Assembly: GCA_033762815.1 (NCBI GenBank)
Contig: JANRLF010000006.1
Coordinates: forward strand, 71,631-135,630
Direction of reading: 5' to 3'
DNA: 64,000 bases
DNA from: Chitinophagales bacterium
Lineage (GTDB): Bacteria; Bacteroidota; Bacteroidia; Chitinophagales; CAIOSU01
In this document: piece by piece, positions 1-64,000 of the stretch
How the letters are laid out: the number at the start of each line of letters is the position of its first letter
How positions within the stretch are numbered: the stretch's first letter is position 1
Notes under the pieces: model-generated
Told to the model about the DNA's origin: nothing
The model's database searches: none
The model's input: the letters and a program-made list of their open reading frames with translations, nothing else
Program-made: the position numbers and the translations under genes

Positions 1-362
1 AACATTTTTTCTATCTGCTGCATCTTTTTGATTGATTTGCGGATAGTGGTAAAGTTGGTCAACATACCGCCCAGCCACCTTTCGGTTACGTAAGGCATGT
101 TGCAACGCTTGGCAGCTTGCTGAACGATTTCCTTACCTTGCTTTTTGGTAGTGATGAAAAGGATTTTCTTTCCTGAACGGGCAATGGATTTCAATGCCTG
201 TGCAGCCTCTTGAAGCTTGTCATGGGTTTTGTAAAGGTCAATGATATGGATGCCTTTCTTTTCCATGAAAATATAAGGGCGCATTTTTGGGTTCCACTTC
301 TTCTTAAGGTGGCCAAAATGTACACCAGCTTCAAGCAATTGTTTATGGGTGATCTCTTGCAT
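1..362 (-). CDS. rpsB: 30S ribosomal protein S2 (5' part; runs off the window)
   Basis: Manual translation from ATG at 362: MQEITHKQLLEAGVHFGHLKKKWNPKMRPY...RWLGGMLTNF. Follows rpsI. Absent from the ORF track because it is truncated. Confidence 0.97.
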   Translation of the reverse strand, partial: MQEITHKQLLEAGVHFGHLKKKWNPKMRPYIFMEKKGIHIIDLYKTHDKLQEAAQALKSIARSGKKILFITTKKQGKEIVQQAAKRCNMPYVTERWLGGMLTNFTTIRKSIKKMQQIEKM

Positions 363-380
363 AATGTCTGCTCTAAACTT

Positions 381-767
381 TTAACGTTTGCTGAATTGTG
401 CTCTCTTACGGGCTTTTCTCAAGCCTGGCTTCTTACGTTCCACCACGCGAGAGTCACGGGTCATTAGGTGGGCGGCTTTCAATTGAGGCTTCAGTTCTGC
501 ATCAATTTCCACCAAAGCCCTGGCGATGCCTAATTTCACGGCATCGGCTTGGCCTTTAATACCACCGCCTTGTACGTTTACGGTTACGTCGTATTGGTTG
601 GTTTGGCCAACTGTTTTCAGCGGCTGCTCAACCTTTAGTCGCAAATGGTTAACGGTGAAATATTCAGCATGGTCTTTGCCGTTCACGGTAATCTTACCGC
701 TACCGGGGTTTAAATATACACGGGCAACTGCTGCTTTTCTGCGGCCCAAAGCGTTTGTAGTACTCAT
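381..767 (-). CDS. rpsI: 30S ribosomal protein S9
   Basis: GRRKAAVARV, GGGIKGQA and ERKKPGLRKARK...QFSKR signatures. Confidence 0.99.
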   Translation of the reverse strand: MSTTNALGRRKAAVARVYLNPGSGKITVNGKDHAEYFTVNHLRLKVEQPLKTVGQTNQYDVTVNVQGGGIKGQADAVKLGIARALVEIDAELKPQLKAAHLMTRDSRVVERKKPGLRKARKRAQFSKR

Positions 768-770
768 CGC

Positions 771-1214
771 TTAAATATTGAAGGATTGGGGCTTTTGAGC
801 AGCATGTGGGTGCTCATTGCCTGCGTAAACGAATAATTTCTTGAACATGGCCCTGCCAAGCTTGGTTTTTGGCAACATGCCTTTTACGGCTATTTCAATC
901 AGGTCATTAGGTTTTTTGGCATTCAGGGCACGTGCCTTTACTTCACGTTGGCCGCCTGGATAACCCGTGTGGCGGATATAGCTCTTAGCATCCCACTTGT
1001 TGCCTGTCAACTGTATCTTCTCTGAGTTGATAACGATTACATAGTCGCCGCAGTCGAAGCTAGGCGTATAGTAAGGCTTGTTCTTTCCCATCAATTTATG
1101 GGCTACTTGCGATGCCAGCCTGCCCAACACTAGGTCGGTAGCGTCTATTACATACCAATCACGCTTTACGATTTTCTCGCTGGCCGATTGGGTTTTGAAA
1201 CTGATTGTATCCAC
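771..1214 (-). CDS. rplM: 50S ribosomal protein L13
   Basis: WYVIDA...LGRLAS, HTGYPGG, GMLPK...LGR and HPHAAQKP motifs. Likely GTG start at 1214. Confidence 0.98.
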
Positions 1215-1457
1215 GTCAATGTGCTTTGATATTCCAAAAAGGGAATGCAAAGTTAGCCATTATTCAATGGAAAGCAATGTGTGGACAAAAGAATTTTACG
1301 CTTACCTCTATAAACAACTGATTATCAATCCAAATTTTGCCGAAAAAATTTAATTGTCAAAAATACGATTGAAAAACAAGCAGTTGTTAAATGATGCAGC
1401 AATCTTCTATCTGCATTTAAATCTAATTTCTAAATTTATGAGTTGTAAAGAATAAAT

Positions 1458-1823
1458 ATGCGTCTCTTCAAACTTAGTACCTCACTTTGCCACACCGAAA
1501 AAGTGCCTACACTTTCTTGTGAACATTGCAATGCCAAAGGCACATTGCTTTTTAATGCGGAAGCTAGATTTCTAAGTTTTTTCTATATGCCTATTTTACC
1601 TTGGGGTATAGTTGGTTCCAGCCAATGTGAAAACTGCAAGCAGTACTTTGGTATAAACGAAATGCCCCTTCGTTACAAAGAGGCATTTCATATTGTAAAG
1701 TTAAGCGCTACGAGGCCATTATGGCATTACATTGGCTTTTTCTTTCTTGGATTTCCTTTTGTCATATCAGCATTCACAATAGCGATATTGCTAATCATTA
1801 CCATTATAGGGGAGAAACTATAA
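1458..1823 (+). CDS. Zinc-ribbon domain membrane protein
   Basis: Two CxxC pairs (CEHC, CENC), FFYMP, and PLWHYIG before a C-terminal TM helix. Confidence 0.7.
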   Translation: MRLFKLSTSLCHTEKVPTLSCEHCNAKGTLLFNAEARFLSFFYMPILPWGIVGSSQCENCKQYFGINEMPLRYKEAFHIVKLSATRPLWHYIGFFFLGFPFVISAFTIAILLIITIIGEKL

Positions 1824-1827
1824 AATA

Positions 1828-2508
1828 TTAGTCCCTCCTAGCAAAATAAATGGAAACGTAGTATAGCAAAGTAGCCAAGGAGCCCAATGCTGCCACTACG
1901 TATGTCATCGCTGCCCACCAAAGTGCATCTTTTGCCTCACTATGCTCTTTAGAAGTAGCTATATTGCTCGCTTCCAGCCAAGCCAAAGCCCTGCGGGAGG
2001 CGTCAAATTCCACGGGCAAGGTAATGAAGCTGAACAAGGTGGTAGCAGCAAACATTACAATACCAATCAGCAGCAAGTAGGGAAAAGCTTGCAAAAGGAA
2101 AATGCCTGCCAACAATATCCAAGGCATGATGGTGGAACTAACCTGTACTACCGGTACTAGAGCCGAACGCATAGTGAGCCATGTGTATGCTTTAGCATGT
2201 TGTACGGCGTGGCCACATTCGTGGGCAGCTACTGCAGCAGCGGCAATGTTACGTCCCTCATATACCTCGGGGCTTAAATTCACCGTGCGATTGGCTGGGT
2301 TGTAATGGTCGCTCAAAAAGCCGGGGGTAGAAGTTACTGACACACCTGTGATATTGTAATCACGCAGCATTTTTTCTGCTACTTCTTTACCCGTTAAACC
2401 TGCCGTTAAATATTCTTTTGAATATTTATTGAATTTGCTCTTCAGCCTATAACTTACCGCCCAGCTAAGGAGCATAAAAACGATTGCTATCAAATAAATT
2501 CCTGCCAT
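1828..2508 (-). CDS. YugP-family neutral zinc metallopeptidase (membrane)
   Basis: LSDHYNP, AAHECGHAVQH (HExxH), TLPVEFDASRRA and AAMTYVVAA motifs. Confidence 0.93.
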   Translation of the reverse strand: MAGIYLIAIVFMLLSWAVSYRLKSKFNKYSKEYLTAGLTGKEVAEKMLRDYNITGVSVTSTPGFLSDHYNPANRTVNLSPEVYEGRNIAAAAVAAHECGHAVQHAKAYTWLTMRSALVPVVQVSSTIMPWILLAGIFLLQAFPYLLLIGIVMFAATTLFSFITLPVEFDASRRALAWLEASNIATSKEHSEAKDALWWAAMTYVVAALGSLATLLYYVSIYFARRD

Positions 2509-2632
2509 TTCAATTCGATGTTTGTTGTTGAAATATAATAACAAATGATGTGCCTCATATGTTGTACTGCCATTATGACTATAATAGGATATGATTTAAC
2601 AACTTAAAAAGGGTATTATCTGCCATTAGCAA

Positions 2633-2655
2633 CCCTTAATTAGTCTAAATAAGGG
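2633..2655. promoter_or_regulatory. Palindromic operator (possible Fur-type box) upstream of the iron permease
   Basis: CCCTTAATTAGTCTAAATAAGGG is a near-perfect inverted repeat, just upstream of a TAGTTTTG -7 element and the FTR1 gene. Confidence 0.5.
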
Positions 2656-2693
2656 GAATGGCTTAGTTTTGCCCCCCAATAAAAACCAATTCG

Positions 2694-3530
2694 GTGCTTG
2701 AAAGTTTCATTATTTTATTCAGGGAGTCGTTTGAGGCGGCACTTATTACTGGTATTGTTCTAAGTTATCTCAATCGTAAGGGAGCCCAAGAGCAAATCCG
2801 CACTGTATGGCATGGGGTAATAACGGGTATTGTGGCAAGTTTGGTCATTGGTATTGCATTTAAATTATTCTCATTCGAGTTTGAAGGAGAGGCAGAAGAA
2901 ATTTTTGAAGGCGTTACCATGCTGGTTACGGCTGCCATGTTGTCAAGTTTTATTATTTACATGATTAGGGTGAAGCCCAGTGTAAAACAAATAGAATCGG
3001 AGACGGGGGAAAAACTAGGCAATAAATGGGGATTGTTTTTTTTGGTTGCAATATCCATTTTACGAGAAGGCATTGAATCAGTACTGTTCCTAGTAGGTCT
3101 TAATGTTAATGGTATTGAAGGACTAATCGGCAGCTTGCTGGGACTACTGGTAGGTATTGGTTTGGTTTACCTGCTGTTCAAAGGCTTCGTAAGGCTCAAC
3201 TTTAAGGTACTTTTTGGTACCACCAATGCTTTGTTGATGCTGATTGCCGCCGGATTGGTAGCCCATGGCATTCATGAATTACAGGAGGCTGGGGTAATCA
3301 ATGTATTGAGTCAAACCGCATGGGATATCAATCCTGCAATAACTGCGGAAGGGGAATACCCATTGCTGCACGAAAAGGGGGCCATCGGATCCATTATGGT
3401 TTCTTTGTTTGGTTATAATGGCAACCCCTCCGTATTGGAAATTGTTTGTTATGTAGCCTATCTGTTAACAGTTGGTAGTGCCGCATACCTCGGAGGAGCG
3501 AGAAAATCTTCAGGGGAAAAGGCTGCCTAG
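2694..3530 (+). CDS. FTR1/EfeU family high-affinity iron permease
   Basis: Two RExxE motifs (RESFE, REGIE), HELQEAG, about 7 TM helices. Confidence 0.93.
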   Translation: MLESFIILFRESFEAALITGIVLSYLNRKGAQEQIRTVWHGVITGIVASLVIGIAFKLFSFEFEGEAEEIFEGVTMLVTAAMLSSFIIYMIRVKPSVKQIESETGEKLGNKWGLFFLVAISILREGIESVLFLVGLNVNGIEGLIGSLLGLLVGIGLVYLLFKGFVRLNFKVLFGTTNALLMLIAAGLVAHGIHELQEAGVINVLSQTAWDINPAITAEGEYPLLHEKGAIGSIMVSLFGYNGNPSVLEIVCYVAYLLTVGSAAYLGGARKSSGEKAA

Positions 3531-4114
3531 TTCTGCTCCTTCACTATTTGCACGGTGCTGCTTCTATCAATAACCAATGGGGGCATGCCGCTACAGGAGG
3601 CTTCACTTTTCTTCAACCTTGCAAAACCGCCACTGTACATTTCTCCTTTATAATAGCAATTGCCAGAAGGTTTGGAAAACTCGGCAGGCAAAGTAATGAC
3701 CATATTGTTCGTCTTGTCAATGTACCCTATTTTATGGTACTTCTTTTCTTCCGGCTTGTCGACCCAGCTAATATTGAGTATGGCTACATAAGCTAGCCCC
3801 TCACTAAAACGCCCGATGGCATCGTACATTAGGTTAATGACCAATATCCCTTGCTCATTGATGTATCCATACTTCCAGCCATCTACTTTATCAAAGATGC
3901 CCACAGGCGCCATTCCCTCGCTGAACGGCCCAGCATAATCATATACGGGAGGCACCTTCCAGTTGCCCCCTTCATCTTGGTAGCCCCATTTTACCTCGCC
4001 GTACACTACGCCCTTTTCGTTTTCAACCATCAAGGTATCCGCTACGGGTGTTAGTTGTTGGGCACACAGTACTGTGCTTAGCAATAAGACACTTAACAAA
4101 TAAACAAACCTCAT
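3527..4114 (-). CDS. WG-repeat secreted protein
   Basis: Signal peptide; repeats KWGY...YDYAGPFSEGMA, YGYIN...FSEGLAYV and GYIDK. Confidence 0.85.
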   Translation of the reverse strand: MRFVYLLSVLLLSTVLCAQQLTPVADTLMVENEKGVVYGEVKWGYQDEGGNWKVPPVYDYAGPFSEGMAPVGIFDKVDGWKYGYINEQGILVINLMYDAIGRFSEGLAYVAILNISWVDKPEEKKYHKIGYIDKTNNMVITLPAEFSKPSGNCYYKGEMYSGGFARLKKSEASCSGMPPLVIDRSSTVQIVKEQN

Positions 4115-4239
4115 AACCGCTGTTTTCAGTACAAAAATATTAAAAACCCAGTAGATATGGGTGGATTGGCCACATGCCGCCGCCCGCCGCATTTATTTCC
4201 TCTATTTAGTGTATTTGGTTAACTTAACGCTTGCTTAAC

Positions 4240-4788
4240 ATGGTAAGGAAGAAAAAGCCAAAAAAGATTAACCGCATAATAGGTAGAAGCGATAAGATAG
4301 ACCTGCCTGACATGCACTTGTATGACCTTGATGCCAAGATAGACACCGGGGCGTATACCAGTGCCATTCATTGTGGCAATATCCGTGTGGAAGAAAACGG
4401 GCAAGGTAATGTCTTGAAATTTATATTGCTGGATAAAAAGCACCCTGCCTATAACAAGAAAAAATTTGAAGTAACCGATTTCAGGAAAAGGATAATCAAG
4501 AATTCGTTCGGCCAGGCCGAGGAACGTTTTATCATCAAGACGGCGATTGTTATTTTTGGACAGAAATTTGAAACGGAGTTTTCACTCAGTAAAAGGGGCA
4601 ATCTAAAATTTCCCGTATTGCTGGGCCGCAAGTTCCTGCAAAAAGGCAGGTTCATGGTGGAGGTAACCAAATATAACCTGTCCTACAAAGCTAAAAACAG
4701 CAAGTATGAAAATCGCGATATTGTCGAGAAATCCCAAGCTGTACTCGACAAGGAGATTGGTAGAAGCCGCGCAACGCCGGGGTCATGA
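4240..4788 (+). CDS. RimK-associated aspartyl-type ('ATP-dependent zinc') protease
   Basis: [10 protein letters not shown] and [10 protein letters not shown] motifs; directly upstream of and overlapping rimK. Confidence 0.88.
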
Positions 4789-5614
4789 AGCATTGGTGAT
4801 TGACCATTTGAAGTGTAACATTGTAATAGAACAAAAAAAGCCATCGGTTCACTACCACGGCAAAGCTTTGGAAGGGGTAGATGCCATTATACCCCGTATT
4901 GGTGCCAGTGTCACTTTTTATGGTTCGGCAGTAGTGCGGCAGTTTGAAATGATGAAAGTCTTTTCTGCCATAGAATCGCAAGCCTTGCTGCGCTCTAGGG
5001 ACAAACTGAGGAGTTTGCAGATTCTTTCCCGGGCTGGGTTGGGCTTACCCAAAACCGTATTTACCAACTATACCCGCGAAACCAAGGATATTGTGGATTC
5101 GGTTGGCGGTGCCCCTGTAGTCATCAAGTTGCTGGAGGGCACCCAAGGGCTAGGTGTAGTGCTGGCAGAGAACCAAGAAGCTGCGAGTTCGGTTATTGAG
5201 GCCTTTCATAATTTGAAAGCACGCATTATTGTACAGGAATTCATAAAGGAAGTGAAAGGCGCTGATATCAGGGCATTTGTAGTGCATGGCAAGGTAATAG
5301 GTGCCATGCGTCGCCAAGCCAAATCGGGCGAATTCAGGTCAAATTTACACCGGGGTGGTACCGCATCCGTCATTGAGCTGTCCAAAGAGGAGAAGAGGGC
5401 TGCAGTAAAGGCAGCTAAAGCGATGGGTTTAAGTATAGCTGGCGTGGATATGCTACAATCTAAAAGAGGGCCCTTGATATTGGAGGTGAACTCTTCACCT
5501 GGCCTGGAAGGTATTGAAAGGGCAACAAATATTGATGTTGCAGAAGCTATCATCAAGTATATTGAAAAGAATGCCTTGAAAGATAAGATACAAAAAGACA
5601 AGGTGAACGCCTGA
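4706..5614 (+). CDS. rimK: Ribosomal protein S6--L-glutamate ligase (ATP-grasp)
   Basis: [38 protein letters not shown] and [12 protein letters not shown] motifs. Confidence 0.97.
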
Positions 5615-6558
5615 TGCCGAAAATAATCAACATTGCAGGGCAGAAAATAAAGTTAGGCGAAGAAAAAACAGTATTGCTCAATATTGCCCGACTGCCAACC
5701 CGTACTTCCATTGATACGCCCATCATCGTTAGCCGGGGAGAAAAGGATGGCCCTGTATTGCTCATGTTGGCAGGGCTGCACGGCGATGAAATTAACGGCG
5801 TAGAAATATTAAGGCAGCTCTTGGCCAAAAACTACAATAGGCCTGAAGTGGGCAGTGTCATTTGCGTGCCGGTAATGAACATTTATGGTTTCCTGAATTA
5901 TTCCCGCGATTTACCCGATGGCAAGGACATTAACCGTTCTTTTCCTGGCTCGCCCCATGGTTCTTTGGCCAGTTTGGTGGCTTACCATACCATGAAGGAT
6001 ATTTTACCGCTCATCGATTATGGCATCGATTTCCATACAGGGGGTGGGCAGCGGGCCAATTTCCCGCAAGTGCGCTGCAAGATGGACGATGCGGTCAACC
6101 AAGCGTTGGCACATGCATTCAACCCTCCATTTATCGTAAACTCTAATTTCAGGAACAAGTCTTTGAGACAGCTGGCCATGCGCAACAACAAACGCATCAT
6201 AGTGTACGAGGGCGGCGAATCGCAGCGTTTCGATAATGATGCTATCAGCGAAGGGCTTGCCGGAGCTAGGCGAATAATGAAGTATTTAGGATTAAGTAAA
6301 ACAGCCCCTGATATAAGGCGCGAACCTATATTGATCAGAAAGAGCGCATGGGTAAGGGCACATACTGCCGGTATATTCCATTCTACCGTACCGCTGGGTG
6401 CCATGGTTACCAAAAATCAAAAACTGGGCTTTATTACCGATCCTTATGGGGACTTTGAAGTGAGGTTGAAATCGCCCTCAGATGGTTATGTCATCGGCTT
6501 GAACAACAACCCTATCATCAACCATGGTGATGCCTTACTGCATATTGGTGTATTATAA
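5614..6558 (+). CDS. Succinylglutamate desuccinylase/aspartoacylase family protein
   Basis: HGDEING, DINRSFPG, IDFHTGG and YEGGE motifs; usual rimK neighbour. Confidence 0.92.
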   Translation: MPKIINIAGQKIKLGEEKTVLLNIARLPTRTSIDTPIIVSRGEKDGPVLLMLAGLHGDEINGVEILRQLLAKNYNRPEVGSVICVPVMNIYGFLNYSRDLPDGKDINRSFPGSPHGSLASLVAYHTMKDILPLIDYGIDFHTGGGQRANFPQVRCKMDDAVNQALAHAFNPPFIVNSNFRNKSLRQLAMRNNKRIIVYEGGESQRFDNDAISEGLAGARRIMKYLGLSKTAPDIRREPILIRKSAWVRAHTAGIFHSTVPLGAMVTKNQKLGFITDPYGDFEVRLKSPSDGYVIGLNNNPIINHGDALLHIGVL

Positions 6559-7401
6559 GGCGTGAAGGATGGTTTGCCATGCTTCGTCAACCTTCCCCTC
6601 TTCCAACAATTGTCGGATGCTTAAGTGCAAAGCCTCCGTATCCGCCATTGCCCCCGTTTGAAACGTAATATCTTTTACTGGAATTGCTGTTACGTTGGCA
6701 AGCATCGCCAAATGATTTCCCGTAAGTACCTTGCTGTATTTTATCTGTTGGGGCAATTGATCCATGCCTATTACAATTCGCTCCGGCGGTTGCGGTAGGT
6801 CAAAAATGGCAGCTCCTGAAGCACGCACATATTTGGAACCGCCCAATCTACCGCAAAGGTCAATTTTATGAACATCGATATGGCCTTTTTCATCCAATAC
6901 CGCCTTATGGATATGGGCCAGCACTATTTCGCATATGAACAGATTGCCAGCACCGCCCTCCTGGCCTAGTTCAATCACGTCCTTCACTTTACACTCAAAT
7001 TGGGCAGGGGCCTCTGCTACCCTGTAAGGCTTCACTTTTAAAGAAGCGAGGGGCGTTAAGCCCGCTTTCTCAAACTCGTTTATGCTTGCCCCATACTCCA
7101 CGCTCGCCAATGCCATTTGTCTTACAATATTGTAGCTCACCGCATTGATCACTACATCACCGGTAGCTTTAATGTTCGCATAGGTATCTTTGGTAGAATT
7201 GTCGCGCACCCTTCTATTGGCCGAAAACACCAAAATGGGCGGGTTGGAACTGTAAGCATTGTAAAAACTGAAAGGTGCTAAATTGGGAATACCTTCCTCA
7301 TCAACAGTACTGGCAAATGCAATGGGTCTTGGCGCCACGGCACCCAACATGTAACTATGAAAAGCCGAAGTGGAAATATCGGCAGGGTCTACTGTTATCA
7401 T
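6553..7401 (-). CDS. Flavin reductase family protein
   Basis: PRPIAFAST...NLAPFSFYN and KDTYANI motifs. Confidence 0.9.
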   Translation of the reverse strand: MITVDPADISTSAFHSYMLGAVAPRPIAFASTVDEEGIPNLAPFSFYNAYSSNPPILVFSANRRVRDNSTKDTYANIKATGDVVINAVSYNIVRQMALASVEYGASINEFEKAGLTPLASLKVKPYRVAEAPAQFECKVKDVIELGQEGGAGNLFICEIVLAHIHKAVLDEKGHIDVHKIDLCGRLGGSKYVRASGAAIFDLPQPPERIVIGMDQLPQQIKYSKVLTGNHLAMLANVTAIPVKDITFQTGAMADTEALHLSIRQLLEEGKVDEAWQTILHAL

Positions 7402-8417
7402 TTGGCAGCTTGTTTTTTCAATGCCAAAATGGAAAAGTTATCTACCGCCTTTTCGATGGTATTCTCCAACTTGCCCAAACCCGTCACCTCCATCACTACC
7501 TTATCGCCGGGTTGCAACCATTGCGGTTGAAAGTTTGGGTCGAGGCGTTTGCCGGTTCCGTTCAATTCCAGAAAGCAGCCTGTACCCACGGTACCCGAGC
7601 CAATGACATCTCCAGGCAATAAATCGACCCCATAAGAAGCGCGTTCAATTATTTCGGCAAAGGTCCAGTCCATATCGGCCATATTACCTTCTGAAACGGT
7701 TTTGCCATTTACTTGGCAGCTCATTTTTAAATCATAGGCCTTGCCCTTATGGCCTGTTTTTGGGGCCACCAAGTAGCCTTCCAATTCATCTGGCGTTACC
7801 AGCCAGGGGCCCAATACGGTGCAAAAATCCTTGCCTTTTGCAGGGCCTAGGTTCAGTTTCATTTCTTCCATCTGCAGCAGGCGGGCGCTCATGTCGTTCA
7901 TAATCATAAAGCCCGCAATATAATCATCGGCGTACTCAGCCTTTATGTTCCTGCCTTCTTGGCCTATTACTATTGCTACTTCCAATTCAAAATCCAATTG
8001 TTGCAAGTGGTCGGGCATCACCTCTATTTCACCAGGACCCATAATCGCATTGTGGTTGGTAAAATAAAAAACGGGGTACTCGTCAAATTCTGGAATCATC
8101 TCCACCCCTCTATTGCGTCGGGCTGCCTCCACATGTTGCCTAAAGGCATAAGCATCCCGGGTGGAAGTTGGAAAGGGCACCGGAGCTAGCAATTCCAGTT
8201 TTTCCAGTTTCATCCCTTGGCTGGCATTCACTTTTCCGCTTTTGATTTTTTGGTCCAATTCCTTTGCCCAAGCCATGCCTTCTTCCCCTTCGAACAAGAA
8301 ATCGGACATATTGTCGGGTATTCGTTTGTCCAGTTTATGGGCATTGTAAGCTATGCCATCCACCAAAATGGCTAAATGGTCTTCTTCGTCATCGGCAAGG
8401 TAAGAAATGAGTTTCAT
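7398..8417 (-). CDS. Fumarylacetoacetate hydrolase family protein
   Basis: LDFELE, MNDMSARLLQ, AKGKDF and GDVIGSGTVGTG motifs. Confidence 0.92.
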   Translation of the reverse strand: MKLISYLADDEEDHLAILVDGIAYNAHKLDKRIPDNMSDFLFEGEEGMAWAKELDQKIKSGKVNASQGMKLEKLELLAPVPFPTSTRDAYAFRQHVEAARRNRGVEMIPEFDEYPVFYFTNHNAIMGPGEIEVMPDHLQQLDFELEVAIVIGQEGRNIKAEYADDYIAGFMIMNDMSARLLQMEEMKLNLGPAKGKDFCTVLGPWLVTPDELEGYLVAPKTGHKGKAYDLKMSCQVNGKTVSEGNMADMDWTFAEIIERASYGVDLLPGDVIGSGTVGTGCFLELNGTGKRLDPNFQPQWLQPGDKVVMEVTGLGKLENTIEKAVDNFSILALKKQAAK

Positions 8418-8535
8418 GGGTACGGCTTTGATGCCAAAGATAAATCATATGGCAGGATATAGGTCAATTTTACTTTGTTATACTCATCTTGTTGTTTGGT
8501 AAATAAGCCGGATGGGTTATCCGGTTGCTCGAACG

Positions 8536-9252
8536 CTAAAACATTTTAGAAAGAAGCTCATAAAGCCTTTCGTACACTCCAATAATATCAAAGAATTGAT
8601 TGGGAGCCAATAATACCAATGTAATAAAATAGGGACTTTTGTAAAATCCCTTTCGCTTTTCAAACAACAGCAATATCAGCAACACAAAATCTATTACTCC
8701 AAAGGTGAGCAATCGCGAAGTCAGCTCAATACCGTTGATCATATCCAATCTAAACCACATCAAATTGGAGCGAAAGACGACAGGCCCAAGTAATACAAAA
8801 GATGTACTCAAAATGTATTTTACATGCAGTAAAGGCACCTTTACATAATAGATAGCCATTGCATATAAGAAGCAGAAAACAAGAACCGACGCTATTTGGG
8901 AAAACAGCACACTAAAAGCTCTTGGGGCTGGAACAACTACATGTCCATGATAATAGGTATTAAGGGCAGATAATACGGTAGTAAGCGCAATAATGGGTAC
9001 TATTGCCTTGGAAGCAGCACCAACTATCCTATGCGCCTTGATTTGGCCCATCCGAATAAAGATAGGCTGTAAGAAAAACATGATGGTCCAAAAAAATAAT
9101 GCAAATCCATGGATTTGGACGACTAAAGGAGAATTATAAACAGCGGCATCACGTCCCCAAAAAGATTTTGTAAACACGATTAATATGGCAGCTGAAACAA
9201 CTACCGATAAGTACAGAGCCAACCGATAATATGAAGCAATCTCTTTGTTCAA
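8536..9252 (-). CDS. Hypothetical multi-pass membrane protein
   Basis: About 6 TM helices with His residues (IHG, HRIVG, LHVKY); TTG start. Confidence 0.7.
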   Translation of the reverse strand: MNKEIASYYRLALYLSVVVSAAILIVFTKSFWGRDAAVYNSPLVVQIHGFALFFWTIMFFLQPIFIRMGQIKAHRIVGAASKAIVPIIALTTVLSALNTYYHGHVVVPAPRAFSVLFSQIASVLVFCFLYAMAIYYVKVPLLHVKYILSTSFVLLGPVVFRSNLMWFRLDMINGIELTSRLLTFGVIDFVLLILLLFEKRKGFYKSPYFITLVLLAPNQFFDIIGVYERLYELLSKMF

Positions 9253-9615
9253 TTGTAGTGTGCCTAAACTTTCTTAAAGATACCAATCTATTTATTGTCG
9301 ACCTCAGCCAACGGCACGTTAGTAAAAATAGCGCCTTCACAAAGTTAACCCTAAGGTGATTTAATAAATCCCCTTGAAACGATTTCAAGCAAAATGCTGG
9401 TGGAATGTAAATACCGAACCTATTAAATCAGTTTCATGCATCAATTTACTGTTAAATTTTCCCCCGCTATTTTGCGCACCACATTCAATATCGGTCACTT
9501 ATAAGAGTTTTAAACCGAAAATCTGTCGTGCAATTGATTCCCAGCAATTAACCCTCTTTAAAGTATAGAAATTAATCTTACTTTAGCTGCCTGCTTTAAT
9601 AAAGAAAACCCCCAT

Positions 9616-12600
9616 ATGAATCTTCGTACCATATTATTACTAATAGCCATTATAGTTACTGGCGGCTTGTCAGCGCAAAACTCCGTAACGCCAAAGTTGC
9701 CGTCACAAAACAGGCAAATATCTTCCCAACAATATCACAGTATATTACCTAGAGGAGGAAGCAGGGCTATAACCTCCGTGTTGGACTATGATGCTGCAGA
9801 TGAGTCATACGCCAATAACGTCACCTTTGGCACTTATTACAGGTATCTGTATCGCCTAAATGGAGGCTTTCCCAATGATTCCTTGCATGATATAGATTTG
9901 AACTGGGCAGCTGTGGTTTTTGACACCGTATTAAACAGCAGCTTGGTTGGTAGCAGCATACCAGCCAATAGCACGCTTGATAGTGTGATGGTATTGTTGC
10001 AGCACATCAATGTTTCGGGCACCACTAATAGAATCATCTTCCAAGTCTATCAGTTGAACGCTAACGGCGGAATTAGTGTAACCAGCAATAATATCTCCAA
10101 TACCATTATTTATGCTGATACTATTACTGCCAGCAGCTCTATTTCAGGTGGGCAAAACACCATACCCGTTGTTTTTTATACCGGTCTTAACATCCCTGCT
10201 ACAGGATTTGCCGTAGGCATTAAGTTTATTGGCGATACTACTGACTATATCAACTTGATAGGCGGGTATAGTGACAATTGCTCTGGAAGCTGTGTCTCCG
10301 CTACATCAATTGTTCCAGATAACTCCCAGTTTAGGATGATTTATTGGCAGGGTACACAAAGCTTTACTTTCAATAGCACCTCAGGCACCCTGTTTTTTGA
10401 TTGTGACTTATCCAGTTCGTTTACCCCTGGAGCTTGTGAAGACTTTTTCTTGCAGAACCTTGCCATTTCTTCATACATTTCCTCCCCACAAGCTAGCAGC
10501 GGCGGATATTTGATAAGCGACCCTGCCACAGTAGTTACCTGTAGCGGAGACTTTTACGACAGTGGTGATATTTTTGCTGACTATTCTGACAATGAAAACT
10601 ACACCAAAACCTTCACCAGTGCCAACGCTGGGCAGCAGATAAGATTTACTTTCAGCTCTTTTGAAACTGAAAGTGGTTATGATACCCTTTACATTTATGA
10701 TGGTACCAGCACATCGTCTTCATTGATTGGTGCTTATACCGGCCTTGTAAGCCCGGGTGTGGTTACCTCTAGTAATGGTAGTTTGACCTTTAAGTTTGTT
10801 TCTGACGGTTCTTTCGTTTATTCAGGTTGGGAAGCTGCCATTAGCTGTGTAACAGTGAGCAATAACACCTATTTGATGAGCAATAGCAGTACGGTTACTA
10901 CCTGCTCAGGCACTTTCTATGATAGTGGCAATAGCGGTAGCAACTATAGCAATAATGAAAATTTTACAAAAACCTTTACTAGTGCCTCTGCTGGCCAGCA
11001 GATACGATTTACCTTTTCTGCTTTCAGTACTGAAGCCAACGACGATTATCTATATATCTATGATGGCCCAACAGTAGCATCACCGCTCATTGGTAAATAC
11101 AGCGGTACCTTTACGCCTGGCACGGTTACCTCCACTAATGGTAGCTTAACGTTTAGATTTGTATCTACCTCATCCGCCACCTTTGCGGGCTGGACGGCCA
11201 GTATTTCATGTGTTGCTACACCTACAGGCCAATATTTAATGTACCAGTCAGCAACGGTTACTAGCTGTTCAGGCAACTTTTATGACAGTGGCAACAATAC
11301 CGGCTTTTATTCAAATGACGAGAACTTGACCAAAACCTTTACCAGTGCGGTTAGCGGCCAACAAGTTAGGGCCACTTTCTCTTCTTTCGACACCGAATCA
11401 GGTACAGATATCTTGTATGTTTATGACGGCACCTCGGTTGCTTCACCTTTGATTGGCACCTATTCAGGCACCACCTCGCCAGGTACTATAACTTCAACAA
11501 ACGGCAGCCTAACCTTTAGGTTCGTTACCAATAGCATTTTCGTTAGGCCAGGTTGGGCAGCAGCTATTTCATGTGTTTCGGTTTCAAGCGTTTGTACGCC
11601 AAATGCAAATGTTTCCTCACCTGGTATTTATCCACCCAGCGATAGCATCCCTTGTATAGTACAAAACCAAAGCTATAATACTACCCTAACCTTTAAAAAT
11701 TATACTACTACTACCGTCAGTGGTTTGACAGTAACAATTGATTCTATAAGAATTGATTCAATAGTGAATATTCCATGTGGTATAAGTTGGACTACCAACA
11801 AAACCCCTAGGAACGTATATGCATCAGGTGAATTAGGTTGCATACAACTATCAGGTACCACTACTGATGCCGTTGGCCAGTATAAGTTAAGTATTTATGT
11901 TACTGCATGGGTTGCGGGATTTGGAACCATACCTACAGAGTTAGGGCAATTTGGTATAAGAGTTGACTTAAGGGTAAAAGCAACCTCAGGAGCATCATGC
12001 CCGAATGTGAACACGGGTATCACAGGCTTAACTGCCAATAGGAGCTGCAGCGTTGCTTTAACCGCCAATGCGGGCAACGACGTTACCATCTGCCGCGGCA
12101 ACTCGACAACATTAAGTGCTTCAGCATCGGGAGGCACGGGTTCTTATACCTATGCCTGGAGCCCTTCAACGGGCCTAAGCTGTACCAGCTGCCAATCTCC
12201 TGTATCGAGCACTACTGCTACCACTACCTACACCGTTACGGTAACCAGTGGTGCAAGTTCGGCGACTGACCAAGTGGTGGTGACGGTGCAACCTACCGTT
12301 ACGCCATCCGTATCCATCAGCAGCAATCCTTCCACTGTTTGCGCTGGCCAAAGCGTTACGTTCACCGCTACGGGCACCAATGCCGGAAGCCCCACATATA
12401 CTTGGTACGTAGCGGGCAATGCGGTTAGCACGGGTGCTACTTATACTACTTCTTCCCTTGCCGTTGGAAATCAAGTGTATGCGCAAATGACCAGCACGGC
12501 CACTTGTGCAAGCCCAGCCACCGTTAGCTCCAATACCATAACTGCTATCAACTGCGGCGGGGCACTTAGCGCTAATGCAGGCAATGATGTTAGCATCTGC

Positions 12601-15591
12601 CGCGGCAACTCGACTACATTGAGTGCTTCAGCATCGGGAGGCACGGGTTCTTATACCTATGCTTGGAGCCCTTCCACTGGCCTAAGCTGTACCAGTTGCC
12701 AATCTCCTGTATCGAGTACTACTGCTACCACTACCTACACCGTTACGGTAACCAGTGGTGCAAGTACGGCGACCGACCAAGTGGTGGTGACGGTGCAACC
12801 TACCGTTACGCCATCCGTATCTATCAGCAGCAATCCTTCCACTGTTTGCGCTGGCCAAAGCGTTACTTTCACCGCTACTGGCATTAATGGCGGAAGCCCT
12901 ACGTATACTTGGTACGTAGCTGGCAATGCGGTTAGCACTGGTGCTACTTATAATACTTCTTCCCTTGCCGTTGGAAATCAAGTGTATGCGCAAATGACCA
13001 GTACGGCCACTTGTGCAAGCCCAGCCACCGTTAGCTCCAATACCATTACCGCCATCAATTGCGGTGGGGTGCTTAGCGTAAATGCTGGCAATGACGTGAG
13101 CATTTGCAGCGGCAATAGCACTACCCTGAGCGCAAGCGCCAGTGGCGGTACTGGCAATTATACCTATTCTTGGTCGCCTTCTACCAGCCTTAACTGTACC
13201 AATTGCCAATCACCGGTTTCCAATACTACAGTCACGCGCACTTACACCGTTACGGTGAATGATGGCACCAACTCTGCCTCTGACCAAGTAACGGTTACCG
13301 TGCTGCCTGCCACAACACCATCAGTAACCATCACTAGCAATCCGGTGACGGTATGTGCTGGCCAGTTTGCAACTTTTACAGCTAGCCCAGGCAATGGCGG
13401 AAATTCACCTACCTATGTATGGTATGCCAATGGCTCTGTGGTTGGTTCAGGCAGCTCATACAGCACTTCCAACTTGGTTGCTGGGGCACCTGTTTATGTG
13501 GTAATGACCAGCAATGCTACCTGCGCCTCACCTACCAGCGTATCATCCAACGTCATCTATGCAAGCAACTGTACCGGTGCTTTGAGCGTATTGGCATCTA
13601 ATGACATTACCTTATGTTCTGGCAATGATACCACCATTTCTGCTACAGCCACTGGCGGTAGCGGTACTTATTCTTATAGCTGGAGCCCTTCTACTGGCTT
13701 AAGCTGTACTACTTGCCAAAGCCCTACCGTAAATACTACTGCTACGCGCACCTATACCATAAACGTAAGCGATGGCACCAATACTGCTACCGATCAGGTA
13801 ACCGTAACGGTATTGCCTAGTGTAACCCCTTCTGTAACTATTAACAGCAATCCTTCAACGGTATGCGCCAACCAATTGGCTACCTTTACCGCAACCCCTG
13901 TAAATGGCGGGAATACGCCTTCTTATACTTGGTATGTAAATGGGGGTATTGCAGGATCAGGCACCACTTATTCGTCATCAACCTTGCCCGCTGGAGCAAG
14001 TGTGTATGTGCTAATGGCCAGTAGCGCCGTATGTGCCCAGCCGGCATCTGTTGTTTCAAACGTAATAAGCGTTGTTAACTGTACAGGTGCACTTACTGTA
14101 TTGGCACCTAGCGATATCAGCATCTGTAGTGGAGAAAATACTTTGCTTACTGCGGTTGCCACTGGCGGTAGCGGTAATTACACCTATTCATGGAGTCCCT
14201 CTACAGGACTTAACTGTACCAACTGTGCTGCCCCATTGGCGAGCCCAACCACTACCACTACCTATACCGTAACAGCGAACGATGGCACCAATACCGCTAC
14301 CGACCAAGTAGTGGTTTCGGTACAGCCAACGGTAAACACAAGTGTTACTATTGCTTCATCGCCTAACCCTGCATGTGCAAGTCAGGCTGCTTCGTTTACG
14401 GCTACCCCTATCAATGGAGGCAATGCGCCCAGTTTCCAATGGTATGTTAATGGCCTACCAGTCACTACAGGCAATGTTTATGCCACACCTGGCCTACCTG
14501 CCGGTACCGAAATTTACGTGGAGATGAATTCGAGCCTAGCCTGTGCTTCTACTGCCACTTCCAGTTCTATTTTCCTTTCCAACTGTGGTGGGGCGTTGAA
14601 TGCGTTTATTTCTGAAAACGATACCATTTGCCAAGGTAACAGTACCGTATTGACCGTACAAGGCGATGGTGGTACAGGCAACTACACTTATTTGTGGAGT
14701 CCTTCATCCACCCTTTCTTCAGGGAATGTTTCCAACCCAACTGCATCGCCATTGGCTACTACCACCTACAATGTAACAGTTAGTGACGGCTCGAATACAG
14801 TAACTAGAAGTGTTACCATAACTGTTATCACCGCTGGTTTTGCTGATGCAGGAGATGGCGGCACCACCTGTGCTGGTGGTAGTGTAGTGCTGAACGCTAG
14901 CGGGGGCGATAGTTACCAATGGTCGCCGAGCAATAGCTTGAGTTGCAGTAATTGCCAATCGCCTATCGCAGCTCCAGCTTCAACTACTATCTACACCGTT
15001 ACTGTAACGAAAGATGGCTGTACCGATACCGATGATGTGACGGTAACTGTTAGCAGTACTGCCAATGCCTCTGTAACCATAACAGCTGACCCTGATACTT
15101 TTTGTGCCGGTCAGCAAGTTACCTTCACTGCAAGCCCTGTAAATGGCGGTACGCCTTCCTACCAGTGGCAAGTGGACAACCAAAACGTGGGTTCCAACAC
15201 CAGCACCCTTTCCAGTGGCACCTTGGTAGCTGGTCAGGAGGTGCAGGTAATTATGACCTCATCCCTATCTTGCGTAACCAACCCTACAGTTACTTCCAAT
15301 GTAATAGAAGTGGATGTTTGTAATGGAATAGCCGGAGTAGATAAGAATATTGATTGGTCGCTTTACCCTAACCCTAATGAGGGCACTTTCTATATTGATG
15401 TAGATATGCCGGCTGCGGAGAAATGGACATTAAGCATCATCACTATACAAGGCCAGCAAGTATATGCATACAGCGGTATAGGGTCAGTGAAAGCATTGAA
15501 GCCTGAACACAACCTTTCCAATGGGTTATATTTGGTGAAGATATCCAGCAGTTTGGGCACTTCATTGAAAAAACTGGTATTGGAGAAATAA
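9616..15591 (+). CDS. Large T9SS-secreted surface protein: 3 CUB domains, tandem Ig-like repeats and a type-A CTD
   Basis: Signal peptide; three CUB-like units (CSGxFYDSG...YSNNE...YDG...SSNGSLTF...GW); repeated YTYAWSPSTGLSC units; C-terminal LYPNPNEG...GLYLVKI...KKLVLEK. Confidence 0.92.
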   Translation: MNLRTILLLIAIIVTGGLSAQNSVTPKLPSQNRQISSQQYHSILPRGGSRAITSVLDYDAADESYANNVTFGTYYRYLYRLNGGFPNDSLHDIDLNWAAVVFDTVLNSSLVGSSIPANSTLDSVMVLLQHINVSGTTNRIIFQVYQLNANGGISVTSNNISNTIIYADTITASSSISGGQNTIPVVFYTGLNIPATGFAVGIKFIGDTTDYINLIGGYSDNCSGSCVSATSIVPDNSQFRMIYWQGTQSFTFNSTSGTLFFDCDLSSSFTPGACEDFFLQNLAISSYISSPQASSGGYLISDPATVVTCSGDFYDSGDIFADYSDNENYTKTFTSANAGQQIRFTFSSFETESGYDTLYIYDGTSTSSSLIGAYTGLVSPGVVTSSNGSLTFKFVSDGSFVYSGWEAAISCVTVSNNTYLMSNSSTVTTCSGTFYDSGNSGSNYSNNENFTKTFTSASAGQQIRFTFSAFSTEANDDYLYIYDGPTVASPLIGKYSGTFTPGTVTSTNGSLTFRFVSTSSATFAGWTASISCVATPTGQYLMYQSATVTSCSGNFYDSGNNTGFYSNDENLTKTFTSAVSGQQVRATFSSFDTESGTDILYVYDGTSVASPLIGTYSGTTSPGTITSTNGSLTFRFVTNSIFVRPGWAAAISCVSVSSVCTPNANVSSPGIYPPSDSIPCIVQNQSYNTTLTFKNYTTTTVSGLTVTIDSIRIDSIVNIPCGISWTTNKTPRNVYASGELGCIQLSGTTTDAVGQYKLSIYVTAWVAGFGTIPTELGQFGIRVDLRVKATSGASCPNVNTGITGLTANRSCSVALTANAGNDVTICRGNSTTLSASASGGTGSYTYAWSPSTGLSCTSCQSPVSSTTATTTYTVTVTSGASSATDQVVVTVQPTVTPSVSISSNPSTVCAGQSVTFTATGTNAGSPTYTWYVAGNAVSTGATYTTSSLAVGNQVYAQMTSTATCASPATVSSNTITAINCGGALSANAGNDVSICRGNSTTLSASASGGTGSYTYAWSPSTGLSCTSCQSPVSSTTATTTYTVTVTSGASTATDQVVVTVQPTVTPSVSISSNPSTVCAGQSVTFTATGINGGSPTYTWYVAGNAVSTGATYNTSSLAVGNQVYAQMTSTATCASPATVSSNTITAINCGGVLSVNAGNDVSICSGNSTTLSASASGGTGNYTYSWSPSTSLNCTNCQSPVSNTTVTRTYTVTVNDGTNSASDQVTVTVLPATTPSVTITSNPVTVCAGQFATFTASPGNGGNSPTYVWYANGSVVGSGSSYSTSNLVAGAPVYVVMTSNATCASPTSVSSNVIYASNCTGALSVLASNDITLCSGNDTTISATATGGSGTYSYSWSPSTGLSCTTCQSPTVNTTATRTYTINVSDGTNTATDQVTVTVLPSVTPSVTINSNPSTVCANQLATFTATPVNGGNTPSYTWYVNGGIAGSGTTYSSSTLPAGASVYVLMASSAVCAQPASVVSNVISVVNCTGALTVLAPSDISICSGENTLLTAVATGGSGNYTYSWSPSTGLNCTNCAAPLASPTTTTTYTVTANDGTNTATDQVVVSVQPTVNTSVTIASSPNPACASQAASFTATPINGGNAPSFQWYVNGLPVTTGNVYATPGLPAGTEIYVEMNSSLACASTATSSSIFLSNCGGALNAFISENDTICQGNSTVLTVQGDGGTGNYTYLWSPSSTLSSGNVSNPTASPLATTTYNVTVSDGSNTVTRSVTITVITAGFADAGDGGTTCAGGSVVLNASGGDSYQWSPSNSLSCSNCQSPIAAPASTTIYTVTVTKDGCTDTDDVTVTVSSTANASVTITADPDTFCAGQQVTFTASPVNGGTPSYQWQVDNQNVGSNTSTLSSGTLVAGQEVQVIMTSSLSCVTNPTVTSNVIEVDVCNGIAGVDKNIDWSLYPNPNEGTFYIDVDMPAAEKWTLSIITIQGQQVYAYSGIGSVKALKPEHNLSNGLYLVKISSSLGTSLKKLVLEK
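12061..14580 (+). repeat. Intragenic tandem repeats with a period of about 507 bp (169 aa)
   Basis: Units starting near 12061 and 12568 are near-identical at the DNA level; later units diverge progressively. Confidence 0.9.
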
Positions 15592-15609
15592 CCCCCGATA
15601 CCTAGACAT

Positions 15610-15648
15610 AAAAAAAGGGACTTGTTGCTAACAAGTCCCTTTTCTTTT
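15610..15648. terminator. Bidirectional rho-independent terminator
   Basis: AAAAAAAGGGACTTGTT-GCT-AACAAGTCCCTTTTCTTTT between convergent genes. Confidence 0.9.
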
Positions 15649-15681
15649 ACATGCCTTTCATAGCATCAAGAAATGAAGGTG

Positions 15682-16716
15682 CTATTGTTTTGATACTGCT
15701 TCTGCCATGCGCTTTTCCCAGTTCCAGGCACTGAGCATCATATCGTTCAGGCTACGTTGGGCTTCCCAGCCTAATTGTGCCACCGCTTTGGTGTTATTGG
15801 CATAAATGGCTACTACATCACCTGCGCGGCGGAGCGCCATTTCATAGTTAAGTTTTAGCCCGCTTACCTGCTCAAAGGCTTGTATGGCTTCCAGCACTGA
15901 TACCCCATTCCCCGAGCCAAGATTGAAAACCTCTGGATTGTTTGTTTGCTTGCCGTCCATCAGCCATTGGAGGGCCAAGGTATGGGCATGGGCAATATCC
16001 ATTACGTGTATATAGTCGCGGATGCAGGTGCCGTCGCGGGTAGGATAGTCGCTGCCAAACACGCTTAATTTTTCCCGTTTGCCGATAGCGGTTTGGGTAA
16101 TGAAAGGAGCCAAATTGTTGGGTACCCCTATCGGATTCTCCCCTATCTGGGCACTTTCATGCGCCCCAATGGGATTGAAATACCGCAATAAAACAAATCC
16201 AGCCGTTTGGCCCGATTTTACGAAATCAGTTATCATCTGTTCCCCTATCTGCTTGGAGTAGGCGTAGGGCGATTCAGCCTTGCCAAGTGGCGTATCTTCC
16301 GTAACAGGTAGCGATGGAGGATTGCCATACACAGAGCAAGAGGAGGAAAATATAAAATGCTGGATACCGAATTCGGTAACGCACTTCAGTAAATTGACTA
16401 AGGATTGTATGTTGTTGTGGTAATACAACAGCGGTTCCGCCACCGATTCGGGCACTGTTTTATAGGCAGCAAAGTGTATAATGCCTACAATATCGCGCTC
16501 CTTTTGGAAAACATTCCTTAGCTCATCAAGTTGGCATAAGTCAACGGCGTAATTGGTTACATCCTTTCCAGTGATGGCTTTAATGCCTTCCAAGGTTTTT
16601 GGAAAAGAACGACTGTAGTTATCTATGGAAACAACATCATAGTTGTTTTCTATTAAGTCAACAACCGTGTGCGAACCAATGTAGCCACATCCGCCAGTAA
16701 CTAAAATTTTGGGCAT
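15682..16716 (-). CDS. galE: UDP-glucose 4-epimerase
   Basis: GGCGYIGSH, YAYSK (YxxxK), LRYFNPIGAH and DGTCIRDYIHV motifs. Confidence 0.96.
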   Translation of the reverse strand: MPKILVTGGCGYIGSHTVVDLIENNYDVVSIDNYSRSFPKTLEGIKAITGKDVTNYAVDLCQLDELRNVFQKERDIVGIIHFAAYKTVPESVAEPLLYYHNNIQSLVNLLKCVTEFGIQHFIFSSSCSVYGNPPSLPVTEDTPLGKAESPYAYSKQIGEQMITDFVKSGQTAGFVLLRYFNPIGAHESAQIGENPIGVPNNLAPFITQTAIGKREKLSVFGSDYPTRDGTCIRDYIHVMDIAHAHTLALQWLMDGKQTNNPEVFNLGSGNGVSVLEAIQAFEQVSGLKLNYEMALRRAGDVVAIYANNTKAVAQLGWEAQRSLNDMMLSAWNWEKRMAEAVSKQ

Positions 16717-17660
16717 CAGCGTTTGAAATATGGCGACTCCAGTACTTTTTTGATACCCTCTTGAAGGGAATAGATAGGTCTTTCCATTAGGCTGACCATC
16801 TTACTGATTTCAGGAACCCTACGTTTCATATCGCCCTCAGCCAACGGAGGCAAATGCACGATTTTCGATTTTGACCCTGTTACTTCAATAACAATTTTAG
16901 CCAATTCAAGAATAGGCACCTCAATATCGCTACCGATATTGACGATATCGTTCACGTACATATCTTTATACAAACAGTTGGTGGTGGCCATAATGTTATC
17001 GTCCACGTAGCAGAAAGTGCGGGTTTGGTCACCCTCGCCGTAGATGGTGATGTCCTTGCCTTCCAAAGCCAACCTTATAAAGCGGCTCATCACAAAGTCG
17101 GTACTTTGCTTAGGCCCATAAGTGTTGAAGAAGCGGAAGATGGTATAATCAAGGTCGAACTCCAGCTTGTATGACTTGCAGAATGCTTCCCCCACATTTT
17201 TTACCACCGCATACGGCAAGCGAGAGTTGAGCGGGGTAGTATATTCGTTCTGGGGCAATGTGGTAGGTTCACCATACACTTCCGATGACGAAGCGAAAAA
17301 CACGCGCTTCACACCGGTATTCTTGGCAAGGTTCAGCACATTCTGTATGCCTTGAATGTCTTTTAAAACCAGTACCGGATTGTCCAAAGTACGCTGTACC
17401 CCTACTACCGCTGCATAATGGAAAATATAGTCGAAGGAGTAGGCCACCATTACGGAAGTAATATCATGCACATCGTTTACATCGCACTTGATAAATTTCC
17501 AATTGGAAGTCTCCTTACTGGGCAACCTGTCATACCGACCAGTAAGCATATTATCCACCACCACTACATAATTATCGGGGTCTTGGATAAGTTTGTCGGT
17601 CAATGAACTGGCAATAAAACCTGCTCCACCCGTAACCAAAATCTTTCTTTTGTTTTCCAT
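16716..17660 (-). CDS. NAD-dependent nucleotide-sugar epimerase/dehydratase
   Basis: GGAGFIAS, SSSEVYG, YAVVK and RFFNTYGP motifs. Confidence 0.92.
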   Translation of the reverse strand: MENKRKILVTGGAGFIASSLTDKLIQDPDNYVVVVDNMLTGRYDRLPSKETSNWKFIKCDVNDVHDITSVMVAYSFDYIFHYAAVVGVQRTLDNPVLVLKDIQGIQNVLNLAKNTGVKRVFFASSSEVYGEPTTLPQNEYTTPLNSRLPYAVVKNVGEAFCKSYKLEFDLDYTIFRFFNTYGPKQSTDFVMSRFIRLALEGKDITIYGEGDQTRTFCYVDDNIMATTNCLYKDMYVNDIVNIGSDIEVPILELAKIVIEVTGSKSKIVHLPPLAEGDMKRRVPEISKMVSLMERPIYSLQEGIKKVLESPYFKR

Positions 17661-17662
17661 GG

Positions 17663-18526
17663 CTATCTTTTTACCAGTTTCAACAAGTATTGGCCGTATC
17701 CGCTTTTCAACAAAGGCGTTGCCAACTTTATAAGCTGTTCGTCATTAATAAAGCCCTTAATGTATGCCACCTCTTCTATACAACCTATTTTCAAATCTTG
17801 CCGCTGCTCTATTACCTGCACAAATTGCGAAGCTTGCATCAGTGAATCAAACGTACCAGTATCCAACCAGGCCGTGCCCCTATCCAATATCGCCACCTTC
17901 AATTTTCCCTGGCGGAGATATTCTTTGTTCACATCGGTGATTTCATACTCCCCCCTAGGGCTTGGTTGAAGGTTTTTTGCTATGCCGACAACACTGTTAT
18001 CATAGAAATACAAACCCGGCACAGCATAATTTGACTTGGGTTGTGCTGGCTTCTCTTCAATGGAAATGGCTACATTATTTTTGTCAAACTCTACTACCCC
18101 ATATCGTTCAGGGTCAGATACATGGTAGGCAAAAATCACCCCTCCATCTGGGTTGGTGTGATTTGACATGAGCTGGCCTAGACCAGACCCATAAAAAATG
18201 TTATCGCCCAAAATGAGGGCCACTTTATCTTGACCTATGAACGGCTCCCCAATGACAAAGGCTTGCGCCAATCCGTTAGGTACATTTTGCACCGCATAGC
18301 TGATATTACAACCAATATGGGAGCCGTTGCCCAACAGCTTTTCGAAATTGGGCAAGTCTTGTGGGGTAGAAATGATAAGAATGTCTTTAATGCCCGCTAG
18401 CATCAGTACCGATAAGGGATAATAAATCATCGGCTTATCGTAAATGGGCATGATTTGCTTGCTGATAGCGTAGGTGATGGGGTAGAGACGAGTGCCAGAC
18501 CCTCCTGCCAAGATGATACCTTTCAA
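17663..18526 (-). CDS. rfbA: Glucose-1-phosphate thymidylyltransferase
   Basis: [23 protein letters not shown] and WLDTGT motifs; TTG start. Confidence 0.97.
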
Positions 18527-18690
18527 AGTGACGGATTTAGTAGGGGCAAAGGTAAACGATTTTGCTAAAGATAAAAATGACTGGCATCCCTATTGCCACT
18601 GCATAACCTACACATAGCAAAAGCTTTAAAACATGTTAAACTATGGAATAGGTCGAACTATAAATAATATAGCCTTGTTGAGCTAACCAA

Positions 18691-19344
18691 ATGGTAAAAA
18701 TGTTGTTACAAAAAACAATGGCTATATTGAGTCTATTAGCGATGGTGTCCTGCAACGGCCAAGCCCAGCAACCCTCCTTAGGCGACGAAAAAGTAAAAAT
18801 CGACAAAAACACAACTATGCAAAAAGCAACTTTCGGCTCAGGCTGCTTCTGGTGTACCGAGGCTATTTTTCAACAACTGAAAGGGGTAGTAAAAGTGGAA
18901 TCGGGCTACTCGGGTGGCAAAATCAAAAACCCTACCTACCGGGAAGTGTGCAGTGGCTTGACCGGCCATGCGGAAGTGATACAAGTAACCTATGACCCCG
19001 CTGTGGTTACTTATGACGAATTGCTGGAAGTGTTTTGGAAAACCCATGACCCCACTACGCTCAATCAACAAGGGGCGGACAAAGGCACCCAATACCGCTC
19101 AGTAGTATTCTATCATAATGATGAACAGCGCCAATTGGCGGAAGCGTACAAACAAAAGCTGGACGAGGCTAAAATTTGGCCCAACCCGATTGTAACCGAA
19201 ATAACGGCCTATACTGAGTTTTACAAAGCCGAAGACTATCATCAAGATTACTATAGCCTGAACGGCGATCAGCCTTATTGTTCCTATGTAATCACCCCTA
19301 AGCTGGAGAAATTCAAACAAGTATTTAAGGATAAGCTGAAATAA
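18691..19344 (+). CDS. msrA: Peptide-methionine (S)-S-oxide reductase with a lipoprotein-type signal
   Basis: GCFWC, HDPTTLN, QYRS and AEDYHQDY motifs; N-terminal LAMVSC lipobox-like sequence. Confidence 0.96.
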   Translation: MVKMLLQKTMAILSLLAMVSCNGQAQQPSLGDEKVKIDKNTTMQKATFGSGCFWCTEAIFQQLKGVVKVESGYSGGKIKNPTYREVCSGLTGHAEVIQVTYDPAVVTYDELLEVFWKTHDPTTLNQQGADKGTQYRSVVFYHNDEQRQLAEAYKQKLDEAKIWPNPIVTEITAYTEFYKAEDYHQDYYSLNGDQPYCSYVITPKLEKFKQVFKDKLK

Positions 19345-20371
19345 GGCTATCGATAAATGCCGCTGCTTTTTTGTGTCCCTTATTGTTGAAATGCCCATCT
19401 GGCAGGGGTTGATAATCATTGGCTGCTACAGGCATTACTTGTACTAGGTTTTCCAAGCCCTTGAAAGTGACGGGGTAATGGCTCAACATAAAAGCTTTTG
19501 GGTTTTTATGGAATGGGCTGCCCAAGTCTTTTGCACCATTAGGTATTACCACTATGCGCAATGGTATTCCTTGTTTTAGGCACCTTTGGTAAACTGCCAT
19601 CAGATACCTGCCTGAAATATCCTGCTGCTTTAATGTTTTCCAGTCGTTCAATTCCCTCACCCTATGTGGGATGGATAAGAGGGCTGTACCGATGGCCGTT
19701 TTGGAGAAAGCTTTCGCAAGCCCTGTTTTGGGGGCATACAATTGTCGGTAGTAATTGGCACTAGCAGTTGCATTCTCGAAATATTGCCCCTTGTACCAAC
19801 CGGGTAGCCAGCCATTTTCCGTAACGAAATACAGTGGTTGGTAAGGCTTAATAAAGCGTGGCACAGGCATCATATCATTGCCCGTATAATAGCATATTAT
19901 CACTTGCTTGGGCTGGTATAAGGGAATGTACTTTTCTGCAAGCAGGGCGTATTGGGCAGGATCCGCCCCCGGGATACCTACATTCAGGATATGATGGCGC
20001 TGTGACAATAGATTGGCAAAAGAACTATCAAAACTACTGGCACCCGCGCCCCATACAAACGAATCGCCAATCAATAGAATGCCATTTGACGTATCATGGT
20101 TAGTGGGCATTGCCCTAAAACCAGCACGATTAACAGGTACCTTTTGCCCCGACCAGAAAATACTATCGGCTTTGAAAATCCCTAGGCTATCCGTATAAAA
20201 TGAGGGGATGTTGCTTACTGATTCATTGGTTGGTGGGGGCAACCAGTTAGGGGCTAAATTGCCAATAACAGTTGCAGAGCAATAAAAGTAAATTCTAAGG
20301 AGCAACTCGATTGCAATAAGAAGGCCTATCAACCCAAACAGATAGAAAGTAGCTTTACGACTAGCTACCAT
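19325..20371 (-). CDS. SGNH/GDSL hydrolase family protein
   Basis: GDSF, GND and DGHFN blocks; N-terminal TM helix. Confidence 0.85.
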   Translation of the reverse strand: MVASRKATFYLFGLIGLLIAIELLLRIYFYCSATVIGNLAPNWLPPPTNESVSNIPSFYTDSLGIFKADSIFWSGQKVPVNRAGFRAMPTNHDTSNGILLIGDSFVWGAGASSFDSSFANLLSQRHHILNVGIPGADPAQYALLAEKYIPLYQPKQVIICYYTGNDMMPVPRFIKPYQPLYFVTENGWLPGWYKGQYFENATASANYYRQLYAPKTGLAKAFSKTAIGTALLSIPHRVRELNDWKTLKQQDISGRYLMAVYQRCLKQGIPLRIVVIPNGAKDLGSPFHKNPKAFMLSHYPVTFKGLENLVQVMPVAANDYQPLPDGHFNNKGHKKAAAFIDSLISAYP

Positions 20372-20442
20372 AATAGAGTGCGGTTTTAGATATTGAATTT
20401 ATGGGTTCAGTTATTTGATACTCCAGGGCGATTATTTATATT

Positions 20443-20709
20443 TTAATCCAAAATTTTTAAAACAAGGTTATGCATTGATTGAAAAAATTGGAGCGTAAAA
20501 CCAATTAACACAAGCAAAAATCCAAATCTTGAAAGTTGCACATATTGCAAATTATCCGCTTGCTCTCTCTTTTCATCTGCTAACGTTCCTACCCTTAACA
20601 CACTGCTATCTTGTATGTGCCGTGAAATGCCATATTTGTAAAGAAGCCAAGCCCCTAAGATTTCAAGTATTTGACCAAATACGGTCAGAATTTGGAAGAA
20701 TGTTTCCAT
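20443..20709 (-). CDS. Small hypothetical membrane protein
   Basis: 88-aa ORF with two hydrophobic segments. Confidence 0.55.
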   Translation of the reverse strand: METFFQILTVFGQILEILGAWLLYKYGISRHIQDSSVLRVGTLADEKREQADNLQYVQLSRFGFLLVLIGFTLQFFQSMHNLVLKILD

Positions 20710-20824
20710 ACTGGTTTATTCAGTTGCTTATTCTTAGGCTGGCTATCATTTAGCAGGTTCTATGGGCATATTGAATCTTGATATGTTAGTATTATATTAT
20801 AAAAAGATAGCATATTATTAATAC

Positions 20825-21043
20825 TTACATATTCGGAAGAATCTTTTGCTTGTCTTTAAGATAGGCATAAACGGCACGTAGGTGTATCGGTTGAATAGAG
20901 GGATAGCTTTCCAATATTTGAGCTTCTGACCAACCTTCTATCAACAATTCCAATATCAGCTCAACCGAAATGCGCGTACCTTTTACAATAGGCTTTCCCA
21001 TTAAAATCGCATTATCCGCTATTATGTAACCTCTCCAGTCCAT
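20825..21043 (-). CDS. DUF433 domain protein (putative antitoxin)
   Basis: ILMGKPIVKGTRISVELILE...GWS...ILESYP signature. Confidence 0.9.
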   Translation of the reverse strand: MDWRGYIIADNAILMGKPIVKGTRISVELILELLIEGWSEAQILESYPSIQPIHLRAVYAYLKDKQKILPNM

Positions 21044-21124
21044 ATTCCAAATATACAATAGCTTCCTTTGCCTTCAAAGCTGTTTGCCTTAAGCCATAAG
21101 CTACAAAATGCTTAGCTTTACTGC

Positions 21125-21772
21125 ATGGATTTGCTCACGGGCGCATTTCTGAAAGCTTTCGCAGCTTTGTTTTCCATTGTCAATCCACTGGGGGCAATGC
21201 CCGTTTTCCTTTCGATGACCACGCGCGACACGCCGGCAGAACGTGCCCGAATCGTGATGAAAGCGTCCATTTACTTGGTAATCATTTTGATTGTTTCCTT
21301 TTTGGTAGGCACCTACATTTTGCAGTTCTTCGGCATCAGTATCAATGCCATGCGCATAGCGGGCGGTTTTATCATCCTCAACTCCGGTTTTTCGCTACTA
21401 GGGGGCGACTTTGCCAAGGCAAGGGCTATTGACGATAAAGTACAGACCGAAGCCATTTCCAAAAGCGATATTTCCCTTACCCCCTTGGCCATTCCCATGT
21501 TGGCTGGCCCTGGTTCTATTTCCCTATTGATAGGTTACGGTACTAGGGTAGATGACCTTAAAGGCTATATCACCATTATTTCCGTTATCATAGTGGTGGG
21601 GCTCCTCTCTTTTTTGATTTTAAGGGTTTCGCCCAAGCTGGTCAGTTTTTTGGGCGAAGCGGGCCTTAACTCCATATCGCGCATCATGGGCTTTATCGTA
21701 GTGTGCGTAGGGGTACAATATATCATTAACGGGGTAAAAGCCGTACTGGAAAGCTGGCGGTTAATACACTAG
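21125..21772 (+). CDS. MarC family membrane protein
   Basis: VNPLGAMPVF, PLAIPMLAGPG and SRIMG motifs. Confidence 0.95.
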   Translation: MDLLTGAFLKAFAALFSIVNPLGAMPVFLSMTTRDTPAERARIVMKASIYLVIILIVSFLVGTYILQFFGISINAMRIAGGFIILNSGFSLLGGDFAKARAIDDKVQTEAISKSDISLTPLAIPMLAGPGSISLLIGYGTRVDDLKGYITIISVIIVVGLLSFLILRVSPKLVSFLGEAGLNSISRIMGFIVVCVGVQYIINGVKAVLESWRLIH

Positions 21773-23001
21773 GCGCCCATCATTGCCCCGCCGCATACCC
21801 TTAGGGTTTGGCCATTGATACCGGCAGCGCCCGGTGAAGCCAAAAACACTGCCGCTTCAGCAATATCAATCGGCAGCCCAGCTTGCGATAAATTGTTCAA
21901 CCTTCTTGCGGCTTCCCTAGTGAAGAAAGGCATTTTGGCGGTCATTTTGGTTTCAATAAAGCCTGGGGCTATTGCGTTTGCGGTGATGCCCTTCCCTGGC
22001 CCCGATTCAACAATGGCTTTTACAAACCCTATCAATCCGGCCTTGGATGCTGCATAATTCGTTTGACCGAAATTGCCCGATATGCCAGAAATGGACGACA
22101 TACAAATGATTCGGCCGTTGTCCCTGACTAATTCGGGTAGTAAGGCCTCGGTAATTCTTATAGCCGCCTGTAAGTTCACATTTAGCACAGTATCCCATTG
22201 CTGGGCCTCCATTTTTGCCAATGTCTTGTCGCGGGTGATACCTGCATTATGCACGATTATGTCCAATCCGCCTAGCTGTTGCGCTTTCTCTTTAATCAAT
22301 AGAGGGGCATTATTATCGGTAATGTCCAGAGCCACCGCCTCTCCACCAATTTGACTGGCGACTGACTTCAATAATTCCAATTCAGCCTCCCTGTCCAGCA
22401 CCATTACTTTTGCGCCTTCTTCGGCCATTCTCCGGGCTATGGATTCGCCAATGCCCCTTGCCCCACCCGTAACCAAGGCCGTCTTGCCCGCCAAAGGCCG
22501 TACATACAGGGCTTCAGGGGTATTAGTGCTGGGCGCAACCCTAATAACCTGCCCGGTGATATAGGCCGAATGGGCCGATTGAAGGAACTGGATAAGCGGG
22601 TCCACCAAAGGTTTTAAATCTGCGGCACTGCCCTCCATCCGTATCAAGTTAACGGCGATGCCTTTTCTTCCCACCTCTTTTGCAACTGAGCGCATGAAAC
22701 CTTCCACAGCTTGTTGGGCAGTGTATTTTTCGATACTTCCCGTCCTTTCAAAGGAATTTAGCAAGATAATTCTACCGTTCTTCTTTACTGATTTCAGCCT
22801 CTCGTGAAGATAGGCGTACATTTCTTTGAGTTGGCCCACGGTCGCAATTGGGCTAGCATCGTATATCAGGTTGCCTTCTTGGGGTAAAACGGGTTGCCAG
22901 GGGCCTGTGGCTCTTAACAATCGGGGCGGCTTCGGAACGGGAAGGTTCAATAAATCGGCCAACTTCCTGAACGGCTTTCCTTCTGCCAAAAAATCACTCA
23001 T
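21769..23001 (-). CDS. High-molecular-weight 3-oxoacyl reductase (FabG4-like SDR with extra N-terminal domain)
   Basis: TGGARGIG, HNAGITRDKTL and YAASK motifs; ~165-aa N-terminal domain with EGFMRSVAKE...SAYITGQ. Confidence 0.88.
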   Translation of the reverse strand: MSDFLAEGKPFRKLADLLNLPVPKPPRLLRATGPWQPVLPQEGNLIYDASPIATVGQLKEMYAYLHERLKSVKKNGRIILLNSFERTGSIEKYTAQQAVEGFMRSVAKEVGRKGIAVNLIRMEGSAADLKPLVDPLIQFLQSAHSAYITGQVIRVAPSTNTPEALYVRPLAGKTALVTGGARGIGESIARRMAEEGAKVMVLDREAELELLKSVASQIGGEAVALDITDNNAPLLIKEKAQQLGGLDIIVHNAGITRDKTLAKMEAQQWDTVLNVNLQAAIRITEALLPELVRDNGRIICMSSISGISGNFGQTNYAASKAGLIGFVKAIVESGPGKGITANAIAPGFIETKMTAKMPFFTREAARRLNNLSQAGLPIDIAEAAVFLASPGAAGINGQTLRVCGGAMMGA

Positions 23002-23432
23002 GGCTGGGTCTTTGTGGCTTTTTTGGCTTCCAAATAATCGAATAGCATCAACATAGCCACCAAAAGAGGAATAATAGCTCCGTAAGAAAACCTGAAATAG
23101 CTTGCAGGCCCCGCCAAATTCTTAAAGGTGAAATACTTGAAAAGAATAATTCCAAATACAAGCACACTCAAAATAAAGGTAATAAGGCTGGTAATTGCTT
23201 GATTTTTGGGACTGCGGTAGAACAAAAGATTCAGCAGGCTAAACAATATGAGCAGGCTGCCACCAATGCCCCCTAAAAATATGCGGTACACCTCCCCGTC
23301 ACGATGGTATATATACATTTCATAAATGCTGCGGCTGCCCCCCGTCTGTGGATTGTACATTACGGGCACTATGAGTAGCAACAGCGAAAGCACCGCTGCC
23401 AGCATGCCAATCATTCTTGAGCGCTTAATCAT
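22998..23432 (-). CDS. DUF4293-like membrane protein (paralog 2)
   Basis: 4 TM helices; FYRSPKNQ resembles the YKNRxxQ motif of the neighbouring gene. Confidence 0.6.
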   Translation of the reverse strand: MIKRSRMIGMLAAVLSLLLLIVPVMYNPQTGGSRSIYEMYIYHRDGEVYRIFLGGIGGSLLILFSLLNLLFYRSPKNQAITSLITFILSVLVFGIILFKYFTFKNLAGPASYFRFSYGAIIPLLVAMLMLFDYLEAKKATKTQP

Positions 23433-23839
23433 CTTAACCTATCGCTTGAGCGCACCAATTTTTCGTCCTTTCTAATGTTCCTGATTGCCAAGAACAAAAA
23501 AATAAGGCTGAACAACAGCATAAACAACCCAGCTTTAAGGGTGGGATGGTAATTGATGCTGATATAATGAAAGAATTGGAACTTGTATATCCCCGCTACG
23601 ATGGCCAACAGCACGATTAACGTGCCGGTGAGCTTTATCTGAAGGGGACGGTTTTTGTACATTAATATGACCCCCACCGTGGCAATGATGAACAAGATAC
23701 TGCATGCCAGCCCTATGGTAGAATGAAAGGCAGTATAAACAACTTCGCCATTGTTATAACTAAAAAGCGGCAAGCCCAAAAAAATACCAACAAAAATGGC
23801 CGCCAATGCCAAATAGACGGTTTGTACGCGTTGTATCAT
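23429..23839 (-). CDS. DUF4293 family membrane protein
   Basis: MIQRVQTVYL, YKNRPLQ and IRKDEKLVRSSDRLR signatures. Confidence 0.9.
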   Translation of the reverse strand: MIQRVQTVYLALAAIFVGIFLGLPLFSYNNGEVVYTAFHSTIGLACSILFIIATVGVILMYKNRPLQIKLTGTLIVLLAIVAGIYKFQFFHYISINYHPTLKAGLFMLLFSLIFLFLAIRNIRKDEKLVRSSDRLR

Positions 23840-23900
23840 GTTGTAAAGATAAGGGCATAAGCAGAATAATCCTTATCCGTATAAAAGGTATTGGGGTTTT

Positions 23901-24284
23901 TCACATCCACTCTGCCAGGAAGCGGCGATAATCCTCTTTCAGTAGTTGGAACAAACGCGTGTAGCTCTCCATCTGATCGTACAAATTGGCGTCTTTTTCC
24001 ACCAATACATGCATGGCCGCAGGGTTATCGCCCAGCTTAATGGCCAATAAGTGGTCGGCTTCCTTCAGTTGGTGGTACAGTTCATCCGACACTTCCAGAT
24101 GCCTAATGAACTGGTTCTGGAATTGCTCCACCTGCGCCATCACTGCCGGGCGGTTATTCTTGCTGGCAATTTCTTCCAATTCCTTTTTGTATATGCGTAT
24201 TTCGTCCCTTACCGAATCGATTTCCTTTTTCCAGTCAGTAATTTGCTTGTGCAATTCGGCTCCATGTATTTTGTTGCTGGACAT
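23901..24284 (-). CDS. Hypothetical helical protein
   Basis: 127-aa amphipathic helical ORF (ELHKQITDWK...QFQNQF) with a palindromic operator upstream. Confidence 0.8.
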   Translation of the reverse strand: MSSNKIHGAELHKQITDWKKEIDSVRDEIRIYKKELEEIASKNNRPAVMAQVEQFQNQFIRHLEVSDELYHQLKEADHLLAIKLGDNPAAMHVLVEKDANLYDQMESYTRLFQLLKEDYRRFLAEWM

Positions 24285-24330
24285 CTATAGTAGGTTTTTT
24301 CCAAAGCTATTCCCATGCTTACAGGCATTA

Positions 24331-24346
24331 GATGATTTAAATCATC
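24331..24346. promoter_or_regulatory. Crp/Fnr-type palindrome GATGA-N6-TCATC
   Basis: Perfect palindrome GATGATTTAAATCATC; the same motif recurs at 41469 and 45606. Confidence 0.65.
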
Positions 24347-24460
24347 CCTGGGAATGATATTGACCTACAATTGGTTACTAAGGCGCAACCAGTTTTGCTT
24401 TGCACTTGTCAGTAGAAGCAGCAGGAGTTTGCCTAAATTTGTAGTTTGAATCATGCTGAT

Positions 24461-25468
24461 ATGATTGATACCGATATTTGTATTATTGGGGCCGGCCCGG
24501 TGGGATTGTTTGCCGTTTTTGAAGCAGGCCTCTTGAAACTGCGCTGCCACCTGGTAGATGCCTTGCCACAGATTGGCGGCCAGCTTTCCGAGATTTATCC
24601 CAAAAAACCGATTTATGATATCCCTGGTTTTCCGATAGTGATGGCCGAGGATTTGGTACAGGGGCTATTGAAACAAGCGGAGCCATTTAAACCCACCTTT
24701 ACGTTGGGCGAAAGGGTTGAAAGCTTCGAACGCCAAGCCGACCAGTCGTTCATTGTGAGCACCAACGAAGGCACGCAAATCCATTGCAAGGTCATTTGCA
24801 TTGCGGGCGGATTGGGTTGTTTCGAACCGCGCAAACCAGAACTGCCCGGCTTGGAAGCATTTGAAGGCAAGGGTATCGCTTATATGATATTGAACCCCGA
24901 GAAGTACCGCGATAAAAAAGTAATATTGGCTGGCGGCGGTGATTCCGCACTTGACTGGGCCATCTATCTGGCCGACGTGGCATCGGAGCTTACGCTGGTG
25001 CACCGTAGCCGTACCTTTAGAGGTGCCCCCGATTCGGTAGAGAAGGTGACCCATTTGGCCGAAGCTGGAAAAATCAAGCTGCACCTGAACTACAACCTTA
25101 CCGGTCTTAACGGCAACGGCCACCTGAGCCAAGTACAGTTGACCAACAGCGAGAACGGCGAAACGGTGAACATTGATACCGACTATCTCATACCCCTCTT
25201 CGGCCTAAGTCCAAAATTGGGGCCCATAGAGCATTGGGGGCTTAATTTGGACAAGAACTCCATACACGTAAATGTGGTCGATTTCGGAACCAATGTACCG
25301 GGCATATATGCCATCGGCGATATCAATACTTACCCCGGCAAGCTCAAGTTGATTCTCTGTGGTTTCCATGAAGCGGCATTGATGGCACAAGGTGCACACA
25401 AATACCTTTTCCCCGATCAAAAACTGACCTTGAAATATACCACCGTAAACGGAGTGACTGGGTTCTAA
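24461..25468 (+). CDS. Thioredoxin-reductase-like ferredoxin--NADP+ reductase
   Basis: GAGPVGL, GGQL...YPKKPIYDIPG, GGGDSALDW and YPGKLKLI motifs; no CxxC. Confidence 0.92.
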   Translation: MIDTDICIIGAGPVGLFAVFEAGLLKLRCHLVDALPQIGGQLSEIYPKKPIYDIPGFPIVMAEDLVQGLLKQAEPFKPTFTLGERVESFERQADQSFIVSTNEGTQIHCKVICIAGGLGCFEPRKPELPGLEAFEGKGIAYMILNPEKYRDKKVILAGGGDSALDWAIYLADVASELTLVHRSRTFRGAPDSVEKVTHLAEAGKIKLHLNYNLTGLNGNGHLSQVQLTNSENGETVNIDTDYLIPLFGLSPKLGPIEHWGLNLDKNSIHVNVVDFGTNVPGIYAIGDINTYPGKLKLILCGFHEAALMAQGAHKYLFPDQKLTLKYTTVNGVTGF

Positions 25469-26974
25469 TTACGCAAAAAGGCCTTTCAATGGCACGCTAT
25501 CCAAACTTTGCTCCCTTACCCCCTCTTTGCTCATAATGTAGTTGGCCGCCAGAGCACCAGAGGTATAGGCCGCCTCCATCAACATGGTCGGGTTGTCCAT
25601 TTTCACCCAATCGCCGGCAAGGTAGAGGCCTGGCACCTCAGTCCGTACCTCGGGCCTATTGGCGTACAAACCCGTATGGAAGGCAGGGAAATCATGCCGG
25701 TGCTGAAAGAAACTGTGCTTTATCTGTATGTTCTTTAGTTCGGGAAAATAATGGTAAAACTCATCCAACAAGGCAGCTTGGATATCGGCATCAGTGCGCA
25801 GCGTATCCGGCAGGGCATAGCTGTGCAGTTCAAATATGCCCCCATGGTGCCGCTCGCTCCAGGCCCTAGAAGTCTTTTCCATTTTATGGTACAGGGTTAC
25901 ACTGTCCAATGCCTTGAACCGATCGGTAAAAATGAAGAACGGCAGGTCTTTTTTAGCCTCGAACCTATCCGTCCATATCCGCCATACGGCATAGCGGTCC
26001 GAGGGCTGTAAATGGCTTACTTGCTCATAGAATTTGGGGTAAGCCTTCAGGCTGGCAGACTGCTCTACCAAAGGCTTGATATGCTTCACATCGGTGCATA
26101 GCACCGCATAATCATACTCGCCGCCATTTACCAGCCATTTGCCATTTTCAAGGGCCAATTCCTGCACGGGGCTTTGCATACGGATATCCACCCCATGTTG
26201 CAGCATATACCGCTCGCAGTAGGCAATAAAACTGGCTTGGAAATCATCGTTCAGCACGTCGTACAGCAGCCCATCTTCATTGCTCAGGAAGTAGAAATGA
26301 AAGCCTTTGATAAGCTCCGCCATGCTCATTTTCTCCGGTTCGGAAAAAAAAGCACGGGCAAAGGAATTGAATACCAGCCGCATCCGCTTGGGCATCATGG
26401 TGCGCTTGGCAAAGCTTTCAAAATCCTCTTTATCGAATTTTTTGAAAGTGCGTTCGCGGTCGTAGGTCAAGAGGTGCAAAAAGGGCATGCTCAGCGGATT
26501 GACCAAGGTGCCCCAGCCATACACGTCGCGTTTCTTCAAATCGAGCACATTCAAGCCGGGCGTGGCTTCCAGGCCCGCAAAGCCCATTTGGCTGCCATCG
26601 GCCAGTAGAATCAAATAATCATCTATGGGCACCAGATTATCAAATGCGCCGATGCGTTTCATAAAATCGCGCAAATTGTAGTACTGCCTAAAAAAGGCAT
26701 GGAAGCCATGCTCCACGTTCAGGGTCTCGCCTTGGCTTTCGAAAGTCCAGGCACCCACCTTACCCCCCAAAAAGCGGTCTTTCTCGAATAGGGTCACTTT
26801 AAAGCCCCTTGCTGCCAGGTTCGATGCGGCGGATATGCCCGCCAAGCCCCCACCTATTACCGCCACCTTTCTTTCTTCCGATAGCCGCTCGGGGCTGTTG
26901 ATATCAGGTTGGTAGATGCACTCCCTATAATGGTGCAGCTTGGCCCTGATTTTTCGGCGTAGCAGTTGCTTCAT
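25469..26974 (-). CDS. FAD-dependent oxidoreductase resembling CrtU (carotenoid ring desaturase / isorenieratene synthase)
   Basis: GGGLAG, HGFHAFFRQYYNLR, ELHSYA and LAGD...LMEAAYTSG motifs match my recollection of actinobacterial CrtU. Confidence 0.75.
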   Translation of the reverse strand: MKQLLRRKIRAKLHHYRECIYQPDINSPERLSEERKVAVIGGGLAGISAASNLAARGFKVTLFEKDRFLGGKVGAWTFESQGETLNVEHGFHAFFRQYYNLRDFMKRIGAFDNLVPIDDYLILLADGSQMGFAGLEATPGLNVLDLKKRDVYGWGTLVNPLSMPFLHLLTYDRERTFKKFDKEDFESFAKRTMMPKRMRLVFNSFARAFFSEPEKMSMAELIKGFHFYFLSNEDGLLYDVLNDDFQASFIAYCERYMLQHGVDIRMQSPVQELALENGKWLVNGGEYDYAVLCTDVKHIKPLVEQSASLKAYPKFYEQVSHLQPSDRYAVWRIWTDRFEAKKDLPFFIFTDRFKALDSVTLYHKMEKTSRAWSERHHGGIFELHSYALPDTLRTDADIQAALLDEFYHYFPELKNIQIKHSFFQHRHDFPAFHTGLYANRPEVRTEVPGLYLAGDWVKMDNPTMLMEAAYTSGALAANYIMSKEGVREQSLDSVPLKGLFA

Positions 26975-27962
26975 GCTTTTGCAGGTTGCGGTTCCATAGT
27001 TTTGAAAATTCGAAGGTAACGGTGTCCGAGGGTATCAATATATCGCGGTGGCCCGTAGCCGCTTGCAATCGTTTGTTGTTTTCCAAAAATACCAAGTCTT
27101 CCTCCACTATTTTGTTCGACTTGGCCAGCATAAAGGGCTTATCGAAAAAGAATAGCGGAAACTCATTGAATATCTTTTGCCAGGCCGTTATTTGGCACAT
27201 ACTGATGGTATGTTCGTCCACCTGGAAAAAGTGCTCGTAAATGACCATCCGGCGCTTTTTGAACTGGATATCGAGCTTGGAGGTGTGCGGAAACCAAAAA
27301 CCGAACTTGGTTTTAATGCTCCTGTCAAAACCAAAGTAAAACTTGTCCCAAATATTGCCATCGTTGTGGCGCAGGTATTCGCCCGTCATCCAGGTATCCT
27401 GCACGTTCAGGTTAAAATCCACCTCCTCGGCATGTAAATGGCCCATAAAGTTTTTGATACTGTTGCGGTGCACGTGGTTGATGTGGTAGGCATCTATCAG
27501 GCTCTCCGCTACCAGCTTCAGGTCGGCATCCAGGTAGTGGTAGTTGTACACCAGGGGGTAGGCATCTAGCTCCGCCATGGGGGGTATGCTGGCCTGGGCC
27601 ATTAGGGCCTCGTCGCCAATATACACCCATACGCCTTGGTGCCTCAGCTCCACGGGGTAGGCTTTCACCTTGATGGTACGGGGTATTTTCTCGCCCGCGG
27701 GCAAGGAAGGTATACAGGTACAGGCCCCCTGCGTGTCATACTCCCAGCCGTGGTAGCCGCACTTGATGGTTTCCCCCTTTACGTAGCCCAGGGAAAGGTT
27801 CACGTTGCGGTGGCAGCAGCGGTCTTCCACCACCCCTATTTTGCCCGATTCCGTTTTGAAGACCACCAGTTCCTCCCCCACTATCTTCTTCTTCAGTGGC
27901 TTGGCATCCTTCAGCTCGTCCAGCAGGCAAGCAAGGTACCATTGGTTTTTTATCATCTCCAT
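26925..27962 (-). CDS. Rieske non-heme iron oxygenase alpha subunit
   Basis: CxH...CxxH (CCHRN...CGYHGW) and DxxHxxxxH (DAYHINHVH). Confidence 0.92.
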   Translation of the reverse strand: MEMIKNQWYLACLLDELKDAKPLKKKIVGEELVVFKTESGKIGVVEDRCCHRNVNLSLGYVKGETIKCGYHGWEYDTQGACTCIPSLPAGEKIPRTIKVKAYPVELRHQGVWVYIGDEALMAQASIPPMAELDAYPLVYNYHYLDADLKLVAESLIDAYHINHVHRNSIKNFMGHLHAEEVDFNLNVQDTWMTGEYLRHNDGNIWDKFYFGFDRSIKTKFGFWFPHTSKLDIQFKKRRMVIYEHFFQVDEHTISMCQITAWQKIFNEFPLFFFDKPFMLAKSNKIVEEDLVFLENNKRLQAATGHRDILIPSDTVTFEFSKLWNRNLQKHEATATPKNQGQAAPL

Positions 27963-28141
27963 AGTTCAACAAGCTAACCAAAATGATGCTAAATTGTTTC
28001 AATGGACCATTGCAGATTTACAATTTCAGCCTGCTTTGGTTTTGCAGGGATAGACCATTTCTTGTGTCTCTTGGTGGCGATTATAGGGTAGGATTATTCG
28101 CGGTGTTTTATTTTGCAGGAGTCCGACGAGAATGGGAGAAG

Positions 28142-28239
28142 TTTTCCACAATTTAAAGCGAGCCTCAATAGTTTAATCGGCTGTTTTTGAGTCTTTTGTA
28201 TCAATTTATTATGCACACATGAGGTTTTAATGTGGATAA
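28142..28239. promoter_or_regulatory. Three DnaA-box-like 9-mers
   Basis: TTTTCCACA (28142), TTATGCACA (28209) and TGTGGATAA (28231) all fit TTWTNCACA. Confidence 0.4.
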
Positions 28240-28345
28240 TAGGATTTGCAATAGGGGGAGGCAAGGCATTATCTTCGTAATAGAATTTGAGTACATTGAA
28301 TCACAGTTAGGAATATTTTTTGTTAAATTTTACTATCTTGGTGCC

Positions 28346-29398
28346 ATGATTTCAAATCCAAAAATGATTACTCTAGGTCGTGAGTCTAGAGGATTAACCC
28401 AAAAGGAATTGGCTAATCTCCTAAATATAACCCAAGGTAGTATGTCGAAACTTGAGCAAGGTGTGCTTCATGCAAATGAGGATATGCTTTCGCTTTTAGG
28501 TAGGGAACTGAAATATCCCCCGTCATTTTTCACGCAAAAAGGAGATATTCTTCCAGAGAATTTTCTCTACAGAAAGAAAGTCAGCCTATCGGGCACTATG
28601 TTGAAGCGCCAATCATCTTACATGGCAATATGCCGGTTAATGGTACAGCGGATGATTAGCACTAGTTTTGTACCACTTAGAAGATTCCCTGTCATCCAGG
28701 TTACAGAGGAGGTTTCCCCCAGAGATATAGCAAATGCTGTGAGGGAGCAATTGGATATACCCAAGGGGCCGATACTTAACCTAATCGAAGTTGTTGAGAA
28801 GAGTGGCATAATTGTTATCGGGATTGATTTAGATACCGATAAAGTTGCAGGTAAAGGCATCATAACTGAAGGAATACCAATAATTTATTATAACATAAAC
28901 CTTCCTGCTGATAGACAACGTTTTACTATAGCACATGAGTTTGGTCATATTGTAATGCACTTAAACGTTTTCCCAGATGGTGATACTCAGGTAGAGATGG
29001 AAGCCAATAAGTTCGCCTCGGAATTTCTGATGCCTGCAGCACAAATACGTCAAGATCTTTCTGTACCGCTTAACTTAAGTTCATTAGGTGCCCTCAAAAA
29101 GAAATGGAAAGTTTCAATGTCCTCTTTGATTATTCGGGCTAAAGACTTAGGTATAATGAGTGACAGAGAATTTACTTTTTTTATGTCGCGATTTTCACAA
29201 TGGGGCTATAAAATGAGAGAACCTGCACAGTTCGATTTTTTGCCAGAGGAGACTTCCCTATATGAAGAAATGATTGAGAGATTCGCTAAATATAAAGGAG
29301 TCGAAATTATAGATGTTCCAAAGCTATTTTATTTGGATCAAAAGGAATTTTTTGAAAAATATGGAGGTAATTATAGGATGAAATATATGATAAATTAA
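28346..29398 (+). CDS. XRE-HTH plus ImmA/IrrE (peptidase M78) fusion regulator
   Basis: RESRGLTQKELA...SKLEQG HTH; RQRFTIAHEFGH (HExxH) and EMEANKFASEFLMP. Confidence 0.95.
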   Translation: MISNPKMITLGRESRGLTQKELANLLNITQGSMSKLEQGVLHANEDMLSLLGRELKYPPSFFTQKGDILPENFLYRKKVSLSGTMLKRQSSYMAICRLMVQRMISTSFVPLRRFPVIQVTEEVSPRDIANAVREQLDIPKGPILNLIEVVEKSGIIVIGIDLDTDKVAGKGIITEGIPIIYYNINLPADRQRFTIAHEFGHIVMHLNVFPDGDTQVEMEANKFASEFLMPAAQIRQDLSVPLNLSSLGALKKKWKVSMSSLIIRAKDLGIMSDREFTFFMSRFSQWGYKMREPAQFDFLPEETSLYEEMIERFAKYKGVEIIDVPKLFYLDQKEFFEKYGGNYRMKYMIN

Positions 29399-29429
29399 AA
29401 AGCCTGAACCTTTAGAGAAAGGCCCAGGC
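29397..29429 (-). terminator. Rho-independent terminator on the minus strand
   Basis: GCCUGGGCCUUU-CUCU-AAAGGUUCAGGC-UUUUU; pairs fully (with G-U) only on the minus strand. Confidence 0.75.
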
Positions 29430-29485
29430 CTTCGAAAACTGGCAACAAGGTTGGTTACCTTGCAGCAATCAGCTTCAATCTACCA
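29397..29485 (-). ncRNA. Putative counter-transcribed small RNA (~90 nt)
   Basis: Minus-strand TAGCTTTG -7 element (29490-29497) with TTG 20 nt upstream; internal hairpin at 29446-29462; 12-bp terminator stem plus U5 at 29397-29429. Confidence 0.55.
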
Positions 29486-29687
29486 AGAACAAAGCTACAA
29501 TAAGCTCGCCAGTTTTTCAAGACCCCTTTCTCTTAGGTCAGGTATTCCGTCATTAAAAAATGTTAAGAACCTGAAGTAATTGTTTACCAGCAAAGCATTC
29601 TAGGAATGATAGTGTCTACACGACAAAGGGAGAAGCCCCCTATGGGCAAGGCTATGAATTGTTTTATTTATTTTTAATTGTTTTATA

Positions 29688-30035
29688 ATGTATAAATATC
29701 AAATATTTAAAGGTCAAAATGACCAGTACTACTTCCGTTTGAAAGCTGGTAACGGAGAAACCATCTTAAGTAGCGAAGGCTATACAACAAAGCAATCCTG
29801 CGAAGCTGGTATTGCCTCTGTGAGAGTGCACTCGCCTTTTGATGAAAACTATGTTAGGCTTACTTCATCTAACAGTCAGTACTATTTTAATCTCAGGGCA
29901 AAAAACTGGGAAGTTATAGGTAAAAGCGAAACCTATACCACCTCATATGCGCGAGATAATGGTATTGATGCCGTTAAGCGAGAGGGGCCCTTCGCTCCTG
30001 TAGAGGACTTAACTCTTTCAAACAGTTATTATTGA
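29688..30035 (+). CDS. YegP/DUF1508 family protein
   Basis: Two copies of YFRLKAGNGETI..SEGY...GI.SV. Confidence 0.93.
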   Translation: MYKYQIFKGQNDQYYFRLKAGNGETILSSEGYTTKQSCEAGIASVRVHSPFDENYVRLTSSNSQYYFNLRAKNWEVIGKSETYTTSYARDNGIDAVKREGPFAPVEDLTLSNSYY

Positions 30036-30086
30036 TTTTTTTCACCGGGTACAGGCCTTGCCTGTACCCAAACTTAAAATTGTTTT

Positions 30087-30266
30087 ATGAAAAATTTTTA
30101 TTTAGTACAAAGGTCTGTACAGCCTATAAGTCAAGATGCAGCATACTTAAGTATCAGATCTGGTAGAATTGATATTGCTACAACAGGTAGCAATTCAAAA
30201 ATGCTAGTTGGAACAATATGTCTTTGCCTGTTGATTGCAACAATTGCGCACGTAAGTAAAAAGTAA
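30087..30266 (+). CDS. Small hypothetical protein with a C-terminal TM helix (59 aa; not in the ORF track)
   Basis: MKNFYLVQRS...MLVGTICLCLLIATIAHVSKK; AT-rich start context; fills the gap between yegP and the next ORF. Confidence 0.5.
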   Translation: MKNFYLVQRSVQPISQDAAYLSIRSGRIDIATTGSNSKMLVGTICLCLLIATIAHVSKK

Positions 30267-30292
30267 TTTAATAAGTCTAAAAACGAAAAATT

Positions 30293-30466
30293 ATGGCTAA
30301 AAACAAACCCACAGGGGACGGACATCGCATAGGTGCTGTTCGTAATCGCTCACAAGTCTTTAACCCAAAAACTGAACAGTATGTGAAACGTGACACTACT
30401 ACTGGCAGGTTCATAGACGTTAAAACCAGTGGAGGCCCATTTAAAGGTGTAAGAAAAGAGAAGTAA
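30293..30466 (+). CDS. Small basic protein (57 aa; not in the ORF track)
   Basis: MAKNKPTGDGHRIGAVRNRSQVFNPKTEQYVKRDTTTGRFIDVKTSGGPFKGVRKEK, followed by a strong hairpin. Confidence 0.8.
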   Translation: MAKNKPTGDGHRIGAVRNRSQVFNPKTEQYVKRDTTTGRFIDVKTSGGPFKGVRKEK

Positions 30467-30476
30467 AGTAAGGAGA

Positions 30477-30510
30477 GTGAGAGGCTTCAAATAGAAGCCT
30501 CTCACCATTT
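30477..30510 (+). terminator. Terminator hairpin
   Basis: GTGAGAGGCTTC-AAATA-GAAGCCTCTCAC, a perfect 12-bp stem. Confidence 0.75.
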
Positions 30511-30626
30511 GTTAATTTTTCCCCCTTGTTCCAAGTAGATAAGCTGCGCTAATTGACTCGCAACGGGGGGAATAATAACAGCTTTTTCTTAAATAACTCC
30601 CTCTGAAACTAAAACATAGTTGGAGC

Positions 30627-31472
30627 ATGGATGGAAAAATCAACGCCTTTATTCTGATAGCTTTTGCCGTTGCTATGGCTATATACGGCATGGGTGAGGC
30701 GTATCATTCATTTAGGCTGTTTTATGTAGGCAAAATGGTGGAATTGGAAGTAGAAAGTTGCCGCGAGATGCCTGGGGGTCGTTATTCTAATCCCTATACT
30801 TTAATTAAAGCGAAAGGTTTTGATGAAAGTATCAAATTAGTGGAGTTTGAGTGCTATTCTATAGGGAAGTGTTTAATGTTTAAGTACGTGCCTGGTATGG
30901 GTATACGACGGGTTTATAGCAAATCGCTGGCGAGGCAGATTTACACAGAAATTAAAGCCAACCTTAGCATGGCGGTTATGAGCCTTCCCTTTGTTATGTA
31001 TGGCTTTATACAATTTGTAAAACGGGGAAGGCAAAAGTTCATGGTAGTGTATCGCAGGGCGCGTGCAAGCTACAGCATTAGAAGCAACATTGGTGTGTAT
31101 CAGCTTATAAACCGCAATTTATTTATAACTTATCAACTGCTGCCAAGTATAATGATTGTGTACATAAATTGGATATTACTGCTAAAAGTTGGGCAGGGCT
31201 TGTTGTTGGTTGAAGGCGTAAATTCGTTTCTTTGTGGGTGCCTAATGGCCTTATACCTGTGTTACCTGTTTCTGCTTTCTCCTTATTTAATTGAGTGGCT
31301 TTATGAGTTAAAATTTGGCAACAATGAATATGTTGTTTTATTACGTACAGGTGTACAAATAGTATTGCTGTTATACTTTATGGTCACCCTTACTCGGTCA
31401 TTATTGCTTGATGGGGTTACATTTAAGCTTACCACGGATAATTTTTTAGAGTTTTTAGGTGTACATATGTAG
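30627..31472 (+). CDS. Hypothetical membrane protein
   Basis: 281-aa ORF with several TM helices. Confidence 0.65.
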   Translation: MDGKINAFILIAFAVAMAIYGMGEAYHSFRLFYVGKMVELEVESCREMPGGRYSNPYTLIKAKGFDESIKLVEFECYSIGKCLMFKYVPGMGIRRVYSKSLARQIYTEIKANLSMAVMSLPFVMYGFIQFVKRGRQKFMVVYRRARASYSIRSNIGVYQLINRNLFITYQLLPSIMIVYINWILLLKVGQGLLLVEGVNSFLCGCLMALYLCYLFLLSPYLIEWLYELKFGNNEYVVLLRTGVQIVLLLYFMVTLTRSLLLDGVTFKLTTDNFLEFLGVHM

Positions 31473-31686
31473 CCTACCCACTGTTGTGCCTAGCTTTCAG
31501 CTAAGTACAACTAGTATGGTAGCTTACAGCTACCTTCCGTAAGGAACCCCGCCGAATGATATTTACCCCCACCCAACCATCACCACATCGCCCCAAAAAA
31601 AACCACCCACCGAACACCTACCCACTGCATGCTGGCCGGGGCACATTTCAGGTCGCTAGCTACCCTAGCCTGCCACTGAGCATATA

Positions 31687-31812
31687 CCCATTTACCCATT
31701 TTTTGATTTGGATTATTCGCACTAAGTGCTTACCATTGATAATGTGCTGATGTGCTAATGTGCTGGTGTGCTGGTGTGCTGATTGATTTGAAAATTTGGT
31801 GATTTGGAAATT
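31687..31812. repeat. Repeat block A (8-bp TGTGCTGR/ATTTG microrepeats); inverted copy at 48253-48365
   Basis: CCCATTTACCCATTTTTTGATTTGG...GCACTAAGTGCTTACCATT is the reverse complement of 48315-48364. Confidence 0.9.
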
Positions 31813-31865
31813 TTTAGTCCCTCTCCCCGGCGTGTGTCTGTGGGAAGGCAGGGAGAGGAACTGAG

Positions 31866-32037
31866 GAAAAAACAAAAAAACACACTCATTTTAACAGAAA
31901 TTACTGACAATCAATAAACTAATGCAAACTGAAGTACTACTGAAGTACCACTGAAGTATCACCGAAATACTACTGAAACTATACTGAAGTACTACTGAAA
32001 CATCACTGAAGTACTACCGAAATACTACCGAAACAGC
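31866..32037 (+). repeat. Module 1: A-tract leader, 9 x 11-bp units (GAAGTACTACT-like) and GAAACAGC
   Basis: Units start at 31931, 31942 ... 32019. Confidence 0.95.
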
Positions 32038-32160
32038 TTTTTTGATGCTTCAATGAATTTGGAAATTTGGTGATTTGAAAATTTGAAAATGGCAAAGTGC
32101 AATTGTAAATCTGAAATCGTAAATCGTAAATCCCTCTACTTTCTACCCTCTACGAAAAGA

Positions 32161-32329
32161 GAAAAAACAAAAAAACACACTTTTTACACAACACATTGAT
32201 AAACACCCAATTAATAAGATTTGAACTACCTGCGAGATACCCTTGAACACCCCTTGAAGCACCTGCGAGATACCCTTGAAGTACCCGCGAACACCCCTTG
32301 AACTACCTGCGAAATACCTGCGAAACGGC
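32161..32329 (+). repeat. Module 2: A-tract leader, 9 x 11-bp units (GAACTACCTGC/GAACACCCCTT-like) and GAAACGGC
   Basis: Units start at 32223, 32234 ... 32311. Confidence 0.95.
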
Positions 32330-32555
32330 TTTTTTAAGCAAAATCCAGTTTCGGGCATGGGGAACAATCTCCCGTAGCTGGGATGGCTATGGTAGTTAAT
32401 CCACAAGCTTCCATGATGTTGGTTAAGATACGTTTTTAGGGATTGTATAAAATAGCTGAACCGCAGGAGATTAATTATTTATTTAAACCGTAACTACTTG
32501 ATGGCATTAATATTGATTGAGTATTTGCCTAATTCTAACCCAAAAACAACCAATT

Positions 32556-32762
32556 ATGGCTGACAGGAATCAAAATACCGGCGGACAAGGTAATCAAGGC
32601 AATACCGGCCGTCAAGGACAACAAGGCCAAGGTGGCCAACAAGGACAAGGTGGTCAACAAGGCCAAAAAGGCAACCAACCCGGCCAAAGGGAACGTGAAA
32701 TGGACCAAGATTTGGACCAAGACGCTGATACCAACACCGGTGGTGCTGGCCGTGCATTGTAA
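32556..32762 (+). CDS. Small Gln/Gly-rich low-complexity protein
   Basis: MADRNQNTGGQGNQG...GQQGQGGQQGQGGQQGQKG...DQDLDQDAD; A-rich start context. Confidence 0.7.
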   Translation: MADRNQNTGGQGNQGNTGRQGQQGQGGQQGQGGQQGQKGNQPGQREREMDQDLDQDADTNTGGAGRAL

Positions 32763-32838
32763 CTTGTAAGCTATAATGCCGACCTTAAATACCAAACAAA
32801 GCTTTGACAAATTATCAAAGCAGTAAAAACCGACAAGA

Positions 32839-32864
32839 ATAGCCCATCATATATGATGGGCTAT
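32839..32864. terminator. Perfect palindrome between convergent genes
   Basis: ATAGCCCATCATATATGATGGGCTAT. Confidence 0.7.
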
Positions 32865-32869
32865 CTCTA

Positions 32870-33568
32870 TTAGTGGCACTTTCCTTTGCCCATTTCAATA
32901 CCATTGATTTTTGGGCTGATGTAAGGAATACCAAGGTTTAAACCCCTGAAAATGAACATTACCGCAAATACGAGCATAAAAACGGGTATCAGTTTGCGCG
33001 CCGACGACTTAATGCGTGTACCGGCAATACTGCCCAGCATGGCTACACTGAACATTAATGGTATAGTGCCCAAACCAAACAAAGCCATATAGGCCGCGCC
33101 CATAAGCGGTGTACCCATATGGATAGCCCCCAAAATGCCCACATATACAAAGCCGCAGGGCAAAAGGCCATTTAATAGGCCAATGTAGAATAGCGAGGCT
33201 TGGCTGTTGTGCTTCAAAAACCTGCCTAGAATAGCGGCTACCCTAGCCTGCAACCATCGCAGGGGAGGTAGTTTGTTCAGTAGCCGTTCAGGGTTGGCCG
33301 AGGTGATGGCCACCACGAGCAGCAAAATACCCAAGCCGATAGATACCCATTGCTGTACACCTGCTATGGCAAAGCCCTTGCCCATAAGGCCAAAAATGCC
33401 ACCCAAAAAGCTATAGGTAACCGTTCTGCCCAAATTATAGAGCAGTCGGCTATTGGCCATGGCCCAACGGGTACTAAAGCCGCCAGGCAATGCCAAGGCG
33501 ATGGGCCCGCACATGCCCACGCAGTGTAAGCTACCTACCAACCCTATGGCTAATGCGGTCCAAAGCAT
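32870..33568 (-). CDS. Sulfite exporter TauE/SafE (DsbD_2) family cbb3 accessory protein
   Basis: GSLHCVGMCGP, YNLGR, GLLPCGFVY and FGLGT motifs. Confidence 0.92.
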   Translation of the reverse strand: MLWTALAIGLVGSLHCVGMCGPIALALPGGFSTRWAMANSRLLYNLGRTVTYSFLGGIFGLMGKGFAIAGVQQWVSIGLGILLLVVAITSANPERLLNKLPPLRWLQARVAAILGRFLKHNSQASLFYIGLLNGLLPCGFVYVGILGAIHMGTPLMGAAYMALFGLGTIPLMFSVAMLGSIAGTRIKSSARKLIPVFMLVFAVMFIFRGLNLGIPYISPKINGIEMGKGKCH

Positions 33569-34005
33569 CAGTTGATATGGATGACCTGTTCATCGAAATA
33601 GGCTATGCCATCGCACTCCCAGCTAACCTGCACCTTCCAGTTGCCCTTTGCCATGCCAGCGGTATTCACTACTTGCTGATGGGCCTCGTCCATAAGTATC
33701 GGTACTTGTTGATCCTTACTGGCATCGGCGGGCCGGTACATCTTCACCGTGCCGTTTACCGACTTTTTGTCTTTGGGAAACTTGAGCACCACTTCCTGCT
33801 TGCTACAGCTTATTTGCAGCTTTTCCTTTAGCTGCTGGCTATTCTGTTGCTCGTTGATACGCTGCTGGTAGTTGATTTCCTGTTGGTAGTAATCTTTCGT
33901 TACCAAGTTAAAATCCTCTTGGGAGGAACGGATCACCAATGCGAGCATTCCTATGGCAAATGAACCGTACAACAAAGCTATTTTATATCCCCAGTGAAAA
34001 TTCAT
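33568..34005 (-). CDS. ccoH: FixH family protein
   Basis: WG..I..., LVTKDYYQQE and YRPAD motifs; position in the cco cluster. Confidence 0.88.
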   Translation of the reverse strand: MNFHWGYKIALLYGSFAIGMLALVIRSSQEDFNLVTKDYYQQEINYQQRINEQQNSQQLKEKLQISCSKQEVVLKFPKDKKSVNGTVKMYRPADASKDQQVPILMDEAHQQVVNTAGMAKGNWKVQVSWECDGIAYFDEQVIHIN

Positions 34006-34016
34006 GTTACTATGTT

Positions 34017-35426
34017 TTAAAAAGGTCCTAAAAATGAAGTTTTTACTTCGTCCAACTGCTTGCCGTTGGAATAGATGCCGATACGGATTGGCGTACTATG
34101 TCCTTCTAAATCCTTAGCATCCAATTCAACAAAAAAGGAAGTTTTGGCCATATCCTGACTTTTCAAAACCAAGGAATCGCCGATGAGCTTGATTTTGCCC
34201 GGCTTATTGAGCAATCTCACCTCCAATGGGTACTGGCGCATGGTTTTATTCACCACTTGTATATTGTACAAGTTGGTATAAACCCCTGGGCTCGGCTTTT
34301 GGTACAACATGCCTGGTGTGCGCAGCACGGTGGTCTGCACATCGCTTCTGGTAGCCAAAGAGAAGCCCAATACCCCTAGCAACAAACAAAGCACAAGGCT
34401 GTAAGACGCCATACGCAAAGTGAACTTGAAGGGCTTTTTCTGCGCTATCATATTGTAAGAAGCATAGCGAATCAAACCCGTCGGTCTGTTCACTTTCTCC
34501 ATTATACTATCGCAGGCATCAATACAAGCGGTACAGTTTACGCACTCCAGTTGCGTACCGTTGCGTATATCTATACCTGTCGGGCATACATGGACGCATA
34601 AGGCGCAGTCAATACAATCGCCTGTAATTTTAATGGGCTCCTCGGTGGGGTCTTTGGCTTTTTTCAGTTTACCACGTGGCTCGCCCCGTACAAAGTCGTA
34701 GGCTACCACTATGCTGTCCCTGTCCAACATTACGCCCTGTAAACGGCCATAAGGGCAGATGGTGGTGCATACTTGCTCGCGCAAATAGGCAAACACGAAG
34801 TAAAAGACGAAGGAAAAGACCAACATGCCAATGAACCCGGCCAGGTGGTCCAGCGGGGAATGCGTAATGATATCGATAATCCGTTCCGAGCCAATGAGGT
34901 AAGCTAGGAAGGTGTTTCCGATAAGAAAGGAAATGAGGTAAAAAATACTGTGCTTTGAAATGCGCTTAATGGCCTTTTCCCTGTTCCATGCTTGAGCCGC
35001 CAACTTGCGTTGTTGGCCAGCATCACCGTCAATCCAGTATTCGATGCGCCTGAAAAGCATCTCCATAAAGATGGTCTGTGGACATACCCAACCGCAGAAA
35101 AGGCGACCATAAACTACCGTAAACAGAATGATGAACAGGATAAAGGCCAGCATGCTGAGGCCGAACATCCAAAAATCTTGGGGCCAAAACGTGATGCCAA
35201 AGATGACAAACTTTCGGTCAAGCACGCCGAGCAACAACAGGGGCTGGCCGTTAATCCTAATCCAAGGGCCCGCAAACAGAAACGTCAGCAAGAAATAACT
35301 GAGGATACTTCTCCAACGGAAGAACTTGCCCAGTTGTTTTTTGGGGAAAATCCAGACCCGCTTTCCTTTATCATCGACGGTAGAGATATGGTCCCTAAAC
35401 GACTCATCATACAACTCCTGCTCCAT
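34017..35426 (-). CDS. ccoG: Cytochrome c oxidase accessory protein CcoG
   Basis: FCGWVCPQT, CPYGRLQ, CIDCALCVHVCPTGIDIR and CVNCTACIDAC motifs. Confidence 0.97.
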   Translation of the reverse strand: MEQELYDESFRDHISTVDDKGKRVWIFPKKQLGKFFRWRSILSYFLLTFLFAGPWIRINGQPLLLLGVLDRKFVIFGITFWPQDFWMFGLSMLAFILFIILFTVVYGRLFCGWVCPQTIFMEMLFRRIEYWIDGDAGQQRKLAAQAWNREKAIKRISKHSIFYLISFLIGNTFLAYLIGSERIIDIITHSPLDHLAGFIGMLVFSFVFYFVFAYLREQVCTTICPYGRLQGVMLDRDSIVVAYDFVRGEPRGKLKKAKDPTEEPIKITGDCIDCALCVHVCPTGIDIRNGTQLECVNCTACIDACDSIMEKVNRPTGLIRYASYNMIAQKKPFKFTLRMASYSLVLCLLLGVLGFSLATRSDVQTTVLRTPGMLYQKPSPGVYTNLYNIQVVNKTMRQYPLEVRLLNKPGKIKLIGDSLVLKSQDMAKTSFFVELDAKDLEGHSTPIRIGIYSNGKQLDEVKTSFLGPF

Positions 35427-35458
35427 GGCTCAACTATTTTCTGGCTAATACTGAAGGC

Positions 35459-36418
35459 TTATTTCTTTGCGGCTGCCGATGAATCTGATACTTGTGTGGC
35501 AGTACTATCTGTACCTGTTGGCTTCACTTCTTCCTTCCATACATCGCCCTGTGGTGCTTTGGCATTGGCAGGGTTGCTACCGTGCAATGTTAGGATATAG
35601 CTTGATACCTGTTGAATTTTGGCGGGTGTAAGCTGGCTTTCCCATGCAATCATCCCTTTAGCAGGCACGCCATACTTCACTGTTTTGAAAACATTTTGGA
35701 TACCGCCTCCATGCAGCCAATAATCGTCGGTCAGATTGGGGCCTACATTACCTTCGCCATTCTGCCCGTGGCACGATGCACAATAGGTGATATAGGTGGT
35801 TTTGCCAGTTTGAAGGCTGGCCGCATCGGACATGGCAACAACGGTACTCTCATCCACATTATCAGCCTGTTTGGCCAAATAAGCTTGTTTGGATATTTGA
35901 GCTGCCGCCACTTCGGCCTCATAATCTTCTATATCGGTAGTGCCGCCACCGCCCATATGGAAGTAGTAAAGGAAGAAGATGGAAAAGGCAATGGTAGCAT
36001 AAAACATGGCCGTCCACCAAGGCGGCAAGTTGTTGTCCAGTTCCCTGATACCATCATAGTCGTGGCCCAAGTCAATGGAAGCCTCCTCGGTAACCGGTAC
36101 TGCATCGTTGATGGCCTTATCCAAAGAACGTAGGATTTTGTCAGCAAAGTCCTCTTTAGGGGCCGGCTCCACGTAGGTACCGTTTGCCTTTTGGTATTGT
36201 ATGCGCATGATTTCGCTCATAATGGTTACCAAACGTGCCATAATGACCAAGGCTGCCAGTATAATGATACCAGCTATAATGTAAAGGGTATTGAGCAGCA
36301 TCATATGATGCGATTCTGGCGCAGTGGCAGCAGCATCGGTAGCAGCTTGGGCCAGTAAAGTCCCTGATGGCAGTATGTTAGCCAGCACAAGGAAGAAAAA
36401 CACCGTTATCTTTTTCAT
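35459..36418 (-). CDS. ccoP: cbb3-type oxidase subunit III (monoheme)
   Basis: HDYDGIRELDNNLPPWW, CASCH and GPNLTD motifs. Confidence 0.95.
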   Translation of the reverse strand: MKKITVFFFLVLANILPSGTLLAQAATDAAATAPESHHMMLLNTLYIIAGIIILAALVIMARLVTIMSEIMRIQYQKANGTYVEPAPKEDFADKILRSLDKAINDAVPVTEEASIDLGHDYDGIRELDNNLPPWWTAMFYATIAFSIFFLYYFHMGGGGTTDIEDYEAEVAAAQISKQAYLAKQADNVDESTVVAMSDAASLQTGKTTYITYCASCHGQNGEGNVGPNLTDDYWLHGGGIQNVFKTVKYGVPAKGMIAWESQLTPAKIQQVSSYILTLHGSNPANAKAPQGDVWKEEVKPTGTDSTATQVSDSSAAAKK

Positions 36419-36609
36419 TTCGATGAATTTAATGTGGTTTCATGATTGGTTCCGTCAGTAAGTGGTATGTTGGCCATTTCATCGTGGCTGCTTTTCCCAA
36501 CGCTCATTACCCTGATGACGACAATGAGGAAAAACACAAAGAATATGGCCAAAGAGATTACCGGAAATATCTCTATATCAGCTATGGAGCGCAATACTTC
36601 TTTATACAT
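36415..36609 (-). CDS. ccoQ: cbb3-type oxidase subunit CcoQ
   Basis: Single-TM small ORF between ccoNO and ccoP. Confidence 0.88.
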   Translation of the reverse strand: MYKEVLRSIADIEIFPVISLAIFFVFFLIVVIRVMSVGKSSHDEMANIPLTDGTNHETTLNSSK

Positions 36610-36611
36610 GG

Positions 36612-38753
36612 CTATTGGTTTTGGGCGGTGGTGGAAGGATTGGCTTTCTTAATATCAGTGCCAAGACGCTGCAGGTAGGCAATAAGGGCAATGATTTCCT
36701 TATCGCGCTTCACCTCAATTTCTACCGACTTCAAACTGGCCACTATCTTATCGGCCTGTTGGTCCAAGTCATTGTTCGCTTGGTTTTCGTAACCTTCGGC
36801 ATAAGGTACGCCCAAAGTGCGCATAGCCTTGATTTTCTTAGGTGTACTTGCATAATTGATGCTCTGTGTGAACAACCATGGGTAAGAGGGCATCAATGAA
36901 CCTGGCGACATGCTTTGCGGGTCGAACATATGGTTGTAGTGCCATGAATCGGGATACTTACCGCCAAGGCGATGCAAATCAGGCCCGGTACGTTTCGAAC
37001 CCCATTGGAAGGGATGGTCATACACAAACTCACCTGCCTTTGAGTACTCCCCATACCGTTCCGTTTCAGAGCGGAATGGGCGTACCATTTGCGAGTGGCA
37101 GGTGTAGCAGCCCTCGCGCACATAGATATCTCGACCCTGCAGCTCAAGCGGCGTATAAGGCTGTACGGAAGCAATTTGCGGGATATTCGACTTAATCATA
37201 AAAGTAGGAATCATTTCCACGATGCCACCGATAAGGATGACAATCAAGCTCAACACCAACATCTGTATAGGGCGGCGCTCAATCCAGCGGTGCCAATAGT
37301 GGTCATGGATTACCACATTTTTTACCAAGGCAGGTGCCTCTGACTCCTCATTGGCGATAAAGCGGCCTTGTGCGGCAGTTTTCCACAGGTTATAAATCAT
37401 CAGGAAAGTACCGGCAAGGAATAGGAAGCCACCGGCAGCACGCATTTGGTACATGGGCACTAACCTGATAACCGTTTCGAGGAAGTTAGGATACTTCAGA
37501 AAACCTTCAGGGGTAAACTCCTTCCACATCAAACTTTGGGTAAAGCCTGCCCAATACATCGGTATGGCATAGAAAAGGATAGCCATAGTGCCAGTCCAGA
37601 AGTGCCAATTGGCCAACTTTTTGGAAAACAAGGTAGTACCCCACATTTTGGGCACCAGCCAATAAAGTATGCCGAAGGTAAGGAAGCCGTTCCAGCCCAA
37701 AGCACCTACATGCACGTGTGCGATGGTCCAGTCGGTATAGTGGCTGATGGCATTGACTGATTTGATAGAAAGCATGGGGCCTTCGAAAGTGGCCATACCA
37801 TAAGCAGTTACCGCCACTACTAGAAATTTCAATACCGGCTCTTCGCGCACCTTGTCCCAGGCACCGCGCAAGGTCAACAAGCCGTTCAACATACCGCCCC
37901 ATGATGGTGCTATCAGCATTAACGAGAATACCATGCCCAATGATTGGGCCCATTCAGGCAAGGCGGTGAACAACAAGTGGTGCGGACCTGCCCAAATGTA
38001 TATAAATATCAATGCCCAAAAGTGGATGATACTCAAGCGATAGGAATACACTGGCCTATTGGCAGCCTTCGGCAAGAAGTAATACATCAAGCCCAAGTAA
38101 GGTGTGGTCAAAAAGAAAGCCACCGCATTGTGCCCATACCACCACTGCACCAAGGCATCCTGTACACCTGCATAGATGGGGTAACTTTTCAAAAATGAGA
38201 CCGGAAGCTCCAATGAATTGACAATGTGCAAAACGGCCACTGTAATCCAGGTAGCGATATAGAACCACACGGCTACATACAAATGCCGCTCGCGACGCTT
38301 GATGATGGTACCGAACATATTTATACCAAACACTACCCATACCAAGGTGATGGCAATGTCAATGGGCCATTCCAATTCGGCATACTCTTTACCGGTGGTA
38401 AAACCGAAAAGAAGGGTTACCGCCGCTGCAACAATAATGAGCTGCCAGCCCCAAAAATGGATTCGGCTAAGCACATCGCTAAACATGCGTGCCTTCATGA
38501 GCCGTTGCAACGAATAATATACGCCCATAAAGATACCGTTGCCCACAAAGGCAAAAATCACCGCATTGGTATGCAGGGGCCTCAGCCTTCCAAAGCCAGT
38601 CTGCGGAATGCCAAGGCTAAAATGGGGAGCAAACATCTGGATGGCCGCTATTACGCCCACCAGCATGCCCACTGCCCCCCACAGCATTACCGCTATCGCA
38701 AAATTGCGCACGATAGCGTTATCGTAACTAAATTTTTCCGTATTGGTGTTCAT
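36612..38753 (-). CDS. ccoN: Fused cbb3-type oxidase subunits I/II (CcoN-CcoO)
   Basis: RLRPLHT, WWYGHNAV, WAGPHH and HVH, then EGCYTCHSQM...WGSKRTGPDL. Confidence 0.98.
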   Translation of the reverse strand: MNTNTEKFSYDNAIVRNFAIAVMLWGAVGMLVGVIAAIQMFAPHFSLGIPQTGFGRLRPLHTNAVIFAFVGNGIFMGVYYSLQRLMKARMFSDVLSRIHFWGWQLIIVAAAVTLLFGFTTGKEYAELEWPIDIAITLVWVVFGINMFGTIIKRRERHLYVAVWFYIATWITVAVLHIVNSLELPVSFLKSYPIYAGVQDALVQWWYGHNAVAFFLTTPYLGLMYYFLPKAANRPVYSYRLSIIHFWALIFIYIWAGPHHLLFTALPEWAQSLGMVFSLMLIAPSWGGMLNGLLTLRGAWDKVREEPVLKFLVVAVTAYGMATFEGPMLSIKSVNAISHYTDWTIAHVHVGALGWNGFLTFGILYWLVPKMWGTTLFSKKLANWHFWTGTMAILFYAIPMYWAGFTQSLMWKEFTPEGFLKYPNFLETVIRLVPMYQMRAAGGFLFLAGTFLMIYNLWKTAAQGRFIANEESEAPALVKNVVIHDHYWHRWIERRPIQMLVLSLIVILIGGIVEMIPTFMIKSNIPQIASVQPYTPLELQGRDIYVREGCYTCHSQMVRPFRSETERYGEYSKAGEFVYDHPFQWGSKRTGPDLHRLGGKYPDSWHYNHMFDPQSMSPGSLMPSYPWLFTQSINYASTPKKIKAMRTLGVPYAEGYENQANNDLDQQADKIVASLKSVEIEVKRDKEIIALIAYLQRLGTDIKKANPSTTAQNQ

Positions 38754-38755
38754 GT

Positions 38756-38923
38756 TCAAGATTTATGTGTGTTATCAGATGGTTTATCGTTATCGAAAAG
38801 TATCCTAACAGAAGGGGTATATGAATCCTTATACTGCCCGTTGCGCACCGACCATAGGAAGGCTACGAGAAAGCCTACCGCTACTATCAAGCTGATGATG
38901 ATCAAAACGAATATTGCAGTCAT
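38756..38923 (-). CDS. ccoS: cbb3 oxidase assembly protein CcoS (55 aa; not in the ORF track)
   Basis: MTAIFVLIIISLIVAVGFLVAFLWSVRNGQYKDSYTPSVRILFD. Confidence 0.92.
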   Translation of the reverse strand: MTAIFVLIIISLIVAVGFLVAFLWSVRNGQYKDSYTPSVRILFDNDKPSDNTHKS

Positions 38924-38925
38924 GG

Positions 38926-41388
38926 TTAAGTGAGTTGTATTTCGTAATTGGCTACCGATTTATTGACCTTTGGCGCATTGGCGGCAGCCCCCAACAAGCC
39001 ATATTTTCTTCCCAAAAGCTGGGTGGCCATCACTCCATAAGCCACCACGCTTACTGAGCTCAAAGGCATCAAAATAGCTGCTACCACCGGTGAAAGATTG
39101 CCTTGCACCGCATAGTACAGGCCCACCGCATTATAGGCTCCCGATATCAGTAGGCCAAAAATGAGGGCTGTTTTCGCTGCCCTGCTGAATGCCAACATGG
39201 CCGGCAACTTCCCAAATTGGGAAGCATCTAGAATGGCATCGCAGGCCGGTGAAAAATTGTTGATATTGTCTGATACGGATATACCCGCATCGCTTTGCTT
39301 TAACGCACCGGCGTCATTGAGCCCATCACCCAACATCAGTACTTTTTTGCCCTGTTGCTGTAGTTGCTCTATATAATGTAGCTTTTCATGCGGGCTTTGT
39401 TTGAAGTGCATGGCCACTTCTTGGCCAAAGTATTGTTGAAGTTTGGTCTTTTCTCCCTCGTTGTCGCCTGAAATGAGCGATAAGGTGTAATGCTCTTTCA
39501 GAGCAGCCACTACCTCTTTCAACTCTGGACGGTATTGGTTGGTAAATGCGTAATATCCCTTGGGCACCCCATTAAAACTGACCCATACCCTGGTTTCGGC
39601 TATTCCTCCTGAAAGCGATTCCGTCAAATCGACAAAGGCCGCAGAGCCTAGTTTCACCTTTATGCCGTTTACAAGACCACTGATGCCCTTTCCCGGCACT
39701 TCGCTAAATTGCTTTACATCATAGGTGCCATTATTGCCGAGATATTGCCGCAGCCGGCTGCTTAATGGGTGGTTGCTATGCCTTACCAAAGCCTTTACAA
39801 GGGCTTGTTGGTCGTCAGGCATTACTCCTGCACTATATACTATGTCTTTGTTGCCCGCCAAGGTGATGGTACCCGTTTTGTCGAACACCACTTCATTGAT
39901 TGCGCTTAGGCGCTCAATCACAGTGGTATCCTTCAGGTATAATTTGTTCTTGCCCAAAATGGCCATGGCATTGCCCAACAAGAATGGCGAAGAAAGGGCA
40001 AGGGCACATGGGCAGGCCACAATCAATATGGCGGTAAAGGCATCGAAGGCCTTAGGTATATCGGTAAATGCCCAATAGGCAAATGTAAGCACTGCCACCA
40101 AGAGCAATGCTGGGGTAAAGTAACGGCTAACCTTGTTGGAAAAAGTGGTGATGTCTTCCCTTTGCTTTTCGAAGGCCTTGTGGTTCCACAGGCCAGTCAA
40201 GTAGCTTTGCGAAACCTGTTTGGTCAATTGCAATTCTATGGTACAGCCTTCTTGCCTGCCCCCGGCAAAAATGATTTGGCCTAAGCTACGGGCCACAGGT
40301 TCAGCCTCCCCCGTCACAAAGCTATAATTGATATTGGCCTCGCCTTTTAGTAGTACTGCATCGGCGGGCACCAGTTCTTCATTTCTTACAACTATTTTGT
40401 CACCTACCGCCAATTTGTCCAATGTTACCTGTTCTTCCCTCCCTTTGTTCATTCGGGTAACTGCCACCGGGAAGTAGTGCTTATAATTCCTCTCGAAAGA
40501 AAGCCTTTCGTAAGTACGGCCTTGGAACCACCGGCCTACCAAGAGCAAAAACACCAGGCCAGCCAATGAGTCGGCATACCCTGCCCCCGTATGGGCAACT
40601 ATTTCAAATACCGTACGCCCGAACAGTACCAATATGCCCAGTGCTAAGGGCACATCCAGATTCAATTGGCGGCGTTTTAGGCTTTCATAAGCGGAAGTAA
40701 AAAACACACTGGACGAAAAGAAGAAGACGGGCAAGGCCAAAATCAAATTTATCCAAGCAAAAAAGCGAACGAAATGCTGCTCAATAAAACTGCCCGCGGA
40801 AAGATATTCGGGAAAGCTCAAGAGCATGATATTGCCAAAAGCAAAGCCTGCCACTCCCAAACGATAATAAAATAGCTTTTCCTGACGGTTGGTGGCCTTT
40901 GGCGCTCCTTCCAAGCTGATACTAGGTTCGTAACCTATGGAAGCCAATAACTCTACCACTTGCTTGAGGGAAATCGCACGGTGGTCATAAGTGATGGTCG
41001 TTTCTTTACGGATGAAGTTGACTTCGCTGCCCAAAATACCTTCGCGTAACTTAAACAGGTTTTCAAGCAGCCATATGCACGATGCGCAGTGTATGGCAGG
41101 TATTTCAAAGGTGGCCTTACTGACTTCGTTGTTCTGGAACTGAATTAACTGGCTTTGCACACTGGCGTCATTCAAATAGCTGAAGCGCTCATGTTGTGCT
41201 GCCTTCAGCTTTATGCCCGGATTTTTTTCCAATTGATAGTAGGTGCAGAGCCCATTCTCCTGCAGCATTTCATACACCAGTTTGCAACCATCGCAGCAGA
41301 AATGCTTTTCCGTCACCACTATTTCATCCTTACCGCAAACATCTCCGCAGTGATAGCATTTAACTTCCTTTTCAACCTGGGCTTGCAC
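38926..41388 (-). CDS. ccoI: Heavy-metal P1B-type ATPase (CcoI/FixI)
   Basis: CYHC, CCDGC, CASC, CPC, DKTGT and GDGLND motifs. Confidence 0.95.
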   Translation of the reverse strand: MQAQVEKEVKCYHCGDVCGKDEIVVTEKHFCCDGCKLVYEMLQENGLCTYYQLEKNPGIKLKAAQHERFSYLNDASVQSQLIQFQNNEVSKATFEIPAIHCASCIWLLENLFKLREGILGSEVNFIRKETTITYDHRAISLKQVVELLASIGYEPSISLEGAPKATNRQEKLFYYRLGVAGFAFGNIMLLSFPEYLSAGSFIEQHFVRFFAWINLILALPVFFFSSSVFFTSAYESLKRRQLNLDVPLALGILVLFGRTVFEIVAHTGAGYADSLAGLVFLLLVGRWFQGRTYERLSFERNYKHYFPVAVTRMNKGREEQVTLDKLAVGDKIVVRNEELVPADAVLLKGEANINYSFVTGEAEPVARSLGQIIFAGGRQEGCTIELQLTKQVSQSYLTGLWNHKAFEKQREDITTFSNKVSRYFTPALLLVAVLTFAYWAFTDIPKAFDAFTAILIVACPCALALSSPFLLGNAMAILGKNKLYLKDTTVIERLSAINEVVFDKTGTITLAGNKDIVYSAGVMPDDQQALVKALVRHSNHPLSSRLRQYLGNNGTYDVKQFSEVPGKGISGLVNGIKVKLGSAAFVDLTESLSGGIAETRVWVSFNGVPKGYYAFTNQYRPELKEVVAALKEHYTLSLISGDNEGEKTKLQQYFGQEVAMHFKQSPHEKLHYIEQLQQQGKKVLMLGDGLNDAGALKQSDAGISVSDNINNFSPACDAILDASQFGKLPAMLAFSRAAKTALIFGLLISGAYNAVGLYYAVQGNLSPVVAAILMPLSSVSVVAYGVMATQLLGRKYGLLGAAANAPKVNKSVANYEIQLT

Positions 41389-41468
41389 TACTATTCGCTT
41401 TTTGACTTTTTACGACACAAAGTTCCTTTGCGTACATTGCGGCAGTGGTGATATGCAATAGGGCAAGC

Positions 41469-41484
41469 GATGACTTTAATCATC
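41469..41484. promoter_or_regulatory. Crp/Fnr-type palindrome upstream of the cco operon
   Basis: GATGACTTTAATCATC. Confidence 0.65.
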
Positions 41485-41607
41485 TTTTTGCTTGGAAGGA
41501 TACCTTTTCTTTGTCACTACGTGGGCGCAAGCCCTTACCCGATAAAGCGAGCAATAGAAATGCGGAAGGTGCGATATACTATGCGGTAACTAAAACCATC
41601 GGCTCCA

Positions 41608-41621
41608 CTGATATATGTCAT
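41608..41621. promoter_or_regulatory. TGA-N6-TCA site upstream of the divergent gene
   Basis: CTGATATATGTCAT, ~20 nt before a TACTTTTG -7 element. Confidence 0.5.
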
Positions 41622-41669
41622 AAGTAAGGTAAGTGCTTATAACTACTTTTGACCAAAACAGCGATAGCC

Positions 41670-42095
41670 ATGAGAACAATAACCCTGAACATGAACATAC
41701 AGATTAAGGATTCAAGAAAGCTATCTGATTTGCAACGCGATTTTCAGGAAATGTTTCCCTATTTGAAACTGGAGTTTTATGCCAGGCCCCATGTTGTCCG
41801 TGAGCAACAAAAAACGTTGAACCCCAATCTTACTATAGGTGAATGCCGCAAATCCATTAAAGAAGGGGTGATATCTATTGAGCCCAGCAACACCGTACGA
41901 CAGGTAGAGAAAGCCTTTACGGAGGAGTTTGGCCTTTACCCACAGGTATTCAGAAAATCGGGCAATTTGTGGATAGAAACTACTTTGACCGATCATTGGA
42001 CCTTGTTTCAACAAAACATGGAAGGTGGGGAAATGAGCAGACCCAACACAACGGAGGAAAACATCGATTTTTCCGACCGTGACCAATGGGAATAA
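41670..42095 (+). CDS. Hypothetical protein
   Basis: FPYLKLEF...QVFRKSGNLWIETTLTDHWTL; recognisable Bacteroidota-type hypothetical. Confidence 0.8.
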   Translation: MRTITLNMNIQIKDSRKLSDLQRDFQEMFPYLKLEFYARPHVVREQQKTLNPNLTIGECRKSIKEGVISIEPSNTVRQVEKAFTEEFGLYPQVFRKSGNLWIETTLTDHWTLFQQNMEGGEMSRPNTTEENIDFSDRDQWE

Positions 42096-43151
42096 TCAAT
42101 ACAACAAGTTCCTGAGCTTATCCTCGTTGAGGATAGTGATTTTACCCTCCGTAATATCAATGAGCTGTTCGCTTTTGAAATCGCTCAATGTTCTAATCAA
42201 TGATTCCTTGGCGGTACCTACCACTTGTGCCAAATCTTCCCTGGAAACAGCTAACTTGGGCTTATCAGCTTCAGAGCTCTTAAACTTTGAATAAACATGT
42301 AGCAGGCCATCGGCCACTCGTTTTCTAAGTGAGTTGTATGCCAGGTTGAGCAGTTGCTCTTCCTTTTCCACCAAGTTCCTGGTCAATATGCTGATAAACT
42401 TTTTCGCCACCGCGGTATCGCTGCCCACCAAAGCCAGAAACTCCGATTTGGGTATCATCATTATCTCCCCATCCTCCAATACTTCAGCACTATCCTGATA
42501 GGAAACATCTTCCAGCAAAGCGGTATATCCCATAAAATCGCCCTCTTTGTAAATGGCGGTAATCAGTTCTTTTGCATCGTTGTTCATCTTGAAGGTCTTC
42601 ACCTTGCCTTTAGCTATGAAATACAGGTGCGAAGGCCTACGCCCTTGGCTATAGATGGCCTGCTTTTTCTTGAAGGGCTGTATATCATAAGTAGATTCGG
42701 CGATATTGAAACGTCCTTGGCTGGCGGCTTTTAAGAAATGACTCACCCCCTCGGTATTGCGCTCATAATCTACTTTCAGCAATTCGTTCCGCTTCAGCCG
42801 CGACTCGATGGCATTCAGCAGTTCAATATCTTCGAACGGTTTGGTAAGGTAGTCATCGGCTCCCATCTCCATGCCTTTCCGTACATCGCCCCTATTGGCT
42901 TTTGCGGAAAGGAAGATAAAGGGGATATGATTGGTTTTATCATTCTTGCTTAAAATGTGCAATACCCCGTAGCCGTCCATTTCCGGCATCATAATATCGC
43001 AGATAATCAAGTCAGGCAGGGTGTTCACGGCTTTTTCTACCCCTTCCTTCCCGTTTTCGGCAGTTACTACTTTGTAATTGGCCAGTTCCAATATTTCGGC
43101 AGTATTTTCCCTTACTTCTAAGTTGTCTTCAATTAGTAGAATGGTTTTCAT
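42096..43151 (-). CDS. Response regulator with REC, cNMP-binding and Crp-HTH domains
   Basis: LIEDN...CDIMMP...TKPF REC domain; C-terminal SREDLAQVVGTAKESLIRTLS Crp HTH. Confidence 0.95.
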   Translation of the reverse strand: MKTILLIEDNLEVRENTAEILELANYKVVTAENGKEGVEKAVNTLPDLIICDIMMPEMDGYGVLHILSKNDKTNHIPFIFLSAKANRGDVRKGMEMGADDYLTKPFEDIELLNAIESRLKRNELLKVDYERNTEGVSHFLKAASQGRFNIAESTYDIQPFKKKQAIYSQGRRPSHLYFIAKGKVKTFKMNNDAKELITAIYKEGDFMGYTALLEDVSYQDSAEVLEDGEIMMIPKSEFLALVGSDTAVAKKFISILTRNLVEKEEQLLNLAYNSLRKRVADGLLHVYSKFKSSEADKPKLAVSREDLAQVVGTAKESLIRTLSDFKSEQLIDITEGKITILNEDKLRNLLY

Positions 43152-44713
43152 GACGGAAGTATTGCTGATGGTATGATAATGGTAAAGGAAGTGCCTTGGC
43201 CTATCTCACTTTTTAGGCGGATACTACCTGAAAGCAATTCCAAATATTTTGACACTATATGTAAGCCCAGCCCTGTGCCCTGTATGTTTTGGGCATTTCT
43301 GGCCCTAAAGAATCTTTCGAACAGATGCTGTTGGTCTTCTTCCGAAATACCAATGCCCTTATCACTCACCGTAATAAGCAAATCGTCATTATCCCTGTCC
43401 ACCACCAAATCAATCTGCGCATGCTCTGGAGAGAACTTGATGGCGTTCGATGTTAGGTTGATCAGGATGTTTTTCAGCAACCGCTTGTCGGTTTCCAAAT
43501 TTGCTTGAAAAGGTGTTTCTGCTTGTATGGTCTGGCCGTCTTTTACCAAAGGCTGCATCTCCGCCACAAAATCTTGGATAAAATCGGCAAGCTCGAATGG
43601 TTCATGCTGTACCTGCATCTTGCCTTCTTCCAACTTGCCGAGAATGAGCAGGTCTTCCAGCATATTGTTCATGTGGTGTACCTGTTCCTTAATACGCTTG
43701 ATATGTTTGTCGCGCTTATCTTGGTCGCTTTCATTGGTGTACTTGCCAATCAGCGCAGTCGATGACAAAATGGTACTTAGTGGTGTTCTAAATTCATGCG
43801 AAACCGTGGATACAAACCTTGATTTTAAGTCGCCCAACTCCTTTTCCTTTTCCAACGATTCTGCCAGCTCGTTTTTTGAACGCTCCAGTTGGCCCAGCGT
43901 TTCGCGAAGCATCGTCGTTCGGTCAGCTACTTTTTGTTCCAGCTCGGTGTTCATTTGCTTCACTTGTTGGGAAGCCTTGTTCAGTTCATCGTTTTTTTGT
44001 TTCAGCAACTGCTCACTTTGTTTTCTAATGGTGATGTCAATAACAAAGGCAATGACATAGGCTTCCCGGCCGGAAGTGTAGTGGCTCAAACTGATTTCCA
44101 CGGGAAAGACGGAGCCATCTTTACGCCTGGCATATAAGTCTCTACCCGCACCCATGCTACGGTTCATGGGGTGGGCATGGAAATGCTCCACATATTCCAC
44201 GTGCTTTTTGCGCAAGTTATCGGGCAAAAGCAATTCGATGTTCTTCCCCCGCAGCTCATCAGCAGTATAGCCAAACATCCTCTCTGCGCAAGGATTGACT
44301 AGCAAAATTTTCCTGCTTTTATCTGTCAATACGATTCCTTCGGTTGCATGTGTGAACATAGAGCCCACCTGTTTATTGTCTTTTTCTGCCTTTGCTTTCA
44401 TGTGCAGTGCTGTAATAACGAACAGCACACTGATAGCCACTCCTAATTCAGTAATAATAAGGTTAAGGTATTGTTGCCAACCCCATATGGTATAAATGCC
44501 CATGAACCCTATAAGTAAGGCCAAGGCCGACAGCAGGCCAACGAAAACAACCTTACGGTTGTCGCCAGTAAAGTACACCCCTAAGATAGCCAAAAAGTAA
44601 AGGCACTTGATAAGAATGACTCCTTTCGCTGCTACTTCAATGGCCAAGGCAAAACCAACGGCCACAATACTTATCATTAAAAACGCCCAGTCGCGGTAAC
44701 GTTTGGTCTCCAT
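43148..44713 (-). CDS. Membrane-anchored PAS sensor histidine kinase (FixL-like)
   Basis: N-terminal TMs; PAS with RKKH and RRKDGSVFPVE; SHEFRTPL, NAIKFS and GTGLGL. Confidence 0.93.
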   Translation of the reverse strand: METKRYRDWAFLMISIVAVGFALAIEVAAKGVILIKCLYFLAILGVYFTGDNRKVVFVGLLSALALLIGFMGIYTIWGWQQYLNLIITELGVAISVLFVITALHMKAKAEKDNKQVGSMFTHATEGIVLTDKSRKILLVNPCAERMFGYTADELRGKNIELLLPDNLRKKHVEYVEHFHAHPMNRSMGAGRDLYARRKDGSVFPVEISLSHYTSGREAYVIAFVIDITIRKQSEQLLKQKNDELNKASQQVKQMNTELEQKVADRTTMLRETLGQLERSKNELAESLEKEKELGDLKSRFVSTVSHEFRTPLSTILSSTALIGKYTNESDQDKRDKHIKRIKEQVHHMNNMLEDLLILGKLEEGKMQVQHEPFELADFIQDFVAEMQPLVKDGQTIQAETPFQANLETDKRLLKNILINLTSNAIKFSPEHAQIDLVVDRDNDDLLITVSDKGIGISEEDQQHLFERFFRARNAQNIQGTGLGLHIVSKYLELLSGSIRLKSEIGQGTSFTIIIPSAILPS

Positions 44714-44775
44714 ATTGTAAAGGTAGATTATTCGCTACTGACATGGCCACTACCATAGCGTTTTTCTTTAAACTG

Positions 44776-45330
44776 TCATAGGGCTACTTGCTTTGCCGGC
44801 TCGTAATACCTGCCCAAGGCATCTTTCAGAAAGGCTTTCACCAGCTCCCAATCGGTGTATTCATAATCCTGGCCGGTATCCGTAGCTCCCCCTGCCCTTT
44901 TTGATATCATCCTCATGATAAAGCGCTTGAAGAAATCATACTGGGTATATTTCAATGCGCCCGCTATTTGCTTCACCATATTCGGCTTCCAGCCTGTTTT
45001 ATGGAGAAATTCGGTAGTAATTTCTTCCAGTTCCTTCCAAGATTCTTGGTCATCGCCCGCCGCTGTAAGGCTTACCGAAAAGAAAACGGAATACAATTGG
45101 TTCAATGTTTCCGCATGCTGCTGCACATAATGCCTTATGGCTGCTTGGTAGCCACCCGCATGCAGCGATGCACCAATGAACACCATGTTGTATCCTTCAG
45201 GCGATGGCTGTTCGTCAAGGGCGTTTACCAACTTAACGGAATGCCCCAAAGTGATGGCCTCATCTTTCAGAAAGGTGGCAATCTTTTGGGTTTGCCCCTC
45301 AGTGGTTCCGTATACAATCAATATTTTCAT
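44776..45330 (-). CDS. Flavodoxin-domain protein (HemG-like protoporphyrinogen oxidase)
   Basis: YGTTEGQTQKIA, FFSVSL, AGALKY and EYTDW motifs. Confidence 0.85.
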   Translation of the reverse strand: MKILIVYGTTEGQTQKIATFLKDEAITLGHSVKLVNALDEQPSPEGYNMVFIGASLHAGGYQAAIRHYVQQHAETLNQLYSVFFSVSLTAAGDDQESWKELEEITTEFLHKTGWKPNMVKQIAGALKYTQYDFFKRFIMRMISKRAGGATDTGQDYEYTDWELVKAFLKDALGRYYEPAKQVAL

Positions 45331-45339
45331 AGCCCCTGC

Positions 45340-45528
45340 TTACTCCTTGGTGGCATGGTTAATGCCTACCGCTGTGTACAATGGGCACCAGCCTAGTAAG
45401 CCAGTTACAAAGAATGGCAGGCCAAGCAGCATCAATGGCAGTGAGTGCAACAAGCCGCCAGTGATAACCAATACCATCATCAACATATAACGGCCAATAA
45501 TTTCGTACAGATTCAAATTGGGTTCCAT
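45340..45528 (-). CDS. Small membrane protein (DUF2892/YgaP-like)
   Basis: Two TM helices ending in GWCPLYTAVGIN. Confidence 0.8.
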   Translation of the reverse strand: MEPNLNLYEIIGRYMLMMVLVITGGLLHSLPLMLLGLPFFVTGLLGWCPLYTAVGINHATKE

Positions 45529-45584
45529 AAAGTTCTTTTTTGCGTTTTACGGTTCAAAGATGGCAAGAAGCCAACCCCTAGCCA

Positions 45585-45621
45585 GTGATAGCGCTCACAG
45601 CAACAGATGATTATTGTCATC
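45585..45621. promoter_or_regulatory. Tandem TGA-N6-TCA palindromes upstream of the DUF2892-hemG-kinase-regulator genes
   Basis: GTGATAGCGCTCAC (45585-45598) and GATGATTATTGTCATC (45606-45621). Confidence 0.6.
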
Positions 45622-45693
45622 ATTTGTAATACGTGCCCGTTGTTTTTATGGCAGGCATTGCCAAGCGTCAGGCCTTTTATTTATTTTCGTGTG

Positions 45694-47460
45694 ATGGATA
45701 AGTTTGTGGTATCGGCAAGGAAATACCGCCCTGCCCGGTTCGATGAGGTGGTGGGGCAGGAAAGCGTGACCATCACGCTGAAGAATGCTATCAAGAGCGG
45801 TGCGCTGGCCCATTCCTTTCTCTTCTGCGGGCCCAGGGGCGTGGGCAAAACCACCTGTGCCCGTATTTTAGCCAAAACCATCAATTGCAATAACCCCCAG
45901 CCCGACTTTGAGGCCTGCAACCAATGCGATGCTTGCCTAAGCTTCAACAACAACAGCAGTTTCAATGTACACGAGTTGGATGCCGCCAGCAACAACTCCG
46001 TGGAGGATATCCGCAGCTTGGTTGACCAAGTACGCTTTGCCCCACAGGGTGCCAAGTACAAAGTGTATATCATTGACGAGGTGCACATGCTCAGCACCGC
46101 GGCGTTCAATGCCTTCCTGAAAACATTGGAAGAGCCCCCCTCCTATGCCGTTTTCATACTGGCTACCACCGAGAAGCACAAGATTATCCCCACCATCCTT
46201 TCGCGCTGCCAGATATTCGATTTCAACCGAATCACCATCGATGATATCGTAAGCCACCTGAAAGGTATTTGTGCCAAAGAGCATATTGCTGCCGAAGACG
46301 ATGCCCTGCACGTAATAGCCCAAAAGGCCGATGGTGCCCTGCGCGATGCGCTCAGTATGTTCGATAGGCTGGTGGACCACACCACCAATACCCTCACCTT
46401 TAGCAATGTCATCACTAGCCTCAACCTGCTCGATTATGACTATTTCTTTAAGGTAACGGACTATATCCTGAGCCAAGACCAAACCGGCCTGTTCCTGCTC
46501 TTTGACCAAGTGATACGCCACGGTTTTGAGGGCGATAACTTCTTGGGCGGCCTGATGGACCATTTCCGCAACCTGATGGTGAGCAAAGACCCTAAGACCA
46601 TCGGCATATTGGAGGTGAGCGGCGAACTGAAGCTGCGCTACCGCCAACAAGCCGAGCAAATACCCAACAGCCTGCTGCTCAATGCGCTGAACGTGGCCGC
46701 TCAGGCCGAGGTAGGCTACAAATCGAGCAAAAACCAACGCCTGCACGTGGAGCTGGCCCTGCTGAAAATGTGCTACCTGAGCAATGTGCTCAAGCTAAGC
46801 CCCGAGACTTTGGCGGCCGAAGTAAAAAAAAACTTTAGCCCCGACCACATAGCCACAGCCTCAACGGGAAAATCACCCTCAACCATAGCTGAACCGGTGG
46901 CTCCTATTGCCAGCCCCGAAAAAGCCCCCAGCCCCACACAGCCCACAGCGCCCGAAGAGAAAAAAATCATCAAACCCTTGGCTTCCAATACCGTCATGCC
47001 CAGCTTAACGGGTGGCAGCCTTGGCAGTTTATTGAGCGAGCCCGACAACCAACCCACCACCGTAGAAGAGCCCGCGGCCAGTGCCAGCACCGCCCAGCAA
47101 ATTGACCAAGCGGCATTTATGAAGGCCTGGAACGAGATTACTGACCAATTGACGCATGAGCGGCCTTCTGCGCATGTGCTCAAAGAAGCCAAAGTGATTT
47201 TTGAGGACGATACCGTTTTTTTGGCAATGCCATCTCTGTCCATCGAAATATTCAAACCGGTGCGCGATAGGGCGGTGGACTATATCTGTGGCCAGATGGG
47301 CCTTGCCCGCATCAATTTAGAGCTGCGCCAAGACAAAACTGCCATGGAAGACAAGCCCCGCAAAGCCTTTACCGCCCGGGAAAAGTTTGAGCAGATGAAG
47401 CTGAAAAACCCCGCCCTGGGCGACCTGCAAAACAAGCTCAACCTGAAACTGGACGATTGA
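45694..47460 (+). CDS. dnaX: DNA polymerase III subunit gamma/tau
   Basis: ARKYRP, GPRGVGKT, DEVHMLS and SRC motifs. Confidence 0.97.
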   Translation: MDKFVVSARKYRPARFDEVVGQESVTITLKNAIKSGALAHSFLFCGPRGVGKTTCARILAKTINCNNPQPDFEACNQCDACLSFNNNSSFNVHELDAASNNSVEDIRSLVDQVRFAPQGAKYKVYIIDEVHMLSTAAFNAFLKTLEEPPSYAVFILATTEKHKIIPTILSRCQIFDFNRITIDDIVSHLKGICAKEHIAAEDDALHVIAQKADGALRDALSMFDRLVDHTTNTLTFSNVITSLNLLDYDYFFKVTDYILSQDQTGLFLLFDQVIRHGFEGDNFLGGLMDHFRNLMVSKDPKTIGILEVSGELKLRYRQQAEQIPNSLLLNALNVAAQAEVGYKSSKNQRLHVELALLKMCYLSNVLKLSPETLAAEVKKNFSPDHIATASTGKSPSTIAEPVAPIASPEKAPSPTQPTAPEEKKIIKPLASNTVMPSLTGGSLGSLLSEPDNQPTTVEEPAASASTAQQIDQAAFMKAWNEITDQLTHERPSAHVLKEAKVIFEDDTVFLAMPSLSIEIFKPVRDRAVDYICGQMGLARINLELRQDKTAMEDKPRKAFTAREKFEQMKLKNPALGDLQNKLNLKLDD

Positions 47461-47920
47461 GCTCCAAGCTTTTCTGCATTTTAAAGTGCGGTATGCCCAC
47501 TTCCTCAAAACGCTCGCTCACAATATGCCAGGCCAAGCCAAGATAAAAGGGTACCGCCGTCTCGCGGGCATGGCACTCTATGATGGTGTAGCCCATGTCA
47601 TGGGCAAACCGTTCCGAGTACTGCACCATCCGCCGGCCAATGCCCGTGCCCTGACGGCTGCCGTCCACTGCCACCTGCCGCATTTTGATGCGCTGCCCGT
47701 CCAAAGGCGTAAGAATGAGGCAGCCCAGCACCTCGCCATTTTCCAGGTACACTAGGTGATGGTCGTTCACCTCCGCTGCCAGTTGCGCCTCCGTAAATTC
47801 CAAGCCCAGCGGCTTGCGCAATACCCTATAGCGCAGCTCCACCGCCCTGCGGTAACCCTGCGAATCGTGGGGCACCCACTGCATTACCCCCGGCAACAAG
47901 TTATCCATATTGGCCATCAT
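47438..47920 (-). CDS. GNAT acetyltransferase (ElaA-like)
   Basis: LRYRVLR, RQVAV...QGTGIG and HARE..V.FY motifs. Confidence 0.88.
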   Translation of the reverse strand: MMANMDNLLPGVMQWVPHDSQGYRRAVELRYRVLRKPLGLEFTEAQLAAEVNDHHLVYLENGEVLGCLILTPLDGQRIKMRQVAVDGSRQGTGIGRRMVQYSERFAHDMGYTIIECHARETAVPFYLGLAWHIVSERFEEVGIPHFKMQKSLELNRPVSG

Positions 47921-48003
47921 CAAACAAAAATACACCTCTCCGCTTATTTCGGGAGGCTGGACGGCTTACTTATATCTCGCTACTTGCTACTAGTATCTAA
48001 AAT

Positions 48004-48200
48004 GCCGTTTCGCAGGTATTTCGCAGGTAGTTCAAGGGGTGTTCGCGGGTACTTCAAGGGTATCTCGCAGGTGCTTCAAGGGGTGTTCAAGGGTACTTCG
48101 CAGGTAGTTCAAATTCTATTAATTGGCTGTTTATCAATCATTTGTGTGAAAAAAGTGTTTTTTTTTGTTTTTTCTTCATTCGTAGAGGGTAGAATGTAGA
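48004..48200 (-). repeat. Module 3: inverted near-identical copy of module 2
   Basis: Nine 11-bp units at 48012-48110; eight are identical to module 2. Confidence 0.95.
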
Positions 48201-48252
48201 ACGATTTACGATGGAAGCCCGCCCCGCTTATTGCGGGGATTGCAGCCCAAAC

Positions 48253-48365
48253 CATTTTCAAATTTTCAAATCATCAAATTACCAAATCAATCAGCACATC
48301 AGCACATTACCATAATGGTAAGCACTTAGTGCGAATATTCCAAATCAAAAAATGGGTAAATGGGT
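48253..48365. repeat. Inverted copy of repeat block A
   Basis: Reverse complement of about 31687-31800. Confidence 0.88.
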
Positions 48366-48573
48366 GGGTGTTCAATGACGGGTTAGGCTAGCTAGAAACA
48401 CGAAAAGTGGAATCGCCAGTATGGCTTGGGTGGGTGTAGAGAGGTGTGGTTTTTGGGGGATGCTATTTACTTGGTGATGTGGAGGCTTGTTTTTAACTCT
48501 GTGCCGAAGTAAATGCCCATTTCCCATCACGGACCATTGGGTTAAATTTGTATAGATAATTGACAGCATTTAC

Positions 48574-48648
48574 TTAGCTGAAAGCATTATCGAAGAAAAT
48601 GCCGACCTTATTGAGCAGAAGTGGAAAGAATATTTCGGTACTAAATGA
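48574..48648 (+). pseudogene. 3' remnant of a DUF4160-type gene
   Basis: LAESIIEENADLIEQKWKEYFGTK*; in-frame stop just upstream and no start codon; abuts DUF2442. Confidence 0.6.
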
Positions 48649-48655
48649 CCCTGTA

Positions 48656-48886
48656 ATGCTAGCTGCCCTGAACATACGATTTGAAGCACGCAACATGTTC
48701 ATCGAACTGAACGATGGCCGTATAGTTTCCGCTTCCGTTGACAACTACCCCAACTTGAGTAAAGGCACGCCTGAACAATGGAAAAAATATGAACTATGGA
48801 ACGAAGGGCAATGGATTCATTGGGAAGAATTGGATGAAGACCTTTCCGTTGAGGGATTTCTGAAAATGGACAATGAGGCCGCTTAG
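48656..48886 (+). CDS. DUF2442 domain protein
   Basis: LNDGR...YPNL...IHWEELDEDLSVEG signature. Confidence 0.9.
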   Translation: MLAALNIRFEARNMFIELNDGRIVSASVDNYPNLSKGTPEQWKKYELWNEGQWIHWEELDEDLSVEGFLKMDNEAA

Positions 48887-48966
48887 GTGGGTTTGGTAAG
48901 GCGACAAGAGGTGCCGTCTAGCCTAAGGCAAGACAGCATGTCGAAAATATTAATGGGATGGGTCTT

Positions 48967-49211
48967 GGTGAGCGGAGTCGAACCAAAGCGATGGCCTGCG
49001 CTCCGGTTCGACTTCGCTCACCGAGACGGCTTACTCCCCCGTTCGCATAGATTAGCGCAGCGTATCTACGTGAAATAGGCATGGTAGCTTTCAGCTACTC
49101 AAAGCTAAGGATTGGTAATCCCACGTTGTGCGTAGATTAGCGAAGCCGAATGAAGACAGCAAACCGTTTCTTTCGACTCCCCCTACTGGCTTAAGTCTTT
49201 GATTTAAGCCT
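48967..49211. repeat. Cluster of REP-like palindromes
   Basis: GGTGAGCGGAGTCGAACC...GGTTCGACTTCGCTCACC; TTCGCATAGAT...ATCTACGTGAA; GGCTTAAGTC-TTT-GATTTAAGCC. Confidence 0.7.
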
Positions 49212-49326
49212 ACCAATAAAATAAAGTGTACAACTTCTTTACCACCGCCCTGAAATGTTATCACTAGTTTTAAACCCGCGCCAGCTAGCGGTCTTTTACA
49301 GCATCATTTGAGAAGAATAGGGCTTT

Positions 49327-50736
49327 TCAGCGAATGTTAATTTCGGGCACCGCTACTTGGTAATGTTGGGCAATGGTAAACAAAATTCTCCCGTATACGG
49401 CATAATAGCCCCGATGGTAATCTTTGTATTTTTCCGAAAGCGTGGTGTTCAATTCCGTTTTCCTGACAAATGCCGCCACCATTTGGTAAAAGAAACCATA
49501 GTTGCTGTTTTCCAGGCCTAAGCCTTTGCTGCGTAAGTATCGTAGGTTTTTCCTTGATAGTGTCAGCACAAACTCTTCATCTCCAGCTAATGCAAAAGCT
49601 GCAATTTGCAAGTTGCGCAGTTCCACTTCATATTGAACGTAAAGGTCCTTTTTGTTAAATCCTTGGGCCAATTGCACATACTCCAAAGCCTTATCGCCTT
49701 CTTTTAGCAATATATGGTACTTGGCATAGGAAATAGCGGCCAAGGTGAGCAGTGTGGTATGCTTGCTATCAATCACCCTTTTCATTTTTGTGGAGAGTAC
49801 CGCATATGCCGCCTCATACCTACCGGTAATTAATGAAAGCTGTATGAATTTAGTGTGGTGGTAGTGCTCCTGCAATACAAGCGAGTCAGGTGGATAGGAC
49901 TTGAATATTTCACCGTACATGGCCTGGGCCTCTGAATACTCGCTCAGGGCATACAAAGCCTCGGCAATTCGGCACCTGCTAACAAATACCTCATCATCAT
50001 TGAATGGATGCTCAGGGTACTCAAACAATCGCAGCGACTTCTTCAGCCATTCCAAACTAATCTCAGGTTCAAATTCAACGTCGTTGTAGTACAAGGAATA
50101 GGCTCTGTTAAGGTAATAGTGCGCTCTGAGGCATGGCAGGGAAGAGCTGTAGATATTGCGCTCAATCTTTTGTAGCTGTGCTAGGGGGTTCTTTATCTTG
50201 TCTGGTAAGATGCCTGCACTTTGGCAGTATAAAAAAGTGGCCAGCATCATGGCTTCGGTATACAAATCCGTTTCCGGGTTTTGCGATACTTGGCGCAATT
50301 TCTTGGCATAATATCGCACCAGCTTTTCGTCAATGAACTTTAAGGGCACCCGTTGAGCAGCCTCAAAACACACTGCATAAAACTCGATTTTATCTGCTTT
50401 GGGAAGGTTTCCGATTTTCTTTTCCATTAATTTCATTTCATGGAAAAGGTTGGCCATTAATACTTTTTTAAGCAGCCACTTTATCAAATGCAAGCCCCCC
50501 TCGGGCACGAGGCATTCACAGATTTGGTTGCAAAGAATCGAATTGAGCTTAAAGAGTGTCCCCTCCGTTACCCCTATTTCCTGTCTAGCCCTGTCTACCT
50601 CCTGCACATAGGGTTGATGCCTGTTTTGCCAAGTCCATTCCAACAAAAGCTTGGCTTTGCCTTTAATTTCCAAGGAATTGATTTGCCCATATTCCTCGGC
50701 GGTCAATGATTTTGTCAGTTCCGCTAAATATCGCAT
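49327..50736 (-). CDS. Hypothetical all-helical (TPR-like) protein
   Basis: 469-aa ORF with helical repeat patterns and no catalytic motif recognised. Confidence 0.75.
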   Translation of the reverse strand: MRYLAELTKSLTAEEYGQINSLEIKGKAKLLLEWTWQNRHQPYVQEVDRARQEIGVTEGTLFKLNSILCNQICECLVPEGGLHLIKWLLKKVLMANLFHEMKLMEKKIGNLPKADKIEFYAVCFEAAQRVPLKFIDEKLVRYYAKKLRQVSQNPETDLYTEAMMLATFLYCQSAGILPDKIKNPLAQLQKIERNIYSSSLPCLRAHYYLNRAYSLYYNDVEFEPEISLEWLKKSLRLFEYPEHPFNDDEVFVSRCRIAEALYALSEYSEAQAMYGEIFKSYPPDSLVLQEHYHHTKFIQLSLITGRYEAAYAVLSTKMKRVIDSKHTTLLTLAAISYAKYHILLKEGDKALEYVQLAQGFNKKDLYVQYEVELRNLQIAAFALAGDEEFVLTLSRKNLRYLRSKGLGLENSNYGFFYQMVAAFVRKTELNTTLSEKYKDYHRGYYAVYGRILFTIAQHYQVAVPEINIR

Positions 50737-50801
50737 ATCCCTTGTTGTTCCGAAATCCTAGAACGCAAATAGCGAAATTCTTACTACAAGTGAAAGTCTT
50801 T

Positions 50802-52418
50802 TTAGAAATACCTTAGTCCTAACCAATCATCTACGTCCCTTTTCAAGGGCTTACCATCTACTTCCTTAATTACCCATTTATCTTTTGGGGCATGTACATT
50901 GTATTTGATTTGCACACCATTAGGGGTGGTGACCTGCCGTTTCAAGTCGAGTGAACTATTTGCGGCCTTCATTTTGTCAACTAAATTGGTAGTGCTCATA
51001 TTACTTTTATCAATAAACAATAGACTCACATTATCACCTGAATAGGTGAGCACTTTAAAATGCTGGCTTGGCTGGAAAACCTGCCAATTCCCTTCTCTGT
51101 ATATCGCTTGATATTGGGGTGGGATGTATATGGGCGAAGCTGCGCAGGCAAAATCTTTCCAAACGCCCGTATTGTTCCATTTGCCTATACTGCCTTTATC
51201 GCATAGCCTGAAACAGCTATCCACTGTCATGATGCCGTCATCAAGAATCAGCACTATTGGCCGTGGTATCAATTGCGAAGTTTTCCTTCGCTGTACGCCA
51301 CCTCCACTAATCAAGTAACCTTTACCGGCACTATAAAGCTCTGGCGACGAGCGGTATCCATGGCCAATGGTGACCATATAATCCTGCTTTTCTTCAAACA
51401 GCTTCGATATTTGTTCCTGCTTTAGCCGATATTTTAGGAGAGTGGCAAACACCGCAAAGTGCTCGTTTTTAAGGGCAGGTTTATCTTTTCGGTCAGGCAA
51501 CTGTATAGAGAGCAGGGTGGTAACGATACTGGTCATGGGGTCCTCGTCCATGCCTTTCAATTTCACCCGTTCCATCCTTCTTCGAAAGGGAGGGTACCGC
51601 CTAAAACGATAGCTGCCCATGGTATAGTCCTCCACTACTTTATCAAGCAATACTTCCGCTTCATAACGGATGGCGGGGCTTGCTGCAAAGGAATACAAGG
51701 TATTGATGGCCGTAAGGCTGTAGCCGCTATATGGCATGGAATTGAATTCATAAAAACCCCTTTCCTGCTTTTTGCGCAAATGCTGCAACAGCCATTGTTC
51801 CAAGCCATTTTTTTGATTGTCGAAAACCATGGCGGTATCACCCTTTTCAAACAAATATTGGTTGCGAAGGTAGCGGCTAATTTCGCCCATCAGTATATGG
51901 TTTTCCGTCTCCTGCATGGTTTTCAGGGTGCCAGGCATGCGTAGGTGAGGCTTGCCTCCGCTATGGGTTAGCAGCTTGGCCACTAGATGTTCTTGGGTAG
52001 CTGGGTAAAGTAAATCAGGCCTATCCTTCATGATATACAAAAGCCCTATCAAGCCTATTTCAGTAAAATCGTAATCACCATTTTTGTGCAATGCCCAATC
52101 GCTGCCGCTCCTGCCCCAAGGAGCGTTTTTGCTCAGCAAATATTGGTTCACGGCTGCTACCTCTTTGCCCTGTAACAGCTTGCATACCAGCACCCGGGGT
52201 ATCTCCACTTTGGCAGTAATGGCCCATTCCGGAAAAGGCCTTTCCGCATATTTTTTGATAAGTAGATTGGAGCTATCTATAGCGAAGCTTAGCTGGGCAT
52301 CTATTCCCGGATAAGTTTGTGGCTGCAGCGGTACTTTGTCATTCCACCGGGGCTCCATGATATAATAACCGCAAGAGGAAAAACCCACCATCAATAAAAG
52401 AAAGGCCAGTATGCGCAT
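50802..52418 (-). CDS. Hypothetical lipoprotein
   Basis: Lipobox FSSC; ETENHILM and FYEFNSMPY motifs. Confidence 0.75.
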   Translation of the reverse strand: MRILAFLLLMVGFSSCGYYIMEPRWNDKVPLQPQTYPGIDAQLSFAIDSSNLLIKKYAERPFPEWAITAKVEIPRVLVCKLLQGKEVAAVNQYLLSKNAPWGRSGSDWALHKNGDYDFTEIGLIGLLYIMKDRPDLLYPATQEHLVAKLLTHSGGKPHLRMPGTLKTMQETENHILMGEISRYLRNQYLFEKGDTAMVFDNQKNGLEQWLLQHLRKKQERGFYEFNSMPYSGYSLTAINTLYSFAASPAIRYEAEVLLDKVVEDYTMGSYRFRRYPPFRRRMERVKLKGMDEDPMTSIVTTLLSIQLPDRKDKPALKNEHFAVFATLLKYRLKQEQISKLFEEKQDYMVTIGHGYRSSPELYSAGKGYLISGGGVQRRKTSQLIPRPIVLILDDGIMTVDSCFRLCDKGSIGKWNNTGVWKDFACAASPIYIPPQYQAIYREGNWQVFQPSQHFKVLTYSGDNVSLLFIDKSNMSTTNLVDKMKAANSSLDLKRQVTTPNGVQIKYNVHAPKDKWVIKEVDGKPLKRDVDDWLGLRYF

Positions 52419-52445
52419 GGTTCAGTCCAAGAGGGATAGACCTTT

Positions 52446-52856
52446 TTAACTTACGGGATATTCCACAAAGTTCCTATCGGTTTCGTACAGTCGTACCAAT
52501 AAATCCAATTCAGGATCCAATCGCTTTCTGAGCAGATTGTAAATTACAATGGCTATGTGTTCGGCAGTAGGGTTAAGGTCTTTGAACTCCTCCGTATCAA
52601 GATTAAGATTCTTGTGGTCGAATCGCTCCATTACTTCCTCCTCAATCAGGTCTTTCAAAATTTTTAAATCAATGACATACCCTGTCTCGGGGTTAATTTC
52701 ACCGGTTACCTTTACTTCCAACTTATAATTGTGGCCATGGTAGCTGGGGTTGCTGCACAAGCCGAACACCGCAGCATTTTGCTCGTCAGTCCAGTCTTTG
52801 CGGTACAAGCGGTGGGCACTGTTAAATTGTGCTTTTCTAAAAACGGCTACTCTCAT
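52446..52856 (-). CDS. queD: 6-carboxytetrahydropterin synthase
   Basis: FNSAHRL, C...HGHNY, PTAE and ET motifs. Confidence 0.92.
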   Translation of the reverse strand: MRVAVFRKAQFNSAHRLYRKDWTDEQNAAVFGLCSNPSYHGHNYKLEVKVTGEINPETGYVIDLKILKDLIEEEVMERFDHKNLNLDTEEFKDLNPTAEHIAIVIYNLLRKRLDPELDLLVRLYETDRNFVEYPVS

Positions 52857-52937
52857 TCATCCATTACTTTAGGGTAGGTATAAAATTAGGCATATTAGCA
52901 GCAGGTTGGTTGCCTTGCTTTTCCTTATTTTTAAGCC

Positions 52938-53417
52938 ATGGATACAACTACCACGCTACATGCTTTCAGCCTATCGGGCTTAACTGGCGGCACTATCGAC
53001 TTTTCGGCATTTAAAGGCAAGAAAGTGCTCATCGTAAACACGGCATCATTCTGCGGCTACACGCCACAGTATAAGCAACTGAAGGAATTGCAAGAAGAGT
53101 TTAGCAACGTACTGGTAGTTGTGGGCGTGCCCTGTAACGATTTTGGCAATCAAGAACCGGATAGCGATGCGGAGATAGCTGCCTTTTGCGAGCGCAATTT
53201 CCAAGTCAATTTCCCCATGACTACCAAGGTAACGATAGTGGGTGATGCACAGCATCCATTATATCAATGGCTCACTTCCGCCAAACTCAACGGTGTGCAA
53301 GATGCTGAGGTTAAATGGAATTTCCATAAATTCCTGATAGACGAAAATGGCCATTTGATGGCTGATTTCCCCAGTTCCGTATCCCCTGTTTCGGAAGACA
53401 TTATCAATCTGCTGTAA
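52938..53417 (+). CDS. Glutathione peroxidase
   Basis: VNTASFCGYT, PCNDFGNQEP and WNFHKFL motifs. Confidence 0.95.
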   Translation: MDTTTTLHAFSLSGLTGGTIDFSAFKGKKVLIVNTASFCGYTPQYKQLKELQEEFSNVLVVVGVPCNDFGNQEPDSDAEIAAFCERNFQVNFPMTTKVTIVGDAQHPLYQWLTSAKLNGVQDAEVKWNFHKFLIDENGHLMADFPSSVSPVSEDIINLL

Positions 53418-53419
53418 AC

Positions 53420-54541
53420 ATGCTTTTTAGCGAGGTAATCGGTCAGGAGCGGTTGAAGGGACAGATGCTGCGCAGCATTGCTGAAGGCAGGGTAAGCCAT
53501 GCGCAATTGTTTCTTGGCCCTTTGGGGCATGGGGGCTTGCCCTTAGCACTTGCCTATGCCCAGTACCTCACCTGCACACAAAGGGAAGAGGGCGATGCCT
53601 GCGGCAAATGCTCCTCTTGCTCAAAGGCGGCCAAGCTCATCCACCCCGATATCCATTTTTCCTTTCCCTTTCCGGCAGTGGAGGGTAGGAAAATATGCGC
53701 TGAGTTTTTGCCAGAGTGGCGCGAGGCGGTCATTGCTTCACCGTACCTGAACCTGCACCAATGGTTGCTGAAATTCAATGCCGAAAACAAACAGGCCAAC
53801 ATTACGGCATCCGAATGCAGGGACATTATCCGCCGATTGAACCTTAGCGCCTTTGAATCGGCTTACAAAGTAATGATTATCTGGTTGCCCGAGTTTTTGG
53901 GCAAGGAAGGCAATACCCTTTTAAAAATACTGGAAGAACCGCCTGACAATACTGTTTTTCTGCTGGTAGCGGAGAAGCATGACCAAATGCTGAACACTAT
54001 CCTATCGCGTACCCAGATTACCAAAATTCCGGCATTAGACCATCCAGTGCTGGCCGCGGTGTTGGAAAATGAGCTGGCTTTGGATAGCGACAATGCACTT
54101 CGCATTGCCAGCTTAAGCAACGGCGATTACATAGAAGCCACTGCCTTGGCCCAGCATGCAGTGAACGAACAGGCAGGCATGTTTAGGGAATGGCTAGGCA
54201 TGATGCTATCCAAGCATGACCCCTTGGCACTGATCAACTGGATAGAAGGATTTGCAGCTATCGGCAGGGAAGGACAGAAAAATTTCTTTTCCTATGGCCT
54301 GTATCTATTGGAAGAAGCCTTGAGCATGTCAATCAGTGGTAGCGATTCCAATCGCCTTCAGCCTACGGAAGTGAAGGTGGCCAAAGCGATGAACCACCTG
54401 GTGGCCGACTTGATAAGCTTGCAAAAGCTCTATCAATTGTTCAACGATTCCAGCTACCATATTGAGCGGAATGCGCATCCTAAAATACTGATGCTCAATT
54501 TGTCATTGCAAGTCGCCCGCTTATTGGGTCGAAATGGTTAA
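53420..54541 (+). CDS. holB: DNA polymerase III subunit delta'
   Basis: HAQLF, CGKCSSC, HPD, LLKILEEPP and TILSR motifs. Confidence 0.93.
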   Translation: MLFSEVIGQERLKGQMLRSIAEGRVSHAQLFLGPLGHGGLPLALAYAQYLTCTQREEGDACGKCSSCSKAAKLIHPDIHFSFPFPAVEGRKICAEFLPEWREAVIASPYLNLHQWLLKFNAENKQANITASECRDIIRRLNLSAFESAYKVMIIWLPEFLGKEGNTLLKILEEPPDNTVFLLVAEKHDQMLNTILSRTQITKIPALDHPVLAAVLENELALDSDNALRIASLSNGDYIEATALAQHAVNEQAGMFREWLGMMLSKHDPLALINWIEGFAAIGREGQKNFFSYGLYLLEEALSMSISGSDSNRLQPTEVKVAKAMNHLVADLISLQKLYQLFNDSSYHIERNAHPKILMLNLSLQVARLLGRNG

Positions 54542-54567
54542 CTTTGAACAAAAACAGAGGAGAATAG

Positions 54568-55890
54568 ATGGCTTGTGCCGGATGCACTACGAGTGGTACT
54601 ACCCCCAAAGGCTGTGGAAGTAAGGGACACTGCGCCAGCGGTGCCTGCAATATGCTCAATACGTTCGACTGGCTGGCAGAGATGCCCATAGCCTTCGGCT
54701 CGGAGCAGGTATATGTGCATGAAATCAGCTTCCAAAAGGGCAGCAGAAAAGACTTTTTCAAAAACGACAAGAAGCTGGAAGTAGAAACCGGCGATTGGGT
54801 GGTGGTGGAAACCTCCATGGGCACCGATATAGGACAAATTACCTTATCGGGCGAGCTGGTAAAGCTGCAAATGCGCAAGAAAAAGGTGAAGGAGAAGCCG
54901 GCAGAACTTAGGAGCATCATTCGCAAGGCCGAGGAGCATGATTTTAAGGTGTGGGAGGAAGCAAAGGCCCTGGAAAAGGAAACCATGATAAGGGCCCGTG
55001 CGGTAGCCCGTAGCCTATCGTTGGATATGAAAGTGGGCCATGTGGAATATCAGGCCGATAAGAAAAAGGCTACTTTTTACTATACCGCCGATGATAGGGT
55101 CGATTTCAGGGAACTGATAAAGATATACGCCAAGGAGTTCAAGGTAAAAATCGAGATGCGCCAGATAGGTGCAAGGCAAGAAGCAGGCAAAATAGGCGGT
55201 ATAGGCTCTTGTGGCAGGGAATTGTGCTGCTCTACCTGGCTTACCGATTTTAAATCGGTTTCTACCAATGCCGCCCGCTACCAAAATCTGTCCATCAACA
55301 TGGCCAAGCTATCTGGCCAGTGCGGCCGGTTGAAATGCTGCCTCAACTATGAGCTGGATACCTATATGGACGCGCTTCAAGATTTCCCGAAGAAAGCGGA
55401 CAAGATAGATACGGAAAATGGCAAGGCATTCCTACAGAAAACCGACATTCTGCAAAGGCTCATGTGGTACACGTACGAAGATTCGTCCAACTTCTATCCA
55501 CTTAGTGTCGAGAAGGTGAAAGAGATTTTGGAGATGAACGAGGCGGGAAAGCCTGCACCTCCCTTAGGATATATCGCCGTACATACAGCGGAAGAAGAGG
55601 AGGAAGTGGCCGTGGATTATGAAGATACTGTGGGACATATTACCCTGGCAGCCCTTGAGAAAACCGGTAAAAAGAAAAAGCGGAAGAATAAAAATAAGAA
55701 CCGCCCCCAAGGGGAAGGCACTTCACAAAATGCCCAACAAAGAACCACTGCCAATAACAGCCCCAACCAACCGCAACAGCAACAGCAACAAGGGCAGGGC
55801 AATAACCAACAGCGGCAAGGGGCTGGCGGAGGAAACCGTCGCAATAAAAACCGCAACCGTAACCGCGGGCCAAAACCACAGGGTTCATGA
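54568..55890 (+). CDS. ricT: RicT/PSP1 domain protein with a disordered C-terminal tail
   Basis: RVDFRELIK, CGRELCC and GQCGRLKCCL motifs; downstream of holB. Confidence 0.93.
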   Translation: MACAGCTTSGTTPKGCGSKGHCASGACNMLNTFDWLAEMPIAFGSEQVYVHEISFQKGSRKDFFKNDKKLEVETGDWVVVETSMGTDIGQITLSGELVKLQMRKKKVKEKPAELRSIIRKAEEHDFKVWEEAKALEKETMIRARAVARSLSLDMKVGHVEYQADKKKATFYYTADDRVDFRELIKIYAKEFKVKIEMRQIGARQEAGKIGGIGSCGRELCCSTWLTDFKSVSTNAARYQNLSINMAKLSGQCGRLKCCLNYELDTYMDALQDFPKKADKIDTENGKAFLQKTDILQRLMWYTYEDSSNFYPLSVEKVKEILEMNEAGKPAPPLGYIAVHTAEEEEEVAVDYEDTVGHITLAALEKTGKKKKRKNKNKNRPQGEGTSQNAQQRTTANNSPNQPQQQQQQGQGNNQQRQGAGGGNRRNKNRNRNRGPKPQGS

Positions 55891-56360
55891 AATTCTTAGT
55901 CCATACTATTTTCCTTTTGGGCTTAGTGCTTTTGTCTGGGTGCAACCCTAACGTGGTTTTCGAAAAAAACCAAGAGATAGAAAAGTACGTTTGGAATAAG
56001 AACAAACCTGTTGTATTAAGTACTACTATTGAGGACACCACCTTGCGCTACAACATTTCCGTCAATATCCGCCATGCCAACTTCTATGAATATAGCAACC
56101 TATGGATGATGGTATATACTACTTTCCCTGATGGAAAGAAGTTGCACCAGCGTATTGAATTTCAATTGGCTGAAACCAGTGGTAAGTGGCAAGGGGATTG
56201 CACGGGCGATATTTGCGACATTAACTTGCCCATACAGCAAAATGCCCGATTCGAACAGCCGGGAAAATACACCTTCGAATTTGAACAGATTATGCGCCAG
56301 GATTTGCTACCGGGCATAATGGCAGTAGGCTTGAAAATAGAGAAGCTTCCGAAGAAATAA
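55887..56360 (+). CDS. gldH: Gliding motility lipoprotein GldH
   Basis: Lipobox LSGC; YEYSNLW, G.W.G, EQIMR and VGL motifs; follows ricT. Confidence 0.9.
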   Translation: MKFLVHTIFLLGLVLLSGCNPNVVFEKNQEIEKYVWNKNKPVVLSTTIEDTTLRYNISVNIRHANFYEYSNLWMMVYTTFPDGKKLHQRIEFQLAETSGKWQGDCTGDICDINLPIQQNARFEQPGKYTFEFEQIMRQDLLPGIMAVGLKIEKLPKK

Positions 56361-57140
56361 TCAATTCCCTTTAAATGCTGCTTTGCGCTTTTCAAGAAAA
56401 GCACTTACGCCCTCTTTGTAATCATTGGTGCGGCCTGCAATGTCTTGGCAATAGGCTTCGTATTGCAACATAGCCTCCAAATCGTTGTTCAAGCCCTTAT
56501 ACACCATCTTCTTTATCAAGCCAATGGCTTTGGTGGGCGCAGCGGCATAATAATCGGTGTACCCTTTTACGGCTTCATCCAGTTGCTCCGCTGGCACGGC
56601 CTTATTTACCAAACCCATATCGGCTGCCTCTTTCCCTTTCACCCTAGTGCCCATGGTTGCTAGTTCAAAAGCCTTTAAAGAGCCCAACATTTTCGGCAAG
56701 AAAAACGAGGAGCCGGAATCCAACACCAAGCCGATATTGATAAACACCTCTATCAAGGTAGCTTCTTCGGAGGCTACGATTACATCGCAAGCCAAGGCTA
56801 AAGAGCAGCCAGCACCCGCCGCAACACCGTTCAAGCGGCATACAACAGGCTTTGCCAAATTGCGGATACCCAATATCAAGGGATTGTACCTTTTCTTGAT
56901 GGATTCAGAAAAACTACGGTTCTCCACTCCCGATGCCGCTTTTAAGTCTTGGCCCGAACAAAACGCCTTGCCCGCACCGGTCAACACTACCACCCTTACG
57001 GAATCATCCTTTGCCACTTCCTTAAAAGCGGCCTGTAGCTCGTAGGTCATTTCATCGTTCAGGGCATTGTAAACTTCAGGGCGGTTCATGGTAATGGTAG
57101 CCACGCCAGCCTCAACGGTATAAAGCAAGGTATTGTACAT
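56361..57140 (-). CDS. Enoyl-CoA hydratase/isomerase (PaaG-like)
   Basis: AFCSGQDL, NGVAAGAG and EGVSAFLEKR motifs. Confidence 0.92.
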   Translation of the reverse strand: MYNTLLYTVEAGVATITMNRPEVYNALNDEMTYELQAAFKEVAKDDSVRVVVLTGAGKAFCSGQDLKAASGVENRSFSESIKKRYNPLILGIRNLAKPVVCRLNGVAAGAGCSLALACDVIVASEEATLIEVFINIGLVLDSGSSFFLPKMLGSLKAFELATMGTRVKGKEAADMGLVNKAVPAEQLDEAVKGYTDYYAAAPTKAIGLIKKMVYKGLNNDLEAMLQYEAYCQDIAGRTNDYKEGVSAFLEKRKAAFKGN

Positions 57141-57144
57141 AGGG

Positions 57145-57828
57145 TTAGTTTAGCAAGTATCTATAAGCAATCATTTGTGACAGCACGCCAATCATGTAGC
57201 CGCTATAAATATCGCGCGAACGATGGGCTTTCAAATATAAGCGGGCCGAACCAATTAAACCAGCCAACAACATGACGGAGGCAAAGGCCCACTCCATATT
57301 ATAATTGGACAATAGCGTCACTACCAAGGCCACGGCCACAAAATTGCCCGCTGCCACGGAATGGATACTGATTTTATAAAAATTATTGAGAAAGAAAGCC
57401 ATAAAGATGGAAATGGCCCCTCCCAACATAATTTTATTGAACAACTCCCCTATGGCCAAATTGCGGATGACCATAAAAGTCCAGAAATAGAATACGGACA
57501 TGGCGATATATGGTATAATCCGTTCACGTTGGGTACGGAGTTGTAGGCTATTGGCAAAGCCCAATTGTTTCATCAATAGGATAGTAACCAAAGGGTAAAT
57601 TACCGTATTGGTAACCAATACCACCACTACCTGCATGTAAGCCACCCTGCCTAAATGCGCAAACAAAAAGGGATACCCTTTATCAATAAAAAAGAAAATA
57701 TAGAGGGTCATGAACAAGGGGTGGAACACATAAGAGATGACCACCGCCAAGGTATGCAATACCCCCTTGCGACTAGGAACTGGCTTTACTTCTTTTTCTG
57801 CTTCAGGAATATCTATGGGCTCTGTCAT
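57145..57828 (-). CDS. PAP2-like membrane protein
   Basis: FHPL, KISIH and ARLYLKAH motifs. Confidence 0.75.
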   Translation of the reverse strand: MTEPIDIPEAEKEVKPVPSRKGVLHTLAVVISYVFHPLFMTLYIFFFIDKGYPFLFAHLGRVAYMQVVVVLVTNTVIYPLVTILLMKQLGFANSLQLRTQRERIIPYIAMSVFYFWTFMVIRNLAIGELFNKIMLGGAISIFMAFFLNNFYKISIHSVAAGNFVAVALVVTLLSNYNMEWAFASVMLLAGLIGSARLYLKAHRSRDIYSGYMIGVLSQMIAYRYLLN

Positions 57829-59330
57829 AATTGCTTCCTAAGGCGAGCCACGGGAATGTTCAACTGTTCCCTATACTTGGCTACTGTCCTACGGGCAATA
57901 TTATAACCTTTTTCGTTAAGAACCTCCATTAATTTTTGGTCGGAAAGAGGCCTACGTTTACTTTCCTTACCTATCATATCCGATAGAATGCTTTTCACCT
58001 CCCGAGTAGATACCTCTTCGCCACTATCGGTCTGTAACGATTCTGAGAAAAAGTATTTCAGCGAGAAGGTGCCAAATTCCGTTTGCACATACTTGCTGTT
58101 GGCTACCCTTGATACGGTAGAAATATCCAAGCCCGTTTTTTCTGCAATATCCTTCAAAATCATAGGTTTCAAGGAAGTCTCGTCGCCGGTAAGGAAAAAA
58201 TCGTACTGGTGTTCCATTAAGGCGCGCATGGTTTTCATCAAAGTTTGCTGCCGCTGCTGTATGGCATCTATAAACCATTTGGCCGAGTCTATTTTTTGCT
58301 TGATGAACAATACCGCTTCTTTTTGCTCCCGGGTTTTCTTTTTGCTCTTATCATAGCTCTGCAGCATTTCCTTGAAGTTTTGGCTAATGCGCAGTTCAGG
58401 GGCATTGCGGGCATTAAGGGTCAACTGCAGCTCCCCATTGGTATTGGTGATGAAAAAATCAGGGGTTACATATTGGTTGGAACGGGAAGAGCTGTTGTAT
58501 CCGCTGCCGGGCTTGGGGTTCAGCTTTAGGATAGCATCAATGGAATGCTTCAATTCTTCCCCACTAATATTGAGCGACTTCTCCAGCTTTTCGTAGTGCT
58601 TCTTGGTGAATTGCTCAAAATGGTCGCGGATAATGCGGATGGCATTTTGGATATGTGGGTCATGATGGTGCTCATGCCGCTGTAGTTGTATCAAAAGGCA
58701 TTCTTGTAAGTCCCTAGCCCCTATACCTGGAGGGTCGAAGGTATGGATAAGCTTCAATACATGCTCCAGTTCGTCCTCGTTGGCAAACACGTTCTGGGCG
58801 AAGGCCAAGTCATCAACAATGGCTTCTGTCTCCCTGCGCAAGTATCCATCTTCATCAATACTGCCAATAATCTGGGTGGCTATTTTATGTTCCCTTTCAT
58901 CCAAATCCAACAGCCCCAATTGGTCGGTCAAGTGCTCGTGAAAACTGCTTTCCACGGCAATGGGAATGGTGCGTTCTTCGTCAGGATCGGGGTAGTTGCT
59001 GTCTTTTAACTTATAGGCAGCCACTTCGTCGTCGTCATAGTAGTCTGAAAAGTCGAGGCTATCGTCCACTTCCCCGCCATTGTCGTCCGCAAGTTTTATT
59101 TCCTCCCCTTCCGTAGGCATTTCATCGCCTTCATTGGTATTTTCCGGAGTTTGGTCATAAGTACCATCCTCCGTATTCTCCATACCATCGTCAAGGGCTG
59201 GGTTCGATTCAATTTCCTCTTTTATACGTTGCTCCAATTGTGCGGTGGGTACCTGCAACAGTTTCATAAGCTGTATCTGTTGTGGCGACAGCTTTTGAAG
59301 GAGCTTTTGACTAAGGTTCTGATTTAGCAT
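57825..59330 (-). CDS. rpoN: RNA polymerase sigma-54 factor
   Basis: Q-rich region I, DISTVSR and the RpoN box ARRTVAKYR. Confidence 0.98.
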   Translation of the reverse strand: MLNQNLSQKLLQKLSPQQIQLMKLLQVPTAQLEQRIKEEIESNPALDDGMENTEDGTYDQTPENTNEGDEMPTEGEEIKLADDNGGEVDDSLDFSDYYDDDEVAAYKLKDSNYPDPDEERTIPIAVESSFHEHLTDQLGLLDLDEREHKIATQIIGSIDEDGYLRRETEAIVDDLAFAQNVFANEDELEHVLKLIHTFDPPGIGARDLQECLLIQLQRHEHHHDPHIQNAIRIIRDHFEQFTKKHYEKLEKSLNISGEELKHSIDAILKLNPKPGSGYNSSSRSNQYVTPDFFITNTNGELQLTLNARNAPELRISQNFKEMLQSYDKSKKKTREQKEAVLFIKQKIDSAKWFIDAIQQRQQTLMKTMRALMEHQYDFFLTGDETSLKPMILKDIAEKTGLDISTVSRVANSKYVQTEFGTFSLKYFFSESLQTDSGEEVSTREVKSILSDMIGKESKRRPLSDQKLMEVLNEKGYNIARRTVAKYREQLNIPVARLRKQL

Positions 59331-59429
59331 AGGGGTTCGATAGTTTAAAACGCTTACCAACTATAATGCCAAAATTACTTGTTAATTTAGCACTTCCTAT
59401 CAACGATATACAATACGGAGGGGTAAAAG

Positions 59430-60950
59430 ATGAAGACATACATATCAAATCTGTCTGATTTTGAGGGCAAATCGGTTACATTGCAAGGGTGGGTATCGCA
59501 TTCCCGCGATAGCAAAGGATTGGTATTCATTGTATTGCGCGATGGTACCGGTTTTGCCCAATGTGTGGTATCTCAGGAAGTGGTCGGCGATGACCAATTC
59601 AATGCGGCCAAATCCCTGAATCAAGAAAGCGCGGTAGCATTGACTGGCACCGTGGTAAAAGATGAACGCCAGATTGGGGGCTACGAATTACAGGCCACCG
59701 GCGTGGAAGTTATCAGCATTGCCGAGGAATACCCTATTACCCCGAAAGAACATGGTGTTGATTTTTTAATGGACAAGCGCCATCTATGGCTGCGCAGCAA
59801 ACGCCAATGGGCCATTATGAGGGTGCGCAACCGCATTATTTTTGCCATTCACCAATTTTTCCAGGAGCGGGGATTTATACAAATGGATGCCCCCTTGTTT
59901 ACGGGCAATGCCTGTGAAGGTACCAGCACTTTGTTCGAGACCGATTTCTATGGCGACCCTGCCTATTTATCCCAATCAGGCCAATTATACGGAGAGGCAA
60001 TGGCCATGGCGCATAGCAAAATCTATACTTTCGGCCCTACTTTTAGGGCGGAAAAATCAAAGACTCGCCGCCACCTTTCCGAATTTTGGATGATAGAGCC
60101 CGAAATGGCCTTCTATGATTTGGACATGGACATGGACCTGATAGAAGACTTTGTGCGATTTGTTATCAGAAGGGTTTTGGAAAGTAGCCGAACGGAGTTG
60201 GAATTGATTGAGCGCGATATTGCTACCTTGGAGAAAGCGGACGCCCCCTTTGCCCGCATTACTTATGACGAAGCGGTGCAAATCATCAAAGGCGAGCGGG
60301 ATATCAATGGCCGCAACTCCATCCAAACACTTCAAAATGACTTGAAGGAATTGAAGGAGCAAATTGCTGCCAACGAAGCGGAAATACAGCGCAGGGAAGC
60401 CCACATTAAAACGCCCGGCCTAAAAAAGGGCGAAATCAATTTCAATGTAAGCCAAATAGCCAAGCTGAGGGCAGAGAACAAGGAATTGGAAGAGAGGGCG
60501 GAGAACATACCCCAATGGCTGCAATCGGCCAAAGATTTCGAATACGGCAATGACCTAGGCGGCTCCGACGAGACTATTATCACCCGCTTGTTCGATACGC
60601 CCGTTATGGTCCACCGTTGGCCAAGGGAGGTAAAAGCGTTCTATATGAAGCGTGACGAGCAAAACCCCATGCTGGCAAAAGGCGTGGACTTATTGGCTCC
60701 AGAAGGCTTTGGTGAGATAGTAGGCGGCGGTGAGCGGGAAACCGATATCGAATTCCTAAAAAAACAGATTGAGCACCACCAGTTGCCCATGAAAGAGTTT
60801 GAGTGGTACCTTGATTTGCGCCGCTTTGGCTCCGTACCACATGCAGGTTTTGGATTGGGCTTGGAGCGTTTCGTGGCCTATATCTGCGGCCTGAAGCATA
60901 TCCGCGAGACCATCCCCTTCCCCCGCATGTACGGCAGGTTGTTCCCTTGA
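59430..60950 (+). CDS. asnS: Asparagine--tRNA ligase with a coiled-coil insertion
   Basis: LRDGTG, YLSQSGQLY, FRAEKSKTRRHL and GFGLGLER motifs. Confidence 0.96.
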   Translation: MKTYISNLSDFEGKSVTLQGWVSHSRDSKGLVFIVLRDGTGFAQCVVSQEVVGDDQFNAAKSLNQESAVALTGTVVKDERQIGGYELQATGVEVISIAEEYPITPKEHGVDFLMDKRHLWLRSKRQWAIMRVRNRIIFAIHQFFQERGFIQMDAPLFTGNACEGTSTLFETDFYGDPAYLSQSGQLYGEAMAMAHSKIYTFGPTFRAEKSKTRRHLSEFWMIEPEMAFYDLDMDMDLIEDFVRFVIRRVLESSRTELELIERDIATLEKADAPFARITYDEAVQIIKGERDINGRNSIQTLQNDLKELKEQIAANEAEIQRREAHIKTPGLKKGEINFNVSQIAKLRAENKELEERAENIPQWLQSAKDFEYGNDLGGSDETIITRLFDTPVMVHRWPREVKAFYMKRDEQNPMLAKGVDLLAPEGFGEIVGGGERETDIEFLKKQIEHHQLPMKEFEWYLDLRRFGSVPHAGFGLGLERFVAYICGLKHIRETIPFPRMYGRLFP

Positions 60951-60999
60951 TGATTGGAGGCCACTTCGCAATCTTGGCAAATAACCTAACTTTGCCACA

Positions 61000-61776
61000 A
61001 TGAAATTGCGCGCCGAAAAGCTGGTAAAGACCTACCGCAGCCGCAGGGTGGTAAACGAGGTTTCCTTCCATGTCGACCAAGGCGAGATTGTTGGCTTGTT
61101 GGGGCCAAACGGTGCTGGGAAAACCACCAGCTTCTATATGGTGGTAGGCCTTATCAAGCCCGAATCGGGGGAAGTATTCCTGGACAACCAAAATATCACC
61201 AAGCTGCCCATGTACAAGCGCTCGCAATCAGGCATCGGTTACTTGGCGCAAGAGGCTTCCATCTTCAGGCAATTATCCATTGAGGACAACCTGTACGCCG
61301 TGCTGGAAATGACCAAACTTTCCAAAGCGGAACAACACCAAAGGGTGGAAACCTTGTTGCAGGAATTTGGCTTGCTGGAAAAGCGCAAGTTTTTAGGGGC
61401 CGTGCTTTCAGGGGGCGAAAGGAGAAGGACGGAGATAGCTCGGGCACTGGCGGTGAACCCTAAATTCATTCTGTTGGACGAGCCATTTGCGGGCATTGAC
61501 CCCATTGCGGTGGAAGATATACAGCGCATTGTGGAGCAACTAAAACGAAAGAACATTGGCATCTTGATAACCGACCACAATGTACAGGAAACCCTCTCCA
61601 TAACGGACAGGGCCTATCTGCTCTTTGAAGGGCGCATACTTAAGGCAGGTACTGCGGAAGAACTCTCGCAAGACGAGCAGGTACGCAAAGTGTACCTTGG
61701 CCAGAATTTTGAGTTGAGAAAGAAAAAGGTATTTGATTTTGGGGAAGGGGACCCCATCAACCCATCGCTACCATGA
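61000..61776 (+). CDS. lptB: LPS export ABC transporter ATPase
   Basis: [25 protein letters not shown] and TDHNV motifs. Confidence 0.97.
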
Positions 61777-63281
61777 ACGTGTTCAACTCCATAGTTTCCT
61801 GGTTTTTCAAGCAACGCAACGACCAGATTAGGCAGTTTGTAGAGCATCCTATTGAAACGCAAGAACGGGTATTTTGGAACCTGATACATGCAGGTCGTAA
61901 TACCGAGTGGGGCGTAATGCACGATTACAACCACATTGACTCCATCAGCGATTTCAAGCAGCATGTGCCCCTGCAAGACTATGATAGTCTGAAGCCCTAT
62001 ATAGAGCGGCTCATGAAGGGCGAACAACATTTGTTGTGGCCAACGGAAATCAATTGGTTCGCAAAATCTTCAGGCACCACCAGCGACAAAAGCAAGTTTA
62101 TCCCCGTAAGCCCCGAGGCCTTGGACGAGTGCCACTACAAAGGGGGGAAAGACGTAATGGCCGTATATCTAAAAAATTACCCCGATGCGGAGATATTTAC
62201 GGGCAAGGGCTTGGTAATGGGCGGCAGCAACAAGGTAAACCAATTGACCGAGAACTCCTATTATGGCGATGTTTCGGCAGTGATGCTGCAAAATTTGCCC
62301 TTTATTGCCGAATACTTCCGTACGCCCGAATTGGGCATAGCCCTCATGGACGAGTGGGAGGAAAAAATTGAGCGCATGGCACGCTCCACCTCACAGGAAA
62401 ACGTCACCCATCTAGCAGGCGCACCCACCTGGACCTTGGTACTGATTAGGCGCATCTTGGAGATAACGGGCAAACAGCATATCAAGGAAGTGTGGCCCAA
62501 CCTTCAATTGTTCATCCACGGTGGGGTCAGCTTTACGCCCTATAAGCAGCAATACCAACAATTGATACCCGGCGAAATGCATTATATGGAAACCTATAAT
62601 GCTTCCGAAGGTTTCTTTGGCCTGCAAGACGAGCCTGAAAAGGAGGAACTATTGCTAATGCTGGATTATGGCATCTTTTATGAGTTTCTTCCCCTAGAAG
62701 AAGTAAACAATGAAACGCCGAAGACCTTACAATTGGAGGAAGTAGAGGTAGGTAAAAACTATGCCCTCGTCATTTCTACCAATGCAGGGCTATGGCGATA
62801 TGTGATAGGCGATACCATTAAGTTCACCTCCGTGTTCCCTTTTAAATTCCGTATCTCGGGGCGTATTAAGCACTTTATCAATGTTTTCGGGGAGGAGGTG
62901 ATAGTGGACAATGCGGATAGGGCCATAGCCGAGGCCAGTGAAGCCCTGGGCTGCGAAGTGAAGGAATATACCGCCGCCCCATTCCTGAATGCCGATGGTA
63001 CTGGTGGGCATGAATGGCTCATCGAATTTAGCAAGGCCCCGAAAGATTTGGGGGCTTTTACCCTGCACCTGGACGAAGCCTTGAAAAAGGCCAACTCCGA
63101 CTACGAGGCCAAACGTCATAAAAGCATGGTACTGCATCTGCCTATCATTCATGCAGCACCAGAGGGCACTTTTTATGAGTGGCTGAAGGCAAGGGGCAAA
63201 CTGGGCGGCCAACACAAAATTCCGCGCCTTTCCAACGAACGTACCTATCTGGAAGAGATAATGGCCCTAGTGCCCAAGTAA
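61773..63281 (+). CDS. GH3 family acyl-adenylate-forming protein
   Basis: SSGTT, YNASEG, GLWRY.IGD and GGQHKIPRL motifs. Confidence 0.93.
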
Positions 63282-63354
63282 ACTTTTGGTTAAGAATCTT
63301 CTTTTTAGCGAAAATCATTTCTTTCATTTCACCATAGGTATACATTTGTGCTAT

Positions 63355-64000
63355 ATGAAACTTCCTTTATTGTTACTAGCCTTATTGCTCTCATTTTGCG
63401 CCCAGGCCCAACTGCCCAAAACCTTTGTAGCTGCCGGCCAAGGCCCTGCCCCCGATTACAGCAAACCCGAATGCTGGAGCGCATTGCCATTCAGGAAAGA
63501 TGCCGGTGATTATCTGCCCAAAGGCGAAAACCCTATCAACGATTCGCTGAAAGCGGTGGACGTGTTCTACATTTATCCTACCATTTATAGAAAAGGCGAT
63601 ACTTGGACGGCCGACCTTGGCAACAAGAAACTGAACAAAAAGATTGACCGCCTGCCCGTCAAATTCCAGACTTCCCCCTTCGGACAAATAGCCCGTATCT
63701 ATGCCCCGCGGTACCGCCAAGCGCATCTCGATAGTTTCCGCGATAGCACCGGCACGGGCGAGCAGGCTTTGGATTTTGCCTACCAAGACGTGAAGGCGGC
63801 CTTTGAATACTATCTTCAGCATTATAATCAAGGTAGGCCTATTGTCATCGTTTCCCATAGCCAAGGTACCCGCCATTCCAGGCTTTTGCTGAAGGATTAT
63901 TTTGACAATGACAGCATGCGCCAACGCTTGGTATGCGCCTATGTGGTGGGTTTCGGCATTTTCCCTGAGCAATATGGCTTGCTGAAGCCTTGTGCCCAGC
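63355..64000 (+). CDS. DUF3089 family secreted alpha/beta hydrolase (runs off the window)
   Basis: Manual translation: signal peptide, APDYS, DVFYIYPT, YAPRYRQA and HSQG. Confidence 0.9.
   Translation, partial: MKLPLLLLALLLSFCAQAQLPKTFVAAGQGPAPDYSKPECWSALPFRKDAGDYLPKGENPINDSLKAVDVFYIYPTIYRKGDTWTADLGNKKLNKKIDRLPVKFQTSPFGQIARIYAPRYRQAHLDSFRDSTGTGEQALDFAYQDVKAAFEYYLQHYNQGRPIVIVSHSQGTRHSRLLLKDYFDNDSMRQRLVCAYVVGFGIFPEQYGLLKPCAQ

What the first reader, a model, noticed from the sequence alone, without database searches (positions are those of the whole stretch)
29397..29574. Probable counter-transcribed sRNA whose sequence is mirrored over its own promoter, between an XRE-ImmA regulator and yegP
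Seen: on the minus strand there is a Bacteroidota-type promoter (TAGCTTTG at 29490-29497, TTG 20 nt upstream), an internal hairpin (CAAGGT/ACCTTG, 29446-29462) and a 12-bp stem plus U5 terminator that pairs fully only on that strand. Together these define a ~90-nt RNA converging on the ImmA stop codon. Its 3' half (GCCAGTTTTCGAAGGCCTGGGCCTTTCTCTAAAGGTTCAGG) reappears on the plus strand at 29508-29542 (GCCAGTTTTTCAAGACCCCTTTCTCTTAGGTCAGG), with two identical 9-mers, and that copy overlaps the -33 element. The end of that arm (TCAGGT, 29538) can alternatively pair with ACCTGA (29569). Inference: this is either an antisense-controlled attenuator on the immA-to-yegP read-through transcript, as in plasmid ctRNA systems, or, more speculatively, an RNA that recognises its own promoter DNA. 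I do not recognise it as a named RNA family.
Basis: partly seen in the sequence, partly recalled or inferred. Interest (0 to 1): 0.85.

Follow-up and report, generated by a model that had tools for sequence, protein, structure and literature searches.

The report
Orphan small-RNA candidate beside XRE-peptidase gene
A short non-coding stretch after a regulator gene has the promoter, hairpins and terminator of a small-RNA gene about 88 bases long, plus a real mirrored copy of its 3' half, but it occurs in no other genome searched and its expression could not be tested, so it remains an ordinary, unproven strain-specific small-RNA candidate.

Summary
On the minus strand there is a TAGCTTTG -7 box with TTG 20 nt upstream, a 7-bp internal hairpin, and a 12-16-bp hairpin followed by U5. 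The hairpin pairs fully only on that strand (92-nt fold -38.5 kcal/mol, z -4.8; plus strand z -1.8). The mirrored arm is a real imperfect inverted repeat (31 matches in 41 columns); 6 of 61,680 other genome chunks score as high.

Genome-wide, only three ORF-free units combine the full promoter motif with a terminator. Two are tRNA genes and the third is this one. That favours a genuine ~88-nt RNA gene (about 0.5-0.6).

Nothing else could be shown:
- No Rfam family matches and there is no second copy in the genome.
- No homolog turned up in about 800 Bacteroidia genomes, 117 loci of XRE-M78 relatives, plasmids, phages or viral contigs.
- No sequencing run was listed, so expression is untested.

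The locus sits in a ~5.9-kb genome-specific island with no same-genus relative, so lack of conservation says little.

The ctRNA-type attenuator idea is not supported. No alternative terminator forms (z 0.05), and yegP follows none of the 117 relatives. Recognition of promoter DNA has no evidence. Verdict: a plausible new member of a known kind; low to moderate interest.

The parts
29490..29497 (-). -7 promoter box TAGCTTTG (Bacteroidota sigma-A type, TAnnTTTG)
   Evidence: Motif density is 1.56/kb on gene-leading strands against 0.39/kb on other intergenic strands. It precedes 21 of 36 tRNA genes. The consensus is quoted in PMC7366714 (passages).
29518..29520 (-). -33-like TTG, 20 nt upstream of the -7 box, inside the right arm of the inverted repeat
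   Evidence: TTG at N19-21 accompanies 9 of the 21 tRNA -7 boxes, against 149 of 2333 boxes in coding DNA.
29394..29485 (-). Predicted RNA of about 88-92 nt. The start is inferred at about 29481-29485 and the end at about 29394-29398 in the U run; neither end is mapped.
   Evidence: Fold -38.5 kcal/mol, z -4.77, 0 of 200 shuffles as good. No ORF of 20 aa or more with an ATG start on this strand.
29435..29476 (-). Stem-loop 1: outer 7-bp stem plus inner 7-bp hairpin GCAAGGU/ACCUUGU, followed by UUUU
   Evidence: My scanner also flagged it as a hairpin followed by a T run (-11.4 kcal/mol).
29397..29433 (-). Intrinsic terminator: 12-bp G+C-rich stem (29402-29413 / 29418-29429), 4-nt loop, U5 at 29401-29397 that overlaps the XRE-M78 stop codon (29396-29398)
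   Evidence: 16 pairs, 6 G-C, minus strand only; -17.0 kcal/mol; for the strand asymmetry.
29403..29443 (.). Left arm of the imperfect inverted repeat (equals the linker plus terminator of the predicted RNA)
29508..29542 (.). Right arm of the inverted repeat (the 'mirror'), upstream of and overlapping the -33 element
   Evidence: It pairs with the left arm in the plus-strand folds.
28346..29398 (+). XRE HTH + M78 peptidase gene (RmrA/ImmA-like). The likely start is ATG 28346; the ORF is open from GTG 28232.
   Evidence: Pfam; PADLOC RmrA E 7.2e-57; relatives align from residue 42 onward.
29688..30035 (+). yegP-like DUF1508 gene (two DUF1508 repeats)
   Evidence: Pfam E 7.6e-38

Best explanation
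The interval 29394-29485 (minus strand) is most likely a small, strain-specific RNA gene of about 88 nt. It has its own Bacteroidota-type promoter and a Rho-independent terminator. It converges on the stop codon of an RmrA/ImmA-like XRE-M78 gene, inside a ~5.9-kb island that related genomes lack.

Shown: the sequence signals, the strand-specific fold, the absence of an ORF, and the fact that this signature otherwise marks real RNA genes in this genome.

Inferred: that it is transcribed, and what it does. The mode of action I commit to is base-pairing in cis, at about 0.2-0.25.
- The XRE-M78 gene has no U-tract terminator of its own on the plus strand.
- Its transcripts must therefore run into a stretch perfectly complementary to the small RNA.
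- There they can either fold into a ~145-nt hairpin (left arm with mirrored right arm) or pair with the small RNA.
- That pairing would compete with the right arm and mark the 3' end for processing, or limit read-through.

A trans-acting role through the single-stranded 5' end (UGGUAGAUU) is about equally possible.
For: Sequence signals:
- -7 box, -33 TTG, two hairpins and U5 lie in the right order and spacing.
- Minus-strand fold z -4.77 against -1.77 for the plus strand.
- Two G.U pairs make the terminator complete only on the minus strand.

Genome-wide calibration:
- The -7 motif is 4-fold enriched on gene-leading strands.
- 21 of 36 tRNA genes carry it within 120 nt upstream, and 9 of 36 also carry the TTG.
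- Of 62 orphan terminators (dG <= -12), 15 rows (14 intergenic regions) have a -7 box 10-300 nt upstream. For terminators that follow genes the figure is 14 of 185.
- Only 3 units have the full motif. The other two are tRNA genes, and 5 of the 12 other units examined are tRNA genes.
- From background motif rates I estimate 0.2-0.6 such full-motif units genome-wide by chance (my arithmetic).

Other:
- No plausible ORF on either strand of the spacer.
- Literature (PMC7366714, passages seen): in B. thetaiotaomicron 49 high-confidence intergenic sRNAs have a TSS plus an intrinsic terminator. 27 of them are strain-specific, and 76% of intergenic sRNA candidates carry the canonical promoter.
Against: - There are no expression data.
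- No homolog exists, so there is no covariation: own genome; 17 family genomes; 400 order genomes; 150 relatives with a covariance model, giving one chance terminator hit at E 0.007; 400 class genomes; 100 of the 117 fetched XRE-M78 loci with the model and all 117 by blastn-short.
- The hairpin is part of a larger palindrome that is non-random in its own right and folds strongly on the plus strand too (z -6.83). The terminator hairpin therefore need not exist because of an sRNA.
- The -7 motif occurs by chance about 0.1 times per spacer strand of this length.
- G+C content is unremarkable (67th percentile of intergenic 92-nt windows).
- yegP's own terminator hairpin lacks a U run. Absence of a U run on the plus strand is therefore weak evidence against a plus-strand role.
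- Crude duplex scoring gave no special complementarity to the start regions of neighbouring genes.
Confidence: 0.5

Rival explanations
1. The real element is the ~145-nt imperfect palindrome (29400-29545). It would act as a large 3'-UTR hairpin, terminator or insulator of the XRE-M78 mRNA on the plus strand, or be a decaying relic of an older perfect palindrome or rearrangement scar. The promoter match on the minus strand would be fortuitous and no discrete sRNA would be made.
For: - The 155-nt plus-strand fold is -54.9 kcal/mol, z -6.83. That is more extreme than the 92-nt minus-strand RNA.
- The 316-nt plus-strand fold uses the long-range pairing.
- The inverted repeat is beyond chance.
- In 57 of 67 relatives' loci a ~70-aa DUF4248/HTH-like gene follows the XRE-M78 gene within about 20-60 nt. 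That gene is missing here, so this spacer is a site of gene loss or rearrangement.
- yegP's terminator shows that plus-strand hairpins without a U run occur in this genome.
Against: - It does not explain the U5 tract, or the two G.U pairs that complete the local hairpin on the minus strand only.
- It does not explain the full promoter motif at the right distance. That combination otherwise marks only tRNA genes here.
- The spacer shows no trace of the lost small gene: HMM scores are negative and it ranks about 385th among 1662 intergenic reading frames.
- The arms carry 3 indels and 7 mismatches, with no strand bias in the long-range pairing (my reading).
Confidence: 0.28
2. A ctRNA-like antisense attenuator. 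The small RNA would pair with an XRE-M78-to-yegP read-through transcript and switch it into a terminating fold, thereby controlling yegP.
For: - The RNA would be perfectly complementary to any read-through transcript.
- The right arm could be released when the left arm is bound.
- There is no perfect -7 box for yegP on the plus strand of the spacer.
Against: - The released leader 29486-29690 has no terminator-like hairpin and folds like shuffled sequence (z 0.05).
- The TCAGGT/ACCTGA pairing is 6 bp across a 25-nt loop with no U run.
- A one-mismatch -7 box lies 11 nt before the yegP ATG. Motif-to-ATG distances of 10-20 nt are common in this genome (95 of 488).
- yegP follows the relative's gene in 0 of 117 loci.
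- yegP homologs elsewhere (4 loci) have short, unrelated upstream regions.
Confidence: 0.06
3. A phase-variable promoter (inverton). The inverted repeat would flank a promoter that now fires toward the XRE-M78 gene and, after inversion, would fire toward yegP.
For: - The inverted arms bracket the -7 box.
- Invertons are common in Bacteroidota (recalled, not from a call).
- yegP lacks a perfect promoter of its own.
Against: - The arms are only 31 of 41 identical and carry 3 indels, whereas active invertons keep near-identical arms (recalled).
- The -33 element lies in the arm, and its mirrored position reads TTC rather than TTG.
- No recombinase domain was found in any of the 16 ORFs between 25469 and 35426 that I scanned against Pfam.
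- The segment between the arms is only 64 bp.
Confidence: 0.04
4. The terminator ends a longer minus-strand transcript that starts further upstream, for example an antisense RNA to yegP from the -7 box TAAGTTTG at 30069-30076. The TAGCTTTG box would be incidental.
For: - A second minus-strand -7 box lies just downstream of yegP.
- In the 316-nt minus-strand fold the terminator hairpin still forms.
Against: - That box has no TTG at N19-21 (read).
- It sits on a non-leading strand, where the motif is at background density.
- There are no data on transcripts.
Confidence: 0.05

Closest known systems
Canonical intergenic sRNAs of Bacteroidota (e.g. the 49 'high-confidence' B. thetaiotaomicron sRNAs such as GibS; PMC7366714, passages seen)
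   Same: Own TAnnTTTG-type promoter, length about 90 nt, Rho-independent terminator, single-stranded 5' end, no ORF, intergenic position. Many of those sRNAs (27 of 49) are strain-specific, as this one appears to be.
   Different: There is no expression evidence and no sequence or structure relation to any described sRNA (no Rfam match). It carries an unusual mirrored copy of its 3' half across its own promoter.
Plasmid counter-transcribed RNAs (ctRNA, pIP501/pT181-type attenuation)
   Same: A short, highly structured RNA made opposite to a possible read-through or leader transcript, ending in a terminator.
   Different: Chromosomal island with no rep gene. The sense strand has no alternative terminator. 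The downstream gene is an unrelated yegP and is not conserved in this position.
RosmerTA / ImmA-type XRE-M78 antitoxin modules (10.1101/2022.05.11.491447 and PMC10440598, passages seen)
   Same: The neighbouring gene matches PADLOC RmrA models over nearly its full length (E 7.2e-57) and has HTH + M78 domains.
   Different: There is no recognisable protein partner next to it. Neither yegP nor the 281-aa ORF matches any PADLOC family. The small DUF4248/HTH-like gene that follows most relatives (57 of 67) is absent from the whole genome.
Bacteroides invertible promoters (invertons)
   Same: A promoter bracketed by inverted repeats.
   Different: The arms are degenerate with indels, no recombinase is nearby, the invertible segment would be very short, and the orientation states could not be tested.

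Membership tests
Canonical intergenic sRNA gene (Bacteroidota) | Own sigma-A-type promoter (-7 TAnnTTTG, optional -33 TTTG) | tested here: met
   TAGCTTTG at 29490-29497 with TTG 20 nt upstream. The motif is validated as a promoter signal in this genome.
Canonical intergenic sRNA gene (Bacteroidota) | Rho-independent terminator at the 3' end on the same strand | tested here: met
   12-16-bp stem plus U5, minus strand only.
Canonical intergenic sRNA gene (Bacteroidota) | No coding potential | tested here: met
   Only TTG-start ORFs of 21-32 aa on the minus strand. The 42-aa plus-strand ORF has no Pfam hit.
Canonical intergenic sRNA gene (Bacteroidota) | Detected transcript with mapped 5' and 3' ends | not testable with these tools
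   No sequencing run was listed for this DNA.
Any Rfam family | Score at or above the family's gathering threshold | tested here: not met
   0 matches in the whole window at gathering scores. The best sub-threshold hit is snoR83, 25.4 bits against 40.
Plasmid-type ctRNA attenuator | The sense leader can adopt a terminator when the antisense RNA is bound | tested here: not met
   29486-29690 plus strand: z 0.05, no hairpin followed by a U run.
Plasmid-type ctRNA attenuator | Located upstream of a replication initiator gene on a plasmid | tested here: not met
   The downstream gene is DUF1508. No plasmid match. The flanks are chromosomal core genes shared with family relatives.
Inverton | Near-identical inverted repeats flanking a promoter | tested here: inconclusive
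   The arms flank the -7 box but share only 31 of 41 positions, with 3 indels.
Inverton | Both orientations present in sequencing reads | not testable with these tools
   No run listed.
Type I toxin-antitoxin | Small hydrophobic toxin ORF opposite the antisense RNA | tested here: not met
   The only overlapping plus-strand ORF (42 aa, TTG start) is polar and unmatched.
MITE / dispersed palindromic repeat | Multiple copies in the genome | tested here: not met
   Single copy by BLAST and by covariance model. The 5 best partial matches to the arm elsewhere lie inside ORFs and are unrelated.
RosmerTA (for the neighbouring gene) | HTH + M78 antitoxin next to a toxin gene | tested here: inconclusive
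   The antitoxin-like protein is present. No neighbouring ORF matches an RmrT or any other PADLOC model except the unrelated PDC-S38.

The most novel reading that the evidence does not exclude
In 57 of 67 related loci the slot just after the XRE-M78 gene holds a small protein gene. Here a structured RNA gene fills that slot, with its 3' half mirrored across its own promoter. The boldest reading not excluded is that the RNA has taken over as the functional partner of this RmrA/ImmA-like regulator. The palindrome would form a self-regulating switch: a sense read-through hairpin competing with the sense/antisense duplex, or a promoter buried in an extrudable cruciform. That would be an RNA-partnered XRE-M78 module.
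Probability: 0.04. Interest if true: 0.65.

Novelty: new member of a known kind. Interest (0 to 1): 0.25.

Why it matters
If the RNA is expressed, it adds one more strain-specific intergenic sRNA to a phylum whose RNA regulators are little known. It would sit next to a defence/TA-type XRE-M78 regulator that has lost its usual protein neighbour, which offers a small, tractable case of convergent sRNA/3'-UTR interplay. The genome-wide check used here, full promoter motif plus orphan terminator with tRNA genes as positive controls, is a cheap way to rank such candidates in uncultured Bacteroidota. As it stands the candidate is unconserved and unverified, so its general importance is limited.

Tried and rejected
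Searches and tests that gave nothing:
- Known RNA family: none. tRNA or tmRNA: none.
- Second copy or dispersed repeat: none.
- Conservation by BLAST in 17 family genomes. The only match, E 0.0018, falls in the AT-rich stretch before yegP.
- Conservation in 400 order genomes. 65 genomes besides G000 had short matches, mostly to the same AT-rich stretch. 8 places of 33 nt or less overlap the candidate. I examined only the best of them (G112), which lies inside a 511-aa ORF.
- 400 class genomes searched with 3.6 kb: only yegP coding DNA and the small gene at 30293-30466 matched.
- Single-sequence covariance model R1 on 150 relatives: one hit at E 0.007, which is a generic terminator. On 100 of the 117 XRE-M78 loci (L031-L130; L131-L147 were not searched with the model): one hit at E 0.26.
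- Viral contigs: two exact patterns and the XRE-M78 protein gave nothing. Plasmids and phages by blastn gave nothing.
- Closest XRE-M78 relatives are only 37-38% identical, so no near-homologous locus exists for comparison.
- Pseudogene of the conserved downstream DUF4248/HTH-like gene: rejected. A short LA.I....PRT resemblance in one reading frame did not score.
- Operator-like copies of the two 9-mers upstream of the XRE gene: none.
- Target prediction with RNA.duplexfold against 2803 start regions: the energies looked unrealistic and the neighbouring genes ranked low. I treat this as uninformative.
- G+C content: not distinctive.
- Sequencing runs: none was listed and no RNA holder was listed.
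Supplements of papers were not requested; supplementary sRNA tables of PMC7366714 could hold related candidates that I could not see.
- Complex prediction, structure prediction, the search for homologous proteins and the protein atlas were not used, because no claim here depends on them.
Full report
WHAT IS THERE. The 289-nt spacer 29399-29687 lies between two plus-strand genes. The left gene is an XRE HTH + M78 peptidase gene. Its ORF runs 28232-29398, and the likely true start is ATG 28346, because relatives align from residue 42 onward. The right gene is a DUF1508/yegP gene at 29688-30035.
- TAGCTTTG lies on the minus strand at 29490-29497, with TTG 20 nt upstream (29520-29518).
- A 7-bp hairpin GCAAGGU/ACCUUGU is present.
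- A 12-bp G+C-rich stem (29402-29413 / 29418-29429, 4-nt loop) can extend to 16 pairs and is followed by U5.
- The U5 tract (29401-29397) overlaps the XRE-M78 stop codon (29396-29398).

STRAND ASYMMETRY. The 92-nt minus-strand RNA 29485->29394 folds at -38.5 kcal/mol (z -4.77, 0 of 200 shuffles as good). The same interval on the plus strand is unremarkable (101 nt: -24.0, z -1.77, 10 of 200). The difference comes from two G.U pairs in the terminator stem, which are A.C mismatches on the plus strand. The T run is also present on the minus strand only.

THE MIRROR. The left arm 29403-29443, read on the minus strand, aligns with 29508-29542 on the plus strand. There are 31 matches in 41 columns, 3 indels and two identical 9-mers. 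I scored the left arm against every 224-nt chunk of the genome on both strands. Only 6 of 61,680 chunks outside the locus (5 places) reach the same score, and all lie inside ORFs and are unrelated. The inverted repeat is therefore real, at about 1e-4 for the adjacent stretch. Because it is an inverted repeat, it folds on either strand. The 155-nt interval 29396-29550 gives -54.9 kcal/mol (z -6.83) on the plus strand and -65.1 (z -5.39) on the minus strand. In a 316-nt plus-strand RNA the arms pair with each other. In the minus-strand RNA the local terminator hairpin is kept.

IS THE PROMOTER-TERMINATOR UNIT MORE THAN CHANCE? I laid the whole genome (3.46 Mb, 13 contigs, 88.5% complete) in the Python box and made crude gene calls (2806 ORFs).
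- TAnnTTTG occurs at 1.56 per kb on intergenic strands that lead into a gene start. It occurs at 0.39 per kb on other intergenic strands and 0.37 per kb in coding DNA.
- The full motif TTG-N19-21-TAnnTTTG occurs at 0.179, 0.061 and 0.024 per kb respectively.
- Of 36 tRNA genes, 21 have the -7 box within 120 nt upstream and 9 also have the TTG. The motif is therefore a working promoter signal here.
- A simple scan for a hairpin followed by T4 found 418 sites in or near intergenic regions. 274 follow a gene end and 144 are 'orphans'.
- Among orphans with dG <= -12 (62 sites), 15 rows (14 intergenic regions) have a -7 box 10-300 nt upstream on the same strand. For gene-end terminators the figure is 14 of 185.
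- Only three orphan units have the full motif: this one, C1:327718-328047 and C13:884-1434.
- I fetched 12 of the 13 other regions; C3:209633-209690 was not fetched. Rfam finds a tRNA in 5 of the 12, including both other full-motif units.
- From the background motif rates I estimate 0.2-0.6 chance full-motif units genome-wide.

The signature therefore picks out genuine RNA genes in this genome. The third unit is more likely real than not, but one false positive would not be surprising.

WHAT IT IS NOT.
- No Rfam family reaches threshold in the window. The best sub-threshold hits are chance (snoR83, 25 bits against 40).
- It is not a tRNA or tmRNA.
- It is not a repeat. It is single copy by BLAST and by a covariance model built from the candidate (R1).
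- It shows no coding potential. Minus-strand ORFs are 21-32 aa with TTG starts. The 42-aa plus-strand ORF is polar, starts with TTG and has no Pfam hit.
- It is not a type I toxin-antitoxin layout.

CONSERVATION. None was found, but the test has little power.
- The genus has no other representative.
- Relatives of the family share the flanking carotenoid-type genes (to about 27970) and the cbb3-maturation genes (from about 33850). They share nothing in between. The locus therefore lies in a ~5.9-kb genome-specific island.
- BLAST of the spacer found only short matches to the AT-rich stretch before yegP, plus a few matches of 33 nt or less (17 family genomes and 400 order genomes). The best match lies inside a 511-aa ORF.
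- Model R1 gave one chance terminator hit in 150 relatives.
- The island DNA matched only yegP coding sequence and a small gene in 400 class genomes.
- Plasmids, phages and viral contigs gave nothing.
- The XRE-M78 protein has no relative above 38% identity among 48 genome loci and 69 metagenome loci.
- None of those 117 loci has similarity to the spacer or a yegP homolog. R1 found nothing in the 100 loci searched.

CONTEXT.
- The XRE-M78 protein matches PADLOC RmrA models over nearly its full length (E 7.2e-57). RmrA is the Zn-peptidase antitoxin of RosmerTA systems (passages).
- In 57 of 67 relatives' loci with at least 270 nt of downstream DNA, a ~70-aa DUF4248/HTH-like gene follows on the same strand. 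The HMM used for that count was built from 25 of those genes, and a few contigs occur in both collections.
- That gene is absent here. The spacer gives negative HMM scores and ranks about 385th among 1662 intergenic reading frames. No copy exists anywhere in the genome.
- The spacer is thus a place where the usual partner gene was lost or replaced.

MECHANISM. The ctRNA-type attenuator is not supported.
- Once the left arm is taken away, the rest of the plus-strand leader (29486-29690) folds like shuffled sequence (z 0.05). It has no hairpin followed by a U run.
- yegP has a one-mismatch -7 box 11 nt before its ATG, a distance common in this genome.
- yegP homologs elsewhere have short, unrelated upstream regions.

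What does follow from the anatomy is this. The XRE-M78 gene has no U-tract terminator on its own strand, so its transcripts must enter a region fully complementary to the candidate RNA. There they can form the arm-arm hairpin. If both RNAs are made, a sense/antisense duplex competing with that hairpin is nearly unavoidable. This is inference; nothing is shown. A trans-acting role through the free 5' end is equally open. A crude duplex screen was uninformative. An inverton reading is unlikely: the arms are degenerate, no recombinase domain was found in the 16 ORFs scanned between 25469 and 35426, and only 64 bp lie between the arms. It remains untestable without reads.

COMPARISON WITH THE KNOWN. 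The unit looks like the canonical intergenic sRNAs mapped in Bacteroides thetaiotaomicron (PMC7366714, passages seen). [quoted passage not shown] 27 of them are strain-specific, and 76% of intergenic sRNA candidates carry the canonical promoter. By that yardstick an unconserved promoter-plus-terminator sRNA is ordinary. The only unusual trait is the mirrored 3' half spanning its promoter.

VERDICT.
- Observation: confirmed.
- Interpretation: partly supported. An sRNA gene is plausible at about 0.5-0.6. The attenuator is unsupported, and recognition of promoter DNA is without evidence.
- Novelty: a new member of a known kind, if it is expressed.
- Interest: 0.25.

Noticed in passing
window 31591-32339: A ~750-bp non-coding element with more than 20 full or partial copies on at least 9 contigs of the same genome, at 71-100% identity over the matched parts. 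It contains 11-nt tandem repeats (31917-32045, 32221-32330). No Rfam hit and no Pfam hit for its short ORFs. One 42-nt match at 93% identity occurs in a family relative (G006).
   Followed up: partly
window 30293-30466 (+): A 57-aa gene that matches the PADLOC candidate defence family PDC-S38 over its full length (E 1.6e-34). It is 78% identical at DNA level to a stretch in a genome of another family (G785). A hairpin followed by TTT lies at about 30476-30510.
   Followed up: partly
loci L031-L106 (relatives of the XRE-M78 gene): 57 of 67 relatives' loci carry a conserved ~70-aa DUF4248/MerR-HTH-like gene about 20-60 nt downstream on the same strand. This looks like a conserved two-gene module. 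The small gene has no PADLOC match and is absent from the window's genome.
   Followed up: partly
window ~27970-33850: A genome-specific island: XRE-M78, the RNA candidate, yegP, PDC-S38, a 281-aa ORF with no family, and the repeat element. It lies between core genes that are syntenic in 13 of 17 family relatives.
   Followed up: partly
G000: C1:364337-364847, C3:42766-43055, C3:209633-209690, C5:119824-120718, C7:66763-67095, C11:30431-30639, C12:104579-105158, C13:42324-43311: Eight further intergenic regions have a -7 box 10-300 nt upstream of an orphan hairpin followed by a T run. The seven I fetched show no tRNA or other Rfam match at E <= 0.01; C3:209633-209690 was not fetched. They are possible sRNA genes, 5' leaders or small uncalled ORFs.
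   Followed up: no
window 30047-30069: The hairpin after yegP (GGGTACAGGC/GCCTGTACCC) has no T run on either strand. At least some gene-end hairpins in this genome therefore lack a U tract, which weakens any argument from a missing U run.
   Followed up: no
window 28232-28346: The annotated-style ORF of the XRE-M78 gene starts at GTG 28232. All relatives align only from residue 42 onward, and an ATG at 28346 (MISNPKM...) is the probable true start.
   Followed up: partly

Follow-up and report, generated by a model that had tools for sequence, protein, structure and literature searches.

Bacterial genomes commonly contain dispersed intergenic repeats, most of which are either palindromic and linked to a transposase or are freely slipping minisatellites. 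The REP and BIME elements of enterobacteria are built from palindromic units that are mobilised by RAYT (Y1) transposases, bind gyrase and IHF, and act in transcripts. The parC locus of plasmid R1 consists of ten direct 11-bp iterons that are bound by ParR and flank a promoter, and it occurs as a single site beside parMR. The RNA target of TRAP in the trp leader comprises 9-11 (G/U)AG triplets separated by spacers of 2-3 nt, and the spacing is variable for TRAP as well as for CsrA sites. The closest known kind of element to the one described here is BrickBuilt of Porphyromonas, which Klein et al. (2015; PMC4596501) describe as a minisatellite/MITE with 19 copies making up about 0.44% of the Porphyromonas gingivalis genome. 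In the same account, BrickBuilt is species-restricted and always intergenic, promoter elements are reported inside the element, and its 23-nt units occur 1 to 22.8 times per copy, with 0-6% indels and small inverted-repeat ends (PMC4596501).

In the window, by which we mean the whole 64,000-nucleotide stretch of DNA that was analysed, three modules were confirmed as the first-pass annotation had described them: each has an A-rich leader, a linker of 41-44 nt, nine 11-nt units beginning with GAA, and a GAAACRGC cap (Table 1). The module had been taken for the element itself and is real, but it proved to be only part of a larger repeated unit. Each window module is a piece of a mosaic cassette that begins at a highly conserved promoter-like box, and the two cassettes extend over 31585-32338 (+) and 48470-47990 (-). 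The order of parts is box, short tandem 7- or 8-mers, a G+C-rich hairpin, the A-rich leader, a linker of about 43 nt, the array, the GAAAC cap and often a T-run, and the pieces are shuffled between copies. The number of octamers differs between cassettes, and genome-wide the octamer motifs are mostly found near modules. An alternative hairpin, CCCCGCAATAAGCGGGG, stands at the same relative place in other cassettes; with both strands counted, a module lay no more than 500 nt away for 58 of the 72 occurrences of the first hairpin motif and for 20 of the 26 of the second. The occupation of the same relative place by two unrelated hairpin sequences looks like selection for the fold.

Table 1. Coordinates of the cassette parts in the window.
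Feature	Position	Strand	Remarks
Cassette 1, conserved 5' part	31585..31738	+	repeat coverage profile rises from about 31585
Cassette 1, box TTG-N20-TACCATTG	31708-31738	+	end of the 5' part
Palindrome GCACTAAGTGC within the cassette 1 box	31719-31729	+	
Tandem octamers (ATGTGCTG)5 + (ATTTGGAA)3.5	31742..31813	+	Tandem Repeats Finder, upstream alignments
G+C-rich inverted repeat CCCTCTCCC...GGGAGAGG	31819..31858	+	read from the sequence and upstream alignments
Module 1, A-rich leader GAAAAAACAAAAAAACACACT	31866..31886	+	
Module 1, linker, 44 nt, CTGACAATCAA core	31887..31930	+	
Module 1, array, nine 11-nt type A units (GAARYACYACY)	31931..32029	+	
Module 1, cap GAAACAGC	32030-32037	+	then T6 at 32038-32043
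Inter-module spacer	32044..32160	+	octamers 32056-32090; heptamers AATCGTA and CCCTCTA 32101-32153
Module 2, leader	32161..32181	+	
Module 2, linker, 41 nt, TTGATAAACAC core	32182..32222	+	
Module 2, array, nine 11-nt type B units	32223..32321	+	
Module 2, cap GAAACGGC	32322-32329	+	then T6 at 32330-32335; repeat stops sharply at about 32338
Cassette 2, conserved 5' part	48313..48470	-	box TTG-N20-TACCATTA at 48343-48313
Cassette 2, hairpin CCCCGCAATAAGCGGGG	48222..48238	-	
Module 3, leader	48154..48174	-	
Module 3, linker, 43 nt	48111..48153	-	
Module 3, array, nine type B units	48012..48110	-	
Module 3, cap GAAACGGC	48004..48011	-	then ATTTT

The modules were shown to belong to a composite intergenic repeat of about 75 copies that, among the genomes searched, occurs only in this one. 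In the host assembly (3.46 Mb, Bacteroidota-like, 13 contigs, 88.5% complete), the family amounted to 79 nhmmer matches, 74 of them full length, which merged into 61 loci (43 single and 18 double); by crude ORF calls, all 79 were intergenic. The earlier idea of a non-autonomous dispersed element was right as to dispersal. A regular expression of ten GA dinucleotides 11 nt apart matched 70 of the 79 members and nothing else in the whole 3.46 Mb genome, and a six-GA version likewise gave zero matches outside the family, which places the array pattern above chance. Members of young subfamilies were up to 96% identical. Along the contigs the loci were more evenly spaced than expected by chance (CV 0.64 vs 0.97 +/- 0.12, P ~0.0004), with 8% of gaps below 15 kb against 26% expected; this evenness could partly be an artefact of assembly, as short repeat-flanked contigs may be missing from the 13 contigs, and five of the loci lie at contig ends. 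No orientation bias was found relative to neighbouring genes and no strand bias either, with loci agreeing with the local gene strand in 30 of 61 cases and with GC skew in 26 of 61; the nearest downstream ORF was on the same strand for 43 of the 77 matches having such an ORF. The 117 flanking ORFs encode unrelated housekeeping functions with nothing in common, and the idea of a regulon was dropped on this ground. They include one integrase, one resolvase and one IS1595-type zinc-ribbon fragment; no partition genes were present among the 117, and no transposase or recombinase was regularly adjacent to the copies, so that the first-pass proposal of accessory sites for a recombinase found no support. 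The genome has a single reverse-transcriptase ORF, which is separated from one copy by about 1.5 kb and is on the opposite strand.

Counts of units in the 74 full-length copies (those of 13 deviant rows being read by hand) gave nine in 65, eight in 4, ten in 3, seven in 1 and eleven in 1. The 'exactly nine' of the first-pass annotation is thus a strong mode and not a rule, with a range of 7-11. The impression of nine in every copy also came in part from shared ancestry, because the sequences of individual units are conserved from copy to copy, and counts other than nine become more frequent with divergence: they were seen in 1 of 37 copies with more than 90% nearest-neighbour identity versus 4 of 14 copies below 80%. 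The other 10 of these 14 still had nine units. Phase was preserved throughout, as all 74 arrays formed a single unbroken 11-nt run, with no phase-breaking indels even in the most diverged copies. Leader, linker and cap accompanied the array in all 74, yet the length of leader plus linker varied, the modal value from leader to first unit occurring in only 18 copies. An unbroken phase beside a leader plus linker of variable length points to a constraint on geometry, as had been proposed at first reading. Indeed, the prevalence of nine units and the unbroken phase bear out the claim that this is not a freely slipping minisatellite, and a CRISPR array could be set aside, as had also been claimed, since the 11-nt units abut without spacers.

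Within the units, GAA was fixed and positions 4-5 were free, and the remaining fixed bases were specific to type, namely AC at positions 9-10 in type A and CC at 7-8 in type B. In type A units, A3 was present in 98% and A9 and C10 in 100% (G1 and A2 are 100% by construction). Type B units read GAAnnaCC followed by CTGC or CCTT in alternation, which creates a super-period of 22 nt. The only bases common to A and B arrays were Y-GAA. With nine units and a cap that itself starts with GAA, a typical copy carries ten GAA sites at 11 bp. The + strand of the whole module is poor in G (8% in leader plus linker; 10% G and 41% C in array positions 4-11), and conservation within copies was uneven, with box and GAA fixed and other sites free. 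A coding function for the type A array was rejected, as TGA or TAG every 11 nt shuts all frames on both strands, and an 87-aa ORF over module 2 on the - strand was taken as spurious.

The best conserved stretch of the cassette is the box (mean pairwise identity 0.92-0.96), which has the form TTG-N20-TACCATTG or a variant of it and was found upstream of 35 of the 74 modules, where the expectation per 420 nt was 0.04. The 5' part that it closes is present in 30 copies in the genome. In 29 of these a module follows 85-240 nt downstream on the same strand, and the remaining copy directly precedes a yicC-like ORF, in a promoter-like position. Five diverged solitary copies were 0.88-0.96 identical over the box and 0.76-0.93 over the module, falling to 0.3-0.5 in both flanks. 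The geometry of the box is that of the -33/-7 elements of Bacteroidetes sigma-A promoters (TTG, 20 nt, TAccATTG), for which the consensus TAnnTTTG at -12 to -5 is given (PMC9723704); it also scores as a sigma-70-type site, TTCGCA-16-GATAAT. Upstream of genes in this genome, canonical TAnnTTTG was enriched (257 sense vs 134 antisense), in contrast to the -7 variant of the box, TAnnATTG, which was not (88 sense vs 92 antisense), and a canonical sigma-A promoter was rejected for this reason.

Searches of other genomes returned neither the array pattern of the family nor its 5' part in any of 17 genomes of the same taxonomic family, and by BLAST in 40 relatives the octamer part of the spacer was the only piece that matched, in related genera. 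Exact-word scans, which detect near-identical copies only, found a 20-nt leader word in 107 stretches of metagenome contigs, with a phased array in 0 of 80 loci fetched, and a 22-nt type B word once in genome contigs, a chance match in a genome without arrays. The GA-phased pattern matched in 20 of 400 genomes of the order and 14 of 300 of the class, mostly as plain minisatellites. Four Bacteroidia genomes (G373, G516, G137 and G435), however, contained heterogeneous GAA-phased 11-bp arrays of 8-11 sites, which are themselves undescribed. Like the family, these arrays keep the 11-bp phase and Y-GAA while the rest varies (all-pairs unit identity 0.50-0.72), although a shared GA is partly built into a search by that pattern. 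They also have short 7-8-mer tandem repeats nearby, and those of G516 and G373 are likewise intergenic and multi-copy. Unlike the family, they mostly form head-to-head pairs around a short centre, lack the A-rich leader and the GAAAC cap, and have no detectable sequence homology to it; the G516 arrays are purine-rich, whereas those of the family are C-rich.

We tentatively favour, at a probability of roughly 0.38, the reading that the array of this composite repeat acts as an iteron platform in helical phase, with double-stranded DNA as the form that is read. Spaced exactly 11 bp apart, or about one helical turn, the ten GAA sites would offer the same contacts on nearly one face over about 110 bp. 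A putative DNA-binding protein that oligomerises, or a pair of related proteins serving type A and type B separately, could coat or wrap the array; the conserved box may then be a nucleation site or the promoter of the same cassette. The best geometric match to the array is R1 parC, which likewise has about ten direct 11-bp sites, one per helical turn, but differs in that the family occupies 61 chromosomal loci, has no adjacent partition genes and is unrelated in sequence. The conservation pattern, with GAA fixed and positions 4-5 free, is iteron-like, and the head-to-head arrangement seen in G373 and G516 suits a double-stranded reader. The unbroken phase, the prevalence of nine units, also among copies with only distant relatives, the even spacing of the loci and the lack of enrichment of the -7 variant, by which the box is no standard promoter, count for this reading too. 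A double-stranded DNA platform is also favoured by the lack of any sign of RNA structure or of an RNA reader of a known kind. Across the whole window, Rfam 15 gave no match at the gathering threshold, and at E up to 10 the region 31450-32450 gave only chance-level matches (E 0.9 or more). The MFE of the array was the same as that of dinucleotide shuffles (z = -0.33), the fold of a putative 304-nt transcript scored z = -1.0, and RNAalifold on leader plus linker of 74 copies found no consensus pairs. A linker hairpin, ATTGA..TCAAT, for which covariation had been read by eye in a few copies, was dropped, being absent or mismatched in most type B and many type A copies. On the other side, A and B arrays with only Y-GAA in common leave little specificity for one DNA reader, and the strict phase could also reflect an origin of the units by tandem duplication plus limited age.

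The G-poor + strand and its constant polarity to the box (29 of 30) are no less compatible with a transcript than with a DNA site, and it is possible, though somewhat unlikely, that the platform is RNA. The box would then be a promoter that drives, from each cassette, a non-coding RNA rich in A, poor in G and without structure, whose ten evenly spaced YGAAR sites would form a multivalent landing pad for a putative oligomeric RNA-binding protein and act as a sponge or scaffold, in principle like TRAP-bound repeats or the CsrB/CrcZ sponges. As in those RNAs, many short purine motifs lie in an otherwise unstructured sequence; unlike the TRAP target, the motif is GAA and the 8-nt spacers are invariant. 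Such an RNA agrees with a unit of conservation that spans exactly box to cap, with the -33/-7 sigma-A geometry of the box and its sigma-70-type score, with the same-strand module downstream of all 5' parts except the one before the yicC-like ORF, and with a + strand predicted to be unstructured. It agrees as well with the T-run seen after the cap in 43 of the 74, with the interchangeable hairpins upstream of the leader, and with four copies that have GGGTA-type units, whose predicted pairing to B-type arrays reaches -21.8 kcal/mol against -10.1 for a shuffled partner. The -7 variant of the box, however, is not enriched upstream of genes, and no stable hairpin precedes the T-run (mean MFE -2.0 kcal/mol), so that there is no intrinsic terminator at the cap. 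The 88.5%-complete assembly yielded no gene for Hfq, RRM_1, TRAP (PF02081, 0 matches) or CsrA. An 11-nt spacing that is invariant in 74 of 74 arrays exceeds the usual needs of targets in flexible single-stranded RNA, an sRNA gene family with 61 loci would be unusually large, and the head-to-head GAA arrays elsewhere leave no space for two divergent promoters.

An unlikely alternative is a selfish mosaic repeat of the BrickBuilt or MITE kind, that is, non-autonomous DNA whose spread through this lineage is recent, with box and array needed by a mobilising enzyme or a recombination process and any host effects, such as stray promoters, being incidental. High copy number, the near-identity of the young subfamilies, absence from 17 of 17 genomes of the same taxonomic family, copies at five contig ends, unrelated housekeeping genes alongside, the absence of orientation bias (neighbours, local gene strand, GC skew) and the shuffling of mosaic pieces are all as such a repeat would have them. 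So is the match of leader, tandem units and tail to the published description of BrickBuilt (PMC4596501). Both are multi-copy, intergenic and confined to one lineage of Bacteroidota, with spacerless tandem units that have conserved and variable positions and are framed by leader and tail; they differ in that the family has 11-nt units in numbers of 7-11 with a mode of nine, no phase-breaking indels, and ends that consist only of an A-run and a T-run without inverted termini (nine two-ended cassettes), and the two have no sequence similarity. Like REP and BIME, the repeat is dispersed, intergenic and assembled as a mosaic from a small set of short motif types, G+C-rich palindromes among them, but its core is a direct-repeat array in place of a palindrome. 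Neither terminal inverted repeats nor target-site duplications were seen at the nine cassettes examined, and there was no IS sharing their ends, which sets the family apart from MITEs. A Y1/RAYT transposase was absent from the 88.5%-complete assembly (PF01797, 0 matches), and none of the transposase-type genes is a regular neighbour. Over-dispersed spacing is not expected under random insertion, and the uneven conservation within copies and the absence of phase-breaking indels even at the greatest divergence together suggest selection on resident copies.

Returning to the double-stranded platform, a more ambitious version of it appears improbable: the roughly 60 cassettes would be evenly spaced, chromosome-wide parC-like platforms, each bound at its ten GAA sites by a putative oligomerising protein, that serve as nucleoid-organising domain boundaries or as handles for segregation or topology. 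Type A and B arrays would be two flavours, usually paired as A then B, and one conserved putative reader would recognise these as well as the GAA-phased arrays of other Bacteroidia. If true, this would be an undescribed DNA-organising system in the class. Very improbable, finally, is a cis-acting 5' untranslated leader, an attenuator or Rho-loading site for the downstream gene: modules 2 and 3 do each precede an ORF on their own strand (32517-32762, + and 47438-47920, -) and the unstructured, C-rich and G-poor array resembles Rho-utilisation sites, but only 43 of 77 downstream ORFs are on the same strand, they have no function in common, alternative hairpins of the attenuator kind are lacking, and the UC or CC dimer that is the primary-site ligand of Rho is missing from type A units (GAAGUACUACU), so that a Rho-loading site would suit type B and not type A.

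Together, these features set the family apart from most dispersed repeats of bacteria: a direct-repeat array without any break of helical phase, a near-fixed number of units across subfamilies that differ in unit sequence, and the linkage of this array to a box of very high conservation. Along the contigs, the spread of the family also appears unusually even. Were it selfish DNA, it would be a new type without the usual hallmarks of transposons. If instead the array is a protein platform, whether as DNA or as RNA, the roughly 60 natural binding sites in this genome could serve as bait for the reader in a little-studied lineage of Bacteroidota, and such a reader would be of wider interest on account of the similar GAA-phased arrays elsewhere in the Bacteroidia.

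The first-pass annotation had described three modules in the window, and re-reading the sequence bore out their positions and anatomy. All three carry an A-rich leader of 21 nt and a linker whose core resembles TGAYAAWCA, followed by nine 11-mers that abut and start GA(A/G) and by a GAAAC(A/G)GC cap, and Tandem Repeats Finder (TRF) reported period 11 (also 22, 44 or 55) at all three. Repeat coverage ended sharply on the 3' side, right after the cap and its T-run.

Coordinates of features (window positions, unless an own-genome contig, C4 to C8, is named)
Feature	Position	Strand	Details
Module 1	31866-32043	+	linker 44 nt, T6 after cap
Module 2	32161-32335	+	linker 41 nt, T6 after cap
Module 3	48174-48004	-	linker 43 nt, ATTTT after cap
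Repeated stretch 1	31585-32338		from repeat coverage
Repeated stretch 2	48470-47990		from repeat coverage
Octamer repeat GATTTGAAAATTTGAAAATG	32056-32092
388-aa ORF	28232-29398	+
115-aa ORF	29688-30035	+	follows 388-aa ORF
Small ORF	32517-32762	+	downstream of module 2; TRF rows 32574-32666
5' part lacking a module	C6:33970-34072	-	outside the window
Modules with GGGTA(C/T) unit cores	C4:506280, C7:214306, C8:450754, C8:476795		GAA frame kept
Reverse-transcriptase ORF	C8:693949-694659	-	loci L245/L253; 538-aa open frame, RVT_1

Among other window ORFs, translations read as a putative XRE-type helix-turn-helix fused to an ImmA/IrrE-like peptidase (388 aa) and as two putative YegP-like repeats (115 aa). 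Tandem repeats of 18 and 27 nt underlie the small ORF, whose predicted peptide is rich in Gly, Gln and Asn.

A two-round nhmmer search of the organism's own assembly (3.46 Mb, 13 contigs, 88.5% complete), in which the window is C6:71631-135630, returned 79 matches, of which 74 are full length. By crude ORF calls all 79 are intergenic; merging gives 61 loci, of which 43 are single and 18 double. Ten GAs at 11-nt spacing occurred in 70 of the 79 matches and nowhere else in the genome, and even six GAs so phased had no occurrence outside family matches; the pattern is far from chance. Two array types predominate, type A (units GAARYACYACY) and type B (units GAAnnaCC, then CTGC or CCTT), 40 and 34 copies respectively under a looser classification, and double loci carry A then B in 14 of 16 typeable cases. 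The GAA of the units is fixed and positions 4-5 vary freely, with further fixed bases specific to each type. In four modules the unit core is GGGTA(C/T), whose reverse complement is the ATACCC core of type B.

Ten phased GAs, equivalent to nine units plus the cap, were present in 61 of the 74 full-length copies, and manual inspection of the 13 deviant rows brought the nine-unit copies to 65, leaving 4 copies of eight units, 3 of ten, and 1 each of seven and eleven. The earlier claim of exactly nine units thus stands as the mode and fails as a rule, the remaining copies having 7-11. Departure from nine rose with divergence between copies (1/37 at nearest-neighbor identity >90%, 4/23 at 80-90% and 4/14 below 80%), so the constancy is in part inheritance; unit-specific sequences common to different copies indicate that whole modules were duplicated. 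Free variation in unit number, proposed at the outset as the mark of an ordinary minisatellite, was not seen: numbers stayed within nine +/- 2, and in all 74 copies, across both main unit types, the units abut and no indel breaks the 11-nt phase. This upholds the first reading that differing units keep one period and that the arrays are neither CRISPR nor slipping minisatellites. The adjoining leader and linker (~64 nt) had their modal length in merely 18 of 74 copies, homopolymer slippage being some of that variation.

Upstream of the leader lie a conserved 5' part (~150 nt), variable octamers (ATGTGCTG and ATTTGRAA), a G+C-rich hairpin of either of two unrelated sequences, and the heptamers GTAAATC and CTACCCT. 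The 5' part terminates in a TTG-N20-TACCATT(G/A) box; 35 of 74 modules have this box upstream, where 0.04 per 420 nt would be expected, and 29 of 30 copies of the 5' part had a same-strand module 85-240 nt downstream. In a diverged solitary subfamily (n=5), conservation begins at a variant box, CTTGC...TAAATACCGTTCATTG (identity 0.88-0.96), continues through the module (0.76-0.93) and ends at the cap, with 0.3-0.5 in both flanks; the conserved unit therefore runs from box to cap. The box has promoter geometry, including a -33/-7 reading. Its -7 variant, TAnnATTG, showed no enrichment upstream of own-genome genes; TAnnTTTG, the Bacteroidetes sigma-A -7 box according to PMC9723704, was enriched there in the sense direction, at 10-40 nt before start codons. 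The one remaining 5' part, with box, octamers, hairpin and heptamers, lacks a module and stands immediately before a yicC-like ORF, as though supplying that ORF's promoter region.

Several identities were rejected. The modules had no Rfam match, fold tests gave no structure, no terminator was found at the cap, and a coding reading failed. Classical MITE or REP elements were set aside since inverted termini and target duplications were not seen at the 9 cassettes examined and no Y1 transposase was found in the 88.5%-complete assembly. The 117 flanking ORFs are functionally unrelated housekeeping genes (e.g., dnaE, relA/spoT, grpE, efp, ftsZ, gap, glyA) with a few defence or mobile genes, which rejects a regulon marker, and copies showed no orientation bias in the genome. 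PF18962 (type IX secretion sorting domain) had 121 matches in this genome; these and the TAnnTTTG enrichment make the organism look like one of the Bacteroidota. A single reverse-transcriptase ORF is present in the assembly, ~1.5 kb away from a cassette and on the other strand.

Within contigs, the 48 gaps from one locus to the next had a CV of 0.64, versus 0.97 in all three nulls, each keeping locus number per contig: loci placed uniformly (0.97 +/- 0.12, P about 0.0004), the same with loci at contig ends kept in place (P about 0.0002), and loci placed at random among long intergenic regions (0/2000 as low). Gaps <15 kb made up 8%, versus 26% expected (P about 0.001). The 61 loci are more even than random, though absent short repeat-bounded contigs may have removed short gaps.

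When the window modules were compared with 40 relatives by BLAST, the octamer spacer was the sole matching piece, and it adjoined start codons. In other genera of the family the octamer repeat matched as many as 18 times in a genome; at inspected loci (L033-L042) a start codon lay within 10-50 nt of it, usually in the form CATTTTCAAATTTTCAAAT...ATG, and in one reversed case its own ATG was the start codon. None of 17 genomes from the organism's family had the GA-phase pattern or the 5' part, and searching metagenome and species-representative collections for exact words, a method blind to diverged relatives, gave chance matches only. Of 400 genomes in the order, 20 others matched the GA-phase pattern, as did 14 of 300 in the class; most of these are ordinary minisatellites. 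Heterogeneous arrays with 8-11 GAA sites at 11 bp occurred in a few genomes (G373, G516, G137, G435, G596 and G147), being multi-copy and in head-to-head pairs around a 7-30 bp center in G373 and G516. Those at L054/L275 (G373), L264 and L268-L273 (G516), L051 (G137) and L266/L274 (G435) are intergenic with units sharing (C)CGAA, and arrays in these four genomes adjoin short 7-8-mer tandem repeats. Such arrays of other Bacteroidia appear undescribed so far; the search itself used a GA pattern, which accounts in part for the GA they share, and their likeness to the present family is one of pattern, any homology being putative.

The array is resident, constrained, phase-locked and joined to a conserved box. 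We favor, at a probability of about 0.38, double-stranded DNA as the molecule read, in which case a putative duplex-binding reader would recognize the array. This is because the one-turn spacing is invariant, which duplex readers require and flexible RNA targets rarely keep; because the conserved/free/conserved pattern of positions is iteron-like; because no RNA fold, terminator or, in the 88.5%-complete assembly, known RNA-binding partner was found; because head-to-head arrays elsewhere suit such a reader; and because the loci are evenly spread. Plasmid R1 parC has a similar geometry in a different genetic context. That the array instead acts within a transcript from the cassette, as a platform RNA, is somewhat less probable, and is supported by the box-to-cap conservation, polarity fixed relative to the box, G-poor + strand, interchangeable hairpins, T-run after the cap, the yicC case, and the predicted pairing of GGGTA-type with type-B arrays (-21.8 kcal/mol, versus -10.1 with shuffled partners). 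A purely selfish element is less probable still: it accounts for copy number and lineage restriction but leaves the uneven conservation and missing transposon marks unexplained. A cis-acting leader fits poorly and is very improbable.

BrickBuilt of Porphyromonas gingivalis is the closest described kind, sharing leader, abutting tandem units and tail, and being likewise intergenic, multi-copy, species-restricted and equipped with promoter elements; unlike the present family, it has variable unit number and inverted ends (PMC4596501). The 11-bp phase lock of the cassettes is a further difference from BrickBuilt. We rate the family as dispersed mosaic intergenic repeats, already known as a class, and give a minority probability to its marking a DNA-organizing system not yet described.
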